Source: an uncultured Acidobacteriota bacterium | GTDB lineage: Bacteria > Acidobacteriota > Thermoanaerobaculia > Multivoradales > UBA5704 | DNA: 64,000 nucleotides | Direction: 5' to 3' | Assembly: GCA_963700145.1 (NCBI GenBank) | Contig: OY969474.1 | Span: 1,344,001-1,408,000 of the forward strand | Shown here: positions 1 through 64,000 of the stretch, piece after piece | Position numbering within the stretch: position 1 is the first letter of the stretch | Layout of the letters: every line of letters starts with the position of its first letter | Notes under the pieces: model-generated | What the model was told of the DNA's origin: nothing | Database searches by the model: none | The model's input: the letters and a program-made list of their open reading frames with translations, nothing else | Made by a program: the position numbers and the translations under genes

Positions 1-404
1 GCCGGCGCCAGCTCGAAAGAGAGCAGCCCGTCGAGGCCCATCGCGAGGAGCGGCCCGAGCGCGCCGCGCAGGCGCAACGCCTGGTCCTTGACCGCGAAGA
101 CGACGCGCGCGTGCTCGGCGCTCCCCTCCGCCCAGCGCTCGCAGAAGCACCCCCCGGCCTCGAGGGCGAGGCTCAGGTTCGCCGCCGACCCCGACCAGGA
201 GTGCACGTTGCTCCACCAGCGGCCGACCTGGCCGAGCGCCGCATAGACCGCCGCCGGCGCGGCGCTCACCTGGAGCGTGTGCGCGACGAGGAAGCCATCC
301 GGCGCGGACTGCTTCACTTCGGCCCCGACCGGGCGGGCGCCGAGGAGAACGGCGAGACAGACGAGACCGGCGAGCGCGGCGGCGGGGCGGCGGGTCGATG
401 CCAT
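1..404 (-). CDS. SRPBCC/START-domain family secreted protein (3' end runs off the window)
   Basis: My translation from the ATG at 404: MASTRRPAAALAGLVCLAVLLGARPVGAEVKQSAPDGFLVAHTLQVSAAPAAVYAALGQVGRWWSNVHSWSG...AGGCFCERW...LRLRGALGPL. Signal peptide plus SRPBCC-like pattern; follows hutH on the same strand. Confidence 0.7.
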   Translation of the reverse strand, partial: MASTRRPAAALAGLVCLAVLLGARPVGAEVKQSAPDGFLVAHTLQVSAAPAAVYAALGQVGRWWSNVHSWSGSAANLSLALEAGGCFCERWAEGSAEHARVVFAVKDQALRLRGALGPLLAMGLDGLLSFELAP

Positions 405-418
405 GGGCGGTCCCTTTC

Positions 419-1930
419 CTAGTCCAGCCCTTCGATATGCGCGTCCAGCCCGCCGCGGAGGAGCTCTTCGGCGGCGGCGAGGTCGGGGGCCATCTCGCGG
501 TCCTCGTCCCACATCGGCACGCGGGCGCGGACGGCGGCGTGCAGGCGCTCGAGCGGCGGGCTCGAGACCAGCGGGCGGAGGAGGTCGATCCCCTGCGCCG
601 CGGCGAGGAACTCGATCGCCAGCACGCGCCGTACGTTGTCGACCACGGTCTGGAGCTTGAGCGCGGCGCCCATCCCCATCGAGACGTGGTCCTCCTTCTC
701 GGCCGAGGTGGGGATCGAGTCGACGCTCGCCGGGTGGCAGAAGATCTTGTTCTCGGCGACCAGAGCGGCGGCGGTCACCTGCGCGATCATGAAGCCGGAA
801 TTGAGCCCGGCCTCGCGCACCAGGAACGGGGGCAGCCCGGAGAAGGCGGTGTTGGTGAGCTTGTCGGTGCGCCGCTCGGAGATCGACGCCAGCTCGGCCA
901 GAGCGATGGCCAGCACGTCGGCCGCCAGCGCCATCGGCTCGCCGTGGAAGTTGCCGCCGGAGAGGACCTCCCCCTCGTCGGGGAAGACCAGCGGGTTGTC
1001 GGTCACCGCGTTCATCTCGATCGCCAGCTTGCGCTCGACGTCGGCCAGCAGGTCGCGCACCGCGCCGTGCACCTGCGGCATGCAGCGCAGGGAGTAGGGG
1101 TCCTGCACCCGCAGGTCGCCGACGCGGTGGGACTCGCGGATCGCCGAGCCCTGGAGCAGGCGGAGGAGGTTGGCCGCACTGGCGAGCTGGCCGGGGTGGG
1201 GGCGCAGGGCGTGGATGCGCGGATCGAAGGCGGTGTCGGCGCCGCGCAGGGCGTCGGTCGAGGCGGCGCCGACCAGGTCGGCGAGGCGCACCAGGCGCCG
1301 CGCTTCGAGGGCGGCGAGCGCGAGCAGCGAGGTCATCGCCTGCGTGCCGTTGATCAGCGCCAGGCCTTCCTTGGCCTGCAGGACGAGGGGCGTGAGGCCG
1401 GCGCGGGCGAGCCCTTCGGCGCCCGGCATCTCGACGCCGCGCGCCCGCACCCGTCCCTTCCCGAGGAGCGGCAGCGCCAGGTGGGCCAGCGGGGCGAGGT
1501 CGCCGCTCGCCCCCACCGAGCCGCGGCTCGGCACGACCGGCAGCACCTCCTCGTTGAGCAGCGTGAGCAGGGCCTCGATCACCTCCGGCCGCACGCCCGA
1601 GTGGCCGCACGCCAGGGTGTTGGCGCGCAGCAGGAGCATGCCGCGCACCGCCGCGTCGCCCAGCGGCTCCCCCATCCCGGCGGCGTGCGAAAGGAGGAGC
1701 CGCTCCTGCAGGAGCGCCAGGTGGTCGTCGGGGATGCGCACCCGCGCCAGGTCGCCGAAGCCGGTGTTGACGCCGTAGATCGCCTCGCCGCGCGCGACCG
1801 CCCGCTCGACCGCGGCGCGCCCGGCCGCCACCCGCTCGCGCGCCGCCGGCGCCAGCGCGCAAGGGTCCCCCGCCAGGGCCACCGCGCCGAGCTGCTCGAG
1901 CGTCAGGCTGGCGCCGTCGAGTTGGATCAT
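419..1930 (-). CDS. hutH: Histidine ammonia-lyase
   Basis: 503 aa; YGVNTGFG, GSVGASGDLAPLAH (ASG MIO motif), QDPYSLRC, SGGNFHGEP, KEDHVSMG. Confidence 0.95.
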   Translation of the reverse strand: MIQLDGASLTLEQLGAVALAGDPCALAPAARERVAAGRAAVERAVARGEAIYGVNTGFGDLARVRIPDDHLALLQERLLLSHAAGMGEPLGDAAVRGMLLLRANTLACGHSGVRPEVIEALLTLLNEEVLPVVPSRGSVGASGDLAPLAHLALPLLGKGRVRARGVEMPGAEGLARAGLTPLVLQAKEGLALINGTQAMTSLLALAALEARRLVRLADLVGAASTDALRGADTAFDPRIHALRPHPGQLASAANLLRLLQGSAIRESHRVGDLRVQDPYSLRCMPQVHGAVRDLLADVERKLAIEMNAVTDNPLVFPDEGEVLSGGNFHGEPMALAADVLAIALAELASISERRTDKLTNTAFSGLPPFLVREAGLNSGFMIAQVTAAALVAENKIFCHPASVDSIPTSAEKEDHVSMGMGAALKLQTVVDNVRRVLAIEFLAAAQGIDLLRPLVSSPPLERLHAAVRARVPMWDEDREMAPDLAAAEELLRGGLDAHIEGLD

Positions 1931-1951
1931 GTGGAGGGGAGTCTAGTGCTC

Positions 1952-2014
1952 TGTCATTCCGAGCGCAGCGAGCCCTTCCCCCGCCCAGATCCCTCGGCTT
2001 CGCTCGGGATGACA
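1952..2014. repeat. REP-like palindromic intergenic repeat, family A (TGTCATYCYGAGCG...CGCTCRGGATGACA)
   Basis: Terminal inverted arms tgtcattccgagcg / cgctcgggatgaca; related copies at 22351, 27596 and 56391. Confidence 0.8.
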
Positions 2015-2043
2015 AAGACTGCCCGCTGGTATCCTGCTTGGCG

Positions 2044-3105
2044 ATGGATCCTTTGTTCCTCCGCGCCTGCCGCGGCGAGGCGACCGAGCGGGCGCCGGTG
2101 TGGATCATGCGCCAGGCCGGGCGCTACCTGCCGCAGTACCGCGCGGTGCGGGCGCGGGCGGACTTCCTGACCCTTTGCAAGACGCCGGAGCTGGCGGCCG
2201 AGGTCACAGTGCAGCCGGTGGACGTCCTCGGCGTGGACGCGGCGATCCTCTTCGCCGACATCCTGCTGCCGCTCGAAGCGATGGGCGCGGAGCTGGTCTT
2301 CTCCCCCGGCGACGGTCCCGTTTTCCCGCAGCCGGTGCGCACCCGCGAGGCCGTCGAGCGCCTGCGCGAGCCGGAGGTCGAGGAATCCCTCGGCTACGTC
2401 TTCGACGCGCTCCGGCTGGTACGGCGCGCGCTCGACGGCCGCGTGCCGGTGATCGGCTTCGGCGGCACTCCCTGGACGCTCGCCGCCTACCTGGTCGAGG
2501 GGGGCGCCTCGAAGCAGTTCCCGCACCTCCTCGGCTGGAGCTGGAGCGACCCCGAAGGCCTCGGGCGCCTCCTCCAGCGCCTCGCCCGCACCTCGCTCGC
2601 CTACCTGCGCGCGCAGGTCGAGGCCGGCGCCCAGGCGATCCAGCTCTTCGACACCTGGGGGGGCCTGCTCGACCTCGCGCGCTGGCGGCAGATCGCGCTG
2701 CCGCCGGTCCTCACCATCCTCGACGGGCTGCGCGGGCGCGTGCCGCTCATCTATTACCTAAACGGCGGCGCCCACCTCCTCCCCGCCCTCGCCGAGCTGC
2801 CGGTCGAGGTGCTGTCGGTCGACTGGCGGCAGCCGCTCTCGGAGGTGCGGCGGCGGGTGGGGCCCGGCAAGGCCCTGCAGGGGAACCTCGATCCCGCCGC
2901 CCTCCTCGCGCCGCCGGCCGAGATCGAGCGCCGCGTCGCCGAGCTGCTCGTCGAGGGGCGCGGCGGCGCGCACATCGTCAACCTCGGCCACGGCATCCTG
3001 CCGGCGACCCCGGTCGAGCACGCGCGGGCGTTCGTCGCGGCCGCGCAGCGGCTCTCCGCGGCCGGCGCCCCCCTACCCGAGCGCGCCGCCGCCGCGCGCG
3101 TCTGA
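2044..3105 (+). CDS. hemE: Uroporphyrinogen decarboxylase
   Basis: PVWIMRQAGRYLPQY, DAAILFADIL, LQGNLDP, HIVNLGHGI motifs. Confidence 0.95.
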   Translation: MDPLFLRACRGEATERAPVWIMRQAGRYLPQYRAVRARADFLTLCKTPELAAEVTVQPVDVLGVDAAILFADILLPLEAMGAELVFSPGDGPVFPQPVRTREAVERLREPEVEESLGYVFDALRLVRRALDGRVPVIGFGGTPWTLAAYLVEGGASKQFPHLLGWSWSDPEGLGRLLQRLARTSLAYLRAQVEAGAQAIQLFDTWGGLLDLARWRQIALPPVLTILDGLRGRVPLIYYLNGGAHLLPALAELPVEVLSVDWRQPLSEVRRRVGPGKALQGNLDPAALLAPPAEIERRVAELLVEGRGGAHIVNLGHGILPATPVEHARAFVAAAQRLSAAGAPLPERAAAARV

Positions 3106-3123
3106 GCGCGCGGCCCCACCGTC

Positions 3124-4455
3124 ATGCCCGACGCGCTGGTCCTGGGGGCGGGGATCAGCGGCCTCGCCGCCGCCCGCGCGCTGCGCCGCGAGGGGGCCGA
3201 GGTCGTGGTGCTGGAGGCGGCAGAGATTCCAGGCGGCACCTTCCGCACCGCCGCCGCCCAAGGCTTCACCGCCGAGCTCGGTCCCACGACGGTGCAGGAG
3301 AGCGCCGAGCTGCGCGCGCTCGCCGAGGACGCCGGCTGCGCCGACCGACTGGTCGCCGCCGCGCCCGCCGCCCGCCGCCGCTACGTCGTCCATCGCGGCC
3401 GCCTCGTCCCGCTCCCCGGCTCGCCGCCGGCCCTCCTGCGCACGCCGCTCCTCTCCTGGCGCGCCAAGGCGCGGCTGGCCGCCGAGCCCTGGCGCCGCCG
3501 GGGCCGCGAGGGGCACGAAGAGAGCGTCGCCGCCTTCTTCCGGCGGCGGCTCGGCCCGGAGCCCGCCGCCGGCCTCGCCGATGCGATGACGCTGGGGATC
3601 TACGCCGGCGACCCCGAGGAGCTGGCGGTGGCGGGCGCCTTCCCGCGGCTCGCGGCGCTGGAGCGCGAGCACGGGAGCCTCTTCAAGGGGTTCAGGCGAG
3701 CGGGCGGCATGGGGGCGCGCCACCTCGTCGGCGCGCGCGGCGGCTGGCAGGCGTTCGCCGCAGCGCTCGCCGCGGGCCTGCAGGTCGAGACGCACTGCCG
3801 GGTGGACGGGGTGACACGGGCCGGCGGGCAGTTCCGGGTGCGGGTGCGGCAGGCGAGGGTCGAGCGCGACTTCGCGGCGCCGCGGCTCGTCGTCGCCCTC
3901 CCTGCCGCCGCGGCGGCGCGGGCGCTCGCCGGCCTCTCGCCGCACGGCGCCGCGGCCGGGCTCGACGCGCTGCCCCACGCGCCGGTCGCGGTCGTGGTGC
4001 TCGGCTGGGAGCGCGCCGCCGTCGCCCACCCGCTCGACGGCTTCGGCTTCCTCGCCCCCCATCGCGAGGGCCGGCGGCTGCTCGGCGCGATCTTCACCTC
4101 GACCCTCTTCCCCGCCGCCGCGCCCGCGGGCCACGTCCTGCTGACCGCGATGGCCGGCGGCCGGCGGCGCCCAGAGCTGGCGGACCTCCCCGAGCCCCGG
4201 CTCCTGGCCCTCGCCCGCGAGGAGCTGGCCGACCTCCTCGGCGCCAGGGGCGCGCCGGCCTTCGCCCGCGTCGCCCGCTGGCGGCCCGGGATCCCGCAGC
4301 CGACCGCGGCCCTGGCCGGCGTGCGCGCCGCCGCCGCGTCCCTGGAGCGCGCCAACCCCGGGCTCACCCTCCTCGGCAACTGGCTGCACGGAGTGGGGGT
4401 CCCCGACTGCGTGCGCGCGGGCTGGGGCGTTGACTCGCCGCGCCGGCCGCAGTAG
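3124..4455 (+). CDS. hemG: Protoporphyrinogen/coproporphyrinogen oxidase (HemY/HemG type)
   Basis: FAD-binding GAGISG, ELGP, GIYAGDP, GFGFL, GVGVPDC; directly after hemE. Confidence 0.9.
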   Translation: MPDALVLGAGISGLAAARALRREGAEVVVLEAAEIPGGTFRTAAAQGFTAELGPTTVQESAELRALAEDAGCADRLVAAAPAARRRYVVHRGRLVPLPGSPPALLRTPLLSWRAKARLAAEPWRRRGREGHEESVAAFFRRRLGPEPAAGLADAMTLGIYAGDPEELAVAGAFPRLAALEREHGSLFKGFRRAGGMGARHLVGARGGWQAFAAALAAGLQVETHCRVDGVTRAGGQFRVRVRQARVERDFAAPRLVVALPAAAAARALAGLSPHGAAAGLDALPHAPVAVVVLGWERAAVAHPLDGFGFLAPHREGRRLLGAIFTSTLFPAAAPAGHVLLTAMAGGRRRPELADLPEPRLLALAREELADLLGARGAPAFARVARWRPGIPQPTAALAGVRAAAASLERANPGLTLLGNWLHGVGVPDCVRAGWGVDSPRRPQ

Positions 4456-4458
4456 CGT
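4430..4458 (+). promoter_or_regulatory. Putative sigma70 promoter
   Basis: TTGACT (4430-4435), 17-bp spacer, TAGCGT (4453-4458), upstream of the 4546 gene, which has a strong SD (AAGGAGG). Confidence 0.5.
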
Positions 4459-4545
4459 CGAGAAGAATCCGTCACAGCACCTGTAGCGACGCAGTCGAAC
4501 GCTGTTCGTCCGCGGCATGGCACCGCCTGCCGCAAGGAGGAAGGC

Positions 4546-4956
4546 ATGAACACTGGCCGCTTCGTGGGAGCCGGGATCGCGGTCTTCGTCGTCCGCTTCC
4601 TGCTCAACTATCTCTTCTACGGGGTGCTCATCCACCCCCAGTACCAGGCGATCTCCGACGCCCATCCGGGGATGTTCCGCGAGGTGATCCCCGCCTACGC
4701 CGTGCTCGATCTGATCGCGGCGCTCCTCATCGTCTGGTTCTTCGTCAAGTGCGGCGGCGGCTACGGCGGCGGCGTCAAGGCGGGCGTGACGCTGGGCATC
4801 CTGCTCGGGCTCTTCGGCCCGGTGCTCTGCGGGCTCTACACCTTCTTCAGCGTCACCTACTACTCGACGTCGCTGCTGGGGACGGAGATCGTCTACGTGC
4901 TCGTGGCGCACGCCATCCAGGGGGCGGTGGCGGCGCTGGTCTACAAGACGGCGTAG
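4546..4956 (+). CDS. Small four-TM membrane protein of unknown function
   Basis: 136 aa, four hydrophobic segments, good SD, typical GC3 codon bias. Confidence 0.8.
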   Translation: MNTGRFVGAGIAVFVVRFLLNYLFYGVLIHPQYQAISDAHPGMFREVIPAYAVLDLIAALLIVWFFVKCGGGYGGGVKAGVTLGILLGLFGPVLCGLYTFFSVTYYSTSLLGTEIVYVLVAHAIQGAVAALVYKTA

Positions 4957-4959
4957 GCC

Positions 4960-5586
4960 CTAGAGCCACTCCCAGGAGCGGCCGTGCTGCCCCTGCGTGA
5001 CGTACTTGGTGCCGTCCGCGTTCGCAGGGGCGCCGTCGTCCCACTTGCGCAGCTCCACCTGCCCGGTGGCGCGGCTCGCCAGGTGGACTTCCAGGTAGTT
5101 CTCCCGGCTGTCCGCCAGGCGGATCGCCGGGAGCTCGTCGTCGACGGCGTCGGTCACCACGGCTCCGCTGCCGTTGAATTCCACCCACTGGGTAGGCGGG
5201 TCACCCAGCATGTTCAACATCGCCTCGTCGTCGTTCTCGCCGCCGCCGTGGGCGCGGAAGCTCACCGCGGCAGGTAGCTCGTAGCGGCCGAGCTCGCGGT
5301 CGACGCCGGCGTCGAAGTCGCCGTCGCCGCCCATCTCGACGTAGGCGAAGACCCGGCGGTTGGGGCCGTCGGCCACGACCCGCGCCGGGACGTTGCGCTT
5401 CAGCGCCTCGAAGCGGGCGCGTTGCATGAGGCTCGAGGTCTGGCGCGCGACCCCCTCGATCTTGCCGCGGTGCATGAACTTGTCGAGCGGCCCCACGGCG
5501 ATGAGCAGGAGGATCGCCATGAGCGCCAACGTGATGAGCAGCTCGACCAGCGTGAAGCCGGCCTGCCGGGGCGGACGGGGGAGCAT
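4960..5586 (-). CDS. Type IV prepilin-like protein (FimT/GspH family)
   Basis: N-terminal class III signal QAG|FTLVELLITLALMAILL; FimT-like ARFEALKRN. Confidence 0.85.
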   Translation of the reverse strand: MLPRPPRQAGFTLVELLITLALMAILLLIAVGPLDKFMHRGKIEGVARQTSSLMQRARFEALKRNVPARVVADGPNRRVFAYVEMGGDGDFDAGVDRELGRYELPAAVSFRAHGGGENDDEAMLNMLGDPPTQWVEFNGSGAVVTDAVDDELPAIRLADSRENYLEVHLASRATGQVELRKWDDGAPANADGTKYVTQGQHGRSWEWL

Positions 5587-5670
5587 GGCGTTTCAGTGTA
5601 CTCCGGTCGCCGAGCGGGGGGTAGATGCAGCCATCGCCAACCGCGCAGCCCGGGAAGCTAAGCTCGCGGC

Positions 5671-7161
5671 ATGCGGCGGCGGCGCGGACGGCGGGGCGCG
5701 TGGGCGGCCCTCGCGCTGGCGGGCGCGGGGACGCTGGCGGCGCAGCAAGTCCCGACCTTCACCGGCGAGGTGCAGGTGCAGGAGCTGGGACTGGTCTTCG
5801 AGGCGCCGCCGCGGCGGGCGCTGCTCGAGGTGCAATCCTTCGCCCTCGGCGATCTCCTGGTGCAGGAGGACGGGCTGCTGCGCCGGGTGACGCGCGTCGA
5901 CGACGAGGGGGAGACCGCCGGCGGCTGGTCGCTCGTCGTCTGGATCGACCGCACGCTGGCGGGGCCGGAGACGCTCTTCGCCGCGCCGCTGGCGCTGGCC
6001 AAGGAGGCGCGCCGGCTGGCGGCGCTGGGCACCGTCGAGGTGGTCGTCGCTGACCCCGGGCCGCGCACCCTCCTGGCGCCGACGCGCGAGGCGCGGCTCA
6101 TCGAGCAGGTGCTCGCGGACTTCGCCGGCGCAGCGCGCGTCGAGCGCGACCGCAGCGCCGCCGCGGGCCGCCCGCCGCGCGCCCGCGACCTCCCGCCGGC
6201 CGCCGTGCGCCGGCAGTGCGACCGCGTCCTGGCGCGGCTCGCCGGCCGCCGCGACCCCGGGCCCCACGCCCTGCTCTGGGTGGCGGACGGGGGCGACGAG
6301 CCGGCGCTGCGCGAGACCGGGCGCCTCCTCGCCGCCTACCGTTGGGTGGCGCTGCCGCTGCCCTTGCAGCGGATGGAGGTCGACGAGCCGACGCGCCCCT
6401 GGAGCGACACCGAACGGCAGCGCGAGGGCCTCGGCACCGGCGGCAACGACGCCACCGTGCCGCCCGCCAGTCCGCCACTCATGACCTTCCCGTCCCGCCG
6501 CCGCGGCAGCGTCGCCTCGCTGGAGGCGGTCGCCGGCCTCGCCATCGCCCCCGACCTGGCGCCGCTGCGCGCCCTGGTCGAGGAGACCGCCGGGCACATG
6601 GTCGCGGTCGAGGCGCAGCTCGCGCCGGCCCTCGAGGCCCTCGCCAATCGCCGGCAGCTCTGGATCGAGCGCGCCGCTGCGGCGGCGCCCGAGCCGCGGC
6701 TCCACCGCCTGGAAGCCACGACGATCGCCGGCCGGCCGCTGCGCACCTTCCGCTGGAGCCGCAGCGCCACTCCGCCGGCGCTGGCGGAGGCGCGCCTGCG
6801 CGCCCTCCTCGCCGACGGCGCCGGCCACGATCCGCTGCCGGCCGCGCTCGTGCGGTCCTCGCCGCCGCGCCTCGATCTCGACCTCCGCCGCTTCCGCCCG
6901 GCCGTGCCGCCCGCCGGCGCCGAGCCGGGCCGCGCGCCGCGGCTCCTGCGCCTGTCGCTCGCCGTGGCCGCCGGCGACGAGCCGCTGTCCGTCCGCCACG
7001 AGGTCCTCGACGCCGCGGCGCTGGCGCGGAGCGGCTGGCGGCACGCCGTCGCCCTGCCCGGCGCGACGGCGGCGGGCAAGGTGGCGGTGGTCGTCGAGGA
7101 CCTGACGTCCGAGACCTGGGCGGGGACGCTCGCGCACTTCGGCGCGCCGCCGAACGAGTAG
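5671..7161 (+). CDS. Secreted protein, degenerate VWA-like (acidobacterial type)
   Basis: Signal peptide, then FTGEVQVQE...DLLVQEDG and a later LVEETAG motif resembling acidobacterial VWFA proteins; no intact MIDAS motif seen. Confidence 0.55.
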   Translation: MRRRRGRRGAWAALALAGAGTLAAQQVPTFTGEVQVQELGLVFEAPPRRALLEVQSFALGDLLVQEDGLLRRVTRVDDEGETAGGWSLVVWIDRTLAGPETLFAAPLALAKEARRLAALGTVEVVVADPGPRTLLAPTREARLIEQVLADFAGAARVERDRSAAAGRPPRARDLPPAAVRRQCDRVLARLAGRRDPGPHALLWVADGGDEPALRETGRLLAAYRWVALPLPLQRMEVDEPTRPWSDTERQREGLGTGGNDATVPPASPPLMTFPSRRRGSVASLEAVAGLAIAPDLAPLRALVEETAGHMVAVEAQLAPALEALANRRQLWIERAAAAAPEPRLHRLEATTIAGRPLRTFRWSRSATPPALAEARLRALLADGAGHDPLPAALVRSSPPRLDLDLRRFRPAVPPAGAEPGRAPRLLRLSLAVAAGDEPLSVRHEVLDAAALARSGWRHAVALPGATAAGKVAVVVEDLTSETWAGTLAHFGAPPNE

Positions 7162-7210
7162 AATCGAAGACACGCCAACGCCACGCAGCGCCTTCCCGCC
7201 GCTCCTCCTC

Positions 7211-10200
7211 GTGGCCGCGCTCGCCTGGGCCGGCTCGCGCCTGACCACGCCCGGCGCCGCCCCGCCGCCCGCCGAGCGCGACACCCCCGCAGAGGCCCCG
7301 GAGCCGCCCCCCGCCGCGCCCGCGGCGGCCACGCCGGCGCCGCTCGCCATCGCCGACCAGCTCAACGACCTGCACGCCGAGTTCATCGGGCTCATCCCCC
7401 CGGAGGCGGACTCCCCCGCGCGGGTGCGGGAAGCGCTCAACGGCGCCGGCTACCGGCGCGAGTACCTGATCGTCCTGGTCCCCGACCCGCTCGACTCGAC
7501 GCTGGCCAACAACTTCGACTTCGCCCTCGACGCCCTGCGCCGCGCGTTCGCCGCGCAGGGCTACCTCCCCGACCGCGTCTATCTCCCCTGGCTCGGCGAC
7601 GGCGCCAAGGACAACCGCTACCGCCGCGAGCCGGGGATCCTCCTCTTCCGCCGCGCCGCGGGAGGGGAGCGCCGCCTCGCCACCGTGCTGCTGGTCGGCG
7701 AGCGCCCGAAGACCGGCATCCACGCCCCGGCCTTCACCGCCGCCGTCGAGATGCTGCGCGGCCGTGCGGTGGGGGGCCCGGGACACCCGCTCTTCGTGCT
7801 CGGGCCGTCGTTCTCGGGGTCGGCCGAGTCGCTGCGGCTGGCGCTGCAGCGGCTGCCGGACCTCGACGTCGAGGTCGTCACCGGCACCGCCACCGCCGAC
7901 GGCCTCGAGGAGACGCTCGAGATCGCGCACGCCGACGCGGGGCCGACCCCGTACGGCGCCGCCGCCAAGCGGATCTCCTTCTGCCGCACCGTCCTGCCGG
8001 ACTCGGTCCTCCAGGAGGAGGCGCAGAGCTTCTTCGAGGAGTCGCTGGGCTGGAACCTGGGCCGCATCGCCCTGCTCGTCGAGGAGGACACCGCCTACGG
8101 CGGCGAGGCGGCGGAGGCGGGCCGCGGCTCGAAGCCGCTCGTGGTCCGCTTCCCGAGCGGCCTCACCGAGGTGCGCAAGCTCTGGGAGACCCACCGGCCG
8201 CAGGCGGAGTCGGCGCCGGCGCCCGCCCTGCCGGGCGTGGCGACGGAGGAGGCGGCGTCCGAGCTGAGCCTCGCCGACCCCGCCGCGCCGGCCGACGTCG
8301 GCTCCGAGTTCGATCCCCTGACGCCGCGCACCAAGGAGCTGATGATCGCCAACCTCCTGGAGAGCATCCCGCGCTACGGCGTGCGCTACGTCGGGATCAT
8401 CGCCACCGACACCCGCGACAAGCTCTACCTGACCGAGCGCATGCGCGGCTTCGCCCCCGGCACCGTGCTCTTCGCCTTCGAGAACCACCTCGTCCAGGCC
8501 CACCCGCGCTTCGTGCGGCCGCTGCGCCCGGTGCTCTTGGTCGGCAACTTCCCGACCACCACCGACTACCGCCCGCGGAGCGAACGGGCGAATGCCACCC
8601 TGCGGCAGTTCGGCAGCGAGTTCCACCAGGGCATCTACCGCGCCGCCGAGCTGCTCGTCGGCCGGCTGCGCGGGCAGCGCGTCGACGTCGGCGAGCCGCG
8701 CGTCTGGATCACGGTCTCGGCGAAGGGGACGATCCTGCCGGTGGCCTCGATCGCCGCCGCCGCCCCGGACGCCCGGCTGTGCACGCCGCCGCCGGGAGCG
8801 GGCGCGGCGCCGACGCCGACGCCCTGCGGCGCCGGCCTGCCGTCGCTCGGCGCCGCGGGGTATCTCATCGCCGCGCTCGCGGTCGGGGCGCTACTGGCGC
8901 TGGGCTTCGTCCTGCGCTGGGCGGTGCCGCCGGGCGCGCCGCGGGCGGCGCCGCTGCTCGAGGCGCTCGGCACCGGAGCGCTCTGGCTGCCCGCCGCGGC
9001 GCTCTTCCTCGTCGCCTTCTACGTCCCCGGCTTCTGGCGCGAGCTCTGCCTGCAGGGCACGCCCTGGCTCGTCGCCGGGCTCTGGGTCGCCGTCCTCGCC
9101 CCGTTCGCCGCCCTCACCGTGCTGCTCTACCGCAGCGTGGCGAGCCTGCCGGCGGCGCCGGGCGCGGGGATGGCCGCCGGCGCGCTCCTGCCGCTCGTCC
9201 TGGCGGCCTTTCTGATCGCGCCGCTCTGGCCGGCGGCGACGGCGGGCGACGACTACCTCACCTTCCTCCACCTCCGCGCCCGCCAGCCGCTCTCCGGGGT
9301 CTCGCCACTGCCGCCGCTCCTCTTCCTGGGCCTCGCCGCCTGGACCTGGGCGCGCCTGGAGATGCAGCGCCTGCGTCAGCGCGCGCGCTTCGAGGTCGAT
9401 TGGCCGATCCACGACGCCAGCGACCCCGCGCTCGCCGGCTGCGGCGAGCTGGTGCGCCGGGTGGAGCGGCGCACGACCGAGCTCCTCCCCCGGTCGCGGC
9501 GCTTCTGGGCGATCACGGCGCTGGCGCTGCTCCTGCCCGTGCTTGCGCTGCTGCGCGCCATCCAGCCGATCGTCGAGCCGCGCCGCTACGGCTGGCTCTT
9601 CTTCCTCCTCGCCCTCGTCCCCTTCCTGCTGGCGTCGATCTCGTTCCTGCGCTTCGTCCGCATCTGGCGCCACCTGGAGCGCCTCCTCGACCGCTTCGAG
9701 CAGAGCGACCTGTGCGCGGCGCTCGCCGGCATCGGCAAGGAGGTGGGGTGGAAGCCGATCAACTCGTTCAGCTGGCGGATGCCGAGCTTCCGCCTGCTGG
9801 TGCTCTCGGCGCGCAAGCTCAAGGCGGTCGAGGCGCACTCGACGGTGGACCTGACCGGCGAGGGGACCGTCGCGCTCGACGCCGTCCTCACCGACTTCTT
9901 CCGCGCCGAGGAGGCCCGGAACCTGAAGCGCGAGCTGGCGGCGCGGCGGAAGCTGCGCAAGGCGTTCGACGCCGCCATCGCGCGCCTCGACCCGGGCACC
10001 GGCGGCGAGGCGGTCACCGCCTTCCTGGCCGTCCAGGTCGTGGCCTACCTGCGCTACGTCTTCCTCCACCTGCGCCAGTCGCTGGTGGCGGCGCTGGGGA
10101 CCTGGCTCTTCCTGCTGGCCGCGGTCTCGAGCTACGCCTTCGAGCCCAAGCGCTGGATGAGCCTCGGCCTCTGGCTGGCGCTCGGCGCGGCCTCGATCCT

Positions 10201-10417
10201 GACCCTGTGGACCTTCGTGCAGATGGACCGCAACGCGATCCTCTCGCGCATCGGCGAGGGGGAGGCGGGGCGCGTCAACTTCAGCCGCCCGTTCGTGGTC
10301 AACGCGCTGACCTACGGGCTGGCGCCGCTGATCGCGGTGGTGCTCTCGATCTTCCCCGAGCTGGGGCGCCACCTGGGGCGCTGGACCGACCCGCTGCTGC
10401 GGCTGGTCGGGGACTGA
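7211..10417 (+). CDS. Large uncharacterised membrane protein (soluble N-terminal half, multi-TM C-terminal half)
   Basis: 1068 aa with strong codon bias; about ten hydrophobic segments after residue ~550; start uncertain (GTG). Confidence 0.8.
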   Translation: MAALAWAGSRLTTPGAAPPPAERDTPAEAPEPPPAAPAAATPAPLAIADQLNDLHAEFIGLIPPEADSPARVREALNGAGYRREYLIVLVPDPLDSTLANNFDFALDALRRAFAAQGYLPDRVYLPWLGDGAKDNRYRREPGILLFRRAAGGERRLATVLLVGERPKTGIHAPAFTAAVEMLRGRAVGGPGHPLFVLGPSFSGSAESLRLALQRLPDLDVEVVTGTATADGLEETLEIAHADAGPTPYGAAAKRISFCRTVLPDSVLQEEAQSFFEESLGWNLGRIALLVEEDTAYGGEAAEAGRGSKPLVVRFPSGLTEVRKLWETHRPQAESAPAPALPGVATEEAASELSLADPAAPADVGSEFDPLTPRTKELMIANLLESIPRYGVRYVGIIATDTRDKLYLTERMRGFAPGTVLFAFENHLVQAHPRFVRPLRPVLLVGNFPTTTDYRPRSERANATLRQFGSEFHQGIYRAAELLVGRLRGQRVDVGEPRVWITVSAKGTILPVASIAAAAPDARLCTPPPGAGAAPTPTPCGAGLPSLGAAGYLIAALAVGALLALGFVLRWAVPPGAPRAAPLLEALGTGALWLPAAALFLVAFYVPGFWRELCLQGTPWLVAGLWVAVLAPFAALTVLLYRSVASLPAAPGAGMAAGALLPLVLAAFLIAPLWPAATAGDDYLTFLHLRARQPLSGVSPLPPLLFLGLAAWTWARLEMQRLRQRARFEVDWPIHDASDPALAGCGELVRRVERRTTELLPRSRRFWAITALALLLPVLALLRAIQPIVEPRRYGWLFFLLALVPFLLASISFLRFVRIWRHLERLLDRFEQSDLCAALAGIGKEVGWKPINSFSWRMPSFRLLVLSARKLKAVEAHSTVDLTGEGTVALDAVLTDFFRAEEARNLKRELAARRKLRKAFDAAIARLDPGTGGEAVTAFLAVQVVAYLRYVFLHLRQSLVAALGTWLFLLAAVSSYAFEPKRWMSLGLWLALGAASILTLWTFVQMDRNAILSRIGEGEAGRVNFSRPFVVNALTYGLAPLIAVVLSIFPELGRHLGRWTDPLLRLVGD

Positions 10418-10429
10418 GAGGCACGGAGC

Positions 10430-11392
10430 GTGCGCGACGCCTTCGTGGCGACCATCGACGTCGAGCCCGGCGACCGGCAGCTCGACCCCGGCGAGCGGCC
10501 GGAGTGGAGCGGCTTCCTCGACTGCTGCCGGCTCTTCGGGCGGCTCCGCGAGCGGTTGCGCCTGCACACCGGCCGGCCGGTCCATTTCAGCTGGTTCCTG
10601 CGCATGGACCCGCAGGTCGCGGCGGTCTACGGCAGCCCGGGCTGGGTGGCGGAGCGCCACGGCGAGGCGCTGCGCGCGCTGGAGCGCGCCGGCGACCTCA
10701 TCGGCCTGCACGTCCACGCCTGGCAGTGGCGGCCGGAGGAGGGCGCGTGGGTGGCGGCGCACGGCGACCCGCGCTGGGTGCGGCGCTGCGTCGCCTTCGG
10801 GGCCGCCGCCTTCGGCGCCGCCCGCCGCCGGCCGCTGCGCGCCTTCCGCTTCGGCGACCGCTGGCTGAGCAACCCGACCGTCGCCCAGCTGGCGCGGCTC
10901 GGCGTGCGCTACGAGCTGACCGTCGAGCCCGGCATGCGGGAGGCCCCGGGCATGGTGCCGAGCGAGCGGAGCACCGGCGCGCTCCCCGATACCCGCGAGG
11001 CGCCGCGGCGGCCCTACCGCCCCTCGCTCGCCGACTACCGGCGGCCGGGGCGCTGGCTGCGGCGCCGCCTCTGGGAGCTGCCGGTGAGCACGGGCTGCGT
11101 CAACGGCCCGGCGCTCCCCGCCCGCTTCGAGCCGCAGCACGACGTGGTGCACCTGAACCTGGGGCTGCGGCCGGAATGGGTGCGCCACCTCCTCGACGGC
11201 CTCCTCGCGGCGCCCGAGCCGATCGTGGTGAGCGTCGCCCGCACGGGCGACGCCGAGTCGCCCGCCGGCCTGGCGAGCCTGGTCGAGAACCTGGAGTACC
11301 TGGCGGCGCACCCGGCGATCGCGGCGCGGGTCTTCGCCACGCCGCCGGAGGCGATCGCTCTCTACCGCGGCCGGCCCGGCCGCGCCGCCTAG
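10430..11392 (+). CDS. Polysaccharide deacetylase (CE4/NodB-fold)-like protein
   Basis: TIDVEP, IGLHVH, AFRFG, LWELPV motif order. Confidence 0.6.
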   Translation: MRDAFVATIDVEPGDRQLDPGERPEWSGFLDCCRLFGRLRERLRLHTGRPVHFSWFLRMDPQVAAVYGSPGWVAERHGEALRALERAGDLIGLHVHAWQWRPEEGAWVAAHGDPRWVRRCVAFGAAAFGAARRRPLRAFRFGDRWLSNPTVAQLARLGVRYELTVEPGMREAPGMVPSERSTGALPDTREAPRRPYRPSLADYRRPGRWLRRRLWELPVSTGCVNGPALPARFEPQHDVVHLNLGLRPEWVRHLLDGLLAAPEPIVVSVARTGDAESPAGLASLVENLEYLAAHPAIAARVFATPPEAIALYRGRPGRAA

Positions 11393-11429
11393 CTCCGAAG
11401 GGAGGTCGAGCCGCGAGGCGCAGACCTCA

Positions 11430-12029
11430 TTAGAACTCGACCTTCGGCGCCGTCTCGGCCCCCGGCACGGCGGTGAAGTAGGCCTTCTTCTCGAACCCCA
11501 GGAGCCCGGCGAAGAGCCGGGCCGGCAGGCGCAGGACCCTCGTGTTGTAGGCCTGCGCCGCCTCGTTGTAGCGCCGGCGCTCGACGGCGATGCGGTTCTC
11601 CGTGCCTTCGAGCTGGGCCATGAGGTTGGTGAAGTTGGCGACCGAGCGCAGCTCGGGGTAGCGCTCGACGACGACCAGCAGCCGCGACAGGGCCGAGGAG
11701 AGCTGGTCCTGCGCCGCCTGGAACTGGGCGAAGCGCTGCGGGTTGTCGAGGATCTCGGCGGTCGCTCCCGCCGACACCTGCCCGACGCGGCTCCGCGCCT
11801 CGACGACCTGCTGCAGCGTCTCACGCTCGAAAGCGGCCGAGCCCTTCACCGTGGCGACCAGGTTGGGGACCAGGTCGGCACGCCGCTGATAGGCGTTCTC
11901 CACCTGCGCCCAGGACTGCTCCACCTGCTGCTCCGCGCCGACCAGGCTGTTGTAGAGCCCGACGAGATAGAAGCCGGCGATGACGACGGCAACCACGACG
12001 GCGATGAGACAGCCGGTCTTCCCTTTCAT
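11430..12029 (-). CDS. lemA: LemA family protein
   Basis: N-terminal TM, QRRADLVPNLV, VVERYPELRS, LEGTENRIAVERRRYN. Confidence 0.95.
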   Translation of the reverse strand: MKGKTGCLIAVVVAVVIAGFYLVGLYNSLVGAEQQVEQSWAQVENAYQRRADLVPNLVATVKGSAAFERETLQQVVEARSRVGQVSAGATAEILDNPQRFAQFQAAQDQLSSALSRLLVVVERYPELRSVANFTNLMAQLEGTENRIAVERRRYNEAAQAYNTRVLRLPARLFAGLLGFEKKAYFTAVPGAETAPKVEF

Positions 12030-12192
12030 CTGCGTCTCCCCCGAGAAGGGCCCGGCGGTCGTGCCGCCGCAGCGGGGAGGATCATAGCGCCGTGGCGGTG
12101 CCGCGCGGACGGGGCCGGACCCGGCCGGGCCGGCGGCGAAACGGCGCCGCCGAGCCCGTCACGCGCCGATCAGGATGGGGGTGGAGCCCCGG

Positions 12193-12648
12193 TCACGGCT
12201 GCAAAACGCCCCATCTCGGAGATTGGCGGCCCATCTCGGAGATCCGGCGGTCGTTCCTGGTGTCGAGGATCACCCCGCCGTAGTCGGTCGAAACCGGTAC
12301 GTTGTCGCGCTCGGCATAGGGGGCGCGAATCCTCGCCGGCTCCGGATCGGCGAACTCGAAGGCTGCGTAGAGGAAGCGGTCGTCGTAGGCGAGCCAGGCG
12401 ACGTTGGCCACGCCGGGCGGCGTGTTGTCTCCGGGATCGTTCTCGAACCAGGTCTCGACCCTGGCCGCTCCTTGCCAGCCGGGGTCGTCGAGCACGCCGT
12501 CGACCTCGATCGCCCCGGCAGCGCGGCGGATCTCGATCGGCGGACCGCCACGCGCCGGCGGAGTCTCCTGCCCACGGAGGGCACAGGGCAGCAGCGCCAG
12601 GGCGAGGACACCGAAGACGGTTGGCGAGCAGCGGGCAGGCCGGTGCAC
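12193..12648 (-). pseudogene. Truncated CBM9-like/DUF5916-type secreted protein (N-terminal fragment)
   Basis: Signal peptide + IEVDGVLDDPGW...AYDDRFLYAAF...GVILDTRNDRR, then loss of homology at a 14-bp direct repeat. Family members are normally several hundred aa longer. Confidence 0.6.
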
Positions 12649-12695
12649 GGCGGGGTCCAGCGTTGACGCAAAAAGATGATAACACCGCTTCGCGG

Positions 12696-13058
12696 TTACG
12701 CCTGAGGAGCGCTCAGGAACTCGAGACGGTTGCGCATCTCTTCCGGGGCGAGCTCCCGGCTGAGGCGGAGAATGCGTCGCATCTGCTCACCCACAGAGAA
12801 CCGCTGCTGGGAGGCCAGAATGATTCCCGCGTGGGACCTGCCTTCCGCGAGGAACTGCGTGTGCAGCCGCTGGAAGTCGCCGATGTTGAAGCTGTAGAGA
12901 ACCCGACCTTCAGAAGTGGCGTACTCGAGCTGCTCGCGGTCCGAGCGCCCGACCATGCCGTCGTCCACCGCGTTCGCGACGTCCATGCCTCGGGCCTGGA
13001 GCGCTCTGATCAGCGCCCGGCTCATCGAGTCTTCGTCGAAGTAGAGGCGCAGAGCCAC
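12696..13058 (-). CDS. DUF5615 PIN-like toxin
   Basis: LRLYFDED, SDREQL, GRVLYSFNIGDF, HAGII. Confidence 0.85.
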   Translation of the reverse strand: MALRLYFDEDSMSRALIRALQARGMDVANAVDDGMVGRSDREQLEYATSEGRVLYSFNIGDFQRLHTQFLAEGRSHAGIILASQQRFSVGEQMRRILRLSRELAPEEMRNRLEFLSAPQA

Positions 13059-13061
13059 CGG

Positions 13062-13349
13062 CTATTCAGAGGCGGATGCGCTTCGCTCCAACCGCTCGGC
13101 TTCGGACTCCTCGGCGGCTAGGTACCCTTCGATCTCTTCGCGGTTCGCGTGGTAGTAGGCGAGTGCCGCGTGGACCTGCGCCAGGGAAAGGTGGCCGAAA
13201 TTCTCGGCGATCTCCTCCGGGCCCAGACCGAGCTTGTACCACCCGACGATGCGGTGGACGGAGACACCCGTTCCGCTGAGGATCGGGCGGTCCCCTCGCA
13301 CATCCGGGCGGCGCTCGATGAGGCTTCCGATCTCGGTCGTGGCAGCCAT
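13062..13349 (-). CDS. DUF433 antitoxin
   Basis: 95 aa from the ATG at 13349: PDVRGDRPILSGTGVSV...LSLAQVHAALAYY. Confidence 0.9.
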   Translation of the reverse strand: MAATTEIGSLIERRPDVRGDRPILSGTGVSVHRIVGWYKLGLGPEEIAENFGHLSLAQVHAALAYYHANREEIEGYLAAEESEAERLERSASASE

Positions 13350-13415
13350 GGCGAACGGAATGGTAGCGCAGTCACCATGTAGAATCGAGGCGCCCACACT
13401 GGAGAATCGAGCCGG

Positions 13416-14589
13416 ATGCCACGCCCCAGGAAGACCGACGGCGGTCGGTCGAAAAGCTCGCGCAAGCCGATCGAGCAGTACGAGCACACGCATGAGACCC
13501 GCCTCAACAATCCGCCCGTCGGGCTGGTGAAGCCCGAGACCGAGCCCGAAGAGAGCAAGAAGAAGTACGAATACGACCCGCACCTCGACCCGCAGCTCGT
13601 CTGGGCCGGGAAGGCCGAGCACACGAGCTTCGAGGTGCCGACGGTGTCGCTGCACGTTCACGAGCGGATCGATCCGAAGACGGTGCTCGAAGCCGTGCGC
13701 AAGCGCAACGGCGAGCCCGGCCCCGAGCAGCTTTCGATGTTCGCGCGCCCGGAGGAGCAGCGGCCGCTGCGCGAGGCGCTGGATTTCTACAAGCACGCGC
13801 ACGGCTGGAGCAACCGAATGGTCGCCGGCGACTCACTGCTGGTGATGAACTCGCTGCTCGAAAAGGAGGGGATGGCGGGCAAGGTGCAGATGATCTACAT
13901 CGACCCGCCTTAAGGCATCCGGTACGGATCAAACTTCCAGCCCTTCGTCAACCGGCGGGACGTGAAGGACGGGAAGGACGAGGACCTGACCCAGGAGCCC
14001 GAGATGATTCGGGCGTTCCGGGATACGTGGGAGCTGGGAATTCACTCGTACTTGGCATACTTACGGGATCGCCTGCTGCTAGCGCGGGCGCTGCTGCACG
14101 AAAGTGGAAGTATCTTTGTACAGATCAACGACGAGAACCTGCACATCGTGCGAAATCTGATGGACGAAGTGTTTGCTCCAAGGAATTTCATAAGCGTGAT
14201 TTCCTTCAGCACCACGTCGGCTCTCGCCGGCAACCTGCTCGGTAGAAGCTGCGATTACCTCGTGTGGTACGGACGCACTGCGGAAAGGGTGAAATACAGG
14301 CGCCTCTTCAAACCGAGAGGCATTGAAGACGACATCGGCCTACGCTTCACTCGTATTGAACTTCTCGAGGGAACTCGACGGCCTATGAGTACTGAGGAAC
14401 GCTCGCGGCCGGATACTCTCCCAGAAGGCTCGCGGATCTACCGCCACGACAATCTGACGTCCGCTGGTGCGGAGACCACGGTCTTCCCAGTGCAATTCGA
14501 CGAACGCACCTATCACCCAGGCGTTGGCCAGCACTGGAAGACGAGCGAAGCAGGAATTGCGCGTCTTATCGCCGCGCGCCGCTTGGCAG
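13416..14589 (+). pseudogene. mod: Type III R-M adenine methyltransferase (Mod): nonsense codon in the catalytic motif and IS-truncated
   Basis: ...GDSLLVMNSLL...GKVQMIYIDPP*GIRYGSNFQPF...FRDTWELGIHSYLAYLRDRL reads in one frame; TAA at 13911-13913 replaces Tyr of DPPY. The gene ends at the IS256 left end, before any SAM-binding FxGxG motif. Confidence 0.9.
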
Positions 14590-16048
14590 GGGGTTGTCCC
14601 TCCCGCTGTTGAAAGAGCAATGAGGTGAAGGCGGCTCCTCGGCCCACCTGATCGAGAATCGGGTTGGTCGAATAACCGGCCCCGCCAGGGGGCCAAGGAG
14701 CCGTGATGAAGACGAGAGCAGAAAGGCGGGTGGTGTGGCAAGGGGGCCGTGCGGCGCGCATCAGCCACGGGCTACAAGCGCTGCTGCGGCCGATGGTCGA
14801 GGGCATCGAGGCCAGCCGCCAGGGGCTGCTGGAGCTGTTTCACGCCGCGGGCGTCGAGGCCCTGGGGCGGCAGCTCGCGGACGAGGTCGAGGCCGTCGTC
14901 GGTCCGAAGCGTCGGCGCAATCCGACCCGCGAGGCGTACCGCTGGGGCTCGACGGCGAGCGAGTTCGTGCTGGGTGGCCGCCAGGTGGCGCTGCCGCGAC
15001 CGCGCGTCCGGCGACGCGACGGTGGCGAGATGAGCTTGCCTTCGGTGCGCGCCTTTCAGGACGAAGATCCCTTCACGGAGCGGGTGATCGAGCAGGCGCT
15101 GGTCGGCGTCTCGCAGCGCCGCTACGGTCGGAGCTTGGAGCCGCTCGCAGAGTCGGTGCCGGAGCGCGCGACGAGCAAGAGTGCGGTCCAGCGCCGGCTG
15201 GTGGCGGGGACGCGTCGTCTGCTGGGCGCGTGGCTGCGCCGAGACCTGTCGGACTTCCAGCCCCTGATCCTGATGATCGACGGGCTGGAGGTGGCCGGCC
15301 ACACCCTGGTGGTGGCACTCGGCATCGCGCGCGACGGGACCAAGCGGGTGCTCGGCCTGCGTGAAGGCGCGACGGAGAACGCGGCGCTCTGTACCGGCCT
15401 GCTCCAGGAGCTGTTGGAGCGAGGCCTCGCGATGCCGCCGCGCTTCTTGGCGGTGCTCGACGGCGGCAAGGGGCTGCGCAAGGCCGTGCGCGCCGTCTTC
15501 GGGGACGCAACCCACGTCCAGCGCTGCCAGCTCCACAAGCGCCGCAACGTCCGCGACCACCTGCCCAAGCAGCTCCAAGCCCGGGTCGACCGCCTGATGG
15601 TCGAGGCCTACCAGAGCGCTCGCTTCGACCTCGCCAAGCGTCGCCTCGAGCAGCTTGCCCGCTGGCTCGAGCACGCAGGCCACGCGGGCGCCGCGGGCAG
15701 CCTGCGCGAGGGCCTCGACGAGACCCTCACCGCCTTGCGGCTGAAGCTGCCCGACGCTCTGCGCCGGTTGCTCGCCTCGACCAACGCGATCGAGAACACG
15801 ATCGGCTCGATCCGTACGACGACGCGCAACGTCAAGCGCTGGCGCGGCGGCGACATGGTGCTGCGCTGGGTCGCCCTGGCGCTGTGTGACGCGGAGGCTG
15901 GCTTCCGGCGTGTCAAGGGACATCGGCACCTCGGGGCTCTCGAGCTCGCGCTCGCGGCGATCGAGGAACCGACGAACACCAAGGCCGTGGCATGATCAAC
16001 CGAGCCGCTTTCCCTCTTTCGGCTTTCAACAGGGAACGGGGCATCCCC
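14590..16048 (+). mobile_element. IS256-family insertion sequence
   Basis: Imperfect 36-bp terminal IRs (ggggttgtccctcccgctgttgaaagagcaatgagg vs reverse complement of right end ggggatgccccgttccctgttgaaagccgaaagagg, ~26/36). No target-site duplication visible. Confidence 0.9.
14703..15995 (+). CDS. IS256 family DDE transposase
   Basis: LMIDG, AVLDGGKG, QRCQLHK (CxxH), TNAIE catalytic motifs. Confidence 0.93.
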   Translation: MMKTRAERRVVWQGGRAARISHGLQALLRPMVEGIEASRQGLLELFHAAGVEALGRQLADEVEAVVGPKRRRNPTREAYRWGSTASEFVLGGRQVALPRPRVRRRDGGEMSLPSVRAFQDEDPFTERVIEQALVGVSQRRYGRSLEPLAESVPERATSKSAVQRRLVAGTRRLLGAWLRRDLSDFQPLILMIDGLEVAGHTLVVALGIARDGTKRVLGLREGATENAALCTGLLQELLERGLAMPPRFLAVLDGGKGLRKAVRAVFGDATHVQRCQLHKRRNVRDHLPKQLQARVDRLMVEAYQSARFDLAKRRLEQLARWLEHAGHAGAAGSLREGLDETLTALRLKLPDALRRLLASTNAIENTIGSIRTTTRNVKRWRGGDMVLRWVALALCDAEAGFRRVKGHRHLGALELALAAIEEPTNTKAVA

Positions 16049-17335
16049 GTCCGCAAGCTCACCAAGCAGGAGCAGGCCGAGGCGCTGCGCCAGCAGGTGG
16101 ACAGCGTCGGGCAGCGCGGCAAGCCCGGCGAGCGCATCCAGAACGTGATCTCGGTCGGCATGCTCTCCGAAGGGTGGGACGCCAAGACGGTGACGCACAT
16201 CATGGGGCTGCGCGCCTTTACCAGCCAGCTCCTCTGCGAGCAGGTCGTGGGGCGCGGGCTGCGGCGCACGAGCTACGAGGTCGATCCCGAGAGCGGCTTC
16301 TTCCGCCCCGAGTTCGTCAACATCTTCGGCGTGCCGTTCACCTTCCTGCCGCACGAGGCGACCGAGGGAACGCCGCCCCCGCCGCCCAAGCCGCGCACGC
16401 GCATCGAGCCGGTGCCGGAGAAGGTGGAGCTCGCGATCGAGTGGCCGAACGTGGTGCGGATCGATCAGGTCTACGGCACGCGCCTCACGCTCGACTTGGC
16501 GGCGGTGCCGCCGCTCCACCTCGCGGCGCACGAGACGATCCAGCTCGCCGAGATCGCGCCCACCGTGGACGGCAAGCCCGATCCGACCCGCATCGCGCAG
16601 ATCGCGCTCGAAGAGCTCGGCCGCCGCAACCGCATGCAGACGATCGCCTTCAAGACCGCCGCCGAGGTCTTCGACCAGGTCAAGCCCGGCTGGCCCGGCA
16701 GCCGCGAGGCGCTGCTCGGCCAGCTCGTGCGGATCGTCGAGCGGTTCCTGGCCTCCGACCGCATCGCCATCACGCCGCGCGCCTACGACGAAGAGCCACT
16801 GCGGCGGCGCATCCTCCTGACCCTCAACATGAGCCGCATCGTCCAGCACCTCTTCGACGCCATCCGCCTCGAGAACACGACAGAGCGCAAGCTCGTCCTC
16901 GACCGCGAGCGCCCCCTCCGCTCCACCGGCGACATGCTCCCCTGGTACACCTCGAAGCCCAACGCCCCGACCGACCGCTCGCATATCAACTTCTGCGTCT
17001 TCGACAGCGGCTGGGAATCGAGCGAGGCCTTCGCCCTGGACCACCACCCCCAAGTCGCCGCCTGGGCCAAGAACGAGCACTTAGGCTTCGAGGTCCACTA
17101 CCTCTTCGAAGGCGGCGTCCACAAGTACCGCCCTGATTTTCTGGTGCGGCTGAAGAACGGCGTGGTGCTGGTCCTAGAGACGAAGGGCCAGGAGACGGCG
17201 CAGGACAGGACCAAGCGCGACTTCCTCGCCGAGTGGGTAGAAGCCGTCAACGAGCACGGCGGGTTCGGGCGGTGGGCCTGTGACGTGTCGCGGTCGCCGT
17301 CGGACGTGGCGGACGTGCTGGCGCGGCATAGTTGA
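15992..17335 (+). pseudogene. res: C-terminal fragment of a type III restriction endonuclease (Res; BPTD_3080-like)
   Basis: Helicase motifs V/VI (SVGMLSEGWD, QVVGRGLRR) and nuclease YRPDFLV...LETKG present; Walker A/B absent; first ~19 codons derive from the IS right end. Confidence 0.85.
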
Positions 17336-17364
17336 CGGAAGACGCGACTATTGTCGTTCTATGC

Positions 17365-18399
17365 CTAGCTAGGTGTGGCCGCCGGTGCTTGGCGCGCGCG
17401 CGTGGCTCGGGGACGGCGCTGGACTTTCCGCTTCGACTGTACCTCGTAGCGTTCTCTTGTAATCGGTGATCTCAGATGATCGTCATTAATGAGCTTGAGA
17501 ATACCCCACGTCTTGCTTTCGTTGAAGATGATTCTACGCGAGCTCCGATCGAGCTCTACATCCACCTCCCAGTTATCCGCCACTTGGTAAAGCTTGTCGA
17601 ATGTAATCTGATCTAGCCTTACATTCTGATGAATGTCCGCCAGCTTCTTCTGTTTTCTCTCATCGTTCTGGCAAGCCGCCTCGAAGCCCTTCACGTTATC
17701 GATCAAATTCAGCGTGGCGATTTCCTGAATAGCCTCCTTAGCCAGGGGTGCATAGATCGTCCCCACTAGCTCGAACATCTGCTCGAAGAGCGTCTCTTGT
17801 AGTATGACGACTTCGTCTTCGACGACGATGGCATCAGCCTGCTCATCAAAGTTAAAGACGGGATCCCCAATTCGGGTAAAAGTGCCTTCGTGGAGTAGGG
17901 CCTTGAGCCCTCCACCGCGAATCACCTTGGATGGTTGGAACTTCCTAAAGTATGCAACCTGCAAGTTTGGGATGTGGAGAACGACGGCGTAAGCCCAGAC
18001 AGAGTTGAAGAAGCTATCATCCGGTGTCGCGTACTCAACCTGCGCGGGCTTCTCCATCTGTTTGAGGAGGTCGCTTAGCACCGGAACTTTCCTTACGGCT
18101 TCGGTTTGCATCCGAGGTTTATCGCCGACTGAGTAAGGATCGAACTTCACAAACACGAGGTCGTCGGTCGTGGCGAGTTTGTCAATATGAGCCAGTAAAA
18201 CGCCACGGAACTCCTTGGCAATGTCCTTGTCCATCCTTGCTCGTTGAAGCTCGAAATGAGAGCGCGCTTGCTTCGGCTTGTCTTCGGTCGATGGTCTATG
18301 CTCGGCTTTTGGCGTGCGTAGAATGAAGAAGAGGCTTGTCGCTGCCCTCGCGGAGCGCGCAGTCTGAACAAGAGACTTAAGATCACCGTGGTTGACCAT
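17365..18399 (-). CDS. kwaB: Kiwa anti-phage protein KwaB (DUF4868-like)
   Basis: 344-aa soluble protein with YFRKF...VFNFDEQADAI...FEQMF...LKLINDDHLRSPITRERY pattern; downstream of a KwaA-like TM gene; markedly lower GC. Confidence 0.75.
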   Translation of the reverse strand: MVNHGDLKSLVQTARSARAATSLFFILRTPKAEHRPSTEDKPKQARSHFELQRARMDKDIAKEFRGVLLAHIDKLATTDDLVFVKFDPYSVGDKPRMQTEAVRKVPVLSDLLKQMEKPAQVEYATPDDSFFNSVWAYAVVLHIPNLQVAYFRKFQPSKVIRGGGLKALLHEGTFTRIGDPVFNFDEQADAIVVEDEVVILQETLFEQMFELVGTIYAPLAKEAIQEIATLNLIDNVKGFEAACQNDERKQKKLADIHQNVRLDQITFDKLYQVADNWEVDVELDRSSRRIIFNESKTWGILKLINDDHLRSPITRERYEVQSKRKVQRRPRATRARQAPAATPS

Positions 18400-18985
18400 C
18401 CTTGACCTCCAAGTAAATGTCGTCGGTTACCTGCACGACCGGCATCTGGTGCTCGATCTTTCTTCGATCTCGTTTGGTGATGAGGAAGAATGACTCCTTG
18501 CCGTTAGAGGCGAGTTCATACAATCGGTATCCGAAGAGGCTGAGCATCGGGTTTGTGGCAAGCAAGGTCGAGTGTACGTAGATCACTCCGATGACCACGA
18601 GGAGAATAAGCAGGGGTAGTAGATCCCTTTGCAGGTCGAACTCCAGGAAAGGAATGATGTAAGTGACGATGTAGTTGAGCGACTCGCCGGCTTTCGGCGT
18701 CTTGGTCGTGAATGCGGGTAGCGGCTCTGGCGCGAGGAAGAGCCCTCGTAGAAAAAGAGCGAGGGCGAGGTTCGAAATGAGCAGCAGTGCCACCATCGCC
18801 CAGGAGAACCAAGGCATTCCGAAGAGGGTCCAAAGCGCGTGGAGTGCCGAGGGGCTGCTCTGTGGCGGCCACTTCCCAAGCTGCAGGTCCCGAATCAACA
18901 GGATGAGGAAGAAGGGTGTATAGGCATTAGCGAAAAGCGCCCACTTCACCCAAACTCTCATGGCGAATCTCCGATGGCTAGCCAT
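18383..18985 (-). CDS. kwaA: Kiwa anti-phage membrane protein KwaA
   Basis: About four TM segments; AYTPFFLILLI, ESLNYIVTYIIPFL, TNPMLSLFGYRLY; overlaps kwaB by 17 bp; start may be 18961. Confidence 0.72.
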   Translation of the reverse strand: MASHRRFAMRVWVKWALFANAYTPFFLILLIRDLQLGKWPPQSSPSALHALWTLFGMPWFSWAMVALLLISNLALALFLRGLFLAPEPLPAFTTKTPKAGESLNYIVTYIIPFLEFDLQRDLLPLLILLVVIGVIYVHSTLLATNPMLSLFGYRLYELASNGKESFFLITKRDRRKIEHQMPVVQVTDDIYLEVKDGQPR

Positions 18986-19052
18986 TCAGCATACACCAAA
19001 GAATGGTGACTTGCAGCTTGGGGCGCCCCCAAGCTCAAGCAATTGATCTGCA

Positions 19053-19688
19053 CTAGGCAGCGAGGTGCCGGTCGAGCATGTCGGCGAACACCGCAACCAT
19101 CGCCTGGTGCTCGCCTCGCATCGACAGCGCGGCGGCCGTGGCGTAGAGGCTCCCCTCCGGCCTGGGCTTGAGTCTCACGAACGGCGGGAGACCGTAGCGC
19201 AACGCGCACCAGTTCGCCCACAGCCGGGCGGTGCGCCCGTTGCCGTTGGCGAACGGGTGGATGCGGACCCATTCACCGTGGGCATAGGCACAGAGGGTGA
19301 GCACGGCGCGAAGTTGCATCGCATCGGCCGGACGGCGGTTCACCGGGATCACGGGGTCGAGCGCGGCGACTGCCTTCTCCATGGCAGCCTCGAAACTCGC
19401 GAGGAGTTGCGGTACTCGGCGCGACTCCGAACCGCGCTGGCGGCCGACCCTCACCTCGTAGCCGAACAGCTCCGGAAACCTGGGATCGCGGTCGCGCACC
19501 TCGCCCGCGTAGTAGCGAACAGGCAGTCGCACGCCGTCGTAGATCCGGCGGTGCCACTCCTGCGCCATCGCCACGGCCGGCGGCGGACGGCGGGCGGCTT
19601 GCTGCGCGATCTCTCGAAGGACGTGAGTGAGGTTCTGAACGATGACGGGCGCGTCGCGCGGGTCATCCTCGTTCCACGGAATCGCCAA
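19053..19688 (-). CDS. Fic/Doc family protein (putative toxin)
   Basis: RIHPFANGNGRTAR Fic motif. Confidence 0.9.
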   Translation of the reverse strand: MAIPWNEDDPRDAPVIVQNLTHVLREIAQQAARRPPPAVAMAQEWHRRIYDGVRLPVRYYAGEVRDRDPRFPELFGYEVRVGRQRGSESRRVPQLLASFEAAMEKAVAALDPVIPVNRRPADAMQLRAVLTLCAYAHGEWVRIHPFANGNGRTARLWANWCALRYGLPPFVRLKPRPEGSLYATAAALSMRGEHQAMVAVFADMLDRHLAA

Positions 19689-19995
19689 ACAGGGCTCCGA
19701 TGCCGTAGTCGTCCGGCGACTCCACGAGGCGGGCCTTGAGGGGGTCTTCGACCTCTACCTCGCTCTTGGCGAACTCCCGGATGTCGCGGTCGAGGTCCGC
19801 CGGTCCATAGGACTTCAGGCCCTCGAGGGCGCGAGCGAGCCGGCCTTCGACACCGGCGCCGACCGCCGCGAGCTCGCGCTCGATGGCCGCTTCGGCCAGC
19901 TCGTCGACCGAGACTCCGAGCGCCTCCGCCAGCCGCTCGAGGTTGCGAAGCGTCTCCTGATTGTGGAAATGAAGCGTCAGCGCCGCATCGCTCAT
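19663..19995 (-). CDS. Putative RHH-type antitoxin of the Fic protein
   Basis: 110 aa; beta-strand (LTLHF) followed by two helices (LERLAEALGVSVDELAEAAI); overlaps the fic start. Confidence 0.6.
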   Translation of the reverse strand: MSDAALTLHFHNQETLRNLERLAEALGVSVDELAEAAIERELAAVGAGVEGRLARALEGLKSYGPADLDRDIREFAKSEVEVEDPLKARLVESPDDYGIGALFGDSVERG

Positions 19996-20009
19996 GGCAT
20001 GAGCTTACA

Positions 20010-20027
20010 TGGTGCCCAGGGCCGGAA
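20010..20027 (-). repeat. att-like exact duplicate of the tRNA-Phe 3' 18 nt
   Basis: tggtgcccagggccggaa at 20010-20027 is identical to 20385-20402. Confidence 0.9.
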
Positions 20028-20081
20028 ACGGGCATGGCTCAACATATGACCGAGCCGGACGCGGTCGTCACGCCGCGACAT
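20028..20081 (-). pseudogene. 18-codon stub of a HEPN/DUF86 toxin
   Basis: MSRRDDRVRLGHMLSHAR overlaps the MNT stop like typical MNT-HEPN pairs and resembles DUF86 N-termini; cut exactly at the att copy. Confidence 0.65.
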
Positions 20082-20370
20082 AAAGGTCTTCGGCCTCCGC
20101 CAGCACTTCCTGGCGAAACGCCGAGCTGAGGAAGGCGGGAGTATTGAGGTCGACTCGCCGGCCGAGCAACGCGGTCAGCTCCTCTTCGATGGTGAAGAAC
20201 CGCAGGCCCACACGCGCTCCCGGTTCGAACTCGACGAGCACGTCGACGTCGCTCTGCGGACCGAAATCGTCGCGTAGCACCGAGCCGAACAGAGCGAGCC
20301 GCCGGATGCCGTGACGGCGACAGAACGCCGAGAGGTCCTGTCGCCGGATTTCGTTTCGGATCTCGTCCAT
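20068..20370 (-). CDS. Minimal nucleotidyltransferase (MNT antitoxin)
   Basis: LALFGSVLRDDFGPQSDVDVLVEF...LLGRRVDL; ATG 14 nt after the tRNA CCA. Confidence 0.9.
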   Translation of the reverse strand: MDEIRNEIRRQDLSAFCRRHGIRRLALFGSVLRDDFGPQSDVDVLVEFEPGARVGLRFFTIEEELTALLGRRVDLNTPAFLSSAFRQEVLAEAEDLYVAA

Positions 20371-20384
20371 GGCAGCGCTCTGAG

Positions 20385-20460
20385 TGGTGCCCAGGGCCGG
20401 AATCGAACCAGCGACACCGTGATTTTCAGTCACGTGCTCTACCAACTGAGCTACCTGGGC
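20385..20460 (-). tRNA. tRNA-Phe (GAA)
   Basis: GCCCAGGTAGCTCAGTTGGTAGAGCACGTGACTGAAAATCACGGTGTCGCTGGTTCGATTCCGGCCCTGGGCACCA; 76 nt, cloverleaf, encoded CCA. Confidence 0.97.
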
Positions 20461-20605
20461 ACGGTGGGCAGTCTTGGGGGCCGTGGCGGCCCCGCGCGGA
20501 CGGGGGAGTTTGGCACCCGGGGGTGCGGCTAGTCAAGGAAACGGCCGGCGCGGCGGCGGTGTTCCCGGGTGGACAGCGGGTGCCGGAGGGGTTCATACTC
20601 CGCAG

Positions 20606-21040
20606 ATGCCCCAGCTCGACAGCAAGGCCCTACGACTGTTGCTCCGCGAGGCGGTGGAGGCCTTGCTGCGCGACGGCTGGAGCAAGCGCGCGCTGGGGCG
20701 ACGGCTCGGCGTCGGCAACGGCAACCTCGGCAAGCTGCTCAGCGGCGAGAGCCGGCTGACGGTCGATCACTTGATGGCCTTCGCCGAGGTGCTGGACGTG
20801 CCGGTGTCGCAGCTCCTGTCGCTCGCCTTCCCGGAGCAGGAAGCCGCCGCGGGGCGGAGCTTGAGCGACTGGATCGCCCGCCGCGGTCCAGCGGAGCGCG
20901 AGGCGGCCCTCGCCGGCCTGCCGCGGACGCGCGCCGAGCTCGAGGAGGTGGTGCGCCGGGCGTTTTGCGCCGAGCTGGACCGGCGCGGGCTGACGGCGCC
21001 GCCCGCCGGCCCGAACGGCGGCGCTCCGACAGCGCCGTAA
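20606..21040 (+). CDS. XRE-family helix-turn-helix protein
   Basis: GWSKRALGRRLGVGNGNLGKLLSGESRLTVDHLMAFAEVLDVPVSQLL. Confidence 0.8.
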   Translation: MPQLDSKALRLLLREAVEALLRDGWSKRALGRRLGVGNGNLGKLLSGESRLTVDHLMAFAEVLDVPVSQLLSLAFPEQEAAAGRSLSDWIARRGPAEREAALAGLPRTRAELEEVVRRAFCAELDRRGLTAPPAGPNGGAPTAP

Positions 21041-21058
21041 GCGGCGATTCGGGCCCCG

Positions 21059-21423
21059 CGGTCCCCGTTTTACGCGGTTCGGCGGCCCGATGGGGCCCTC
21101 CGGTCCTCTACCTACGCAATTCGCCGGCTCATTGAGCGGTCGCGGTCCTCAACCTACGCGGTTTGCCGGGCCGTTGGCCTGGGTTTTCTGCCGAAATGGC
21201 AGCTCCGGTCCTCGTTTTACGCGGTTGGTCGGGCAAACCGGCTGGGTCCTGTCCTCGGTTTACGCAGTTCGTCCGCCGACCCAGCCCATTCGGTCCTCAA
21301 CCTACGCAATCGGCCGGCCGCCGAGGGCTCCGCGGTCCCCAACTTACGCAGTCGGCCGGCCGACCCGGCCCAACGGCCCGTCGCGAGCGCCCGTCCGGTC
21401 CTCAACCTACGCAGTCGGCCGGC
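21059..21423. repeat. Array of eight 21-nt repeats (consensus CGGTCCTCAACCTACGCAGTY) with variable 21/42-nt spacers
   Basis: Repeat starts 21059, 21101, 21143, 21206, 21249, 21291, 21333, 21396; GTCC and TACGC invariant. Confidence 0.9.
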
Positions 21424-21459
21424 CCCTAACTAGGCTCGCGTGCTACACTTTTCCGCATT

Positions 21460-22341
21460 ATGCCCGCACGCGCGATCGGCTCCGGCACGATCTCCTTCGG
21501 CCTCGTGGCCATCCCGGTGAAGCTCTACTCCACCGGCGAGCCGCAGAGCGCCGTCTCCTTCAACATGGTGCACCGCTCCTGCGGCACGCGCCTCAAGTAC
21601 CGCTACTGGTGCCCCACCGACGAGGTCTTCGTCGAGCGCGACGAGATGGCCAAAGGGTACGAGTTCGCCAAGGGGCAGTATGTCCTCTTCAACGAGGAGG
21701 AGCTCAAGGCGCTCGAGCCGGAGGCCACCAACGCGATCGAGATCGCCGAGTTCGTGCCGCTGGCCGCGGTCGATCCGATCTACTTCGAGAAGTCCTATTA
21801 CCTGGGGCCCGACAAGGGTGGGCCGAAGCCCTACCGCCTGCTGGCGCTGGCGATGAAGGAGTCGGGCTACGCGGCGCTCGCCACCTACCTCGCGCGCGGC
21901 CGCAGCTACCTCGTGCTGCTGCGCCCGTTCGAGAACGGCCTCGTCATGCAGCAGCTCCGCTACGCCGACGAGCTGCGCAGCTTCGACGAGGTGCCGGTGG
22001 GCGACGCCGACGTCAAGCCGAACGAGCTCGAGCTGGCGCTGCGGCTGGTCGACCAGATCGCCGCCGAGCGCTTCGACCCGAAGCCCTACAAGGACGTGCT
22101 GCGCGACCGGATCGTGGCACTGATCGAGAAGAAGGTCGCCGGCGAGCAGATCGTGGCGCCCCCCGAGGAGGCGCCGAAGGCGCAGGTCATCGACCTCATG
22201 GCGGCGCTCAAGGCGAGCCTCGGCGAGGCGGGCGTCAAGAAGCCGGCCCGCCGGGCGCCGCGCGAAGAGGCGGCCCCGGCGAAGTCGGCGAAGATCGCCG
22301 CGGCTGCGAAGGGCAAGGCCCGCGCCGGCGGCAAGCGCTAG
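21460..22341 (+). CDS. ku: NHEJ DNA-end-binding protein Ku
   Basis: RAIGSGTISFGLVAIPVKLY, KGYEF, VDPIYFEKSYYL, VIDLMAALKASL, basic C-terminal tail. Confidence 0.95.
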   Translation: MPARAIGSGTISFGLVAIPVKLYSTGEPQSAVSFNMVHRSCGTRLKYRYWCPTDEVFVERDEMAKGYEFAKGQYVLFNEEELKALEPEATNAIEIAEFVPLAAVDPIYFEKSYYLGPDKGGPKPYRLLALAMKESGYAALATYLARGRSYLVLLRPFENGLVMQQLRYADELRSFDEVPVGDADVKPNELELALRLVDQIAAERFDPKPYKDVLRDRIVALIEKKVAGEQIVAPPEEAPKAQVIDLMAALKASLGEAGVKKPARRAPREEAAPAKSAKIAAAAKGKARAGGKR

Positions 22342-22350
22342 CGGCTGGAG

Positions 22351-22513
22351 TGTCATCCTGAGCGCAGCGAACCCGCAGTCCAGATCAATTGCCGGCTCCG
22401 GCCGGCAACCATACGGGTAGCGGAGCCCATCGTGGGGCTCCGCAACGATCTGGGCGGGGGTGAAGGCACCGAGCGTCCCGGCCCCCAGATCCTTCGCTAC
22501 GCTCAGGATGACA
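22351..22513. repeat. REP-like family A, composite element
   Basis: tgtcatcctgagcgcagcgaa ... ttcgctacgctcaggatgaca arms enclosing nested inner palindromes. Confidence 0.8.
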
Positions 22514-22545
22514 GGCTAGGGCTCGAGACGCCGGACCTCGACGCC

Positions 22546-23391
22546 ATGCTCTCCTCGCCCCTCCCCGGCTACACCACCCACGACGTGGCGCGCCTGCTCG
22601 GCGTCGCCGAGGAGCGGGTGCGCTCGTTCGTCCGCGCCGGGTTCCTGGCGCCGCGGCGCGGGGCGCGTGGCGCTTACCTCTTCTCCTTCCAGGACCTGGT
22701 CGTCCTGCGGGCGGCGCAGGGCCTCCTCGCCTCGGGCGTCGCGCCGCGGCGCGTGCGCCGGGCGCTGGCGCGCCTTCACGAGCAGCTGCCGCGCGGCCGC
22801 TCGCTCGCCACCGTGCGCATCGCCGCCGAGGGCGGGTCGATTGTGGTGCGCGCCGGCGGCGAGGCCTGGCTCGCCGAGTCGGGCCAGCAGGTGCTGGACT
22901 TCGAGGTGGCGCCGCTCGCCGCGGCCGCCGCGCCCTTCACCGAGCGCGCCTACGCCGAGGCGCGCGACCGCGAGGACCTCGAGGCCGACGACTGGTACGA
23001 GCTGGCCTGCGAGCTGGAGGCGACGGCGCCGGCCGCGGCCCAGGAGGCCTACGGCAAGGCGCTGGCGCTCGATCCCGAGCACCCGGACGCGCACTTGAAC
23101 CTCGGCCGGCTCCTGCACGAGGACGGCGACGCCGCCCGCGCCGCCGCGCACTACCGCCGCGCCCTCGTCGCCCGCCCCGGCGACGTCACCGCCAGCTTCA
23201 ACTTGGGCGTCGCCCTCCAGGACCTCGACCGCCCGCGCGAGGCGATCGCCGCCTACCTCGAAGCCCTCGCCGCCGACCCCGCCTGCGCCGACGCGCACTA
23301 CAACTTGGCGGGGCTCTACGAAGAGCTGGGCGAAGGGGCGGAGACGATCCGCCACCTGGCGGCCTACAAGAAGCTGCTCGAGCGGGAGTAG
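22546..23391 (+). CDS. MerR-type HTH + TPR protein
   Basis: YTTHDVARLLGV...FSFQDLVVLR N-terminus; 3-4 TPRs (AHLNLGRLL, ASFNLGVAL, AHYNLAGLY). Confidence 0.85.
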   Translation: MLSSPLPGYTTHDVARLLGVAEERVRSFVRAGFLAPRRGARGAYLFSFQDLVVLRAAQGLLASGVAPRRVRRALARLHEQLPRGRSLATVRIAAEGGSIVVRAGGEAWLAESGQQVLDFEVAPLAAAAAPFTERAYAEARDREDLEADDWYELACELEATAPAAAQEAYGKALALDPEHPDAHLNLGRLLHEDGDAARAAAHYRRALVARPGDVTASFNLGVALQDLDRPREAIAAYLEALAADPACADAHYNLAGLYEELGEGAETIRHLAAYKKLLERE

Positions 23392-23463
23392 CGGAGCGGC
23401 GCGAAAGCGCGGACGGCGGCGTGGGGAGGAGAACCGCCGCCGCCCGCTGGGATGGGCTGGCGG

Positions 23464-24222
23464 CTAGCCGGCGGGGCCGACGACCCGGATCGTGTCCTTC
23501 AGCACCTTGTCGACGTCCGGCGCGTCCGCGACCTCGACCGTCAGCTCGATGATGATCTCGTGCACCTCGCCGGGAGTCGGCGTGTCGAGGGTCTCGAAGG
23601 CGTCGTCCTTGGCGAAGAAGGCGCGGATGTGGTTGCCGACCCGCTGCACGCGCAGCGGTTCGAGGTCCTCGGCGTCGGCGTCGGTGCCGACGAGGACGAT
23701 CGAGTCGAGGTCCACGTCGCCCAAGTTGCTGCCGCGGATCAGCGCCGTGACCGTGCCGTTGCTGCGCACCCAGTTGGTGTTCCAGACGTCGGGCTGGATC
23801 TCGACGCGGAGGTCGCCGCCGGGACGCCCCGGCTTCGCCGGTTTCTCCGGCTTGGCCGGCTTCTCCGGCTTCGGCTTGGCGCCGCCCTTCCCCTTGCCGT
23901 TGCCGCCGCGCGCGGCCTCGGGGACGCCGACGACCGGCGACGCGGGAGCGGCGGCCACACGGACCGCCGGGGCGCCGGCCGCCGCGCGGCGCGGCGCCTC
24001 GCCGCCCATCGCCTCCTGACGGAGCGCGCGCGCGCCGCCGCGCGCCGCGGTCCTGTTCTCCGCGATCACGACCGGCGCGGCCGCCGCGGTCGCCGGCGCG
24101 GCGCTCACCGCCGGGGCGGGCTCGGTGGGGCTGCTGCCGTCGCTGCAAGCCACGAGGCCGGCCGGAACGGCCAGCGCGAGAACGAGGAGGGGAAGGTTGC
24201 GGACGAGTCTGAGTGCGCGCAC
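23464..24222 (-). CDS. Putative lipoprotein with a Pro/Lys-rich linker
   Basis: Lipobox GLVA|C; KPEKPA repeats; acidic C-terminal beta domain. Confidence 0.7.
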   Translation of the reverse strand: MRALRLVRNLPLLVLALAVPAGLVACSDGSSPTEPAPAVSAAPATAAAAPVVIAENRTAARGGARALRQEAMGGEAPRRAAAGAPAVRVAAAPASPVVGVPEAARGGNGKGKGGAKPKPEKPAKPEKPAKPGRPGGDLRVEIQPDVWNTNWVRSNGTVTALIRGSNLGDVDLDSIVLVGTDADAEDLEPLRVQRVGNHIRAFFAKDDAFETLDTPTPGEVHEIIIELTVEVADAPDVDKVLKDTIRVVGPAG

Positions 24223-24329
24223 GGTGATCTCCTTCAGGGCAGAGGTTCCTACTCCGCTAGCGAGGCTAGCGCCGCGGACTGACCGCCGCAGTGACCTTTG
24301 TCACGCCGAGGGTGTGACCTGCTTCACAT

Positions 24330-24668
24330 TCAGAGCGCGAGGAAAAACACCCGGCCGGCGACCGCATCGCTCGAATAGGAGGCATGGAGAGCGCGGAGGG
24401 CGCGCACCCACCCGCCGATGCTGACCCGGTCCTGCGCCGAGAAGGCAATCCCCGCGTGCTCCATCCCTTCCGCAGCGAGGCGCAGAAAGTCTTGGTCGTG
24501 GGTGCAGAGCACGCGGCTCATCGCGGCCGCGCGCCGGAGGTGATTCGGATCGTCGGCCCCGAGCAGACCCAGCTCCCGCACCGAGAGCGCATCGATGCCC
24601 GAGAGACGGAGCTGCCGGGCAACCTCCGTGGGGACGTTCTCGTCGAGGTAGAAGCTGAGCGCGCTCAA
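24330..24668 (-). CDS. DUF5615 PIN-like toxin
   Basis: FYLDENVP, ADDPNHL, RVLCTHDQDF, HAGI. Confidence 0.88.
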   Translation of the reverse strand: MSALSFYLDENVPTEVARQLRLSGIDALSVRELGLLGADDPNHLRRAAAMSRVLCTHDQDFLRLAAEGMEHAGIAFSAQDRVSIGGWVRALRALHASYSSDAVAGRVFFLAL

Positions 24669-24967
24669 AGAGACGCGGCGCGCCCCTGGGCGGCGAGGCG
24701 CCGGCGGAGGATCTCAGCCTCCTCCGCGTTCGCGCGAATCTCCGCGTCGATCTCCCCCTTATGCTGGTAGTAGTAGGAGAGCGCGGCGTGCACGCGCGCC
24801 AAGTCGAGCTCGAACTGGACGGAGAGCTGCTCGGCCGTCAGCCCGGCGAACGTGTGGTAGGCGGCCAAGTCGGAAACGCGCAGCGTGGTCCCGGCGATCA
24901 CGGGCCGGCCATCGCGGACGGCGGGATCGCTGACGACGGATTCGATCGGGAGCACGCGGGCTGCCAT
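24665..24967 (-). CDS. DUF433 antitoxin
   Basis: 100 aa: DPAVRDGRPVIAGTTLRV...LARVHAALSYY. Confidence 0.9.
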   Translation of the reverse strand: MAARVLPIESVVSDPAVRDGRPVIAGTTLRVSDLAAYHTFAGLTAEQLSVQFELDLARVHAALSYYYQHKGEIDAEIRANAEEAEILRRRLAAQGRAASL

Positions 24968-25014
24968 TTTCCTCCTCTCGGGGCTCTGCCTAGAGGGTAG
25001 CATTTCATGTCCCT

Positions 25015-25266
25015 TCAGGAACCCCCTCCAGGGGCGCCGTGCCCCTTTTCCACCAGGCAACGCACCTGCCCCCCGGCCTCCTTGGCCAGCTCGAGCAGGC
25101 GATGGCCGTCTCTCTCCGCCCAGACCGGCATGTCCACCATCATCGCCGGGTCGTCGCCGACGACTTCGAGGTGGTCGCCGGGGCCCAGGGCGCGCATGGC
25201 GCGGCGGGCGAGGAGGACCGGGATGGGGCAGAGGGTGCCGGTGACGTCGAGGGTGCGCGCGGGCAT
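25015..25266 (-). CDS. tusA: Sulfur carrier TusA/SirA family
   Basis: 83 aa; LDVTGTLCPIP motif, LEVVGDDP. Confidence 0.85.
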   Translation of the reverse strand: MPARTLDVTGTLCPIPVLLARRAMRALGPGDHLEVVGDDPAMMVDMPVWAERDGHRLLELAKEAGGQVRCLVEKGHGAPGGGS

Positions 25267-25279
25267 GTACAATGAATCG

Positions 25280-26029
25280 ATGCTTCCCGCATTGTACCGG
25301 CGCCGCGCGGCGGTGCTCGCCGCGCTCCTCGCGGCCGCGCCGGCGCCCGCCCTCGGCTGGACGGCCAAGACGCGCTCGACCGTCGCGCTCGAAGGGGCGC
25401 GCCTCGCGCCGCCGGACCTGGCGCGGCAGATCGAAAAGCACCGCGCGGTCTTCCTCGAGGCGGCGCAGGCGCCGTTCGCCGCCGCCGGCGACCGCCAGCT
25501 CGCGGCCGAGGTCGAGGCCGCGGTCGCCGCCATCCAGGAGCACCGGCCGTTCGCGGAGATCGTGGCGCGCCTGGGCGGCATCGCGGCGCGCGTCGCCGAG
25601 GCCAACGACCCGCTCGCCGCCGCCGGCGGCGACCCCGACGAGGCGCGTTACGCCGCCGACTACGCGCGCTACGTCGAAAGCGCCGAGGGCCGCTTCCCGC
25701 TCGTCTTCTACGGCCTCCGCCCACAGCTCGCCGCCGCGCGGCCCGACCTCGCCGGCTTCGCCGCCGCCAGCCGCAGCCGCGCCGGCGCCCTCTCTGCTTC
25801 GATCGGCCTCGAGTACCGGCGCATCGGCTATGCCTCCGGCGTCGGCCGCTTCGACGACCGCTCCACCGCCTTCGCGGTCGGCTCGCTCTGCTTCAGCCAC
25901 GCGGTCACCGACCTGGTCTCGGTCTACCGCTCGGTCTGGCTGCGCGCCGGTGGCGCCGACCCGCGCGGCGGCCTCGAGCCCGGCGCCGGGCGGCTGCTCC
26001 AGGTGACGCGCGCGGGCGGGCGGCGTTGA
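25280..26029 (+). CDS. Secreted helical protein, possibly a degenerate phospholipase C/P1 nuclease fold
   Basis: Signal peptide ending ALG|W; stop overlaps the purH start; the expected Zn-binding His residues are not evident. Confidence 0.55.
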   Translation: MLPALYRRRAAVLAALLAAAPAPALGWTAKTRSTVALEGARLAPPDLARQIEKHRAVFLEAAQAPFAAAGDRQLAAEVEAAVAAIQEHRPFAEIVARLGGIAARVAEANDPLAAAGGDPDEARYAADYARYVESAEGRFPLVFYGLRPQLAAARPDLAGFAAASRSRAGALSASIGLEYRRIGYASGVGRFDDRSTAFAVGSLCFSHAVTDLVSVYRSVWLRAGGADPRGGLEPGAGRLLQVTRAGGRR

Positions 26030-27588
26030 GGCCGCGCGCCCTCCTCTCGGTCTCCGACAAACGCGGTCTCGAGGAGCTGGCGCGCGGGCTCGTGCGCCTG
26101 GGCTTCGAGCTGCTCTCGACCGGCGGCACGCTCGCCTACCTAGCCGGCCGCGGCCTGCCGGTGCGGCCGGTCTCCGAGATCACCGGCTACCCCGAGATCC
26201 TCGACGGCCGCGTCAAGACCCTCCACCCGCGCATCCACGGCGGCATCATGGCCCGCCGCGCCAGCCCGCAGCACCTGGCGCAGCTCGCCGAGCACGGTAT
26301 CCGGCCGATCGACCTCGTGGTGGTCAACCTCTACCCCTTCCGCGAGACCGCCGCGGAAGCTGGGGCGACGCCGGAGCGGGTCGTCGAGTCGATCGACGTC
26401 GGCGGCCCGGCGATGCTGCGCGCCGCGGCCAAGAACTACGAGTCGGTGGCGGCGGTGGTCGATCCCGAGGACTACCGCGCGGTGCTGACAGCGCTCGAGA
26501 GCGCGGGCGACGGGCGGCTGCCGGACGCGCTACGCCGGCGGCTCGCCGCCAAGGCCTTCCGCCACACGCACGACTACGACGGCGCGATCGCCGCGTGGCT
26601 GGACGGGCAGGAAGCGGCGGGCGCGCCGCAGGAGCTCTTCCCCGAGCGCCTGAGCCTGGCGCTCGAGCGCGCCCTCGTGCCGCGCTACGGCGAGAACCCG
26701 CACCAGCCGGCCGCGGTCTACCGCACTGCCGGCGGCCCCGGCGTCCTCGGCGGCTTCTCGCAGCTCCAGGGGAAGGACCTGTCCTGGAACAACCTGCTCG
26801 ACGCCGACGCGGCGCGCAAGGCGGTGGCGCTCTTCGCCGAGCCGGCGGTCGTCATCATCAAGCACAACACCCCGTGCGGCGCCGGGCGCGGTGCCGACCT
26901 CGCCGCGGCCTTCCGGCGGGCGCTCGCCACCGACCCGGTCTCGGCCTACGGCTCGATCGTGGCGGTGAACCGCCCGGCCGACGAGGCCTTCGCCGAGGCG
27001 CTCGGCGACCTCTTCGTCGAGGTGCTCGTGGCGCCGGACTTCGACGCCGGCGCGCGCGAGCGCTTCGCCGCGAAGAAGGCGCTCCGCCTCCTCGCCTGCC
27101 CGCCCTACGCGCCGCGCCCCGGCGAGGCCGAGCTGCGCGGCATCGACGGCGGCTTCCTGGCGCAGGCGCCGGACGCGGCGCCCGACGACGCCGCCGGCTG
27201 GAGCTGCCCGACGCGCCGGCAGCCGACCGCCGAGGAGCGGCGGGCGCTCGACTTCGCCTGGACGGTCGTGCGGCACGTCAAGTCGAACGCCATCGTGCTC
27301 GCCGAGGGCGACGGCACGGTCGGGATCGGCGCCGGCCAGATGAGCCGGGTGGACGCCTGCGAGCTGGCGGTGCGCAAGGCGCGGCAGGCGGGGCTGGCGA
27401 CCGAGGGGACGGCGGCGGCCTCCGACGCCTTCTTCCCCTTCCGCGACGGGCTGGACGTGCTGGCGGCGGCGGGGGTGGCGGCGGTCGTGCAGCCCGGGGG
27501 CAGCAAGCGGGACGAGGAGGTCGTGGCCGCGGCCGACGAGCACGGGATGGCGATGCTGCTGACGGGAATACGGCATTTCAGGCACTGA
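26026..27588 (+). CDS. purH: Bifunctional AICAR transformylase/IMP cyclohydrolase
   Basis: RALLSVSDK, GRVKTLHP, RYGENPHQ, KSNAIV, ASDAFFPFRDG, RHFRH. Confidence 0.97.
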   Translation: MRPRALLSVSDKRGLEELARGLVRLGFELLSTGGTLAYLAGRGLPVRPVSEITGYPEILDGRVKTLHPRIHGGIMARRASPQHLAQLAEHGIRPIDLVVVNLYPFRETAAEAGATPERVVESIDVGGPAMLRAAAKNYESVAAVVDPEDYRAVLTALESAGDGRLPDALRRRLAAKAFRHTHDYDGAIAAWLDGQEAAGAPQELFPERLSLALERALVPRYGENPHQPAAVYRTAGGPGVLGGFSQLQGKDLSWNNLLDADAARKAVALFAEPAVVIIKHNTPCGAGRGADLAAAFRRALATDPVSAYGSIVAVNRPADEAFAEALGDLFVEVLVAPDFDAGARERFAAKKALRLLACPPYAPRPGEAELRGIDGGFLAQAPDAAPDDAAGWSCPTRRQPTAEERRALDFAWTVVRHVKSNAIVLAEGDGTVGIGAGQMSRVDACELAVRKARQAGLATEGTAAASDAFFPFRDGLDVLAAAGVAAVVQPGGSKRDEEVVAAADEHGMAMLLTGIRHFRH

Positions 27589-27595
27589 CGCGGAT

Positions 27596-27686
27596 TGTCA
27601 TTCCGAGCGTAGCCGAGGAATCTGGGCGGGGGGACGCCGGAGCGAAGCCTCCTGCCCCCAGATCCCTCGCTGCGCTCGGGATGACA
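27596..27686. repeat. REP-like family A
   Basis: tgtcattccgagcgtagccgaggaatctggg ... cccagatccctcgctgcgctcgggatgaca, right after the purH stop. Confidence 0.85.
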
Positions 27687-27733
27687 TGCGGGGCGCCGGG
27701 ATGACAAGGCAGCGTGAGTTTGTTTCCCTCCGC

Positions 27734-28354
27734 ATGAGACGCCTCCTCGCCCTCGGCTTTCTCCTCGGCTTACTCCTCGCTTGGCCCGCCGCCGCCCAGG
27801 ACCCCTGGGGGACGCTGGAGGGAGTGCGGCGGAGCCTCGCGGCGGCCGGGCCGACAGGGGCGAACTTCGTGCAGGTCTACGTGCCGGCCGGGTTCACCTC
27901 GGGCGAGCGGGAGAGCGGGCAGCTCGCTTTCGCCCTCCCCGACTGCCTGCGCTGGGACTACCTCGACCCCTTCCCCAAGAGCTTCCTCCTCTGCGGCGGG
28001 GTGGCCCACCAGTGGAACCCCGAGGACGGCACCGGCCAGCGCTTCGAGGTGGACCGCAAGAACGAGCCGGGGCTCGATCTCCTGCTCCTTTCGGTCGCCG
28101 ACCTGCGCGGCCGCTACCGCGCCGCCAGCCGCCCGGGGGAGGGCGGCGTCGCGGTGACGCTGACGCCGATCCGCCCGCTTGAGCAGCTCGCCGAGGCGAC
28201 CTTCGTCGTCGACCCCGACAAGCAGCGGATCGTCGAGCTCTCCTACCGCGACCGGGAGGGCAACCGCACCCGCTTCGAGATCGGCGGCTACCGCACGCTG
28301 CCGCGCCGCGGGCAGTTCACGCCGCCCAAGAACGTCCGCTGGGAAGAGCCCTAG
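27734..28354 (+). CDS. LolA-like outer-membrane lipoprotein carrier
   Basis: Signal peptide; ANFVQ...ESGQL...PDCLRWDY...DREGNRTRF pattern. Confidence 0.7.
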   Translation: MRRLLALGFLLGLLLAWPAAAQDPWGTLEGVRRSLAAAGPTGANFVQVYVPAGFTSGERESGQLAFALPDCLRWDYLDPFPKSFLLCGGVAHQWNPEDGTGQRFEVDRKNEPGLDLLLLSVADLRGRYRAASRPGEGGVAVTLTPIRPLEQLAEATFVVDPDKQRIVELSYRDREGNRTRFEIGGYRTLPRRGQFTPPKNVRWEEP

Positions 28355-28368
28355 CTATAATCCCGCCC

Positions 28369-29025
28369 ATGCCGCGCCGCCCGACCGCCGCGCGCGCCCT
28401 CGGCGCGCTCCTCCTCGCCGGCCTCGCGGCCGCGGCGCCGGCCACCGCCGCCATCCCCGCCGAGAGCGGGGAGAAGGTCGAGGTCAGCGGCCTGGTCACC
28501 GGGCCGGACGGCTCCCCCATCCCCAGCCTGCGGGTGGTGCTCGAGGCCTCGCGCTCGACCTGGAGCCTGCGCCACCTGCAGCGCACCACGACCGACACCC
28601 GCCGCGTCGCCGCCACCACCGACCGTGAGGGGGCATTCGCGCTCGCCTGGCCGCGCGACCGCTACTACAACCGCTTCGAGCTGCTGGTCGGCGTACCGGT
28701 GCGCAAGCCCGGCGGCGAGCGGATCGAGGTGCTGGAGCGGGTGGACCTGACGCCGCGCTTCGCGCAGTCCGGGCCGGTCGTCGCCACCGTGGTGGTCAAG
28801 AACGCCGCCTTCGTCGCCAAGCTGCGGCAGTTCGTGGCGCAGGTGCAGAGCGAGGACGAGCAGCGCGTCTACACCGAGATGGGCAAGCCCGACGAGGTGC
28901 AGGTGGTCAACTTCCCCGACCACCGGGAGACCGCGTGGTGGTTCTTCGAGAGCGGCAAGGTCTACCGCTTCCGCGACGGCAGGCTGACGCAGGTCACCCC
29001 CTTCGAGCCGGTCCGCAAGTTCTGA
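28369..29025 (+). CDS. Secreted protein with a carboxypeptidase-regulatory-like domain
   Basis: Signal peptide, VSGLVTGPDGSPIP, TTDREGAF; C-terminal MGKPD...WWF segment. Confidence 0.65.
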   Translation: MPRRPTAARALGALLLAGLAAAAPATAAIPAESGEKVEVSGLVTGPDGSPIPSLRVVLEASRSTWSLRHLQRTTTDTRRVAATTDREGAFALAWPRDRYYNRFELLVGVPVRKPGGERIEVLERVDLTPRFAQSGPVVATVVVKNAAFVAKLRQFVAQVQSEDEQRVYTEMGKPDEVQVVNFPDHRETAWWFFESGKVYRFRDGRLTQVTPFEPVRKF

Positions 29026-29050
29026 GACCGAGACTGCGCGACCGCCGCGA

Positions 29051-30049
29051 ATGATCGACCCCGCCGAGCAGACGACCGCCCCGGCCCGCTTCCTCGACCT
29101 GGTCGCCGACAAGCTCCTCGAGACCGAAGAGGTCTTCCGCACCCACCTCGACTCGGACGTGCCGTTCATCCACCGCGCCGGCGAGTACATCGCCGCCTCG
29201 GGCGGCAAGCGCGTGCGCCCGGCGCTGCTGCTGCTCTCGGCCCGCCTCCTCGGCCACGACGGCCGCGAGGAGGTGACCTACGCCGCGGTCGTCGAGTTCA
29301 TCCACACGGCGACCTTGATCCACGACGACATCCTCGACCACGCCAGCCTGCGCCGCGGCCAGCCGACGCTCAACCACCTCTGGGGCAACAACCTGACGGT
29401 GCTCCTGGGCGACTGGATCTACACCACGGCGATGCGCATGGCGCTCTCGCACGGCCAGCTCGAGGTCGTGCAGCGACTCTGCGCCGCGACCCTCAAGATG
29501 ACGGAAGGCGAGCTCCTGGCGCTGGCGCGCCTGGGCGCGGCGGACCTCTCGGTCGAGGAGTACTTCGAGATCGTCGACCGCAAGACGGCGCACCTCTTCG
29601 CCGCCGCCTGCTCGCTGCCGAGCCTGATCCCGCCCTGCCGCCCGGAGGCCGGCCAGGTGCTCGCCCGCTACGGCCGCGCGCTCGGCACCTGCTTCCAGCT
29701 CGTCGACGACCTCCTCGACTTCACCTCCCGCGAGGAGGAGCTGGGCAAGCCCGTGCTCTCCGACCTGCGCGAGGGCAAGCTCACCCTGCCGCTCCTCCTG
29801 CTGCTGCCGCGCGTCACGCCGTCGCGGCGGCGGCTGATCGAGTGGGTGCTCGAAGACCGCAGCTTCGAGCGGGTGGGACGCGCGGAAGTGATGGAGCTGG
29901 TGAACGCCGAGGGCACGCTCGGCGAGGTGCGCGAGCTCGCCGAGAGCTACGCCGCCGAGGCCAAGCGGGAGCTAGAGTTCTTCCCGCCCGGCGACGCGCG
30001 GGACGCCCTTGAGTTCGCGCCGGACTTCGTCCTCAATCGGCGCTCGTAA
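29051..30049 (+). CDS. Polyprenyl diphosphate synthase (IspB-like)
   Basis: GGKRVRP, IHDDILD, FQLVDDLLD, DLREGKLTLP. Confidence 0.92.
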   Translation: MIDPAEQTTAPARFLDLVADKLLETEEVFRTHLDSDVPFIHRAGEYIAASGGKRVRPALLLLSARLLGHDGREEVTYAAVVEFIHTATLIHDDILDHASLRRGQPTLNHLWGNNLTVLLGDWIYTTAMRMALSHGQLEVVQRLCAATLKMTEGELLALARLGAADLSVEEYFEIVDRKTAHLFAAACSLPSLIPPCRPEAGQVLARYGRALGTCFQLVDDLLDFTSREEELGKPVLSDLREGKLTLPLLLLLPRVTPSRRRLIEWVLEDRSFERVGRAEVMELVNAEGTLGEVRELAESYAAEAKRELEFFPPGDARDALEFAPDFVLNRRS

Positions 30050-31021
30050 GGGCGGCGGCCTGAGCCCGAACGCTCCCTCCGGCGGCTCCGGCCGCGCGGC
30101 GGCCGCCGCCTCGTCGCCCGAGACCGGGAAGACCCGCGCCCCGACGACCGACGGCGCCCCCAGCAGGAGCACGTAGCGGAAGCGGCGCGGCCGGGCGTCG
30201 AGCCAGGCCCGGCCGTCCGGCATGAGCAGCACCGCGCCCTGCGCGTGGGCGCGCGGGTCGGGCGGGCGGTCGCCGGCGAAGAGGAGGGCGACCTCCACCT
30301 CCGCGACCGGGCGGTGCTCCAGGCGCAGGTAGCCGGTGACCACGCGGCCGAAGTCGTAGAGCTTGCGCACCCCGGCCGGGTCGCCGGCGACGCGGCGCGG
30401 GCGGACGGCGCGGCCGGTGCGCTCGTCGAGCGGCGGCCGGGGCGGCCCGGGGCGCGGCGTGTCCCACCGCCCCACCGGCGGCGACCCCCAGGAGAAGGCC
30501 GGCTCGCCGGCGGCCGGACCCTCCTCCAGCGGCTCCCAGCCGCGGACCAGGCCCGGGCGGTGGCGGCGGAAGACCCGCCAGGAGCGGTCGGTGACGAGAA
30601 GCGAGCGCCCCTCGCCGTCCTCCAGCCGGGCAATGAAGCCGCCGGCGCCGCGGGTGCTGCGCAGCTCGACGAGGATGCGGTTGACGCCGGGCTGCAGGAG
30701 CTCGGCGGCGGGATAGACGTCGAGCGGCCTGCCGGTGCGGTAGTGCCCCGCCCCGATCCGGCGGCCGTTGACCCAGAGCACGTGCTCCTCGTCGGCCAGC
30801 ACCATGAGACGCCCGCCCGGCGGCACCGCGTCGAGCTCGAAGTCGCGCGCCGCGTAGAAGACCGCCGGCGTCTTCGCCCCCGCCGCCCACTCCGCCCAGA
30901 TCCACTCCGCCTCGCCGGTCGGCAGGATGCGCCGCGCCGCCGCCGTCACCCCCGCCCGCTCCGCCCAGGCGAGGAGCGGGAGCGCGAGGGCGGCGGCGAG
31001 GAGCGTGCGGCGGCGCGTCAC
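29972..31021 (-). CDS. Exported sugar-binding/glycosidase N-terminal-like protein
   Basis: GTG start coupled to the upstream gene's stop; AEWIW, LWVNG, LLQPGVNRI, YDFGR motifs; 78-bp convergent overlap with the prenyl synthase gene. Confidence 0.6.
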   Translation of the reverse strand: MTRRRTLLAAALALPLLAWAERAGVTAAARRILPTGEAEWIWAEWAAGAKTPAVFYAARDFELDAVPPGGRLMVLADEEHVLWVNGRRIGAGHYRTGRPLDVYPAAELLQPGVNRILVELRSTRGAGGFIARLEDGEGRSLLVTDRSWRVFRRHRPGLVRGWEPLEEGPAAGEPAFSWGSPPVGRWDTPRPGPPRPPLDERTGRAVRPRRVAGDPAGVRKLYDFGRVVTGYLRLEHRPVAEVEVALLFAGDRPPDPRAHAQGAVLLMPDGRAWLDARPRRFRYVLLLGAPSVVGARVFPVSGDEAAAAARPEPPEGAFGLRPPPLRAPIEDEVRRELKGVPRVAGREEL

Positions 31022-33228
31022 CGCAGGTAGCCCAGGGCGCGGAGGCGCTCGCGGGTCTGGGCGTCGAGGGCGGGGTCGGGCGGGGCGGTGCCGCCTTCGG
31101 CTTCGACCCAGCCGAGGAGGCGCTGGCGGAGCCACACGGCCTCGAGGTCGAGGCCCGGGGCGCCGGCGAGGTTGACGGTCTCGCGCGGGTCGCGGGCGAG
31201 GTCGAAGACGTACTCGGCGTCGCGCGAGCGGCCGATCCCCTCCCCCACTCCCCACATCACGCCGCGGCGCGGTGCCCAGACCACCTTCCAGCGCGCCGTC
31301 TGGGCCGAGAAGATGCCGCCGGGGACGCTCGCCGCGGCGGCGAAGTGGACGGCGGGGGCGGCGGGGTCCGCGGCGGGCGCGGGCTTCTCCTCCGGTGCCG
31401 ACGCCAGCCCCGCCGCCGCGAGCAGCGCGCGGCGCAGGTCGAGCGTCGAGGTCGGCGCGAAGACCGCCTCCGGTGCCACCCGCCCCGGCCCCCAGAGCAC
31501 CGCCGGAATGCGCAGCATCTCCTCGTAGAGCGTGTAGCCGTGGAGGATGCCGCCGTGCTCGAGCAGCTCCTCGCCGTGGTCGGAGGTGACGGCGAGGAGG
31601 ATCTCCTCGGCCGGCACGCGCTTGCCGAGCGCGCGCAGGAAGGCGGCCAGCTCGGCGTCGCCGTAGGCGAGGCCGCCGGCGTAGAGGCCGCGCAGGCGGC
31701 GGACGTCGGGGGGCGCCAGCGCGCGCTCGCCGGCGCGCACCGCCAGCAGCGTCTCGGTGCTGCCGCCGATCGGCGAGCGGCCGCCGCCGGCGAAGCGGGC
31801 CCGGAAGGCGGGCGGCGGATCGTACGGGTTGTGCGGGTGGATCGCGTGCAGGTAGAGGAAGGCCGGCGCCGCCGGCGGCAGCGCGCGCAGCCAGGCGAGC
31901 GCTACCGCGTGGACGCGGGCGGCGTTGTCGTTGAAGCGGACGGCGCGGCGGCCGCCGCCCTCCACCAGCGCCTCCTCCGCCACGTGCTCGAAGCCGCGGT
32001 CCATGCCGAAGGCGCGGCTGACGAAGACGTTGCCCGAGAACAGGCCGGTGCGGTAGCCGGCGGCACGGAAGCGCTCGGCGAGGGTCGGACCGTCCTCGGC
32101 GGCGAGCGGCAGGTCGCCGCCGGCGAGCGCCGTGCGGCCGGTGAAGAGCGCCTTGGTCGAGGGCAGGGTGTTCGGCGCGACGCTGCGGTGCAGGCGGTAG
32201 CTGCGGCCGGAGAAGGCCAGCCGGTCGAGCGTCGGCGAGAGCTCGGGCGGCCCGCCCAGGTGGCCGACGCGGTCGGCGCGCAGGGCGTCGAGGACGTAGA
32301 CGACGACCAGGCGCGGCGGTGCGAGGCGGGGAGGGTCGACGGCCGCGACGGACAGACCTTCACGCCGGGGCTCGGATGGCGGCGAGGCCGCGCTCTCGAA
32401 CCGCAGGTCGCGCCAGCGGCACGAAGGGCCGCCCCCTTCGGCGCGCAGGCGCACGCGCACGAAGCCGGGCTCCGGGCCGAGCGGCAGGCGAATGGCGCGC
32501 GCGGGTCGGAAGAGATCGAGCCAGGAGGGTGTCCAGGCGAGGCGCGCGACCTCGCTCCCTTCGCGCTCCAGGATCAGCTCGAAGCGCTGACCGGAGCGCG
32601 GCGGCCAGGGCGGGCGGAAGGCGCCGGCCAGGGTCTGGCCGCCGGCGACCGGGCGGACGAGGTCGATCAGGGAGTCGCCGCGCTGCAGGAGGTCCGTGCC
32701 GTCGACGCGCATGCCGCCGGTGGCGAGCGCCGGGCGGACGGCGGCTCCGGCGACCCGCGGCGGCGCGGCGCCGTCGGGCATCTCCCAGACGAGGTCGAGC
32801 GCGACGCGTCCGAGCGGCAGGTCGGCCGGCAGCGGCACCTCGAGCGGATCGGCGAGCGGGAAGCGGCCGAGGTCGCGGGCGCCGTGGCGGAGGCGCAGGA
32901 AGCCGCCAGCCGGCGGTGTGGCGAGATCGACGGCCAGCCGCCGCGGCCGCGCCGCGAGCTGCACCAGCTCCAGCCGCGCGCCGGCGGCGGCGGGGACCAG
33001 CCGGAGCGCGCCGTCCGCGATCTCCGGCGACCAGCCGGTCAGGAAGCGGTTGCCGTGGCTGGACGGAGGACGCGCGAGGCGCCGCTCCTCCACCAGCAGG
33101 TCGGGAGCATGGGCCTCGTCGAGGAGGGGCCGCAGGACCGGCTCGGCCCCGCCGCCCCAGGCCGCCGCGAGGGCGACGAGCGCCAGAGCGGCCAGCGTGA
33201 TCGTTCGACCGGGAGCCCCACCGCGCAC
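31018..33228 (-). CDS. Sulfatase-like hydrolase/transferase
   Basis: YVLDALRAD, HPHNPY, TSDHGE, ERLRALGYL. Confidence 0.85.
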   Translation of the reverse strand: MRGGAPGRTITLAALALVALAAAWGGGAEPVLRPLLDEAHAPDLLVEERRLARPPSSHGNRFLTGWSPEIADGALRLVPAAAGARLELVQLAARPRRLAVDLATPPAGGFLRLRHGARDLGRFPLADPLEVPLPADLPLGRVALDLVWEMPDGAAPPRVAGAAVRPALATGGMRVDGTDLLQRGDSLIDLVRPVAGGQTLAGAFRPPWPPRSGQRFELILEREGSEVARLAWTPSWLDLFRPARAIRLPLGPEPGFVRVRLRAEGGGPSCRWRDLRFESAASPPSEPRREGLSVAAVDPPRLAPPRLVVVYVLDALRADRVGHLGGPPELSPTLDRLAFSGRSYRLHRSVAPNTLPSTKALFTGRTALAGGDLPLAAEDGPTLAERFRAAGYRTGLFSGNVFVSRAFGMDRGFEHVAEEALVEGGGRRAVRFNDNAARVHAVALAWLRALPPAAPAFLYLHAIHPHNPYDPPPAFRARFAGGGRSPIGGSTETLLAVRAGERALAPPDVRRLRGLYAGGLAYGDAELAAFLRALGKRVPAEEILLAVTSDHGEELLEHGGILHGYTLYEEMLRIPAVLWGPGRVAPEAVFAPTSTLDLRRALLAAAGLASAPEEKPAPAADPAAPAVHFAAAASVPGGIFSAQTARWKVVWAPRRGVMWGVGEGIGRSRDAEYVFDLARDPRETVNLAGAPGLDLEAVWLRQRLLGWVEAEGGTAPPDPALDAQTRERLRALGYLR

Positions 33229-33270
33229 GACTGCCCATGCTACGACATCGCGCCGAGGATTCCGGGGCGG

Positions 33271-36200
33271 CTACTTCCCCTTGAGGGCCTTCCCACGACC
33301 CCGAGAGCGGGCGGGCGCCTTCTCTTTGCCACGCTGCGCGGGCGCTTTGCCCTTGCGGCGCGCCGCAGGACTCTTGCCTCCCCCGCGCGGTTTGCGCTGC
33401 TTCCCCGAAGCGGCAGGCGCGCCGCCGTAGACGGTCAGCAGCGCCTCCAGCGCCTCGCGGCCTTCGGCGGTCATCGTCTCGACCAGCTGAGTGGTGCACT
33501 GCGGGCAGAAGCGGAGCGGTCCGGCGATACAGCGGGGGTCGTGCTCGCGGTTGAAGTAGAGCGGGCAGTCCTTGGGACCGCGATGGTGCGGCCCGCAGGG
33601 GGCGAGGGAGCAGACGACGAGGTTGGCGAGGGCGCGTTCGAGCGGCAGGTGCGGCGGCTGCAGCGCCTCCTCATATCCGGCGAGCGAGATGAGAAGAATC
33701 CGCCCGTTCTCGCCCTCGTTGTCCCAGCAAACCAGGTCCCGCCATTTCCTGTCGCCGAAGCGGAAGGTCGTGATGCAGAAGAGATAGTCGAGACCGAGCT
33801 GCGCCGGCCGGTCGCGCAGCCGCTCCCCCACCTGTTCGGCATAGAGGTATCCAGGTGCGTCGCTCGCGTCGGTGTCGCGGGTGAGACGCCACGTGCCCAG
33901 CGGGGCGGTCAGGTCGACGATCTCGAACTCATACTCCGGCTGGGCCTCCTCGAGGCGTTGCGCGATCGCCCGCAGCCCCGGAATCGCGTGGTTCACGTCC
34001 CAAAGGCCCGCGCGCTTGCGCCGCAAGCGCCCCCGCCGCCCGCGGCGGCCCACCACCGGCGCGGCGGTTGCGGCCACTACGGCCGCGGCGACGCTCGGCT
34101 TCTCCGCCGACGGCTTGCAGAGCCGCTCGCACGGGTTCTGCGCGAAGACGACCGGCACCGCCCAGTCGATCGCTTCGCCGCTGATCGAGTAGTTGACCGC
34201 GACGCGCGCCTCGCGCGCCGCGTCCCCGATCGTGGCGCCGCGCGCCAGCGCCCAGTAGAAGTGCTGGGCGAAGGCGGTGGCCGACGGGTCGAGCACCTTG
34301 TACTGGTTGCCGACCACGGCCGGGACGCCGCCGGCCACCAAACCGGGCGCGACGCCGCTGTTGAAGTCGTTCTGCCCGCCGGAGCCGGTCTCGCAGGCAT
34401 TGAGAAAGATCAGCCGCAGCCCGCGCCGGCAAAGGATCTGCCGCAGGTTTCCGGTGTCCACTCTCGACTTGCCGCCGCGGTCGTCCTCGAACAGCAGGAA
34501 CCCCTCGTCGTTCTCGCGGTCGTACTCGCCGTGGCCGATGAAGTGGAGGATGTCGAAGGGAACGCCCGCGAGCTGCGCGTGCAGCAGGCGCTTGTGGAGG
34601 GTCTCGGGGGTCGTCTCTCGCGCCACCTCGTAGGTGATCAGGCCGGCCTCGCTCAGCCCACGGAAGCCGCGGCCCACGAGCTCGATCTCCTCTTCCACCG
34701 ACAGCGCGCCGCTGCCGATCGGCTGCGCCGCCACCGCCAGGATGCGCAGCGGCGCCGGGCGCGGCGCGATGTAGTCCGCAGGGATTGCCGTCTGCACGTT
34801 GCGGACGAAGTTGATCTCCTCCGTCGCCAAGAACGTCTTGCGCTGCGGATCGAAGGCGAACTCCCAGGGGAGGGCCGCGATCCAGGGGATCATCGAAGTG
34901 AGGACGATGTCGAGGCGGCCCCCCTCGCGACTCGAGCGGACCTCGTCGTAGAGGCGCTGCACCTGTTCCGGGAAGAGCGTGGCGAAGAGCAACTCGCCGA
35001 CGCCGCGCAGCTCCTGGTCGCCGGGGAGCTCCGGGGCGCCGTGGACCCCGTCGACGTAAGCACGGACCCCGCGGTCGAAGTTAATGATGTCCTGGAAACG
35101 CTGTCCGGCCTCTTCGACCGCGGTGGGCACGACCTCAGCTCGGCGTCGCTTCCCTTTCCCGGTGTGGAAGGGGGCCATGACGCGGGCGTTGCGGTACGTT
35201 GCCAGGAGCTGCGCCGCCTTCACCCCGGGGTCGTCGGGGCGCGCCAGGATGAAGAGCTGAAGGGCGTCGCGGGGCCAGGCGGAGCCGTCATCGGCGGCGG
35301 CTTCGCGGCGCCGCGCTACCGGTGCCGGCGCCGCAGCCGGTGCCGGTGCCGGTGCCGGTGCCGCGGGTCGGTCCGGTGGCGGGGGCTCGGCCGCAGGAGC
35401 GAGCGCCCGCCGGAACCGGCCGCGGAACGGGAGCTCCCGCGCAGGGTCGAGCGGCGGCAGGCCCGAGGCGCGGCCTTCGAGCGCCCGAATCACGAAGTCC
35501 ACCGACGCCGGTTGCGCGAGGAGGTTGAGGTGATGGATCCGGTCGCCCGCCAAATTGCCGCCGGGTCCGTAGCAACCGATCCGCTCCCCCTGGAGCAGAT
35601 CGCCATTCCCACCGCCGACGCTCCAGCCGCCGGCGCTCGGGACGACGAGGTCGTTGGCGCCGGCGAAGAAGCCGTCGACGCCGGCGTCCAGCAGGCGGGG
35701 TCCCAGGTCGCCGGGCTCGAAGTTGGCGGCGAGCGCCGCCAGCGTTCCCGGCGGCGGTCCCGGCGGCCCTTGAATTCCTGAGATCGCGGCGCCCGCCGGG
35801 TCCATCGCGGCGAGACCCGGCAGCCCGCCCACCACCCGCTGGGCGATCCAGTTGAGCCCTTCCGCCACGAACTCCGCGCCGAGCGTGAACGGGTTGTCTG
35901 GGAAGAGGTCGATCAGGTTCGCCACCCAGCCCACCGTGTCGTCCCAGCGCTCGGCGGAGGCCAGCGGCGTCCCCTGGTTCGGCACCGCGCCCAGCACGGC
36001 GCGGCCGAGCTCGAAGCGGCGCGCCCCCAGCCCCAGCTCCCCGCGGCGCTCCAGCAGGGTGCGCAGCACGAGCCCGCCGCGCGAGTGGGTGACCACGTCG
36101 AAACGCGTCGGCCGGTCGGGAAGCCCGTCGAGGAGGAGGCGCGCGTTCTCCTCCAGATCGGCGCTCACCGTGAAGTGGTTGAAGCCGAAGATGCGGTCGC

Positions 36201-36909
36201 CGTACGTGCTCTTCGCCCAGTCGAGGAAGGTGCGGCCGTCCGCGGCGCGTGCCGCGGCCAGCTTGCCGAAGGCCCCCTCGGTGGTGGAGAAGGTGCCGTG
36301 GAGGAGCAGCAGGTTGCGCTCGCCGAAAGCCTTCCCGCCCTTGACGGGTGCGAGCTGACCGCTGCCGTCCAGCGCGGCGCGCAGGCTCTCGGCGGTGATC
36401 GCCACCCAGCCCAGGCGGCCGCGGAGCCGGCGCTCCTCCCAGCGGCGGGCGAGGCGCTGGAGCGCCCACCCCGCGACCTTCTCAAGTGCCTTGAAGACGA
36501 CGAGGCGCACCACCCGGCTCACGATCCCGCGCCGCGCGACCGGCCCGGCGCCGCGCACCGGCACGTGGAAGCGCGTCACGCCTCCGCGCGCGGCACCGCG
36601 CCGGCCGCTGACCGTCTGCGGCGGGTGGAGAGTGATCGCGCCGGAGGCGTGGCGCGCGAGGAGGACGAGCGCCTCCCCCGGCGCGGTCGGGACCTCGATG
36701 GTGACGGCGGCCTCCGCCGCCCGCCGGCCCGAGGAGGTCGCGGTCCGCTCGGCGGCGACCTCGACCTGGCCGGTCGCGACGAGCTGCGCGACGAGAGGGT
36801 CTTCGCCCGCAACGGAACCGCCCCCCGCCGCGCTCCGCCGGCGGCCCTGATCGGAGGGGGACAAGGTCCAGCCCGGATCGACTGAGCGAATGGATCGGCG
36901 TTCCGGCAT
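33271..36909 (-). CDS. Multidomain alpha/beta-hydrolase + CHAT (caspase-like) protease protein
   Basis: LLLHGTFS, VTHSRGG, NDLVVP, HH (lipase-like); LPWE, LHFIGHG, FLNACET (CHAT dyad); C-terminal Cys/His cluster. Confidence 0.88.
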   Translation of the reverse strand: MPERRSIRSVDPGWTLSPSDQGRRRSAAGGGSVAGEDPLVAQLVATGQVEVAAERTATSSGRRAAEAAVTIEVPTAPGEALVLLARHASGAITLHPPQTVSGRRGAARGGVTRFHVPVRGAGPVARRGIVSRVVRLVVFKALEKVAGWALQRLARRWEERRLRGRLGWVAITAESLRAALDGSGQLAPVKGGKAFGERNLLLLHGTFSTTEGAFGKLAAARAADGRTFLDWAKSTYGDRIFGFNHFTVSADLEENARLLLDGLPDRPTRFDVVTHSRGGLVLRTLLERRGELGLGARRFELGRAVLGAVPNQGTPLASAERWDDTVGWVANLIDLFPDNPFTLGAEFVAEGLNWIAQRVVGGLPGLAAMDPAGAAISGIQGPPGPPPGTLAALAANFEPGDLGPRLLDAGVDGFFAGANDLVVPSAGGWSVGGGNGDLLQGERIGCYGPGGNLAGDRIHHLNLLAQPASVDFVIRALEGRASGLPPLDPARELPFRGRFRRALAPAAEPPPPDRPAAPAPAPAPAAAPAPVARRREAAADDGSAWPRDALQLFILARPDDPGVKAAQLLATYRNARVMAPFHTGKGKRRRAEVVPTAVEEAGQRFQDIINFDRGVRAYVDGVHGAPELPGDQELRGVGELLFATLFPEQVQRLYDEVRSSREGGRLDIVLTSMIPWIAALPWEFAFDPQRKTFLATEEINFVRNVQTAIPADYIAPRPAPLRILAVAAQPIGSGALSVEEEIELVGRGFRGLSEAGLITYEVARETTPETLHKRLLHAQLAGVPFDILHFIGHGEYDRENDEGFLLFEDDRGGKSRVDTGNLRQILCRRGLRLIFLNACETGSGGQNDFNSGVAPGLVAGGVPAVVGNQYKVLDPSATAFAQHFYWALARGATIGDAAREARVAVNYSISGEAIDWAVPVVFAQNPCERLCKPSAEKPSVAAAVVAATAAPVVGRRGRRGRLRRKRAGLWDVNHAIPGLRAIAQRLEEAQPEYEFEIVDLTAPLGTWRLTRDTDASDAPGYLYAEQVGERLRDRPAQLGLDYLFCITTFRFGDRKWRDLVCWDNEGENGRILLISLAGYEEALQPPHLPLERALANLVVCSLAPCGPHHRGPKDCPLYFNREHDPRCIAGPLRFCPQCTTQLVETMTAEGREALEALLTVYGGAPAASGKQRKPRGGGKSPAARRKGKAPAQRGKEKAPARSRGRGKALKGK

Positions 36910-36953
36910 TTACGTGCCTCCCTGAGGATAGACGAACGCCGGCGAAGAACTCC

Positions 36954-37799
36954 TCACGCCATGACGGCGAGCAACGCGAAGAAGGGGTCGGCGAGTCGCG
37001 GATCGCCGGCGATCTCCGCCCGACCGCGCGCCTCCATTCCCGGCATCCCCTTGGTGAGGAGCAGCCAGGCCGGCTCTTCGTCGAGGGCGACGGCAGCGGC
37101 GGGCTCGGGCTCGGCGCCTTTCAGGAGCTGCCAGGCGCCGGCTTCGCGGCGCAGGGTGTAGTCGTAGGTGCGGGCGCCGTGGATCGCGACGGCGACGGCC
37201 GTGCCGTCCGGCGCGGCGACGTCGCGGTAGCGGTGCGGGAGGCCGCGGAGGAAGGTGTCGAAGATCGCCTCGGAGGTCTCCGGGTCGGCGAGCGGCGGGG
37301 CGCCGACGGCGAGGCGGATCTGCTGCTGGTGGTGCCAGCGCTCGGTCAGCTCGCGGGCGACGTCGAACCAGCTCGGCGAGCGCGTCGCGCCGGCCCAGGC
37401 GACGGGCACGCCGTCGGCCCAGGGGTCCAGGCCCGCCAGGTGCGCGGCAAGCTGCGGCTCGACCCACTCGAGGAGATCGGTGAGGAGGCGCGGGCTCAGG
37501 CGCCGCGCCGCCGCCACCCACTCGGCGTTGAGGCCGTCGAGGAGGCGCAGCAGCTCGCCGTAAACGTCGATCCGCCCGAACGGCGGGGTGTGGCCGTCGC
37601 GGCCGAGCGACAGGCGGCGGCAGGCGGTGTCGAGGAGGTGCGCCGCGACGTCGCCGACCGACCAGGCCGGGCAGACGGTGGGCCGGCGCCACGCGGCGGC
37701 GTCGAGCGAGCGCAGGAGGGTGACAAGCTCGCGGCCGAGCGGCGGGAAGAGGTGGGCGACGAGCGTCGGCGCCAGCGGCGCCGGGCGGCCGGGGGTCAT
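36954..37799 (-). CDS. Maleylpyruvate isomerase N-terminal/DinB-like metalloprotein
   Basis: PTVCPAWSVGDVAAHL, ERWHHQQQIR. Confidence 0.85.
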   Translation of the reverse strand: MTPGRPAPLAPTLVAHLFPPLGRELVTLLRSLDAAAWRRPTVCPAWSVGDVAAHLLDTACRRLSLGRDGHTPPFGRIDVYGELLRLLDGLNAEWVAAARRLSPRLLTDLLEWVEPQLAAHLAGLDPWADGVPVAWAGATRSPSWFDVARELTERWHHQQQIRLAVGAPPLADPETSEAIFDTFLRGLPHRYRDVAAPDGTAVAVAIHGARTYDYTLRREAGAWQLLKGAEPEPAAAVALDEEPAWLLLTKGMPGMEARGRAEIAGDPRLADPFFALLAVMA

Positions 37800-37805
37800 C
37801 GGTGC

Positions 37806-38468
37806 CTAGACGGGGACGGCCGGCACGACAGCGACGAGGATGGCGAGGAAGTGCAGGACGCTGCCGGCGAGGACGAAGCCGTGCCAGATGGCGTGGTGAT
37901 ACGGCAGCTTGCGCCAGAGGTAGAAAGCGACGCCGGCGGTGTAGGCGATGCCGCCAGCGAGCAGCAGGGCGAAGCCGCGCGGCGGCACGGCGGCGAGCAG
38001 CGGCTCGATGACCGCCACCACCGCCCAGCCCATCGCCAGGTAGAGGGCGACGAAGACCGCCGGCGGCACGCGCGGGCAGGCGGTACGCAAGACGATGCCG
38101 GTCACGGCCGCCGTCCAGATCGCGGCGAGCAGCCACCACCCCACGGGGCCGTGCAGGCTGACCAGCGCGAACGGCGTGTAGGTGCCGGCGATCAGCAGGT
38201 AGATCGCCGAGTGGTCGATCACCCGTAGGACCCTCTTCGCGCGCTCGAACGGGATGCTGTGGTAGAGCGTGGACGCCGTGTAGAGCAGGACCAGGGTGGC
38301 GCCGAAGACGGCGCAGCCGACGACGTGGCGCACGGTGCCGTGGCGGCTCGCGTAGTCGGCGAGGAGCGCCAGGCCGGCGACGGCCAGCACCGCGCCGGCA
38401 CCGTGGACGACGCTGTTGGCGATCTCCTCGCGCACGTTGTAGCGCGGCTCGCAGGCCCCGGCTGCCAT
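37806..38468 (-). CDS. Hemolysin III (PAQR) family membrane protein
   Basis: EEIANSVVHG, STLYHS, DHSAIYLLIAGTYTP, HAIWHGFV. Confidence 0.93.
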   Translation of the reverse strand: MAAGACEPRYNVREEIANSVVHGAGAVLAVAGLALLADYASRHGTVRHVVGCAVFGATLVLLYTASTLYHSIPFERAKRVLRVIDHSAIYLLIAGTYTPFALVSLHGPVGWWLLAAIWTAAVTGIVLRTACPRVPPAVFVALYLAMGWAVVAVIEPLLAAVPPRGFALLLAGGIAYTAGVAFYLWRKLPYHHAIWHGFVLAGSVLHFLAILVAVVPAVPV

Positions 38469-38512
38469 CGCCGCGGATGCTACCCGAAGCCCGCGGCGGA
38501 CGCGGGCTCCGG

Positions 38513-40957
38513 CTAGCCGGCGCGCAGCGTCGCGGCCGGGTCCATGCGGGCGGCGCGGCGGGCCGGGAGCCAGGTCGCGGCGAGCGCCACGGCGGCGAGG
38601 ACGAGCGGCACCGCCGCGAAGGTCGCCGGGTCGTCGGCGGTGACGCCGTAGATCTGGCCGGCCAGGAAGCGCGTCAGCAGGCGCGCCAGCGCCAGCCCGA
38701 TGCCGATGCCGGCGGCGGCCATCGCCATCCCTTCGCTCAGCACCAGGCGCAGCACGCGCGGGCGCGTCGCCCCGAGCACCACGCGGATGCCGATCTCGTG
38801 GCCGCGCGCCGCGACGCCGTAGGCGATGACGCCGTAGAGCCCGACCGCGGCGAGCGCCAGCGCCAGCCCGGCGAAGAGGGCGAGGAGGAGCGCCATGAAG
38901 CGCGGCTGCGAGAGCGCGGTGCCGACGACCTCGTCCATCGTGCACAGCCGCGCCACGGGGAGGCGCGGGTCGAGCCGGCGCACCGTCGCGCGCACCGCGG
39001 CCGCCAGCGCCAGCGGCTCCTCGCGGCCCTTGACCACCAGCGTCATGCCGCGGCGCAAGGAGCCGGTGGCGAGCTGGAACTGCTCGAGCGGCAGCACCAT
39101 CTCGGTGCGCGGCTCCTCGACGACGCCGTTGTGGTGGACGTCGGCGAAGACCCCGACGATGGTGAACCAGGGCCGGTCGGGCGCGGTGCCGAGCCGGAAG
39201 CGCTTGCCGAGGGCGTCCTGGCCCGGCCAGTAGCGCGCCGCCATGCTGCGGTTGACGACGACGGCGAAGGGCACGTCCGCGCGGTCGGTGTCGCGCAGGA
39301 GACGGCCGCGCAGGAGCCGCATGCCCATGGTCTCGAGGTAGCCGGGCGTCGCCACCTGCCAGTCGCCGTTGGGGTTCTCGCGCGGGTCGTGCGGCTTGCC
39401 TTCGAGGGTGATGCTCCAGTCGCCGATGATGCCGGTCAGCGGCAGCATGCGCACGGCGCCCGCCGACTCGACGCCGGGCAGCGCCTCGACCTCGGCGACC
39501 AGCCGCTGGTAGAAGCCGGCGATCTCGGCGGCGCCGGCATAGTCGCTCGCCGGCAGGGTGAGCTGGGCGGTGAGGACGCGGTCCGGGTCGAGCCCGAGGT
39601 CCACCTGCCGCAGCTGCCAGAGGCTGCGGAGCATGAGGCCGGAGCCGATCAGCAGGGCCACCGAGAGCGCCGTCTCGGCGACCACCAGGGCGCGGCGGAA
39701 GCGCTGGCGCGGCGGCCCGGCGGTGGCGCCGCGCGCGCCCTGGAGCACACCGCTCACCTCCGCCCGCGAGCCCTGCAGCGCCGGGGCGAGGCCGAAGAGG
39801 AGGCCGGTGGCGACGACGGCGCCGGCGGCGAAGAGGAAGGCTGTCCCGTCGAGCCCGACGGTCTCGACCCGCGGCACGGCGGCGGGCGCCAGCGCCACGA
39901 GGAGGCGGGTCGCGGCATAGGCCAGGGCGAGCCCCAGCGCGCCGCCGGCCGCGGCGAGGAGGAGGCTCTCGGTCAGGAGCTGGGCGAGGAGGCGGCCGCG
40001 GCCGGCGCCCAGGGCGACGAGCACCGCCACCTCGCGCCGCCGCCCCTCCGCGGCGGTAAGGAGAAGGTTGGTGACGTTGACGCAGGCGATGAGCAGAATG
40101 CAGGCGACCGTGCCCACGAGGACACGCAGCGCCGGCCGGATGCGGCGGGTCATCAGCTCGGCGACCGGGACGGCCGAGCGCTCGAGGCGGCGGTCCCCCT
40201 GGTCGTGGACGTGCCCCGCCTCGACCCACCGCCGGGCGATCGCCGCCAGCTCGCGGCTCGCCGCCGCCGGCGCGACGCCCGGCCGCAGGCGCCCGAAGCC
40301 GTAGAGCCAGCGGTCGCCCCAGTCCTCGAAAACGTCGGGGCCGAGGGCGAGCGGCACCCAGAGCTGCGGCGGCTGCTCCTCGCGGTAGGCGAGCGGCAGG
40401 TGGAAGTCGGCCGGCAGGACGCCGACGACGGTGTGCGGCTTGCCGTCGAGCTGGACGCTGCCGCCGACGATCCCGGGGTCGCCGCCATAGCGCCGCCGCC
40501 AGAGCGCTTCGCCGAGGAGGACGACCTGCTCGCGGCCCGGCACCTCCTCGTCGGCGGTGAAGGTGCGGCCGAGGAGCGGCGCGGCGCCGAGGATGGTGAA
40601 GCCATCGGCGGTGACCGAGGCGGCGGCGATCCGCTCGGGCTCGCCCGCGCCGGTCAGGTTGGCGGCGAAGTCGGTGAAGGCCGCCAGCTCGGTGAAGGAC
40701 CGCGACGACTGGCGGTACTCGACGATCTCGCGCCAGGAGATCCAGGTCTCGTCGTCCGGGTAGAGCATGTTCCAGAGGATGACGACGCGCTCGGGCTCGG
40801 GGTACGGCAGCGGCTGCAGCAGGACGGCGCGGACGACGCTGAAGAGCGCCGTCGTGGCGCCGATGCCGAGCGCGATCGTGAGGAGCGCTGTGGCGGTGAA
40901 GCCGGGCCGCAGCGCGGCGCGGCGGAGGGCGAGACGGAAGTCCTGGACGAAGGGCAT
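38513..40957 (-). CDS. ABC transporter permease (duplicated MacB/FtsX, ADOP-like)
   Basis: QDFRLALR...PGFT...LGIGATTALFSVV, LLIACVNV.NLL, EIGIRVVLGA, PARRAARMDP. Confidence 0.92.
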   Translation of the reverse strand: MPFVQDFRLALRRAALRPGFTATALLTIALGIGATTALFSVVRAVLLQPLPYPEPERVVILWNMLYPDDETWISWREIVEYRQSSRSFTELAAFTDFAANLTGAGEPERIAAASVTADGFTILGAAPLLGRTFTADEEVPGREQVVLLGEALWRRRYGGDPGIVGGSVQLDGKPHTVVGVLPADFHLPLAYREEQPPQLWVPLALGPDVFEDWGDRWLYGFGRLRPGVAPAAASRELAAIARRWVEAGHVHDQGDRRLERSAVPVAELMTRRIRPALRVLVGTVACILLIACVNVTNLLLTAAEGRRREVAVLVALGAGRGRLLAQLLTESLLLAAAGGALGLALAYAATRLLVALAPAAVPRVETVGLDGTAFLFAAGAVVATGLLFGLAPALQGSRAEVSGVLQGARGATAGPPRQRFRRALVVAETALSVALLIGSGLMLRSLWQLRQVDLGLDPDRVLTAQLTLPASDYAGAAEIAGFYQRLVAEVEALPGVESAGAVRMLPLTGIIGDWSITLEGKPHDPRENPNGDWQVATPGYLETMGMRLLRGRLLRDTDRADVPFAVVVNRSMAARYWPGQDALGKRFRLGTAPDRPWFTIVGVFADVHHNGVVEEPRTEMVLPLEQFQLATGSLRRGMTLVVKGREEPLALAAAVRATVRRLDPRLPVARLCTMDEVVGTALSQPRFMALLLALFAGLALALAAVGLYGVIAYGVAARGHEIGIRVVLGATRPRVLRLVLSEGMAMAAAGIGIGLALARLLTRFLAGQIYGVTADDPATFAAVPLVLAAVALAATWLPARRAARMDPAATLRAG

Positions 40958-41036
40958 GGCGGCGCCTCCCGGGTCGAAGTGTCCTGCCGGTGGATACCGG
41001 GGGAGGAGCGAGGGGTTACAGTGGTAGGTTAGCTCC

Positions 41037-41474
41037 GTGACCTCGACGCCGGTCCAGACAGCCCGCGATCTCGCCGAGCGGGCAGCTCGCGCTCTCGCCG
41101 CCGACCCGCAGGTGCGCTTGGTCTTCCTCTTCGGCTCGGCCGCCGATCCGGACGTTGCGGAGGTCGGAGACGTCGACCTGGCGGTCTGGACCGAGCCGCC
41201 CCTCAGCGCGCGGGAGCTGCTCGATCTGCGGACTGCGCTCGTGCAGGCCGTAGGCGGCCCGCTCGATGTCGTCTCCCTCAACCGCGCGCCGATCGTCCTC
41301 GCGTGGGAGGTGGCCGAGCACGGAATCTGTCTCCATGCCGCACCGCCGGAGACAGAGACCGAGTTCGTGACCCGTGCGCGGGCTCGCTACTGGGACTTCA
41401 AGCCTTTCCTCGAGGTCCAGTGGCGGTATGCAGGCGAGCGCCAGGCGGCGCGCCGGCATGGTCCTCAAGCCTGA
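41037..41474 (+). CDS. MNT antitoxin (MntA-like)
   Basis: VFLFGSAA...GDVDLAV...LDVVSLNRAP. Confidence 0.88.
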   Translation: MTSTPVQTARDLAERAARALAADPQVRLVFLFGSAADPDVAEVGDVDLAVWTEPPLSARELLDLRTALVQAVGGPLDVVSLNRAPIVLAWEVAEHGICLHAAPPETETEFVTRARARYWDFKPFLEVQWRYAGERQAARRHGPQA

Positions 41475-41889
41475 GTCGATCCGCTCGCGCCTCCTGAACC
41501 TCGAGGAGGTGTCCTCGCGCCTGGAGCAGGTGGGGCCGCTCAGCGCCGACCGCCTCGCCGCGAGCTTCCGCGACGCCTGGGTCGCGGAGCGCGGGCTGCA
41601 GCTCGGAGCCGAGATCATCCTCGACGTCGGCAATCACATCCTGAGCGCGTACTTCGGCGTCAGCGCCGAGGACCACGAGGCAGTGGTCACGCTGCTGGGC
41701 CGGCACGGAGTGATCGAGGAAGACTTGCGCGCGCGTCTCGCCGGCCTGGGTGGGTTCCGCAACATCCTTGTGCACGACTACCTGCGCATCGACCCCGAGC
41801 TGGTCGCCGAGAGCCTCGCGCGAGCGCCGCGCGACTTCTCGGACTTCGCCATCGCGATCCGACGCTGGCTGGAAGGCGCGGGGCGCTAG
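41458..41889 (+). CDS. HEPN/DUF86 RNase toxin (HepT-like)
   Basis: GFRNILVHDY (RX4HXY) motif; overlaps the MNT gene. Confidence 0.9.
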   Translation: MVLKPESIRSRLLNLEEVSSRLEQVGPLSADRLAASFRDAWVAERGLQLGAEIILDVGNHILSAYFGVSAEDHEAVVTLLGRHGVIEEDLRARLAGLGGFRNILVHDYLRIDPELVAESLARAPRDFSDFAIAIRRWLEGAGR

Positions 41890-41951
41890 CGTCAGGCAGT
41901 GCTACCATCCGCCGGGTTTTTCGGCCTGACCTCCTGGAGGTACTCCAGCGC

Positions 41952-43619
41952 ATGGAACCGGAGCGGGAGACTCTCGAGCTGGACGTCCTCTTCGTGGGGG
42001 CGGGGCCGGCGAGCCTGGCGGGGGCGTATCACTTGGCGCGGCTCGCCGCCGAGCAGAAGCTCGAGGTGTCGATCGCGGTGCTCGAGAAGGGCAAGGAGAT
42101 CGGCAGCCACGCGCTCTCGGGCGCGGTCGTCGATCCGCGCGCCCTTCGCGAGCTCTTCCCCGAGGACTGGCGCTCGGCGCCCTTCGAGGCGCCGGTCGAG
42201 CACGAGCGGCTCCTCTGGCTGACCGGCAAGCGCGCCCTCCCCCTCCCCATCCCGCCGCCGCTCGAAAACGAAGGCAACTACGTCGCCTCGCTCGGCAAGC
42301 TCTTGAAGTGGATGGCGCCGAAGGTCGAGGCGGCCGGCGTCGACATCTTCTACGAGTTCCCGGCCGTCGCCGTGCTCATGGACGGCGAGCGCGGTGATCG
42401 CGTCGTGGGCGTGCGCACCGGCGACCGCGGCGTCGGGCGCGACGGCCGGCGCAAGGCCAACTACGAGCCGGGCGTGGACATCCGCGCCAAGGTCACGGTA
42501 CTCGGCGAGGGCCCGCGCGGCACGCTCGCCAAGCAGCTCGAGGAGCGGCTCGGCCTGGCCGAGGGCCGGAACCCGCAGGTCTACTCGATCGGCTTGAAGG
42601 AGGTCTGGGACCTCCCCCACGGCCACGTCGAGCCGGGGCAGGTGATCCACACCATGGGCTGGCCGCTCGGCCTGCACACCTTCGGCGGCGGCTTCGTGTA
42701 CGGGATGCAGGGCGATCAGGCGATCGTCGGGCTGGTCGTCGGCCTCGACTACGAGGACCCGCTGCTCGACCCGCACGTCCTCTTCCAGCGCTTCAAGACC
42801 CATCCCGAGATCGCCGCCCTCCTCGACGGCGGCCGCATGGCCTTCTACGGCGCCAAGGCGATCCCGGAAGGGGGCTGGTGGGCGATGCCGCGCCTCGCGG
42901 GCGACGGGTTCCTGATCGTCGGCGACTCGGGGGGCCTCCTCAACAGCCAGCGCTTGAAGGGCATCCACCTGGCGATGAAGTCGGGGATGCTGGCGGCGGA
43001 GACGATCTTCGAGGGGCTCCGCGCGGGCGCGCTCGACGGCGAGCGGCTGGCGGGTTACGAGCGGAAGATCGAGGAGAGCTGGGTGCGCGAGGAGCTGTGG
43101 GCGGTGCGCAACTTCCACCAGGCCTTCGACCACGGCGTCGTGGCGGGGATGTTCCAGGCGGGGGTGGGCCTCGTGACCGGCGGCCGCGGCTGGGGCTTCC
43201 GCGACCGGCTTCCCACGCGCCCGGGCCACGCGCGCATGGTGCCGCTCGACACGCCGGAGGGCCGAAGGTTCCAGCCGGAGCCGCTCCGCCCCGACGGCAA
43301 GGTCACCTTCGACCGCCTGACCGGTGTCTACCACTCCGGCACCGCGCACGAGGAGGACCAGCCGGTCCATCTCATCGTCCACGACACCGACGTCTGCATC
43401 TACCAGTGCGCCGTCGAGTACGCCAACCCCTGCACCCGCTTCTGCCCCGCTGCGGTCTACGAGTGGGTGAGCGACCCGGCCTCCCCCACCGGCGAGCGCC
43501 TGCAGATCAACGCCAGCAACTGCGTCCACTGCAAGACCTGCGACATCATGGACCCCTACGAGATCATCACCTGGGTGCCGCCGGAGGGCGGCGGCGGGCC
43601 CAATTACTCGAAAATGTAA
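41952..43619 (+). CDS. Electron transfer flavoprotein-ubiquinone oxidoreductase
   Basis: GAGPA, EKGKEIGSHALSGA, KGIHLAMKSG, FCPAAVYE, NCVHCKTCDI, WVPPEGGGGPNY. Confidence 0.95.
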   Translation: MEPERETLELDVLFVGAGPASLAGAYHLARLAAEQKLEVSIAVLEKGKEIGSHALSGAVVDPRALRELFPEDWRSAPFEAPVEHERLLWLTGKRALPLPIPPPLENEGNYVASLGKLLKWMAPKVEAAGVDIFYEFPAVAVLMDGERGDRVVGVRTGDRGVGRDGRRKANYEPGVDIRAKVTVLGEGPRGTLAKQLEERLGLAEGRNPQVYSIGLKEVWDLPHGHVEPGQVIHTMGWPLGLHTFGGGFVYGMQGDQAIVGLVVGLDYEDPLLDPHVLFQRFKTHPEIAALLDGGRMAFYGAKAIPEGGWWAMPRLAGDGFLIVGDSGGLLNSQRLKGIHLAMKSGMLAAETIFEGLRAGALDGERLAGYERKIEESWVREELWAVRNFHQAFDHGVVAGMFQAGVGLVTGGRGWGFRDRLPTRPGHARMVPLDTPEGRRFQPEPLRPDGKVTFDRLTGVYHSGTAHEEDQPVHLIVHDTDVCIYQCAVEYANPCTRFCPAAVYEWVSDPASPTGERLQINASNCVHCKTCDIMDPYEIITWVPPEGGGGPNYSKM

Positions 43620-43620
43620 A

Positions 43621-43651
43621 AAAAACGCCCGGCACGTCGGCCGGGCGCTAC
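43621..43651 (-). repeat. GTAG-type REP, family B
   Basis: aaaacgcccggc acgtcg gccgggcg ctac hairpin; copies at 44908 and 53332. Confidence 0.8.
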
Positions 43652-43672
43652 GGAGATTCCTTTGGCTGGGGG

Positions 43673-44845
43673 TCAACCCTTCGGGCCGATCGAGCAGTCG
43701 CCGCTGCCGGTCTCGCAGCGGATCTTGGTGCGGCCGTTGCCGCGCCGCGCGCCGACCACCTTGCGGCCGTCCTTGCGCAGCTCCGCGTCGTCGTAGCCGA
43801 CATGCACGTCGCCGCTCCCCTGGCTCGCCGACATCTCGAAGGAGGCCGCCGGACCGGCCAGCACGCGGACGTCGCCGCTGCCGGTGTCGACGTGGATGCT
43901 GCGCGTCTCGGCGAGCGAGGTCTCGACGGTCACGTCCCCCGAGCCGGTGTCGGCGGCCAGCTCCTCGACCTCGACGCCGAGGACGCGGATCGAGCCCGAG
44001 CCGGTGTCGGCGGAGAGGGTGGCGACGGCGCCGCGGCTGACCATGACGTCGCCGGAGCCGGTGTCCACCGAGAGCTTGCCGGCCTTGACCTGGGCGATCG
44101 AGACGTCGCCGGAGCCGGTGTCCACCGAGCCGTTGCCCACCCACTGCTGGACGGTGACGTCGCCCGAGCCTGTGTCGACCGAGGTCTCGCCGCGAGTGCT
44201 GCCGAGCGTGACGTCGCCGGAGCCGGTGTCGACGACCAGGCCGCCGGCGAAGGCGGCGAGCTGCACGTCGCCGGAGCCGGTGTCGACCACCAGGGTTCCC
44301 TGCAGCGAGCCGCCGCGCACCGCGCCGACGACGTTGCGCACCGCCAGGTCGGCGTCGTGCGGCATGCCGATTTTGAGGTTGGCGTAGAGGATCGGCACGG
44401 ACGAGCGGCGGCTGGCGTAGATGCGCACGCGCTCGCCGCGGTAGGTGCTGCTGGTGTGGCCGAAGTCGATGCCCAGGATCTCCACCTGGTGCCCCTTGCG
44501 CGGGTAGGCGAAGCCGTCGTAGTCGTCCACCGGGTAGGTCAGCACCCACTCCTCGCGGCCCTTCTTGTCGTGGTCCTTGACCCAGTGCATGCCGTCGAGG
44601 AGCTTGCGAGTCTCGGCGGCGTCCCGCCCCTCGGCGTGGACGGTGGTCTCGACGACGATCTCGGCGCCCTTGATCGGCACCAGCTCGATCCGCCCCGCCA
44701 GGTTGGCGAGCCGGACCTTGCCGGCGGCCGGGAAGCCGCGGCGGAAGCCCCGGGTCGTGGTCTCGGCGGCGGCGGCCGTGGCGCCGGTGGCGAGCAGACA
44801 GACGAAGGCCGCGGCGAGCGCGGGCCTGCGGTGGTAAGTGGTCAT
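43673..44845 (-). CDS. DUF4097-type beta-repeat secreted protein
   Basis: Signal peptide; about ten (V/A)DTGSGD(V) repeats. Confidence 0.85.
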   Translation of the reverse strand: MTTYHRRPALAAAFVCLLATGATAAAAETTTRGFRRGFPAAGKVRLANLAGRIELVPIKGAEIVVETTVHAEGRDAAETRKLLDGMHWVKDHDKKGREEWVLTYPVDDYDGFAYPRKGHQVEILGIDFGHTSSTYRGERVRIYASRRSSVPILYANLKIGMPHDADLAVRNVVGAVRGGSLQGTLVVDTGSGDVQLAAFAGGLVVDTGSGDVTLGSTRGETSVDTGSGDVTVQQWVGNGSVDTGSGDVSIAQVKAGKLSVDTGSGDVMVSRGAVATLSADTGSGSIRVLGVEVEELAADTGSGDVTVETSLAETRSIHVDTGSGDVRVLAGPAASFEMSASQGSGDVHVGYDDAELRKDGRKVVGARRGNGRTKIRCETGSGDCSIGPKG

Positions 44846-44907
44846 GGCGGTGGTCCTCCTCCGGGGTGCATTACGGGAGTAGACATCTAAAGGTTGCAAA
44901 GCCCAAG

Positions 44908-44937
44908 AAAACGCCCGGCACGTAGGCCGGGCGCTAC
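44908..44937 (-). repeat. GTAG-type REP, family B
   Basis: aaaacgcccggcacgtaggccgggcgctac. Confidence 0.8.
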
Positions 44938-44946
44938 ACTGCCCCG

Positions 44947-47100
44947 ATGCGCCCGCCGACACCGCTTCTCCTCCTCCTCGCCGCGCTCCCCCTGGCCGCC
45001 AACGGCCCGGCGCCGCCGCGGGAGCTGACGCTCGACCTGGTCTTTGCGGAGGGGACCGGCGGGCGGCAGCCGAGCGAGCTCGCCTGGTCGCCCGACGGCA
45101 CCCGCCTCGCCTACCTCTGGGACGACGGCGGCGGCGAGGCGCTGTGGGTGCTCGACGCGGCGACCGGGAGGGGCGAGCCGGTGCTGCGGCGGGAGGAGAT
45201 CGACGAGCTCGTCTGGTCGCCCGCGGGCGACGCCATCGCCCTCCTCGCCGAGGGCGACCTCTCCCTCCTGACCCTGCGCGACCGCAGCTTCGCCCGCCTC
45301 ACCACGACGCCGGAGAAAGAGGAGGCGCCGGCCTTCTCGCCGGACGGCAAGCGCCTCGCCTTCGTGCGCGACTTCGACCTCCACCTCCTCGACCTGGCGA
45401 CCAGGAAGGAGCGCGCCCTCACCACGGACGGCGAGGAGAACCAGGTCCTCAACGGCACCACCGACTGGCTCTACTGGGAGGAGATCTGGAACCGCGAGGC
45501 AACCGGCTTCTGGTGGGCGCCGGACGGGCGGCGGATCGCCTACTACCGGTTCGAGGAGGCGGCCGTGCCGCAGTACCCGCTGGTGGACGAGCTGCCGCGC
45601 CACCCCGAGGTGCGCTGGCAGCGGTATCCCACGGCCGGCGAGACGAACCCGCTGGTCAAGGTCGGCGTGCTCGACGTGGCGAGCGGCAGGACCACCTGGC
45701 TCGCCACCAGCGGCGCTCCGGACGACTACCTGGCGCGCGTCCACTGGGCGCCGGACGGCGAGCGCGTGGCGGTCGAGCACCTCGACCGGGAGCAGACCCG
45801 CCTTACCCTCCTCCTTTGCGGCGCCGCCGACGGCCGCTGCGCTCCGCTCCACGTCGAGGAGCTGCCGCCCTGGATCAACCTCGCCAGCGACTTTCGCTTC
45901 CTCCCCGACGGCCGCTTCCTCCGGGGCTCCGAGCGCGAGGGCTACCGCCGCCTCACCCTGCACGCCGCGGACGGCCGCGAGCTGCGCGCGGTGACGCCGC
46001 CCGGCTGGGCGGTCGCCTCGCTCGACGGCCTCGACGCCGAGCGCGGGGTGGTGGTGGCGACCGGCTTCCAGACCGGCGGCCTGGGGGCGGCCGAGCGGCA
46101 GGTGCGGCGCGTCTCGCTGGAGCGCGACGAGGTTGAGAACTTGACGCCGCGCGCCGGCTGGAACACGGCGCTCGCCGCGCCGCGCACCGGCTCCTGGGTC
46201 CACACCTGGAGCGACGCCAACACCCCGCCTCGTCTGGTGCTGCGGCAGGCCGACGGCGGCGAGGCGGCCCTCCTGCCGTCGGCGCCGCCGCTCTTCGATC
46301 CGGCGGCAGTCTCTCCGTGGCGGCTCTTCACCATCGCCGGCCCGGAGGGGTCGCGGCTGCCGGCGCGGTCGCTCGAGCCCGCCGGCTTCGACACCCGCCG
46401 CCGCTACCCGGTCCTCATCTACCACTACGGCGGGCCGGGCTCGCAGGTGGTCGCCAACCGCTGGGAGGGGACCGTGCGCGGCCTCTGGCACCGGGCGATG
46501 GCGCAGCGCGGCTACGCGGTGCTCTTGGTCGACAACCAGGCCTCGCTCTTCTTCGGCCGCGCCGGCGAGGACCGCCTCCACCGCCGCTTCGGCGAGGTGG
46601 AGCTGGCCGGCCAGCTCGCCGGGGTGGAACACCTGAAGGGGCTCGGCTGGGTGGACCCGGCGCGCCTCGGGCTCTGGGGGTGGTCGGGCGGCGGCTTCAA
46701 CACCCTCTACAGCCTGTTCAACCGCCCCGGCGTCTGGTGCGCCGGGGTGGCCGGCGCGCCACCCACCGACTGGCACCTCTACGACACGGTCTGGACCGAG
46801 CGCTACCTCGACCACCCCCGCGACAACGAGAAGGGCTACGAGGCGTCGTCACCGGTCACCTACGCGGCGAAGCTCGCCGACCACCTGCTCCTCGTCCATG
46901 GCACCGGCGACGACAACGTCCATCCGCAGAACTCGACCGTGCTGGCCCAGAAGCTCGTCGAAGCCGGCCGCCCCTTCGAGGAAGCCTTCTACCCCAACCA
47001 GAAGCACGGCATGACCGGCGCCGCGCAGGAGCACTTCTATCGCCGGATGACCGAGTTCTTCGACCGGCACCTCAGGGAGCCGAAGACGCCGTCACCCTGA
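44947..47100 (+). CDS. Dipeptidyl peptidase IV (S9B)
   Basis: YWEEI, WGWSGGG, HGTGDDNVH, QKHG catalytic residues; beta-propeller repeats. Confidence 0.93.
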   Translation: MRPPTPLLLLLAALPLAANGPAPPRELTLDLVFAEGTGGRQPSELAWSPDGTRLAYLWDDGGGEALWVLDAATGRGEPVLRREEIDELVWSPAGDAIALLAEGDLSLLTLRDRSFARLTTTPEKEEAPAFSPDGKRLAFVRDFDLHLLDLATRKERALTTDGEENQVLNGTTDWLYWEEIWNREATGFWWAPDGRRIAYYRFEEAAVPQYPLVDELPRHPEVRWQRYPTAGETNPLVKVGVLDVASGRTTWLATSGAPDDYLARVHWAPDGERVAVEHLDREQTRLTLLLCGAADGRCAPLHVEELPPWINLASDFRFLPDGRFLRGSEREGYRRLTLHAADGRELRAVTPPGWAVASLDGLDAERGVVVATGFQTGGLGAAERQVRRVSLERDEVENLTPRAGWNTALAAPRTGSWVHTWSDANTPPRLVLRQADGGEAALLPSAPPLFDPAAVSPWRLFTIAGPEGSRLPARSLEPAGFDTRRRYPVLIYHYGGPGSQVVANRWEGTVRGLWHRAMAQRGYAVLLVDNQASLFFGRAGEDRLHRRFGEVELAGQLAGVEHLKGLGWVDPARLGLWGWSGGGFNTLYSLFNRPGVWCAGVAGAPPTDWHLYDTVWTERYLDHPRDNEKGYEASSPVTYAAKLADHLLLVHGTGDDNVHPQNSTVLAQKLVEAGRPFEEAFYPNQKHGMTGAAQEHFYRRMTEFFDRHLREPKTPSP

Positions 47101-47451
47101 GAAGGCGGCGCCGGCCCAGAAGTCCTCCCAATCGAGGTCGGAGACGTGCTGGTACTCGCGCCAGTGGCTGACCTTGTCGTCGCGCAGCTTGACGAGGACG
47201 ACGCCGTGGTAGCGCTGGTGCCCCTCGTAGCTGTACTCGGCGGCGCCCACCTGGCGCGCCTCGTCGAAGACGGCGTTGTGCCAGACGGTGCGCTGCTCGT
47301 ACCCGCCGTCGTCCTGGAAGAAACGGAGCAGCTCGGCGCGGGAGGCGTGGCGGTAGCGGAGCGGGTCGGCGTAGCGGACGTCCTCGGCGAACCAGCCGGC
47401 GGCGCCCTCGTAGTCCCGCGCCGTCCACGCCCGCGCCAGGTCGGCGAGCAT
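47092..47451 (-). CDS. SnoaL/NTF2-like protein
   Basis: FAEDVRYADP...KVSHWREY; start uncertain. Confidence 0.75.
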   Translation of the reverse strand: MLADLARAWTARDYEGAAGWFAEDVRYADPLRYRHASRAELLRFFQDDGGYEQRTVWHNAVFDEARQVGAAEYSYEGHQRYHGVVLVKLRDDKVSHWREYQHVSDLDWEDFWAGAAFSG

Positions 47452-47471
47452 GGCCTCGAACCCGGCCTGAG

Positions 47472-48731
<1,260 letters not shown>

Positions 48732-48768
48732 AAGGTTGTCGGCGGGGAGTTCGGCGGGGTCCGCGGGG

Positions 48769-49011
48769 TCAGTTCTGGTCCCCGGCGTTGTTCTGGATGT
48801 ACTCGACGGCCTCGCGGACGTTGCCGATCTTCTCGGCGTGCTCGTCCGGGATCTCGATCCCGAACTCCTCTTCGAAGGCCATGACCAGCTCGACGATGTC
48901 GAGCGAGTCGGCGCCCAGGTCCTCGGTGAAGCTGGCGTCCGGCGTCACCTCGTCCTCGTCGACGCCGAGCTGCTCCACGATGATGCTCTTCACCCTCTCT
49001 TGTACCGCCAT
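48769..49011 (-). CDS. acpP: Acyl carrier protein
   Basis: [20 protein letters not shown]; SD GGAGG upstream of the ATG at 49011. Confidence 0.96.
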
Positions 49012-49111
49012 CGCTGTCATCCCTCCATGCGGTGGAAATGCGGCCAGCCCCGCGGGTTTGTAGCACAAAGCAAAGGGGAGGCCAAGGCCGCCGCGGCGCC
49101 TCCGGCGGCGG

Positions 49112-51223
49112 TCACCAGCGGGTGTGCTGGGCGATCAGGCCCCCGGCCGCCGAGCGGTCCACGGGGCCGGAGAAGAAGAAGCCCTGGCCGAGCTCGCAGG
49201 AGAGCCCGCGCAGGTGCGTCACCTGCTCGGCGGTCTCCAGCCCCTCGGCGGCCACCCCCATGCCCAGGGTGCGCCCCAGGGCGACGATCGAGCGCACGAT
49301 CTCGGAGCTGCCGCCGGCAGCGGCGCCGGCGCCGCTGCTGATGAAGGAGCGGTCGATCTTCAGGCCGTCCATCGGCAGCCGGTGGAGGTAGGAGAGCGAC
49401 GAGTAGCCGGTGCCGAAGTCGTCGATGTAGAGCTTGATGCCCAGCTCGCGCAGCTGCAGGAGCTTCGAGACCGCCGCCTGCCCCTGCTCCATGATCGCCC
49501 CCTCGGTCATCTCCAGGCGCAGGCTGCCGGGCGCGATCGGCATCTCGCGCAGCAGGCGGCGCATGCGCCGCACCAGGTCGGTCTGCAGGAACTGCTTGCC
49601 CGAGAGGTTGACGCTCACCGCCATCGAGCGGCCGCAGCCGTTGGCCTGCCACTCGGCGAGCTGGCGGCAGGCCTCGCGCAGCACCCACCAGCCGATCGGC
49701 ACGATCAAGCCGGTGTCCTCGGCGATCGAGATGAAGCTCTCCGGCTGCAGCAGGCCGCGCGCCGGGTGGTGCCAGCGCAGCAGCGCCTCGAAGCCGTCGA
49801 TCTCGCCGCTCGCCAGCTCGACGATCGGCTGGTAGTGGACGACGAACTCTTCGCGCTCGATGGCGCGGCGCAGGTCGGTCTCGACCTGCAGCAGCGCCAC
49901 CGCGTGCTCGTGCATGGCGCGGTCGAAGATGGCGTGGCGGTCCTTGCCCGCGGCCTTGGCGCGGTACATCGCGGTGTCGGCGTCGCGCAGCACGTCCTCG
50001 GGGCGCTCGTAGACGGCGCCCGAGCTGAGCGCGATCCCCAGGCTCATGGTGACGAAGACCTCGTGCCCCTGGATGTCGAAGGGGCGCGACAGCTCGCGGT
50101 TGACCCGTTGCGCCACGCGCGAGGCCTGCGTCGGGTCGTCGACGCCGTCGAGGAGGATCGCGAACTCGTCGCCGCCCAGGCGGGCGACGGTGTCGCCGGG
50201 GCGCAGCAGCACCTCGACGCGGCGCGCCACCGCCACCAGCAGCTCGTCGCCGACGTGGTGACCGAGGCTGTCGTTGACGTTCTTGAAGCGGTCGAGGTCC
50301 AGGAAGAGGACGGCGAAGGCGTGGTCCCCGCGGCGGCGGGCATGAGCGAGCGCCACGCCCAGGCGGTCGAGGAAGAGGGCGCGGTTGGGCAGCCCGGTCA
50401 GCGAGTCGTGGAAGGCGTCGTGCTGCAAGCGCTTCTCGGCCAGCTTGCGGGCGGTGATGTCGGCCATCGAGCCGGCCATCCGGTACGGCTGCCCGGCGGC
50501 GTCGCGCACCGCGATGCCGCGCGACTGCACCCAGCGGTAGGTGCCGTCCTTGTGCAGCATCCGGTGCTCGCTCTTGAAGTGCGGCGTGCCGCCGGCGCGG
50601 TGGGCCGAGATCTCCGCCCGCAGGATCAGGAGGTCGTCCGGGTGGACGCGGTCGAACCACTCCCGCGGCTCCTCGCCCACCTCGTCGAGGCCGTGGCCGA
50701 GCATCCCCTTCCAGCGCGGCGAGAAGTAGATCGTGTCGCGCTGCAGTTCCCAGTCCCAGAGGCCGTCGTTGGCCCCGGCGACCGCCAGCGCGTAGCGCTC
50801 CTCGCTCTCGCGCAGCGCCACCTCGGCGCGCTTGCGCTCGATGGCGTAGCGCAGCGCGCGGCCGAGGAGCCGCGCCTCGAGGCTGCGCTTGGGCAGGTAG
50901 TCCTGCGCGCCGCGGCGGATCGCCTCCTCGGCGACGACCTCGTCGTCGAGGCCGGTCAAGAGGACGGTCGGCAGGAGCGGCGCCGCGGCCTGCACCCGCT
51001 CGAGCGTTTCGAGCGAGCCGGCGGTGGTGTCGGGCAGCGCGAGGTCGAGGAGGGCGACGTCGGCCTGCGCGCCGCCGCGCAGGAGGTCGACGGCCTCGCC
51101 GACGCTGCCGGCGGTGAGCGTGGTGGCGGGGCCGGCGGCGCCCCGGTCGAGGAGCTTCAGGACGTGGCGCAGATCGTCGGGGTTGTCCTCGACGATCAGG
51201 ACCCGGATGGGCCGGTCGGTCAT
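49112..51223 (-). CDS. REC-PAS-GGDEF-EAL c-di-GMP enzyme
   Basis: VLIVEDN/LLDL receiver, PAS (GLWDW, VHPDD), RPGD...[22 protein letters not shown]. Confidence 0.93.
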
Positions 51224-51320
51224 CTCCCCCTCCAACAGCAAGTTGCAACCGACCCTACGGACCCGACGCCCCCCGGCGACACAACCTGCTTCAGCTAAAC
51301 ATCAGATCAAATTGAACATA

Positions 51321-52496
51321 TCAGAATGATCGACGCCGTGCAAAGGGTGTCCCGCCCTGCGGCCGCTCCTGCTCGGCCACCCGCGGCAGGGTGAAGTAGA
51401 AGGTCGAGCCCTGCGCCGGCTCGGACTTCACCCAGATGTGCCCGCCGTGGCGCTCGACGACACGCTTGCAGATCGACAGCCCCAGGCCGCTCCCCGGCAC
51501 CTCCGGCCGCAGGCGCTTGAACGAGGTGAAGATCGACTCCGCCTCGACCGGCTCCATGCCGACGCCGTTGTCGTGCACCGAGAAGACCCACTCGCCGTCG
51601 GTGCGCGCGGCGGCGACGTGGACCGCCGGCGGGCGGTCGCCGTGGAACTTGATCGCGTTGCCGACCAGGTTCTGCAGCAGCTGGACGATCTGCACCGGGT
51701 CGGCGTGGATCGTCGGCAGCGGCGCGTGCGTCACCTTGGCGCCGCTCTCCTCGACTGCCGCCTCGAGGTTGCCGAGGGCCTGCTCCAGGAGCTCGCCGGC
51801 GTCGACGTCGACCAGCTCCCGCCGCTCCCGCCCTTCGACCTGCGACAGCGACAGCAGGTCGCGCACCATGTCCTGCAGCCGGCCGGCGGCGGCGGCGGCC
51901 CGCTCCACCAGCGCGCGCCCGGCGTCGTCGAGCCCGCCGCCGTGCTCGTCGCGCAGGGCGCGCAGGGCGCGCTCGATGGCGCGCGCCGGCTCCTGCAGCT
52001 CGTGCGAGGCGACGGCGGCGAAGCGGCCGACCTCGGCGGGCGGCTCGGGTACTTCGCGCGGCACGGCGGCGAGCTGCGGCTCGCGGCGGCCGGCGGGCGG
52101 GACGATCCGCGCCCGCGTCTGCTCGAGCGCCGCCTCGACCTCGGAGGCGAGGCGCAGGAAGGTCCCCGGGCGCTTGACCAGGTACTGGTGGACTCCCAGG
52201 CGCGCGGCCTTGAGCGCCACCTCCTCGTCGCCCGAGCGGGTGAAGAGGATGACCGGCAGCTCCGGCCATTCCTCCTTGAGGGCGCCGAGCACGGCCAAGC
52301 CGTCGGCCCAGTGGAGCTTCTGTTCGAGGATGACGAGATCGAAGTCGCGGCGGGCGCAGGCTTGGGCGAAGGTGACGGCGTCGGGGACTTCGTGGACCTC
52401 GAAATGCCCTAATTCGCTCGTGAGCACAACACTGGCAAGGGAGCGGTCGTCCGGGTCATCGTCGATGAGCAGGATCCGCTGGTTCGCTCCTCTCAT
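51321..52496 (-). CDS. REC + histidine kinase (soluble hybrid)
   Basis: ILLIDDD receiver; ASHELQEP H-box, [20 protein letters not shown]. Confidence 0.9.
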
Positions 52497-52575
52497 GCCG
52501 CCGTCGCTACGAGCCAGAACGGTGCCATTGACTCGCAGCTATCGATCGATCGAACGGTGCAGCGCACGATTCTAC

Positions 52576-53319
52576 CTAAATGTACAGCCCCCCGGACACG
52601 TTCAGCACATGTCCAGTGACATAGCCGGCTTCCTCGCTCGCCAGGTAGGCGACGGCCCAGGCGACGTCGTCGGGCGAGCCGAGCCGCTTGAGCGCGATGC
52701 CGGCGGTCAGCTCGCCGCGCGAGGCCTCGGGAAGCGCCGCGGTCATCGCCGTCTCGACGTAACCGGGGGCGACGACGTTGACCGTGATGTTGCGGCTCCC
52801 CAGCTCCCGCGCCAGCGACTTGGAGAAGCCGATGAGGCCGGCCTTCGAGGCGGCGTAGTTCGCCTGGCCGGCGTTGCCCATCAGCCCGACGACCGAGGAG
52901 ACGGAGACGATCCGCCCCCAGCGCCGGCGCATCATGCCGCGCAGCAGCTCCTTGGTCAGCACGTAGGCGCCCGTCAAGTTGGTGCGCAGCACGCGCTCCC
53001 AGTCCTCCAGGCTCATGCGGGCGAGGAGGTTGTCGGCGGTGATGCCGGCGTTGTTGACCAGGACGTCCACCGCCGCGAACTCCTCGGGCAGCGCCTTGAG
53101 CCGCTCGGCGGCGGCGGCCGGGTCGGCGACGTCGAGCGCGAAGGGGAGGGCCGTCCCGCCGGCGGCCTCGATCTCCCCCGCCACGCCGCGCAGCTTCTCC
53201 TCGTTGCGCGCCGCGAGCACGACGCGCGCCCCCTGCCCCGCCAGCCGCCGCGCCACCGCCTCGCCGATCCCCTGCGAGGCGCCGGTCACCAGCGCCGTCC
53301 TGCCGTCCAATCGGAACAT
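52576..53319 (-). CDS. fabG: 3-oxoacyl-ACP reductase
   Basis: [28 protein letters not shown]. Confidence 0.95.
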
Positions 53320-53331
53320 GCGTACCTTTCC

Positions 53332-53363
53332 GTAGCGCCCGGCCTACGTGCCGGGCGTTTTTT
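53332..53363 (+). repeat. GTAG-type REP, family B, overlapping the fabD 3' end
   Basis: gtagcgcccggcctacgtgccgggcgtttttt. Confidence 0.8.
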
Positions 53364-54333
53364 GCGCCTCGGCTGCCAGAAATTTGTCCACCTGCTCCGG
53401 CTCTCCCAGGCTGGCGACGGCCGCCCGCTCGGCGATCCGCCGGATCAGCCCGGCCAGGACGTTGCCCGGCCCGAGCTCCAGGAAGAGGTCCACTCCCGCC
53501 TCCCGCTCCATCCACTGCACCGACTCCACCCAGCGCACCGGGCCGTCGATCTGCCGCGCCAGGGCGTCGCGGGCCGCCTCGGCGGTGGCGACGGGCGCCG
53601 CGTCCACGTTGGCGACGACCGGCACCCGCGGCGCGGCGAAGGGCGCCTCGCGCAGCGGCTCGATCATGCCGAGCCGCGCCGGGCGCATGAGCGGCGAGTG
53701 GAACGGCGCGGAGACCGGCAGGAGGGTGGCCTTCTTGGCGCCGCGCTCGCGGGCCAGCGCCACGGCGCGGTCCACCGCGGCCTTGTGGCCGGCGACGACC
53801 GTCTGCACCGGGGCGTTGAGGTTGGCCACCGCCACCAGCTCTCCCTCCTGATCGGCGCTCGCCTCCCGCGCCACTTCGGCCACCGCCGCGGCGTCGAGCC
53901 CGAGGATCGCCGCCATCGCCCCCTCCCCCACCGGCACCGCCGCCTGCATCAGCTCGCCGCGCCGGCGCACCAGGCGGAGGGCATCGGCGAAGGGGAGCGC
54001 CCCGGCCGCTACCAGCGCCGAGTACTCGCCGAGGCTGTGGCCGGCGAGCGCCACGGGAACGACATCGGCGAGCGGCGTGCCGGCGAGGGCGCGGTGGATC
54101 GCGGTCGAGGCGGCGAGGAGGGCCGGCTGCGTGTTGACCGTCAGCCCCAGCTCCTCCTCCGGCCCCTCCCAGCAGAGGCGGGAGAGCGGCTCGCCGAGCG
54201 CCTCGTCGGCCTCCTCGAAGGTCCGCCGCGCCGCCTCCGACACCTCCGCCCAGGCGCGCCCCATGCCGACCTTCTGTGACCCCTGGCCGGGGAAGACGAA
54301 GGCCACCCGCCGCGTCGCGAGCGCTGCGCTCAT
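53344..54333 (-). CDS. fabD: Malonyl-CoA:ACP transacylase
   Basis: FPGQGSQ, GHSLGEY, VSAPFHS. Confidence 0.96.
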
Positions 54334-55367
54334 CCCGCCCCGACCTCCTGCGACCCGAGCATCCGCCGCTCCTCGTCGTGCAGCTCGATCATCTTCTCGG
54401 CGATCTTCTTGTGCACCTCGTGGCTGGCGAACTCGACGGCGCGGCGGATGGCGTTGTGGATCGCCACCGCGTTCGAGCGGCCGTGGCCGATGAAGCAGCC
54501 GCCGTCCACCCCCAGGAGCGGCGCGGCGCCGAAGCCGCTGTAGTGGGTGCGGGCGCGGAAGCGCTCGAAGGCCGGCTTGGCGAGGAGGTAGCCGAGCTTG
54601 GTGCGGGCGGAGCGCCCCAGCTCCTCGCGCAGCATCGCGCCGACCATCTCGGCCAGCTGCTCGGCGCTCTTGAGCACCACGTTGCCGACGAAGCCGTCGC
54701 AGACGATGACGTCCACCGAGCCGTTGAAGACGTCGCCCCCCTCGACGTTGCCGAGGAAGTTGAGGCCGGTCGTCTTGAGCACCTTGAAGACCTCGCGCGT
54801 CAGGTCGGTCCCCTTCGACTCCTCCTCGCCGATCGACAGGAGCCCCACGCGCGGCGACGGGGTGCCGATCACCTCCTGGGCGAAGAAGTGGCCCATGACC
54901 GCGAACTCGCGCAGGTGGGCGGGCTTGACGTCGACGTTGGCGCCGACGTCGAGGAGCACGACGCGCCCCTTGGGACCGGGGAGGACGGCGGCGAGGGCTG
55001 GCCGGTCCACGCCCTTGATCGTGCCGATCACCATCTTGGCGGCGATCATCGCCGCGCCGGTGTTGCCGGCGGTCACCACCGCCGCCGCCCGCCCCTCGCG
55101 CACCAGCTCGGAGCAGATGCGGATCGAGGAGCGGCGCTTCTTGCGGATCGGGGTGATCGCGGGCTCGTCCATGCCGACGACCTCGTCGGCTTGGACGAGC
55201 TCGAGGCGGCCGCCGTGGTCGCCGAGCTTGCGCACCAGCGGCGCGACCTGCGCGGTGTCGCCGACCAGGAGGACGGCGGTGCCGTCCTCGACGGCGGCGC
55301 GGAAGGCCCCCTCGACCGCCGAGCGCGGCGCGAAGTCACCACCCATCGCATCGACGGCAATATGCAC
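54330..55367 (-). CDS. plsX: Phosphate acyltransferase
   Basis: [39 protein letters not shown]. Confidence 0.96.
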
Positions 55368-55423
55368 GGTCGGCGGCGGATACGGGCTGCCGGCGGCGCA
55401 GCCCGGAGCGTCCTACCCGGTCT

Positions 55424-55609
55424 TTACGTCGTCTCCTTGACGTCCACCACCTGCCGCCCGCGGTAGGTGCCGCAGTGGCTGCAGGCGCGGTGCGGCAGCT
55501 TCGTCTCGCCGCAGTTGGGGCAGACGGAGGTGGCGGGGCGCTCGAGGGCGTCGTGGGCCCGGCGCTTGTCGCGGCGGGCCTTGGAGTGGCGGCGCTTGGG
55601 GTTCGGCAT
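55424..55609 (-). CDS. rpmF: 50S ribosomal protein L32 (Zn-binding type)
   Basis: [17 protein letters not shown]...CPNCG...HRACSHCG. Confidence 0.96.
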
Positions 55610-55656
55610 GGTTCGGGCCTCGTCGGATTAGCGGGCTCAGGCGCCCGGGCTCTGGT

Positions 55657-56193
55657 TCATTCGTCGTCCCCGCTCAGCCGGTCGCGCAACGGCGCGAGCA
55701 CTGCCCAGCGGGTGTCTACCGTCCGCTCTTCGCAGGTGCACGACTCGAGGTTCCGGTCGGCGCCGCACGTCGGGCAGAGCCCCTGGCAGTCCGGCCGGCA
55801 GAGGGGCTTCATCGGGATGTTGAGCTGGAGCTGTTCGACCAGGATGGGCTCGGTCTCCAGGATCTCGTCGTCGAGGTAGAGGGTGCCGAGGTCGCGGTCG
55901 TGCAGCTCGTGCTCGCCGGCGCCGGCCGCCGGGGCCCCGACTTCGAGCAGGAGCTCGACGTCCGGGGTGGACCGCTCGGCGAACGGTTTCAGGCAGCGGT
56001 TGCAGGCGAGCGTCTGTTCGTAGGAAAGCCGGGCGCGCAGCAGGTAGCCGGGATCGACGAAGACGACCTGCCCACGCCACGCGACGGGCCCCAGGGACAG
56101 CAGCTCCGGACGCCCCAGGGGCTCGACCGGCACTTCCTGCGTCTCCTCCCAGTCGAACGGTTCTTCGCGAACCTGATCCAGCCAAATCCGCAT
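55657..56193 (-). CDS. yceD: YceD/DUF177 family protein
   Basis: CNRCL and PMKPLCRPDCQGLCPTCG; canonical position before rpmF. Confidence 0.92.
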   Translation of the reverse strand: MRIWLDQVREEPFDWEETQEVPVEPLGRPELLSLGPVAWRGQVVFVDPGYLLRARLSYEQTLACNRCLKPFAERSTPDVELLLEVGAPAAGAGEHELHDRDLGTLYLDDEILETEPILVEQLQLNIPMKPLCRPDCQGLCPTCGADRNLESCTCEERTVDTRWAVLAPLRDRLSGDDE

Positions 56194-56390
56194 CCGAACC
56201 TCCAACCGGGCCAACGGCGTAGGGTAAGCGGTTGATTCCGTTGTGTCAAATTGGAGCTTCCTCCGCCACCCACCCTCTTGCTGCGGCCGTTCCGGTGTGG
56301 GGTCCCGCAGGTCTCCTCCGCGCCCGGCGCTCCAGAGATCCTGCGGGCCCTAGCACCGACAGTGGAGTCCCTGCTCAGATGGTGGCCCAG

Positions 56391-56425
56391 GTCATCCTGA
56401 GCGTAGCGAAGGATCTGGGTGGGGG
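56391..56425. repeat. REP-like family A, solitary arm
   Basis: gtcatcctgagcgtagcgaaggatctggg. Confidence 0.75.
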
Positions 56426-56456
56426 CCGACGTCACTTCAGAGTTCCGAGTCATGGC

Positions 56457-56628
56457 GCCGCGTGATGTGCCGGGCCAGAGGCCCGCGAAAGCGTCGCGTT
56501 CGGGTGAAGTCACCACCAACGTCCGCGAACGGAGCCGACCTGGCTCTGCGGCCACTACCCGCCCTGACCGGGAACCGCGAAGCGGCGCGACTCTTTCGCG
56601 GGCCGGGTGGCCCGGCATCTCACGCGGC
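56457..56628. ncRNA. Candidate structured ncRNA or MITE-like long hairpin
   Basis: ~42-nt imperfect inverted arms (56457-56498 / 56586-56628) enclosing inner hairpins. Confidence 0.35.
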
Positions 56629-56652
56629 ACTATCCGCCCCGCGCGGGATGCA

Positions 56653-57930
56653 TTATTTGCAGCCAGCCAACCGAAGCCTAAAAGTCCCCGGCCATTCGGT
56701 GGAAACGAGAGAAAGTTCTTCACACCCCGCGAAGGGTTCCAGCACCGTCTCCCAGTCGCGCCAGCGTTGGACTTCGCTGCCGCGGACGAGCGGCAACTCT
56801 TCGAGGGTGTCGCGGACCTGCTGGACGAGGCGGTAGGCGCCGCGGGGCTCGGCCCAGACTCCGGTGACCAGGCGCGGCCCCCCGCCCGCCCCGCGCGGGT
56901 CGATCGCCGCCGCCAGGTGCGGCGCCAGCTGCTCGGCGCGGCGGAGCGTTTCGCGGTCCATCGCCACGATGCGCCAGCCCGCCACCTCGCCCGACGGCAG
57001 GCCACCGCGCAACGCCGCGCCGAGGCGGCCGCCCGGAAGCCTCCACCCCTCCTGGCCGGGGGCCTGGAAGAGCGCGATGCCGGGGAGGCGGAAGCGCGCC
57101 ACCGATCTGCCTTCGTAGAGCGCGATCGCCGCCGGCGCGCGGCGGTCCTCGCCGGCCGCGCTCTCCGTGGCGGCGAGGAGCAGCGGCCGGTCGCCGCGCG
57201 GCAGGCGGGCGATCCCGGGGTCGAGTACCGGCGGGGCGGCGCCGGCGAGGCGCAGCACCAGGTCGCCCTGCTCGCGCTGCAGCAGGTAGCGGCCCGGCGG
57301 GAAGCGCGAGATCCCCTCCTCCAGGCGCAGCGCCGCGAGCGCCTTCTCCCCTCCCGCCGCTGCCGCCGGCGCGCGCGCCGGCACCGGCACCGGCGCCCCG
57401 CCGCGCACCGTCCAGAGCCCGCCGTCCCAGGCCACCTCCAGCACCCGCTCCCCCTCCTCCACCCGCCCGCCGGCGAGCCAGGGGTTGCCCGCCAGCCGCC
57501 CCGCGGTGCGCGCCACCAGCCCGAGGAGCGGGTAGACCCGCGCCGCCACCACCAGCCGCCCGCCGTCGAGGTCCGAGCAGGCGGTCAGCTCGCGCGACGG
57601 CGGCAGGGCGAAGGGGCCGAAGGCGGGCAGCGCCGGCGGCGGCAGGCCGGCGACTCTCGACGCCGCCGCCAGCCAGGCCGGCCAGTCCCCCACCGCGCGC
57701 TGCAGCGCGCCGGCGTTCTGGTGCGGGTACGGCAGCCAGAGGCAGACGTCGGCGGCCCCGGCGGCGAGGAGGCGCCCCGGGAGGTCGTCGGGGTCGGGCG
57801 CGGCGGAGCGCTCGCGCGGCAGGTACCAGAAGGCGTAGTGCGCCGCGAGGAGCGCCAGGACGAGCAGCGCCGCGCCGGCCTTGGCGAAACGGCCGCAACC
57901 GAGCCGGTTTCCCTTTTGCGAGTTCCGCAT
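56653..57930 (-). CDS. Membrane-anchored hypothetical protein
   Basis: C-terminal part of the listed 1102-aa ORF, from MRNSQKG; one N-terminal TM, normal codon bias. Confidence 0.7.
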   Translation of the reverse strand: MRNSQKGNRLGCGRFAKAGAALLVLALLAAHYAFWYLPRERSAAPDPDDLPGRLLAAGAADVCLWLPYPHQNAGALQRAVGDWPAWLAAASRVAGLPPPALPAFGPFALPPSRELTACSDLDGGRLVVAARVYPLLGLVARTAGRLAGNPWLAGGRVEEGERVLEVAWDGGLWTVRGGAPVPVPARAPAAAAGGEKALAALRLEEGISRFPPGRYLLQREQGDLVLRLAGAAPPVLDPGIARLPRGDRPLLLAATESAAGEDRRAPAAIALYEGRSVARFRLPGIALFQAPGQEGWRLPGGRLGAALRGGLPSGEVAGWRIVAMDRETLRRAEQLAPHLAAAIDPRGAGGGPRLVTGVWAEPRGAYRLVQQVRDTLEELPLVRGSEVQRWRDWETVLEPFAGCEELSLVSTEWPGTFRLRLAGCK

Positions 57931-58077
57931 TTCGTCGATGTCAGAACTTGCCGGAATGTGATTTGACTCGGCGGCCCGCGCGCGGCATCCTGGGGACAAT
58001 ATCCAATCAGACGGTCCGTCTCTCCGCGGCAGCGCGCGGCGGAGTGTCGGCCGCCGCTTCTCTCCCGGAGGTCGCGC

Positions 58078-60975
58078 ATGCGACGCCTCGTCAGCCCCGC
58101 TCTTCTCATTGTCACCCTCGCGCTTCTCTTCTCGCCCGCGGCCCCGGCCGCCGGTCCGTTGCACCACAACGCCGACGGCACGATCAGCGACCTCGGCACC
58201 GGCCTCACCTGGGTCCGCGACCGCAACTTCGCGGTCAGCTCCGGCTTCGCGCGCGCCGCCGTCCTGCCGCGCGCCCAGGCGGTGCAGCTGATCGCCGCGA
58301 TGAACGCCGGCGCGGTCGAGAACTTCGGCCGCAGCGACTGGCGCCTGCCCACCCGGCGCGAGCTGCTGCGCATCTCGGCGCTCCTCGGCGGCTCGCCGCT
58401 GCGCCCGCAGCGCGGCGGGCGCTTCGGCCTGCCCAACCTCGCGGGCGACGCGGTCTACGCCTGGCCGGTCGTCGGCGCCTCCGTCCTCGCCGGCTTCGAC
58501 GAGGTGGCGGTGCTCGCCACCAACAGCATCGACATCGGCCGCGCCTCGTCGGTGCAAGGCGGCGTCGCGGTCAACGACGCCAGCCCCGGCCCGACGCTGC
58601 GCCCCGGCTTCGAGCTGGGCGTCGGACGCGGCACGACCATCGCCGGCGACATCGCGGCGGACTCGATCGTCCTCGACCGCGGCGCCGCGGTGGGCGCGGT
58701 CTCCTACAACACGCTGAGCAACGACAACGCCTCGACCGGCCCGCTCGACACCCCGCTGCCGCTGCCGGTCTTCACGCTGCTGCCGCAGTTCCAGACCGCG
58801 GCGCTGCGGCCGGAGTCGGTGGACGTCTTCGTGGCCACGGGCCAGACCGTGAACCTCCCGGCCGGCGACTACGACGACATCGAGATCGCCTCCGGCGGCA
58901 CGCTGGCGCTGGCCGGCGGCGCCTACAACGTCCGCTCGCTCGTCTTCTCGGGCGGCCAGGGCAGCTGCGGGCAGCCCTGCCGTGTCGTCACCTTCGCCGA
59001 CAACCTCGACCTGCGCATCGCCGAGCGGCTCGACCTCGGCTCGTTCGGGAGCTTCGGCCCGGCCGACGGCTCGGGCCTGACCGCCTCGCAGGCCATCGTC
59101 TACGTCGGCGGCGTGGACGGCCCGGACGGCCTGCCGCGGGCGGTCTCGTTCGGCCGCGGCAGCACCCTCGACGCCAACGTCTATGCGCCGAACGGCACCA
59201 TCGTGCTCGAGCAGGACGCGACCGCCAACGGCACCCTGATCGGGCGCGACGTGCGGCTCGACCGCAACGTCGCGGTGACGCTCGCGAGCTTCTTCGCCAA
59301 CCGCGCGCCGGTCGCCGACCCCAAGGACGTAGCCACCAGCGGCGCCACGCCGCTGGTCATCACCCTCAGCGGCTACGACCTCGACGGCGACGACATCGAC
59401 TTCGCCATCCTCACCGGGCCGACCCAGGGGACGCTCGGGGCGATCACCCAGGACCCGCCGCCGACCCCGACGCCGCGTCCGGCGACGTCTGGGCTGCGGG
59501 CGTTGACCGCGGCGGTCACCTCGACCGAGACGGCCAGCGTCACCTACACGCCGGCGACCGCCGGCAACGTGGCGGACAGCTTCACCTACAAGGTGACCGA
59601 TCCCCATGGCGCCATCGGTGTCGCGACCGTGCGCATCAACCCGGCGGATACGCCGGAGGTGCCGGACGTGCCGCCGACCACGGTCATCGCCTTCGACGGC
59701 GTCGAGCAGACGACGACCGACCACGCGGTGACCATGACCCTCGACGGCGACGCGCCGGCGGGGGTGTCGCTCGCCTTCGCGATCGTCGCCGGCAGCGGCC
59801 CCGCCAACGGCACGCTCGGCCCGGTCGTCGCCGGCAGCGAGAGCCCGCAGCGGACCGCCAGCGTCGTCTACACCCCGGACACCGGCTTCAACGGCACGAA
59901 CGGCTTCGACTTCACGGCCTGCGGCACGATCTCGAGCACGCTGGTCTGCGACACCGGGCACGTCACGATCACCGTCGCCCCGGCCGTCGTCGAGCCGACC
60001 GACCTGGCGCCGGACAAGACGGCGGAGACGTCCGAGGACCGGCCGCTCGAGATCACGCTCGGCAGCCTGTCGTCAGCGAGCGGCGAATTCAGCGCCGCGA
60101 CGGCGCCCAGCCGCAGGTTCGTCGTCCAGCCGGCCGCCTTCCTCGACAGCGCCGAGATCGCCGGCAACGTCGCCGACGCCAACAACGACGGCTTCGGCGA
60201 CGAGCACGCCGCGCTGCCCGGCTCGGCGCCGATCTTCTCGAGCGCCAGCGTCGGCTTCACCGGCGGCGGGCCCGGCACCAACGGCAAGGCCCGCTTCCAC
60301 ATCGAGTGGGACATCTCGACACTGGGCACCGGAAACCTCGAGAGCGCCACGGTGGTGCTCAACACCCACCGCGGCACGATCGACTCGCTCGACACCGTCT
60401 TCTTCGCCGGCGCCGGCGGCAACTCGGCGCTCGACGACAGCGACTTCGAGTCGAGCCTGGAGGCGGTCGGCGCCACCATGCCGGTGCCGCCGCTGTCGTC
60501 GATGCCGGTCGGCAGCGACGGGACCTTCAGCTTCGACGTCCGGGCGGAGCTGCAGTCGGCGAAGGCCGCCGGCGCGACCCACTTCATCGTCCAGGGGCGG
60601 GTCGACGAGAGCCTCGCGGGGCCGGCGCGCGGCCTCGAGATCCGCACCTCGGCGGCCGGCAACGTCGCGGACTTCCTGCAGCCGCATCTGTCGCTCACCA
60701 CGCCGGGGGTCGTCGCGCCGACGATCTACCGCATCACGTCGCTGCCGGCGAACGGGATCTTGAAGGACTCGCTCGGCGCGACGATCACCAGCGTGCCGGC
60801 GACCCTGCCGAGCTCGCGGGTGAGCTACACGCCGAACACCGGCTTCGTCGGCACCAACAGCTTCGGCTACGAGGCGGAGCTGGGCGCGACGATCCACAGC
60901 GGGTTGGTGTCGATCCTGGTACGGGCCGGCGACTGCGCGACCGACCCGACGCACTGCGACGACGGGCGGCCGTAG
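58078..60975 (+). CDS. Secreted adhesin-like protein: DUF1566-like N-domain + beta-helix + Ig/cadherin-like repeats
   Basis: Signal peptide; DGTISDLGTGLTW...DWRLPTRREL; VYAPNGTI; repeated VTYTP...DSFTY. Confidence 0.85.
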   Translation: MRRLVSPALLIVTLALLFSPAAPAAGPLHHNADGTISDLGTGLTWVRDRNFAVSSGFARAAVLPRAQAVQLIAAMNAGAVENFGRSDWRLPTRRELLRISALLGGSPLRPQRGGRFGLPNLAGDAVYAWPVVGASVLAGFDEVAVLATNSIDIGRASSVQGGVAVNDASPGPTLRPGFELGVGRGTTIAGDIAADSIVLDRGAAVGAVSYNTLSNDNASTGPLDTPLPLPVFTLLPQFQTAALRPESVDVFVATGQTVNLPAGDYDDIEIASGGTLALAGGAYNVRSLVFSGGQGSCGQPCRVVTFADNLDLRIAERLDLGSFGSFGPADGSGLTASQAIVYVGGVDGPDGLPRAVSFGRGSTLDANVYAPNGTIVLEQDATANGTLIGRDVRLDRNVAVTLASFFANRAPVADPKDVATSGATPLVITLSGYDLDGDDIDFAILTGPTQGTLGAITQDPPPTPTPRPATSGLRALTAAVTSTETASVTYTPATAGNVADSFTYKVTDPHGAIGVATVRINPADTPEVPDVPPTTVIAFDGVEQTTTDHAVTMTLDGDAPAGVSLAFAIVAGSGPANGTLGPVVAGSESPQRTASVVYTPDTGFNGTNGFDFTACGTISSTLVCDTGHVTITVAPAVVEPTDLAPDKTAETSEDRPLEITLGSLSSASGEFSAATAPSRRFVVQPAAFLDSAEIAGNVADANNDGFGDEHAALPGSAPIFSSASVGFTGGGPGTNGKARFHIEWDISTLGTGNLESATVVLNTHRGTIDSLDTVFFAGAGGNSALDDSDFESSLEAVGATMPVPPLSSMPVGSDGTFSFDVRAELQSAKAAGATHFIVQGRVDESLAGPARGLEIRTSAAGNVADFLQPHLSLTTPGVVAPTIYRITSLPANGILKDSLGATITSVPATLPSSRVSYTPNTGFVGTNSFGYEAELGATIHSGLVSILVRAGDCATDPTHCDDGRP

Positions 60976-60996
60976 CGGCGCTACGATCGATGTCGT

Positions 60997-61028
60997 AACG
61001 GCGGGCCTCCGGGCCCGCCGTTTTCTTT
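60997..61028 (+). terminator. Intrinsic terminator
   Basis: aacggcgggcc-tccg-ggcccgccgtt hairpin followed by a T-rich run, between convergent genes. Confidence 0.75.
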
Positions 61029-61029
61029 G

Positions 61030-63178
61030 CTAACCGAGCCGCGCCAGCACGGCCTCGAAGCGCGGGGTGCCGCGCAGGGAGACGAGGTCGTGGTCGTGCA
61101 CGATCCAGTCCCTGAGGCCGAAGAGCGGCCCCACCGCCTGCTCGAGGCAATCGAGCGCGCGCTCCGGCAGGCCGGCGAGGGCGTAGACGCAGGCCAGGTT
61201 GTAGAGCACCGCCGGCTCGTCGGCGTCGATCGAGAGCGCCCGCTCGGCGAGCGCCAGGCCCTCCTCGCGCGAGCCCAGGCGCACCAGCGCCCCGCCGGCC
61301 AGGTAGCAGGCGCGGGAGTCGTCGGGATGGAGCTCGAGGTAGCGCTGGGCCAGGGCCACGCCGCGGCGGGTCGCCGCCTCGGCCTCGTCCGGCCGCCCGA
61401 GGGCGTCGAGGACCGAGGTGACCAGGAGAGGCGACTGGTAGTCCTCGGGGCGCGCCGCCTCCGCCCGCGCGAAGAGGTCCGCCGACTCCTCGAGCCGCCC
61501 CTGCGCGAAGCAGGCGCGGGCGAAGAAGTAGAGCGCTTCGAACAGCCCAGGCTGCAGCCGCAGGGCGGTCTGGAACTCCTCCTCGGCCTCGGCGAAGCGG
61601 CGGGCGAGCACCAGCGACTGGCCGCGCGAGGCGTGGGTCTCGGCGAGGTCGGGCGCCAGCTCGACGGCGCGCCAGCTGGCCTCCTCGCCGCGCCGGATCT
61701 CCTCGGGGTCGTTGCCCCACCAGGGGGCGAGCCAGGACGAGCAGTCGGCGAGCCCGGCCCATGCCAGGGCGTAGCCGGGGTCGAGCGCCAGCGCGCGCTC
61801 GAACATCTGGCGCGCGAACTCCATCCCCTTGCGCCGCGCCTGGTAGAAGAACTGCCGCCCGCGCAGGTAGTAGTCGTAGGCCTCGACGTTGCGCGTCGCG
61901 GCCTGGCGCTGCCCGCGCCTCGCTGAGCACGCCGCGCAAGGCGAGCGCCACCTTCTGCGCGATCTCGTCCTGGATCTCGAAGACGTCCGCCAGCCCGCGG
62001 TCGTAGCGCTCGGACCAGAGGTGGTAGCCGCCGTCCACCTCGACGAGCTGCACGGTGACGCGCAAGCGGTCGCCGGCCTTGCGCACGCTGCCTTCGAGGA
62101 CGTGAGTGACGCCGAGCCGCTGGCCGATCGCGCGCACGTCGAGAGCGACATTGCGGAACTGGAACGACGAGGTGCGCGCGGCGACGCGCAGGCCGGCGAC
62201 GCAGCAGAGGGCGTTGAGGATCTCCTCGGCGACGCCGTCGCAGAAGTACTCCTGGTCGCGCCCGGGGGAGAGGTCGCTGAACGGCAGGATGGCGATCGAC
62301 GCCGTTTCCGCGGCAGCCGGCGCGGCGGCGTGCGGCGACGCGGCCAAGGCCTCGAGGTCGAAGGCGAGGTCGGCCGCCGACTGGTAGCGGTCCTCGGGGC
62401 GCTTCGCCAGGCAGCGCCGCACCAGCCGCGCGACCTCAGGCGGCAGGCCGAGCGGCGTCGCGGCGAGATCCGCCGGCTCCTCGCGCAGGACGGCGGCGAG
62501 GGTGTCGGCCGCGGTCTCGCGCTGGAAGGCGCTCTCGCCGGCCAGCAGCTCGTAGACCACGGCGCCGAAGGCGAAGATGTCGGAGCGGGCGTCGGCCGGC
62601 AGCCCGCGCGCCTGCTCGGGCGCCATGTAGCCGGCGGTGCCGAGGAGCGTGCCGGCGAGCGTGCCGGCGACGGTGGGCGCGGTGGCGGCCGTCTCGGGCG
62701 CGCTCACCTTGGCGAGCCCGAAGTCGAGGATCTTGAGGTGCCCGTCGCGGGTCAGGAAGAGGTTCTCGGGCTTGAGGTCGCGGTGCACGACGCCGCGCGC
62801 GTGCGCGGCGGCGATGCCGCGGGCGAGCTGCAACGCCCAGCCGAGCGCGGCCGCGGGCGCCGGCCGGCCGGCGCGCAGCCGGTCGCGCAGCGTCTCGCCT
62901 TCGAGCAGCTCGCAGACCAGGAACGGCGCGCCCTCGTGGCTGCCGAGGTCGTGGACGGCGAGGATGTTGGGGTGGTTGAGCGCCGCCGCGGCGCGCGCCT
63001 CGCGCTCGAACCGCTCCAGCCGCTCGGCGTCCCCCGCCACCTCCGCCGGCAGCACCTTGATCGCCACCTCCCGCCCCAGCCGCCCGTCGCGCGCCCGGTA
63101 GACCTCCCCCATCCCCCCGGCCCCGAGCGGCGCCAGGACCTCGTAGGGACCGAGCCGGCTGCCGGCGGCGAGGCTCAT
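61030..63178 (-). pseudogene. Ser/Thr kinase + TolB-like + TPR protein, frameshifted near 61915
   Basis: Kinase motifs GAGGMG, HRDLKPEN, DFG, YMAPE; SIAILPF. After LRGVLSE the natural continuation ATRNVEAYDYYLRG and the TPRs are in another frame. Confidence 0.8.
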
Positions 63179-63220
63179 GGGCGAGAGCCTACTAGCGAAG
63201 CGGCGTCGCCGCCGTGACGC

Positions 63221-63634
63221 TCAGCTCCTCAGGAGCGCCTTGAATCCTGCCTGCTCGAAGTGCCGGTCGTAGGTCAGGGCTTCGGTGATCCCCTGTCGCC
63301 TCATGATGCTGAACGAAGAGCAGTCCGTGTGACTCCAGCTCTGGTCGGCGCGCTCCGCATACAGGCGCAAGGCTTCCTCGAAGTCGGCGCTCGTCTGCGG
63401 GACGACCTCGACCGCAGGGTCGAGGCGCAACCTCTCGACGAGTGCGGCGGCGGCCGCGCGCAGGAGCCGGCCGCGCCGTGCGAAGTCGTTCAGCCACTCG
63501 ACGAGGATCGCTTCACTCGTCACCAGGCGAACAGCCTGCAAGGAAGCAGATACGCGCCGTGCAGGCTCGTGCAGGTCGTCGTGTGGGTTGAGCAGCGCGA
63601 TCCAGTAGGCGGTATCGACGAAGACCGGCCTCAA
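63221..63634 (-). CDS. VapC-type PIN toxin
   Basis: VFVDTAYWIAL, WSHTDCSSF, ALTYDRHFEQAGF. Confidence 0.9.
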   Translation of the reverse strand: MRPVFVDTAYWIALLNPHDDLHEPARRVSASLQAVRLVTSEAILVEWLNDFARRGRLLRAAAAALVERLRLDPAVEVVPQTSADFEEALRLYAERADQSWSHTDCSSFSIMRRQGITEALTYDRHFEQAGFKALLRS

Positions 63635-63918
63635 TCCTCGTCCTTCGGCGCGCCGTAGAGGTAATGATCCAGGTTCTTCGAGAGATCGGTCGGCACGCTC
63701 TTCCGGACGTCGTCCGGCACCGCGCCGGCAATCTCGGCGGCGACTTCCCAGATGGGAGGCCGGGGCGCCTCTTCCGGACCGGTCACGCCTGTCGGCGTCG
63801 GCGTGTCGATCAGGATGATGACCTCGGCGTCCGACCCGACCGTCAGGTCCGGATGGCGGACCTCGATCGTCCCTTGCTTTTCCACCCTGAGGTTCTCCTT
63901 GATCGCGCGGACCATCAT
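63631..63918 (-). CDS. Cognate antitoxin
   Basis: C-terminal PTDLSKNLDHYLYG; 4-bp overlap with the PIN gene. Confidence 0.8.
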   Translation of the reverse strand: MMVRAIKENLRVEKQGTIEVRHPDLTVGSDAEVIILIDTPTPTGVTGPEEAPRPPIWEVAAEIAGAVPDDVRKSVPTDLSKNLDHYLYGAPKDED

Positions 63919-64000
63919 GCTCTCCCTGCTGCCGCTATGGCTCGGCAGTCCCGCCTCTGCCTCAGTCTACTCCCTCACAATGGGCGGTGCCCCACCCCGA

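Follow-up and report, generated by a model that had tools for sequence, protein, structure and literature searches.

What kind of genetic element is represented by the run of short, phased repeats that occupies the interval between a gene for a small DNA-binding protein and ku in the genome of an uncultured soil Acidobacteriota bacterium? The repeats lie within a stretch of 64,000 nt, referred to here as the window, of a genome of 5.46 Mb (71.5% G+C, one contig). An earlier reading of the window, made from its sequence alone, had described the locus as a repeat-spacer array without cas genes and had offered two interpretations of it, a phased protein-binding array, for which the neighbouring XRE protein was named as a candidate ligand, or a structured RNA that is processed into small units. 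We have examined these possibilities, and some others, by comparing the array with its relatives within the same genome, in sister species and in more distant genera of the same bacterial family.

The array and its surroundings

The neighbours of the array are genes for a tRNA, a Fic protein, an XRE protein, Ku and a MerR-TPR protein. The tRNA-Phe gene (20385..20460, minus strand; detected by ARAGORN and the Rfam tRNA model) is divergent from the XRE gene (20606..21040, plus strand), which encodes an XRE-family helix-turn-helix protein of 144 aa (Pfam HTH_3, E 1.4e-7), the proposed ligand of the array. The start of this gene at the ATG at 20606 was set by an alignment of 23 homologues, the mechanical ORF beginning at 20474. 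A promoter-like site of the form TGGACA-18 nt-CATACT (20570..20599, plus strand; a consensus match only, one such site being found by the consensus scan against 0.0 expected) ends 7 nt before this ATG, and transcription from this putative promoter would yield a leaderless or near-leaderless XRE mRNA. Downstream of the array are ku (21460..22341, plus strand; Pfam Ku, E 8.4e-50) and a gene for a protein with a MerR-type HTH plus TPRs (22432..23391, plus strand), the latter having been duplicated together with the XRE gene, the array and ku. Just before ku, we recognized by eye a -10-like TACACT (21444..21449, plus strand) that the consensus scan did not call; it is located 10 nt before the ku ATG and ~30 nt past the last strong unit of the array, and this junction is conserved, again as judged by eye, in the four ku-linked copies of the array. 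The region of the array is GC-rich throughout. The public expression data that could be located are soil metagenomes and metatranscriptomes with small shares only; contigs from four soil RNA runs, derived from relatives, cover ku and part of the XRE gene and leave the array uncovered.

The pattern GGTCCYCNNYYTACGC, with at most one mismatch allowed, has eight matches across the 64-kb window, all of them on the plus strand and within 21060-21412. In shuffled sequence the average is 0.23 matches, and eight were never attained in 100 shuffles. The matches, which we call u-units, are GGTCCCCGTTTTACGC (21060..21075), GGTCCTCTACCTACGC (21102..21117), GGTCCTCAACCTACGC (21144..21159, and again at 21292..21307 and 21397..21412 as the sixth and eighth units), GGTCCTCGTTTTACGC (21207..21222), TGTCCTCGGTTTACGC (21250..21265) and GGTCCCCAACTTACGC (21334..21349). 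Their spacings of 42, 42, 63, 43, 42, 42 and 63 nt reproduce exactly what the sequence-only reading had reported for eight units in a 21-nt register. Each strong unit spans 16 bp and consists of two invariant blocks, GTCC and TACGC, with centres ~10.5 bp apart and four variable bases between them (GGTCCYC-N4-TACGC). The two blocks are not inverted copies of each other. A reading of the units as sigma-54 or ECF promoters was set aside since the spacing, inspected by eye, does not fit.

The stretches between the u-units had been taken for unique spacers. This does not hold, for the stretches reappear in an unchanged order in all of the other copies of the array that are described below, and they prove to be degenerate members of the same 21-nt unit family (s-units), so that the region as a whole (21059..21423, plus strand) comprises ~17 tandem units of 21 nt, of which eight are strong and the remainder degenerate, the strong motif being kept by every second or third unit. 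Other details noted earlier in these stretches are indeed there, including the small hairpins GCTCATTGAGC and CTGCCGAAATGGCAG, the inverted pair GGCTGGGTC (21240) and GACCCAGCC (21278) and a second, nested inverted pair near 21167 and 21363. In the repeat search, the members of the latter pair lie at 21167..21184 and 21363..21380 (18 nt, 89% complementary). The first of them, an s-unit of the left half of the array ("+" type), is also complementary in the consensus fold to the right-half s-units at 21270-21290, and its partner in the repeat search is a right-half s-unit of the opposite ("-") type. In general, the s-units have one orientation in the left half and the opposite orientation in the right half, with the fifth u-unit at the centre of the inverted symmetry, and this arrangement accounts for both the nested inverted pairs and the long-range pairings of the consensus fold. 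The hairpin at 21166-21182 might be mistaken for a terminator within the array; the T-run that follows it is missing in the other copies and the feature is not conserved. The palindromic s-unit CTGCCGAAATGGCAG (21189..21203) deserves separate mention, since its core, TGCCGAAATGGC, is invariant in 9/9 aligned copies (alignment columns 141-153) and is possibly the site for a second factor.

Copies of the array in the genome and in sister species

All 26 of the exact unit matches in the genome fall inside arrays, where they form five clusters, and the 124 near-matches that occur in isolation are all imperfect. A relaxed pattern, combined with a profile search, yielded six loci, at 32.6 kb (copy A, minus strand), 409.6 kb (B, plus), 904.4 kb (C, plus), 1,365 kb (W, the copy in the window, plus), 1,929 kb (D, minus) and 2,431 kb (E, plus). 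Copies A, B, W and D have eight units each in an identical spacing pattern, and the stretches between their units can be aligned as well. Copies C and E are variants, the latter apparently split by a DUF4143 gene fragment; in both of these, and in the copy of the related genome G001, strong units occur at a spacing of 21 nt. Orthologues of copies W, B and D occur in two sister species. Altogether, an array of ~370 nt is conserved in 10 copies with its modules in the same order (the four full copies and two variants of this genome, plus the sister-species orthologues), and an alignment of nine array sequences has a mean column identity of 82% with a constant order of modules. The earlier placement of the array "upstream of ku" holds for the paralogue in the window, but the other copies precede unrelated genes.

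The conservation of the supposed spacers bears directly on the idea of a CRISPR-like adaptive array that lacks cas genes, which is suggested by the alternation of repeats with non-repeat stretches of 21 or 42 nt, and with which the lack of a full cas1 in the genome would be in keeping. No cas genes occur near the array, the only trace being a 23-residue partial match to Cas1 at a distance of 276 kb. A search of the array against phage and plasmid collections, as the sequence-only reading had proposed, gave no phage match and one 39-nt plasmid match at chance level. Given that the spacers are conserved in an unchanged order across 10 copies and that they, too, are degenerate repeats, this interpretation is already refuted, and we assign it practically no probability.

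It is likewise highly improbable that the array is a real or decayed coding repeat for a protein whose repeats have 7 or 14 residues. The period is divisible by 3 and there are few stop codons in the plus-strand frames, but the GC3 of these frames is 0.56-0.73, as compared with 0.85-0.99 in the surrounding genes, each of the three minus-strand frames contains 1-14 stops, and in 7/10 copies the unit spacings are not multiples of 3. Intact ORFs for heptad repeats, which had been named earlier as an observation that would speak against an array, are found in none of the homologous regions.

Evolutionary comparisons point to a mixture of constancy and change. Copies of the array cluster by locus and not by genome, which implies that they are paralogues older than these species that have stayed in place. 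Orthologous arrays are 73-94% identical, versus 89-93% identity at 4-fold sites in the genes that flank them, ku and purA, and the number of units differs between species. The GTCC and TACGC blocks, by contrast with the array around them, are invariant columns across the nine aligned copies, and several s-units, TGCCGAAATGGC among them, are as invariant as the u-units. As judged by these alignments, selection acts on blocks of the array and not on the array as a whole.

Such observations also bring to mind a selfish or neutral minisatellite, of the REP/BIME-like or foldback kind, that spreads and expands by slippage or recombination and would stand beside XRE genes only through having been duplicated along with them. 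The multi-copy nature of the array would fit with this, since to the six loci one can add related long inverted arrays at 257.8k, 2593.3k and 2660.8k, and so would the whole-array rate of evolution (no lower than that of synonymous sites), the inverted symmetry of the two halves, the variation in unit number among species and the apparent splitting of copy E. The sister genome G003, moreover, has no array at the B locus, where a different stretch of ~950 nt is found with no clean boundary to be read. On the other hand, the array occupies orthologous sites in three species and clusters by locus, its core blocks are invariant while the remainder drifts, and neither terminal repeats nor target duplications were seen at the array ends. 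A transposase of the IS200/RAYT type (PF01797), which the GTAG on the minus strand might have led one to expect, has 0 matches in this genome; the same search was positive in 6/14 control genomes. The strong units, furthermore, are non-palindromic, all direct and confined to six loci, and for these reasons we have rejected membership in the REP/BIME (REPIN) family. We regard a minisatellite origin as unlikely, and a further argument against it comes from the protein link discussed below.

The six copies are distributed at fairly even intervals of ~0.4-0.55 Mb, all within the first 2.4 Mb of the genome; with n=6, the chance that all points fall in one half-circle is ~0.19. Cumulative GC skew of the genome reveals no clear origin or terminus. 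We considered whether the arrays might be replication-origin iterons and rejected this identity because no Rep domain is encoded among the neighbours, the region is uniformly GC-rich and there is no plasmid homologue. A plasmid partition centromere was rejected as well, there being no ParA, ParM or TubZ NTPase (Pfam) among the neighbours of the six copies, and with it a ligand of the partition type (ParB, ribbon-helix-helix or TubR), the protein being of the HTH_3/XRE type. What the locus has in common with centromeres is the occurrence of phased tandem motif repeats beside the gene of the putative binding protein.

Linkage of the arrays to a family of XRE proteins

The XRE gene that precedes the array at W and A and the HTH gene that precedes it at C are paralogous, with 51% identity (E 8e-33). 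When the genome is searched with a profile of this family, six strong members are detected (E 2.6e-35 or better), and directly behind each of the six, on the same strand, there is a 21-nt-phased array with a GTCC-type core. At W, A and C, the array overlaps the XRE stop codon or starts within ~20 nt of it; at the 3762k copy, the distance is ~90 nt. Given the 96 arrays that we have catalogued in 5.46 Mb (87 with a period of 20-22 detected by TRF, together with the W-type copies and some arrays of longer period), this 6/6 linkage is very unlikely to have arisen by chance.

Homologues of the XRE family are present in 64/92 genomes of the same bacterial family, representing 10/11 genera. In an even sample of the phylum they occur in 2/301 genomes, both of the same bacterial family, and none were found on 72,556 plasmids or in the phage collection. 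We sampled 30 loci from other genomes and scored the 400 nt behind the stop codon by autocorrelation, counting as phased any sequence with a top lag of 20, 21, 40, 41 or 42 and a z of at least 3.4; 29 of the loci could be scored. By this measure, a phased array follows the gene at 19/29 loci, as compared with 1/28 for the 400 nt upstream of the gene. TRF detected arrays at three further loci that are affected by a contig end or a stop-finding problem, bringing the total to 22/30, in a sample of related genomes that are not independent of each other. The remaining eight have no downstream array by these criteria, and three of these eight have an array enclosed by a tandem pair of XRE genes. On the coding strand, GTCC forms the start of the consensus unit in 11/19 arrays, and apart from this GTCC the array sequences of different genera are unrelated. 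A search of the genome and its relatives with a record of neighbouring genes, which the sequence-only reading had recommended, identified the XRE gene as the only gene common to the loci; no third element of this kind, i.e. another gene shared by the 30 loci, was found. The link to one protein family spans 10 genera despite the divergence of the arrays, which would be hard to reconcile with the minisatellite explanation.

Within the genus, the XRE proteins form orthologue groups, each with its own array unit. In the W group (G0_W, G0_A and G4_W; 90-94% protein identity) the unit is the one seen in the window, whereas the C group (79-96%) has GTCC-N6-TTACGAAC and the 1751k group (81%) has GNCCTCGACGTACTGRGTTC. 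A relative of W in G003, with 59-64% identity to W, is accompanied by the unit TGTCCTGGAYCTACTCGCT, and the single copies at 5221k and 3762k have units of the TTACTGGG type and GGTCCGAA, respectively, the array at 3762k possessing just one conserved block, GGTCCGA. Arrays that lack an XRE gene of their own bear the motif of one of the paralogues: B and D carry that of W, the array at 485.3k that of the 1751k group and the array at 5,399k that of 3762k. Since a gene and its array are inherited together, conservation of the motif within an orthologue group follows from descent alone. Common descent does not, as the alignments indicate, explain the presence of invariant blocks amid an array that changes at the pace of synonymous sites. 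The suggestion of a phased array of protein-binding sites, with the product of the neighbouring XRE gene as candidate ligand, has in this way gained comparative support, from the six paralogues, from the 22/30 loci and from the correspondence of motif and paralogue group.

The proteins of this family have ~130-145 residues. They begin with an N-terminal helix and a five-helix HTH_3 domain, which contains a conserved G-I-G-H/N-G-N-L turn and the recognition helix, and continue with a G-C-P-E motif, a short helix, a linker and a C-terminal amphipathic helix. An AlphaFold2 model has a pLDDT of 80.9, and its nearest solved folds are the HTH domains of XRE, HigA, ClgR and lambda cI proteins, several of them on operator DNA, with weak E values of 0.02 or more; a sequence search of solved structures likewise gave weak, generic HTH matches (E 0.05 or more). 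The protein is predicted to form a symmetric homodimer through residues 50-89 (score 0.59, against 0.01 for the best control), with three runs agreeing in at least 71% of the contacts and a partner pLDDT of at least 69. The mark used for this prediction is reached by 20/30 solved homo-pairs and by 1/23 single chains, and because XRE dimers have already been solved, the pass may reflect likeness to them and is not proof.

A role of the array at the level of RNA merits consideration because, in 29/30 loci, there is no terminator-like hairpin between the stop codon and the array, so that transcription may extend from the gene through the array. Whether as the 3' portion of an mRNA or as an RNA of its own, the array might serve as a sponge, a stabiliser or a source of small RNAs. 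The constant orientation of the arrays relative to the gene on their 5' side, be it an XRE gene, tRNA-Lys (copy B) or a DUF1801 gene (copy D), would be compatible with this, as would the GAGGAC that is read on the minus strand of every unit. The GGA in these minus-strand units recalls the CsrB/RsmZ-type sponges of CsrA; there is no CsrA gene to be found in the genome (0 matches to PF02599), and we have rejected this identity. The array, moreover, folds no better than shuffled sequences on either strand (z -0.71 and -1.58), and Rfam has no match in it. The covariance analysis that had been recommended earlier showed almost no covariation, with terms of only -1.18 and -0.51 kcal/mol in the consensus folds, and either strand could form the predicted pairings equally well, which is what one would expect of a DNA inverted repeat. 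The structured RNA that is processed into small units accordingly finds no support in these results, and we consider any RNA element to be quite unlikely here.

Does the array belong to a still larger class? The genome contains 107 TRF loci that have five or more copies and score 90 or higher, of which 72 have a period of 21, 14 a period of 20 and three a period of 42; this set replaced the raw TRF histogram (554 rows of period 21), which is inflated by near-threshold matches of two copies. Many of these arrays are unrelated and consist mostly of palindromic units. Some 70 further arrays of 20/21 nt, with unrelated and mostly palindromic units, are associated with other partner genes, and 11 arrays lie directly before genes of one family, whose products are coiled-coil proteins of ~130 aa that have basic tails. 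The existence of so many arrays of the same period means that the period itself may reflect something more general than the XRE protein. GTCC is not the universal core of such arrays, being phased in only 4/87 of those with a period of 20-22 in the TRF catalogue, so the XRE-linked arrays are one subclass. The s-units of the window array resemble units of other 21-nt arrays in the genome. The window array itself has a composite 42/63-bp architecture with inverted halves.

This wider class gives some substance to the idea that the array is bound by another ligand (such as Ku, the MerR-TPR protein or a factor of the lineage that binds arrays in general) and that the XRE gene is merely a regulated neighbour. 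The invariant palindrome within the s-units is suggestive of a second factor, the genes for the coiled-coil proteins stand directly next to arrays of the same period, and the MerR-TPR gene was co-duplicated with the window copy. Yet ku and the MerR-TPR gene accompany only W, A and the ku-linked copies within the genus and are missing at copies B and D, while the XRE gene alone is common to the 30 loci. We accordingly give this possibility a low probability.

A possible docking platform and its known counterparts

Taken together, the comparisons make it probable, in our judgment, that the array is a docking platform of double-stranded DNA with multiple sites for the XRE protein that is encoded upstream of it. 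The GTCC and TACGC blocks might be contacted, in successive major grooves, by the two DNA-reading heads of one HTH dimer, which would place one XRE dimer on each 16-bp unit. Recurrence of the unit at 42 or 63 bp corresponds to four or six helical turns, and all of the dimers would then be situated on one side of the DNA, where they could touch or wrap to create one cooperative nucleoprotein block at the 3' end of their own gene. Gene and array would constitute a self-contained module that has been duplicated and has diverged into several protein/motif pairs per genome, and the arrays without a gene might be served in trans by the XRE protein whose motif they carry. Not all of the observations agree with this docking explanation. 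A two-fold symmetric HTH dimer normally reads inverted half-sites. When the units are compared with operators of the XRE/Cro-cI type, the distance of ~10.5 bp between blocks and the predicted symmetric dimer are as expected, but the lack of inverted symmetry between the blocks of the unit counts against its interpretation as the site of an HTH dimer. Judging again by conservation, the invariant s-units are not explained by a model that involves the XRE protein only. The single conserved block of the 3762k array and the eight loci that have no array behind the gene also weigh against it.

What purpose would such a nucleoprotein block serve? Our favoured guess is that it might act as a transcription barrier or switch that stops read-through out of the XRE gene and sets the activity of a putative promoter that begins ~30 bp past the final unit and would, at this locus, be the one of ku. 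We favour this role in view of the lack of a terminator hairpin in 29/30 loci and the location of the TACACT relative to the last unit. The next guess would be a titration or autoregulatory role, by analogy to incA behind repA of plasmid P1. If the array is indeed bound by the XRE protein, its position directly before ku suggests a possible new control of bacterial end-joining, and the diverged protein/motif pairs would offer a natural series for the study of how HTH specificity and cooperative, one-faced assembly evolve.

A more far-reaching proposal, which we put forward as a speculation of low probability, is that this lineage of soil Acidobacteriota has an undescribed, chromatin-like form of addressing. 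Dozens of phase-locked arrays of 20/21 bp per genome would each have a small cognate protein that polymerises on one face of the helix, the XRE family reading the arrays with a GTCC core and the coiled-coil basic proteins reading others. XRE proteins and their arrays would form orthogonal pairs, "locks and keys" diversified by duplication, with the gene-less arrays as their remote targets, and the sites would be marked or insulated in this manner, perhaps gating ku in the case at hand. The lineage is little studied, and ~90 such phased arrays are present in its genomes. In the full-text literature, as judged from listings and the opening lines of abstracts, no description of such arrays was found.

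Among the known systems, the sopC centromere of plasmid F is situated just behind sopB, and the SopB protein reads its DNA through an HTH. In sopC, a 43-bp sequence is directly repeated 12 times, and every repeat contains a 16-bp motif that is bound by SopB (PMC3177203). By its layout, sopC is the closest known analogue of the array; both have direct repeats of about four helical turns (43 bp in F versus 42/63 bp here), with one 16-bp motif in each. The two differ in that the sopC motif is an inverted repeat and the GTCC/TACGC unit is not, that the candidate ligand here is a 130-145-aa protein of the XRE type instead of ParB, that no gene for an ATPase of the ParA/SopA type lies next to any XRE-array copy and that the module is chromosomal, with several diverged pairs per genome and arrays without a gene. 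In the incA locus of P1, which lies behind repA, and in other titrating arrays of iterons, direct and phased sites are likewise provided for a protein that is encoded upstream, and the role proposed for incA is titration or handcuffing and not promoter control. The likeness to incA lies in the phased direct repeats behind the gene of the proposed binding protein; the difference is that the arrays described here have no Rep-type initiator, origin features or plasmid, and that the protein families are unrelated.

The parC regions of plasmids R1 and pSK41 are composed of tandem repeats of 11 or 20 bp on which a small dimeric protein, the ribbon-helix-helix protein ParR, binds cooperatively to build a one-sided superstructure. 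These arrays precede their operon and include its promoter, and the system requires the actin-like ParM. Whereas parC is in front of its operon, the XRE arrays are found behind their gene. With REP and BIME sequences, the arrays share the character of short, GC-rich intergenic repeats that are clustered at the 3' ends of genes and have some hairpin potential, but they are set apart from these by units that are direct and not alternating, by a fixed architecture of ~370 nt, by a number of only ~6 copies and by the lack of a detectable RAYT gene. If the XRE protein does coat its arrays, the modules would represent a chromosomal, multi-paralogue counterpart of the centromere and iteron arrays of plasmids that operates without a motor or initiator protein.

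Tandem arrays of 20- and 21-nt period across the genome

Genome-wide, the source genome (G000, a single contig, C1) carries 107 tandem-repeat loci with at least five copies, examples of which lie at C1:137619-137943, 1581836-1582375 and 4921657-4921999, and the period is 21 nt in 72 of these loci and 20 nt in 14. The repeat units are numerous and mutually unrelated, and palindromes form the majority, as for example GGAAGCTTCC, GATACG..CGTATC, CGGGAAAGTTATCCCG and GAGATCTATCTC, among others.

Long inverted arrays are also found in this genome (C1:257800-258330, 2593300-2593780 and 2660780-2661260), in which ~10-14 units of CGAATGGACTGGGTCGGCGGC are followed by ~6-8 units in reverse complement. 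Each such array, built from 21-nt units, amounts to a large palindrome, though an imperfect one, and is kin to the degenerate s-units of the window array.

Arrays in front of coiled-coil genes

At 11 loci of G000 an array lies directly 5' of one of a set of paralogous genes for coiled-coil proteins of ~130 aa (C1:215261, 333313, 1411262, 1445412, 2171916, 2702559, 3204154, 3395432, 3889654, 4009411 and 4271726). The encoded paralogues have an arginine/lysine-rich tail and belong to no Pfam family, and the unit sequence differs among the 11 adjoining arrays. A distant XRE-like gene, divergently transcribed, occupies the opposite side of the array at two of these loci, and a Pterin_4a-like gene is present at three.

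Duplicated and hybrid XRE-array modules

XRE gene, array, ku and MerR-TPR gene together form a segmental duplication, represented by window positions 20474-23391 and C1:30720-33578, in which the nucleotide identity is 96% between the ku copies and 92% between the arrays. On the minus strand of the window, just past the tRNA-Phe gene, positions 19053-19995 contain a gene of the Fic/DOC family together with a small ORF. Array copy E (L025, C1:2431253-2432116) is apparently interrupted by ~600 nt that contain a DUF4143 gene fragment.

At the purA / tRNA-Lys locus of the sister genome G003 (L098, G003:C393:7700-8790), the setting of array copy B in G000, the array is absent, and a ~1.1-kb stretch that resembles an antisense gene stands in its place. 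Some genomes carry two tandem genes of the XRE family with an array in between (loci L069, L077 and L085). The ku-linked array of the related genome G001 (L036, G001:C408) has a C-group XRE gene at its head; C-type units at 21-nt spacing come first and W-type modules follow, and this hybrid composition suggests that the modules have recombined with each other.

Follow-up and report, generated by a model that had tools for sequence, protein, structure and literature searches.

Protease-gated effectors are an active field of bacterial immunity, yet for most CHAT proteins neither a substrate nor a cut site or trigger is known. In one described module, a caspase cuts an alpha/beta-hydrolase at R/G, and the resulting fragments kill E. 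coli (Evans et al., bioRxiv 10.1101/2025.11.14.688446). Modules of this type had been predicted by Kaur et al., 2020 (PMC7159879). The LcCaspase/LcHydrolase module consists of two genes, encoding a C14-type caspase and a 296-aa hydrolase with an AHSLG motif that is cut internally at R73 and R117. Csx29 (Craspase TPR-CHAT), SAVED-CHAT and separase share a different architecture, a pseudo-CHAT lobe followed by an active CHAT lobe with a His-Cys dyad.

We identified a gene, P0001, in a 64,000-nucleotide window (the whole stretch of DNA that was analysed) that appears to combine elements of both. With a CHAT protease, a dead zincin and a hydrolase in one chain, P0001 is a variation on the protease-gated effector modules already known. 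Its domains run in the order pro-domain, DUF7379 hydrolase, pseudo-CHAT and CHAT, dead archaemetzincin fold and basic tail:

33271..36909, minus strand: whole gene P0001, 1212 aa (ORF call, Pfam and structure model)
36325..36909, minus strand: N-terminal beta-rich pro-domain, residues 1-195, with four RR-G/A/S motifs
35455..36324, minus strand: alpha/beta-hydrolase DUF7379, PlaB-like, residues 196-485, triad S276, D420, H460
35275..35454, minus strand: Pro/Ala linker, residues 486-545, holding predicted site 5
34765..35274, minus strand: pseudo-CHAT lobe, residues 546-715, as in Csx29 and separase (structure match)
34120..34764, minus strand: active CHAT lobe, residues 716-930, dyad H793/C839 (Pfam and alignment)
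34018..34119, minus strand: linker ahead of the tail domain, with predicted site 6 (motif conservation)
33430..34017, minus strand: catalytically dead archaemetzincin-fold domain, residues 965-1160 (model and fold match)
Residues 1161-1212: Lys/Arg-rich C-terminal stretch, past the end of the family consensus

A first-pass annotation had listed the hydrolase, an intact CHAT protease and a degenerate zincin-like tail; that list was correct as far as it went but overlooked the pro-domain, the pseudo-CHAT lobe and the basic tail. Like the LcCaspase/LcHydrolase module, P0001 pairs a clan CD cysteine protease with an alpha/beta-hydrolase and has Arg-Gly at several proposed cuts, and sites of Arg followed by a small residue are conserved on the hydrolase chain, as in the module of Evans et al. 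A separate C14-type caspase cutting within a hydrolase of ~300 aa is not what we find here: in a comparison with LcHydrolase made by eye rather than by alignment, P0001 is a single gene with a fused CHAT, a THSRGG hydrolase, dibasic RR sites placed outside the core in a separate pro-domain and linkers, and a dead zincin. Our literature search, to which subscription journals were mostly inaccessible, returned no paper linking CHAT to archaemetzincin, none on DUF7379 and no title describing this domain architecture.

We collected 365 homologues among 7994 scored and aligned 120 sequences (alignment A2); motifs were counted on 46 non-redundant homologues. Homologues were picked by likeness to the query, and related sequences are non-independent observations. 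S276, D420, H460, H793 and C839 are each invariant (120/120). A hydrophobic N-terminus is absent from P0001 and from 119/119 homologues checked, which bears out the earlier claim of no signal peptide and leads us to reject Sec or Tat secretion. No known sensor domain was recognised in P0001, and no sigma-70 promoter or terminator match was found for its gene.

The protease region is a confident CHAT match (Pfam accession PF12770, residues 638-919, E 5.5e-29, 102 bits against a cut-off of 24), with the HFIGHG and LNAC motifs on which the intact-CHAT call was based. The model of residues 543-934 matches Csx29 (7y9x, Z 22.4) and separase (5fc2, Z 20.9), and the CHAT region matches SAVED-CHAT (Z 19.8; alignment to 8tl0, E 8.7e-10). 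A His-Cys dyad on a caspase fold is present. Unlike Csx29 and SAVED-CHAT, P0001 has no TPR or SAVED domain, and its presumed substrate lies on the same chain. We found no Cas or gasdermin match among ten ORFs scanned in the window, and neither a TPR sensor with Cas7-11 nor a gasdermin substrate in P0001, these ORFs or the recurring neighbour clusters scanned. Separase cuts after Arg (PMC11506125). Motif conservation makes it quite probable that the P0001 CHAT is also Arg-specific.

The hydrolase domain matches DUF7379 (residues 200-378, E 1.9e-41), and THSRGG, NDLVV and IHH, named in the first-pass annotation, are all found. Sequence and model agree on an alpha/beta-hydrolase fold with a Ser-Asp-His triad. 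The top fold match is Legionella PlaB (6zth; VIA Z 18.8, rmsd 3.5, 251 aligned), in which THSTGG aligns with THSRGG. The two proteins belong to the same fold class at 14% identity over 251/470 residues; unlike PlaB, the P0001 hydrolase has a pro-domain ahead of it and shares its chain with a protease. From likeness in fold and motif, we judge the case for a phospholipid substrate to be evenly balanced, and we infer possible membrane damage from the PlaB fold alone.

Six conserved RR-G/A/S motifs in the pro-domain and both linkers are predicted cleavage sites:

Site 1, R24-R25-S26, pro-domain: kept in 40/45 non-redundant homologues
Site 2, R62-R63-A64, pro-domain: kept in 38/45 non-redundant homologues
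Site 3, R103-R104-G105, pro-domain: kept in 40/46 non-redundant homologues
Site 4, R126-R127-G128, 36526..36534, minus strand: best conserved predicted cut, 44/46
Site 5, R500-R501-A502, Pro/Ala linker: RR[GAS] in 31/46, R[GAS] in 45/46
Site 6, RRG at 955 and 958, linker before the tail domain: RR[GAS] in 42/46

Sites 1, 3 and 4 fall in segments with pLDDT<50 in the structure model, as does the linker stretch 498-546, and a hydrophobic segment comes straight after site 4. A seventh candidate near residue 590 was rejected, being kept in only 4/46. The pro-domain itself has no Pfam match; its best score in the ESM Atlas was 0.80, which is a lead only.

We compared RR[GAS] counts with composition shuffles, domain by domain. 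Observed counts exceed shuffled ones in the pro-domain (180 versus 31.2), the Pro/Ala linker (33 versus 7.6) and the linker before the tail domain (52 versus 10.5). There is no excess in the hydrolase (13 versus 15.3), the pseudo-CHAT lobe (11 versus 15.9) or the zincin (11 versus 10.9). The CHAT lobe also has an excess (35 versus 14.9), so some such motifs are not linker sites. These data bear on the proposal that the RR motifs are basic patches that contact membrane or nucleic acid, in an intact multi-enzyme whose CHAT targets an unrelated protein. GC-rich genomes have Arg-rich linkers, and RRG also occurs at structural positions within CHAT, as this proposal would have it. Yet composition was controlled by the shuffles, the motif turns up again ahead of three catalytic folds with no relation to one another, and all that distant relatives keep is one Arg with a small residue after it, which is the signature of a protease and not of a charge patch. 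We consider basic patches very improbable.

The explanation that we favour is that P0001 is a latent, self-processing zymogen. Its CHAT would cut after the second Arg of each of the six RR-G/A/S motifs, stripping the pro-domain to free the PlaB-like hydrolase and also shedding the dead zincin. Once freed, the hydrolase would probably turn on the lipids of its own cell and so act as an effector of death or dormancy. Taken as a whole, from self-cleavage and pro-domain loss to lipid attack, this explanation has about an even chance of being right. Activation of the hydrolase by pro-domain removal is likely in itself, and a toxic or defence outcome stands at roughly half-confidence. The claim in the first-pass annotation that self-cleavage frees a lipase-like enzyme gains strong comparative support, which that annotation did not have to hand, from the six RR sites, from cargo swaps in which the site is kept and from the near-obligate linkage of the hydrolase family to CHAT or caspase. 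In one homologue, P0174, the Ser nucleophile and every pro-domain R[GAS] are both lost. Twenty-one members were first flagged as nucleophile-less; 12 proved to have THSRGA, 8 were left undecided and P0174 is truly without Ser, so we do not claim that losing the Ser generally goes with losing the motifs.

The source genome has 16 CHAT matches, so another protease could make the cuts. The RR sites would then be cut in trans by a different Arg-specific protease (a second CHAT, a caspase or a clostripain), and P0001 would sit in mid-cascade with its own CHAT switched on by the cut. Two-protease cascades are known (SAVED-CHAT acting on PCaspase), many stand-alone loci have two proteases, and two loci (L003 and L005) have a clostripain-family cluster immediately upstream. 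On the other hand, the 80 loci show no second protease as a recurring neighbour, the P0001 gene enters a variable slot on its own, and the protein's own dyad is invariant. We consider cutting in trans improbable.

In related loci, the cargo of the CHAT and zincin unit is swapped. In 20/80 GTDB loci with CHAT and dead zincin, an astacin takes the place of the hydrolase. This astacin form has a Cys in a short propeptide (20/20) whose end carries RR-G/A/S in 18/20, KRG in one and REG in one. An SGNH lipase flanks 12/20 astacin-form loci, with RR-G/A/S just before the SGNH catalytic domain in 11/12. Myroilysin, a bacterial astacin with a cysteine switch, likewise has an astacin domain and a Cys-containing propeptide (PMC9848320); compared with it, the sister form has no signal peptide at its N-termini (by eye) and is fused to its presumed activating protease. 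Our FastTree tree of the family is unrooted and untested, and we therefore claim no order of swaps.

Stand-alone pro-hydrolases, which are distant relatives, have an equivalent of the site-4 Arg in 65/68 and G, S or A at the next position in 67/68, while the preceding residue varies (T, Q, S, D or E). Stand-alone hydrolase relatives are fused to or adjoin CHAT or caspase at 52/57 loci, counting those whose upstream sequence spans 600 bp or more and including two twins without a scan of their own. At L186 and L112, no protease neighbour was detected and the site-4 motif is absent. A Ruegeria relative without the zincin tail retains the pro-domain arginines.

The tail domain is modelled with high confidence (pLDDT 95.5) and matches archaemetzincin (2x7m; Z 14.7, rmsd 3.1 A, 167 residues; Foldseek E 1e-6), with Z 13.1-14.7 across AmzA structures 2x7m, 3zvs and 3lmc. 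Its sequence has no match in Pfam or PDB. The tail has the AmzA fold, keeps the third zinc His and retains some of the Cys cluster, but differs in having no HExxH of the catalytic motif HExxHxxGxxH (0/120), as the earlier description of a degenerate zincin-like tail implied; it is a fold relative, and an active archaemetzincin is ruled out. Archaemetzincins (M54) have a four-Cys structural zinc site. In the 46 homologues, H1108 (44/46), C1115 (45/46) and C1138 (42/46) are conserved, and position 1135 is more variable, with Cys in only 28/46 and Asp taking its place in 13/46; these four residues may form a possible structural zinc site. Among the homologue matches, the tail domain occurs only behind this CHAT or as short pieces.

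A lock or sensor function for the dead zincin is possible, at somewhat less than even likelihood, and would add a novel mode of control for caspase-like proteases. The first-pass annotation proposed that the tail gates self-cleavage; a conserved RR site does stand ahead of the tail (42/46), but the Ruegeria relative has no tail and still keeps its pro-domain arginines. More tentatively still, CHAT and dead archaemetzincin might together form a portable activation engine in which the zincin, as bait or lock, senses an invader protein and the RR-G/A/S code arms interchangeable cargo (PlaB-like phospholipase, cysteine-switch astacin, adjoining SGNH lipase). If true, a single bacterial gene would encode the counterpart of a caspase cascade, and a pseudo-metalloprotease would serve as its receptor. 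The family would supply six named predicted cut sites, natural cargo swaps and a function for DUF7379.

P0001 occupies a variable slot:

33235..36957, unstranded: variable slot, with a sulfatase gene on one side and an MDMPI-family gene on the other

In relatives and congeners this slot is empty or holds PemK or DUF433/DUF5615 toxin-antitoxin pairs. The tail domain is present in 7/92 family genomes, and its distribution across phyla is patchy. One relative precedes Septu-like PtuA/PtuB. The patchy distribution, the toxin-antitoxin slot and the Septu-linked relative make a role in conflict or defence plausible, and P0001 is probably a cell-death or conflict effector. The first-pass proposal of defence or programmed death agrees with these observations but is weakened by Nitrospira synteny and by few PADLOC matches (E<=1e-25; 6/65 neighbours scanned, 3/33 loci, a raw count without a genome-wide baseline). 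The window's own neighbours are mainly housekeeping genes (ten ORFs scanned). Four plasmid records matched, none with at least 80% coverage.

The same self-processing could instead be the ordinary maturation of a lipase or protease that is not toxic and serves in stress, envelope or lipid turnover, or scheduled lysis, with no phage-triggered death switch. The scarcity of defence neighbours, the lack of a known sensor domain and the stable gene position in Nitrospira are consistent with this, as is the resemblance of the astacin form to an ordinary propeptide-latent zymogen (PMC9848320). However, given the missing signal peptides, a phospholipase or astacin left unguarded would be active inside the cytoplasm; the patchy spread and the slot shared with toxin-antitoxin pairs also count against it, and relatives adjoin Septu, MBL, patatin and STAND-WD40 genes. 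We regard routine maturation as unlikely, though the least unlikely of the alternatives to the zymogen effector. Nitrospira, a much-studied nitrifier, carries the family (35/201 family genomes), and its copies have the same downstream neighbour in 25/80 loci, a synteny that looks like vertical retention.

Most genes near the lipase-protease gene in the window have housekeeping functions (sulfatase, MDMPI family, haemolysin III family, ABC permease and LolA). The lipase-protease gene and two nearby features are:

33271-36909, minus strand: lipase-protease ORF, 1212 aa
24668-24940, minus strand: DUF433 antitoxin-like ORF, within 9 kb of the lipase-protease gene
41037-41889, plus strand: MNT/HepT pair, within 9 kb on the side opposite DUF433

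Pfam places DUF7379 at residues 200-378 and CHAT at 638-919, both above cut-off. We identified 365 homologues among 7994 scored candidates. The best 120 include one 99% twin; the others are 43-53% identical (best local alignment), mostly over at least 90% of the length. S276, D420, H460, H793 and C839 are invariant across the query and 119 homologues, and a hydrophobic N-terminus occurs in 0 of the 119. The Ser/Asp/His hydrolase, intact CHAT residues and missing signal peptide read in the first-pass annotation are thus borne out. Among the best 80 of 202 loci, the nearest GTDB relatives are Thermoanaerobaculia (Acidobacteriota), and other carriers belong to Nitrospira, Verrucomicrobia, Proteobacteria, Planctomycetota and Gemmatimonas.

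A structure model of residues 1-1165 has a mean pLDDT of 83 but a pTM of 0.57, so single domains are reliable and their mutual arrangement is not. For residues 543-934, structural matches to Csx29 (Z 22.4), separase (Z 20.9) and SAVED-CHAT (Z 19.8) identify a pseudo-CHAT lobe followed by an active lobe. The hydrolase best matches Legionella PlaB (Z 18.8, rmsd 3.5, 251 aligned), with its THSRGG aligned to THSTGG of PlaB. Modelled alone (pLDDT 95.5), the tail matches three archaemetzincins at Z 13.1-14.7, and other metzincins score lower. It retains H1108, C1115, C or D at 1135, and C1138; HExxH is present in 0 of 120 sequences. The degenerate archaemetzincin-like tail proposed from sequence therefore holds. 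Among 147 further proteins listed in a tail search, every longer one with a tail-profile match carries the tail behind the same CHAT; the remainder comprise short fragments and a single long protein lacking a tail-profile match.

The first-pass annotation overlooked a candidate cut code, RR-G/A/S. The 120 sequences together contain 578 copies of RRG (77 expected). Scored in 46 sequences reduced to <70% identity, RR-G/A/S is conserved at four places in the pro-domain (first 195 residues; 40/45, 38/45, 40/46 and 44/46); one further site follows the hydrolase (31/46) and another precedes the tail (42/46). Relative to composition shuffles, the motif is enriched in the pro-domain (180 vs 31.2) and linkers (33 vs 7.6 and 52 vs 10.5) and also in the active CHAT lobe (35 vs 14.9), but not in the hydrolase, pseudo-CHAT or tail. 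Sites 1, 3, 4 and 5, counted from the N-terminus, lie within model segments of pLDDT <50. A further candidate near residue 590 was rejected (kept in 4/46).

The most parsimonious interpretation is a latent polyprotein whose own CHAT would cut RR|G/A/S. Cutting would remove an inhibitory pro-domain; cleavage at site 4 (R126-R127-G128) would free the PlaB-like hydrolase, whose new N-terminus would be hydrophobic and start at G128, and a cut before the tail would detach the dead zincin. We consider self-processing likely; the complete chain with a toxic conflict role included is about as likely as not. Related work describes separase cleavage after Arg (PMC11506125), bacterial caspases with P1 Arg (bioRxiv 10.1101/2024.10.24.620036) and an alpha/beta-hydrolase cut by a caspase at conserved R|G sites into toxic fragments (Evans et al., bioRxiv 10.1101/2025.11.14.688446). 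The query protein would work similarly to the caspase/hydrolase zymogen module, yet belongs neither there nor with Craspase, gasdermin systems or active archaemetzincins. The observation is real and the variant undescribed in the literature searched, which yielded no publication dealing with DUF7379 or combining CHAT and archaemetzincin.

We also identified stand-alone pro-domain and hydrolase relatives (~490 aa) from metagenomes, and analyzed the best 80 of 538. Of their loci, 57 (several near-duplicates) extend 600 bp or more upstream. In 38 of the 57 the gene immediately upstream encodes a CHAT protein, and in a further 14 a caspase or CHAT is fused or flanking (two of the 14 are twins that were included but not scanned separately). 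Another four are truncated at contig ends or too short to judge, and the last, L186, has no protease. Redundancy reduction left 70 of these relatives; 65/68 retain the site-4 Arg and 67/68 have G/S/A next, the preceding residue being variable. L186 and another locus, L112, have no detected protease neighbour and also no site-4 motif. A WD40-fused homologue (P0174, 1685 aa) has Gly in place of the hydrolase Ser and lacks any pro-domain R[GAS], with the CHAT dyad intact. We offer these three as individual cases, not as statistics. Some stand-alone loci encode CHAT-STAND-WD40 or TCAD7 proteins, in agreement with the caspase/hydrolase pairing predicted for conflict systems (PMC7159879).

A relative on the Ruegeria pomeroyi DSS-3 megaplasmid (L204:7851-14655) comprises pro-domain, hydrolase and CHAT with no zincin tail, and retains the pro-domain Arg motifs. 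The tail is thus dispensable for the hydrolase-CHAT pair. A Septu-like long PtuA-like ATPase and PtuB follow this gene, IS5 lies upstream, and the cultured host is usable for tests. Our guess that the tail is a lock or sensor is supported by its obligate linkage to the query's CHAT clade and by the conserved site before it. Inactive zincin-like domains are mentioned in other conflict effectors (PMC8195603).

The same pseudo-CHAT/CHAT/tail unit carries different cargo. Among 80 GTDB loci (best 80 of 202), the cargo is the hydrolase in 55 (split into separate ORFs in five) and an astacin-like HExxHxxGxxH domain in 20, and the N-terminus is cut off in five. For L056, the Pfam astacin match exceeds cut-off. 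Each of the 20 astacin forms combines a Cys-containing propeptide of ~45 aa with a Met-turn-like S[IV]MCY, and the propeptide ends in RR-G/A/S in 18 (KRG and REG in one each). Cysteine-switch latency is known from myroilysin (PMC9848320). At 12 of the 20 astacin loci, and at no hydrolase locus, the gene is flanked by one for an SGNH lipase; in 11 of these 12 lipases RR-G/A/S directly precedes the catalytic GDSW. In a FastTree of the unit (74 rows, incomplete rows excluded), the hydrolase label requires three changes, two forced by well-supported branches; as the tree is unrooted, it indicates that cargo was probably swapped more than once. Astacin-type genes at L065:1-14671 and L055:984-12123 cluster with patatin, Avs1a/LmuA-like MBL, another CHAT, amidase and SGNH lipase, the latter cluster additionally holding AbiEi/AbiEii. 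These clusters bring several protease-gated effectors together.

The query gene occupies a variable slot between the sulfatase and MDMPI-family genes. In relatives the slot is empty, with 17 bp separating the flanks (congener G004), holds DUF433 and DUF5615 (G001), or contains a query-type gene (G003). A second, inverted copy of the window region and its upstream region in the source assembly (G000:C1:1-40415, about 89-96% identical, with 93% identity given for the region holding the slot), either a merged related population or an old duplication, has a small ORF and PemK toxin in the slot and lacks the query gene. A 1459-bp piece, possibly an insertion sequence, is 100% identical between the copies (window 14590-16048, C1:18253-19711). 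The tail domain was found in 7/92 family genomes and 6/56 high-quality ones, a count that misses G003 because its contig ends there.

A defence function is weighed against by two observations. PADLOC (E<=1e-25) matched only 6/65 hand-picked near neighbours at 3/33 loci, as raw counts with no baseline, and Nitrospira copies share a common downstream neighbour in 25 loci (best 80 of 202). Such copies were found in 35/201 genomes of the taxonomic family to which Nitrospira belongs.

Other genes accompany some copies. Genes for a phage-tail-like sheath, tube and baseplate, which we take to be eCIS-like, occur at 14 loci, nearly all from Nitrospira, on the opposite strand and several kb upstream (for example L016:2379-3980, L031:5677-6201 and L017:1751-2494); they are absent from other Nitrospira loci (both among the best 80 of 202). 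A clostripain-family gene is directly upstream at L003:1298-2533 and L005:3-1361 (Pfam on the L005 member), and patatin is upstream in L010 and L011 (L010:4548-8261). The source genome itself has 16 CHAT matches, 15 of them exceeding the Pfam threshold; the matching ORFs are mostly ~1000 aa or longer.
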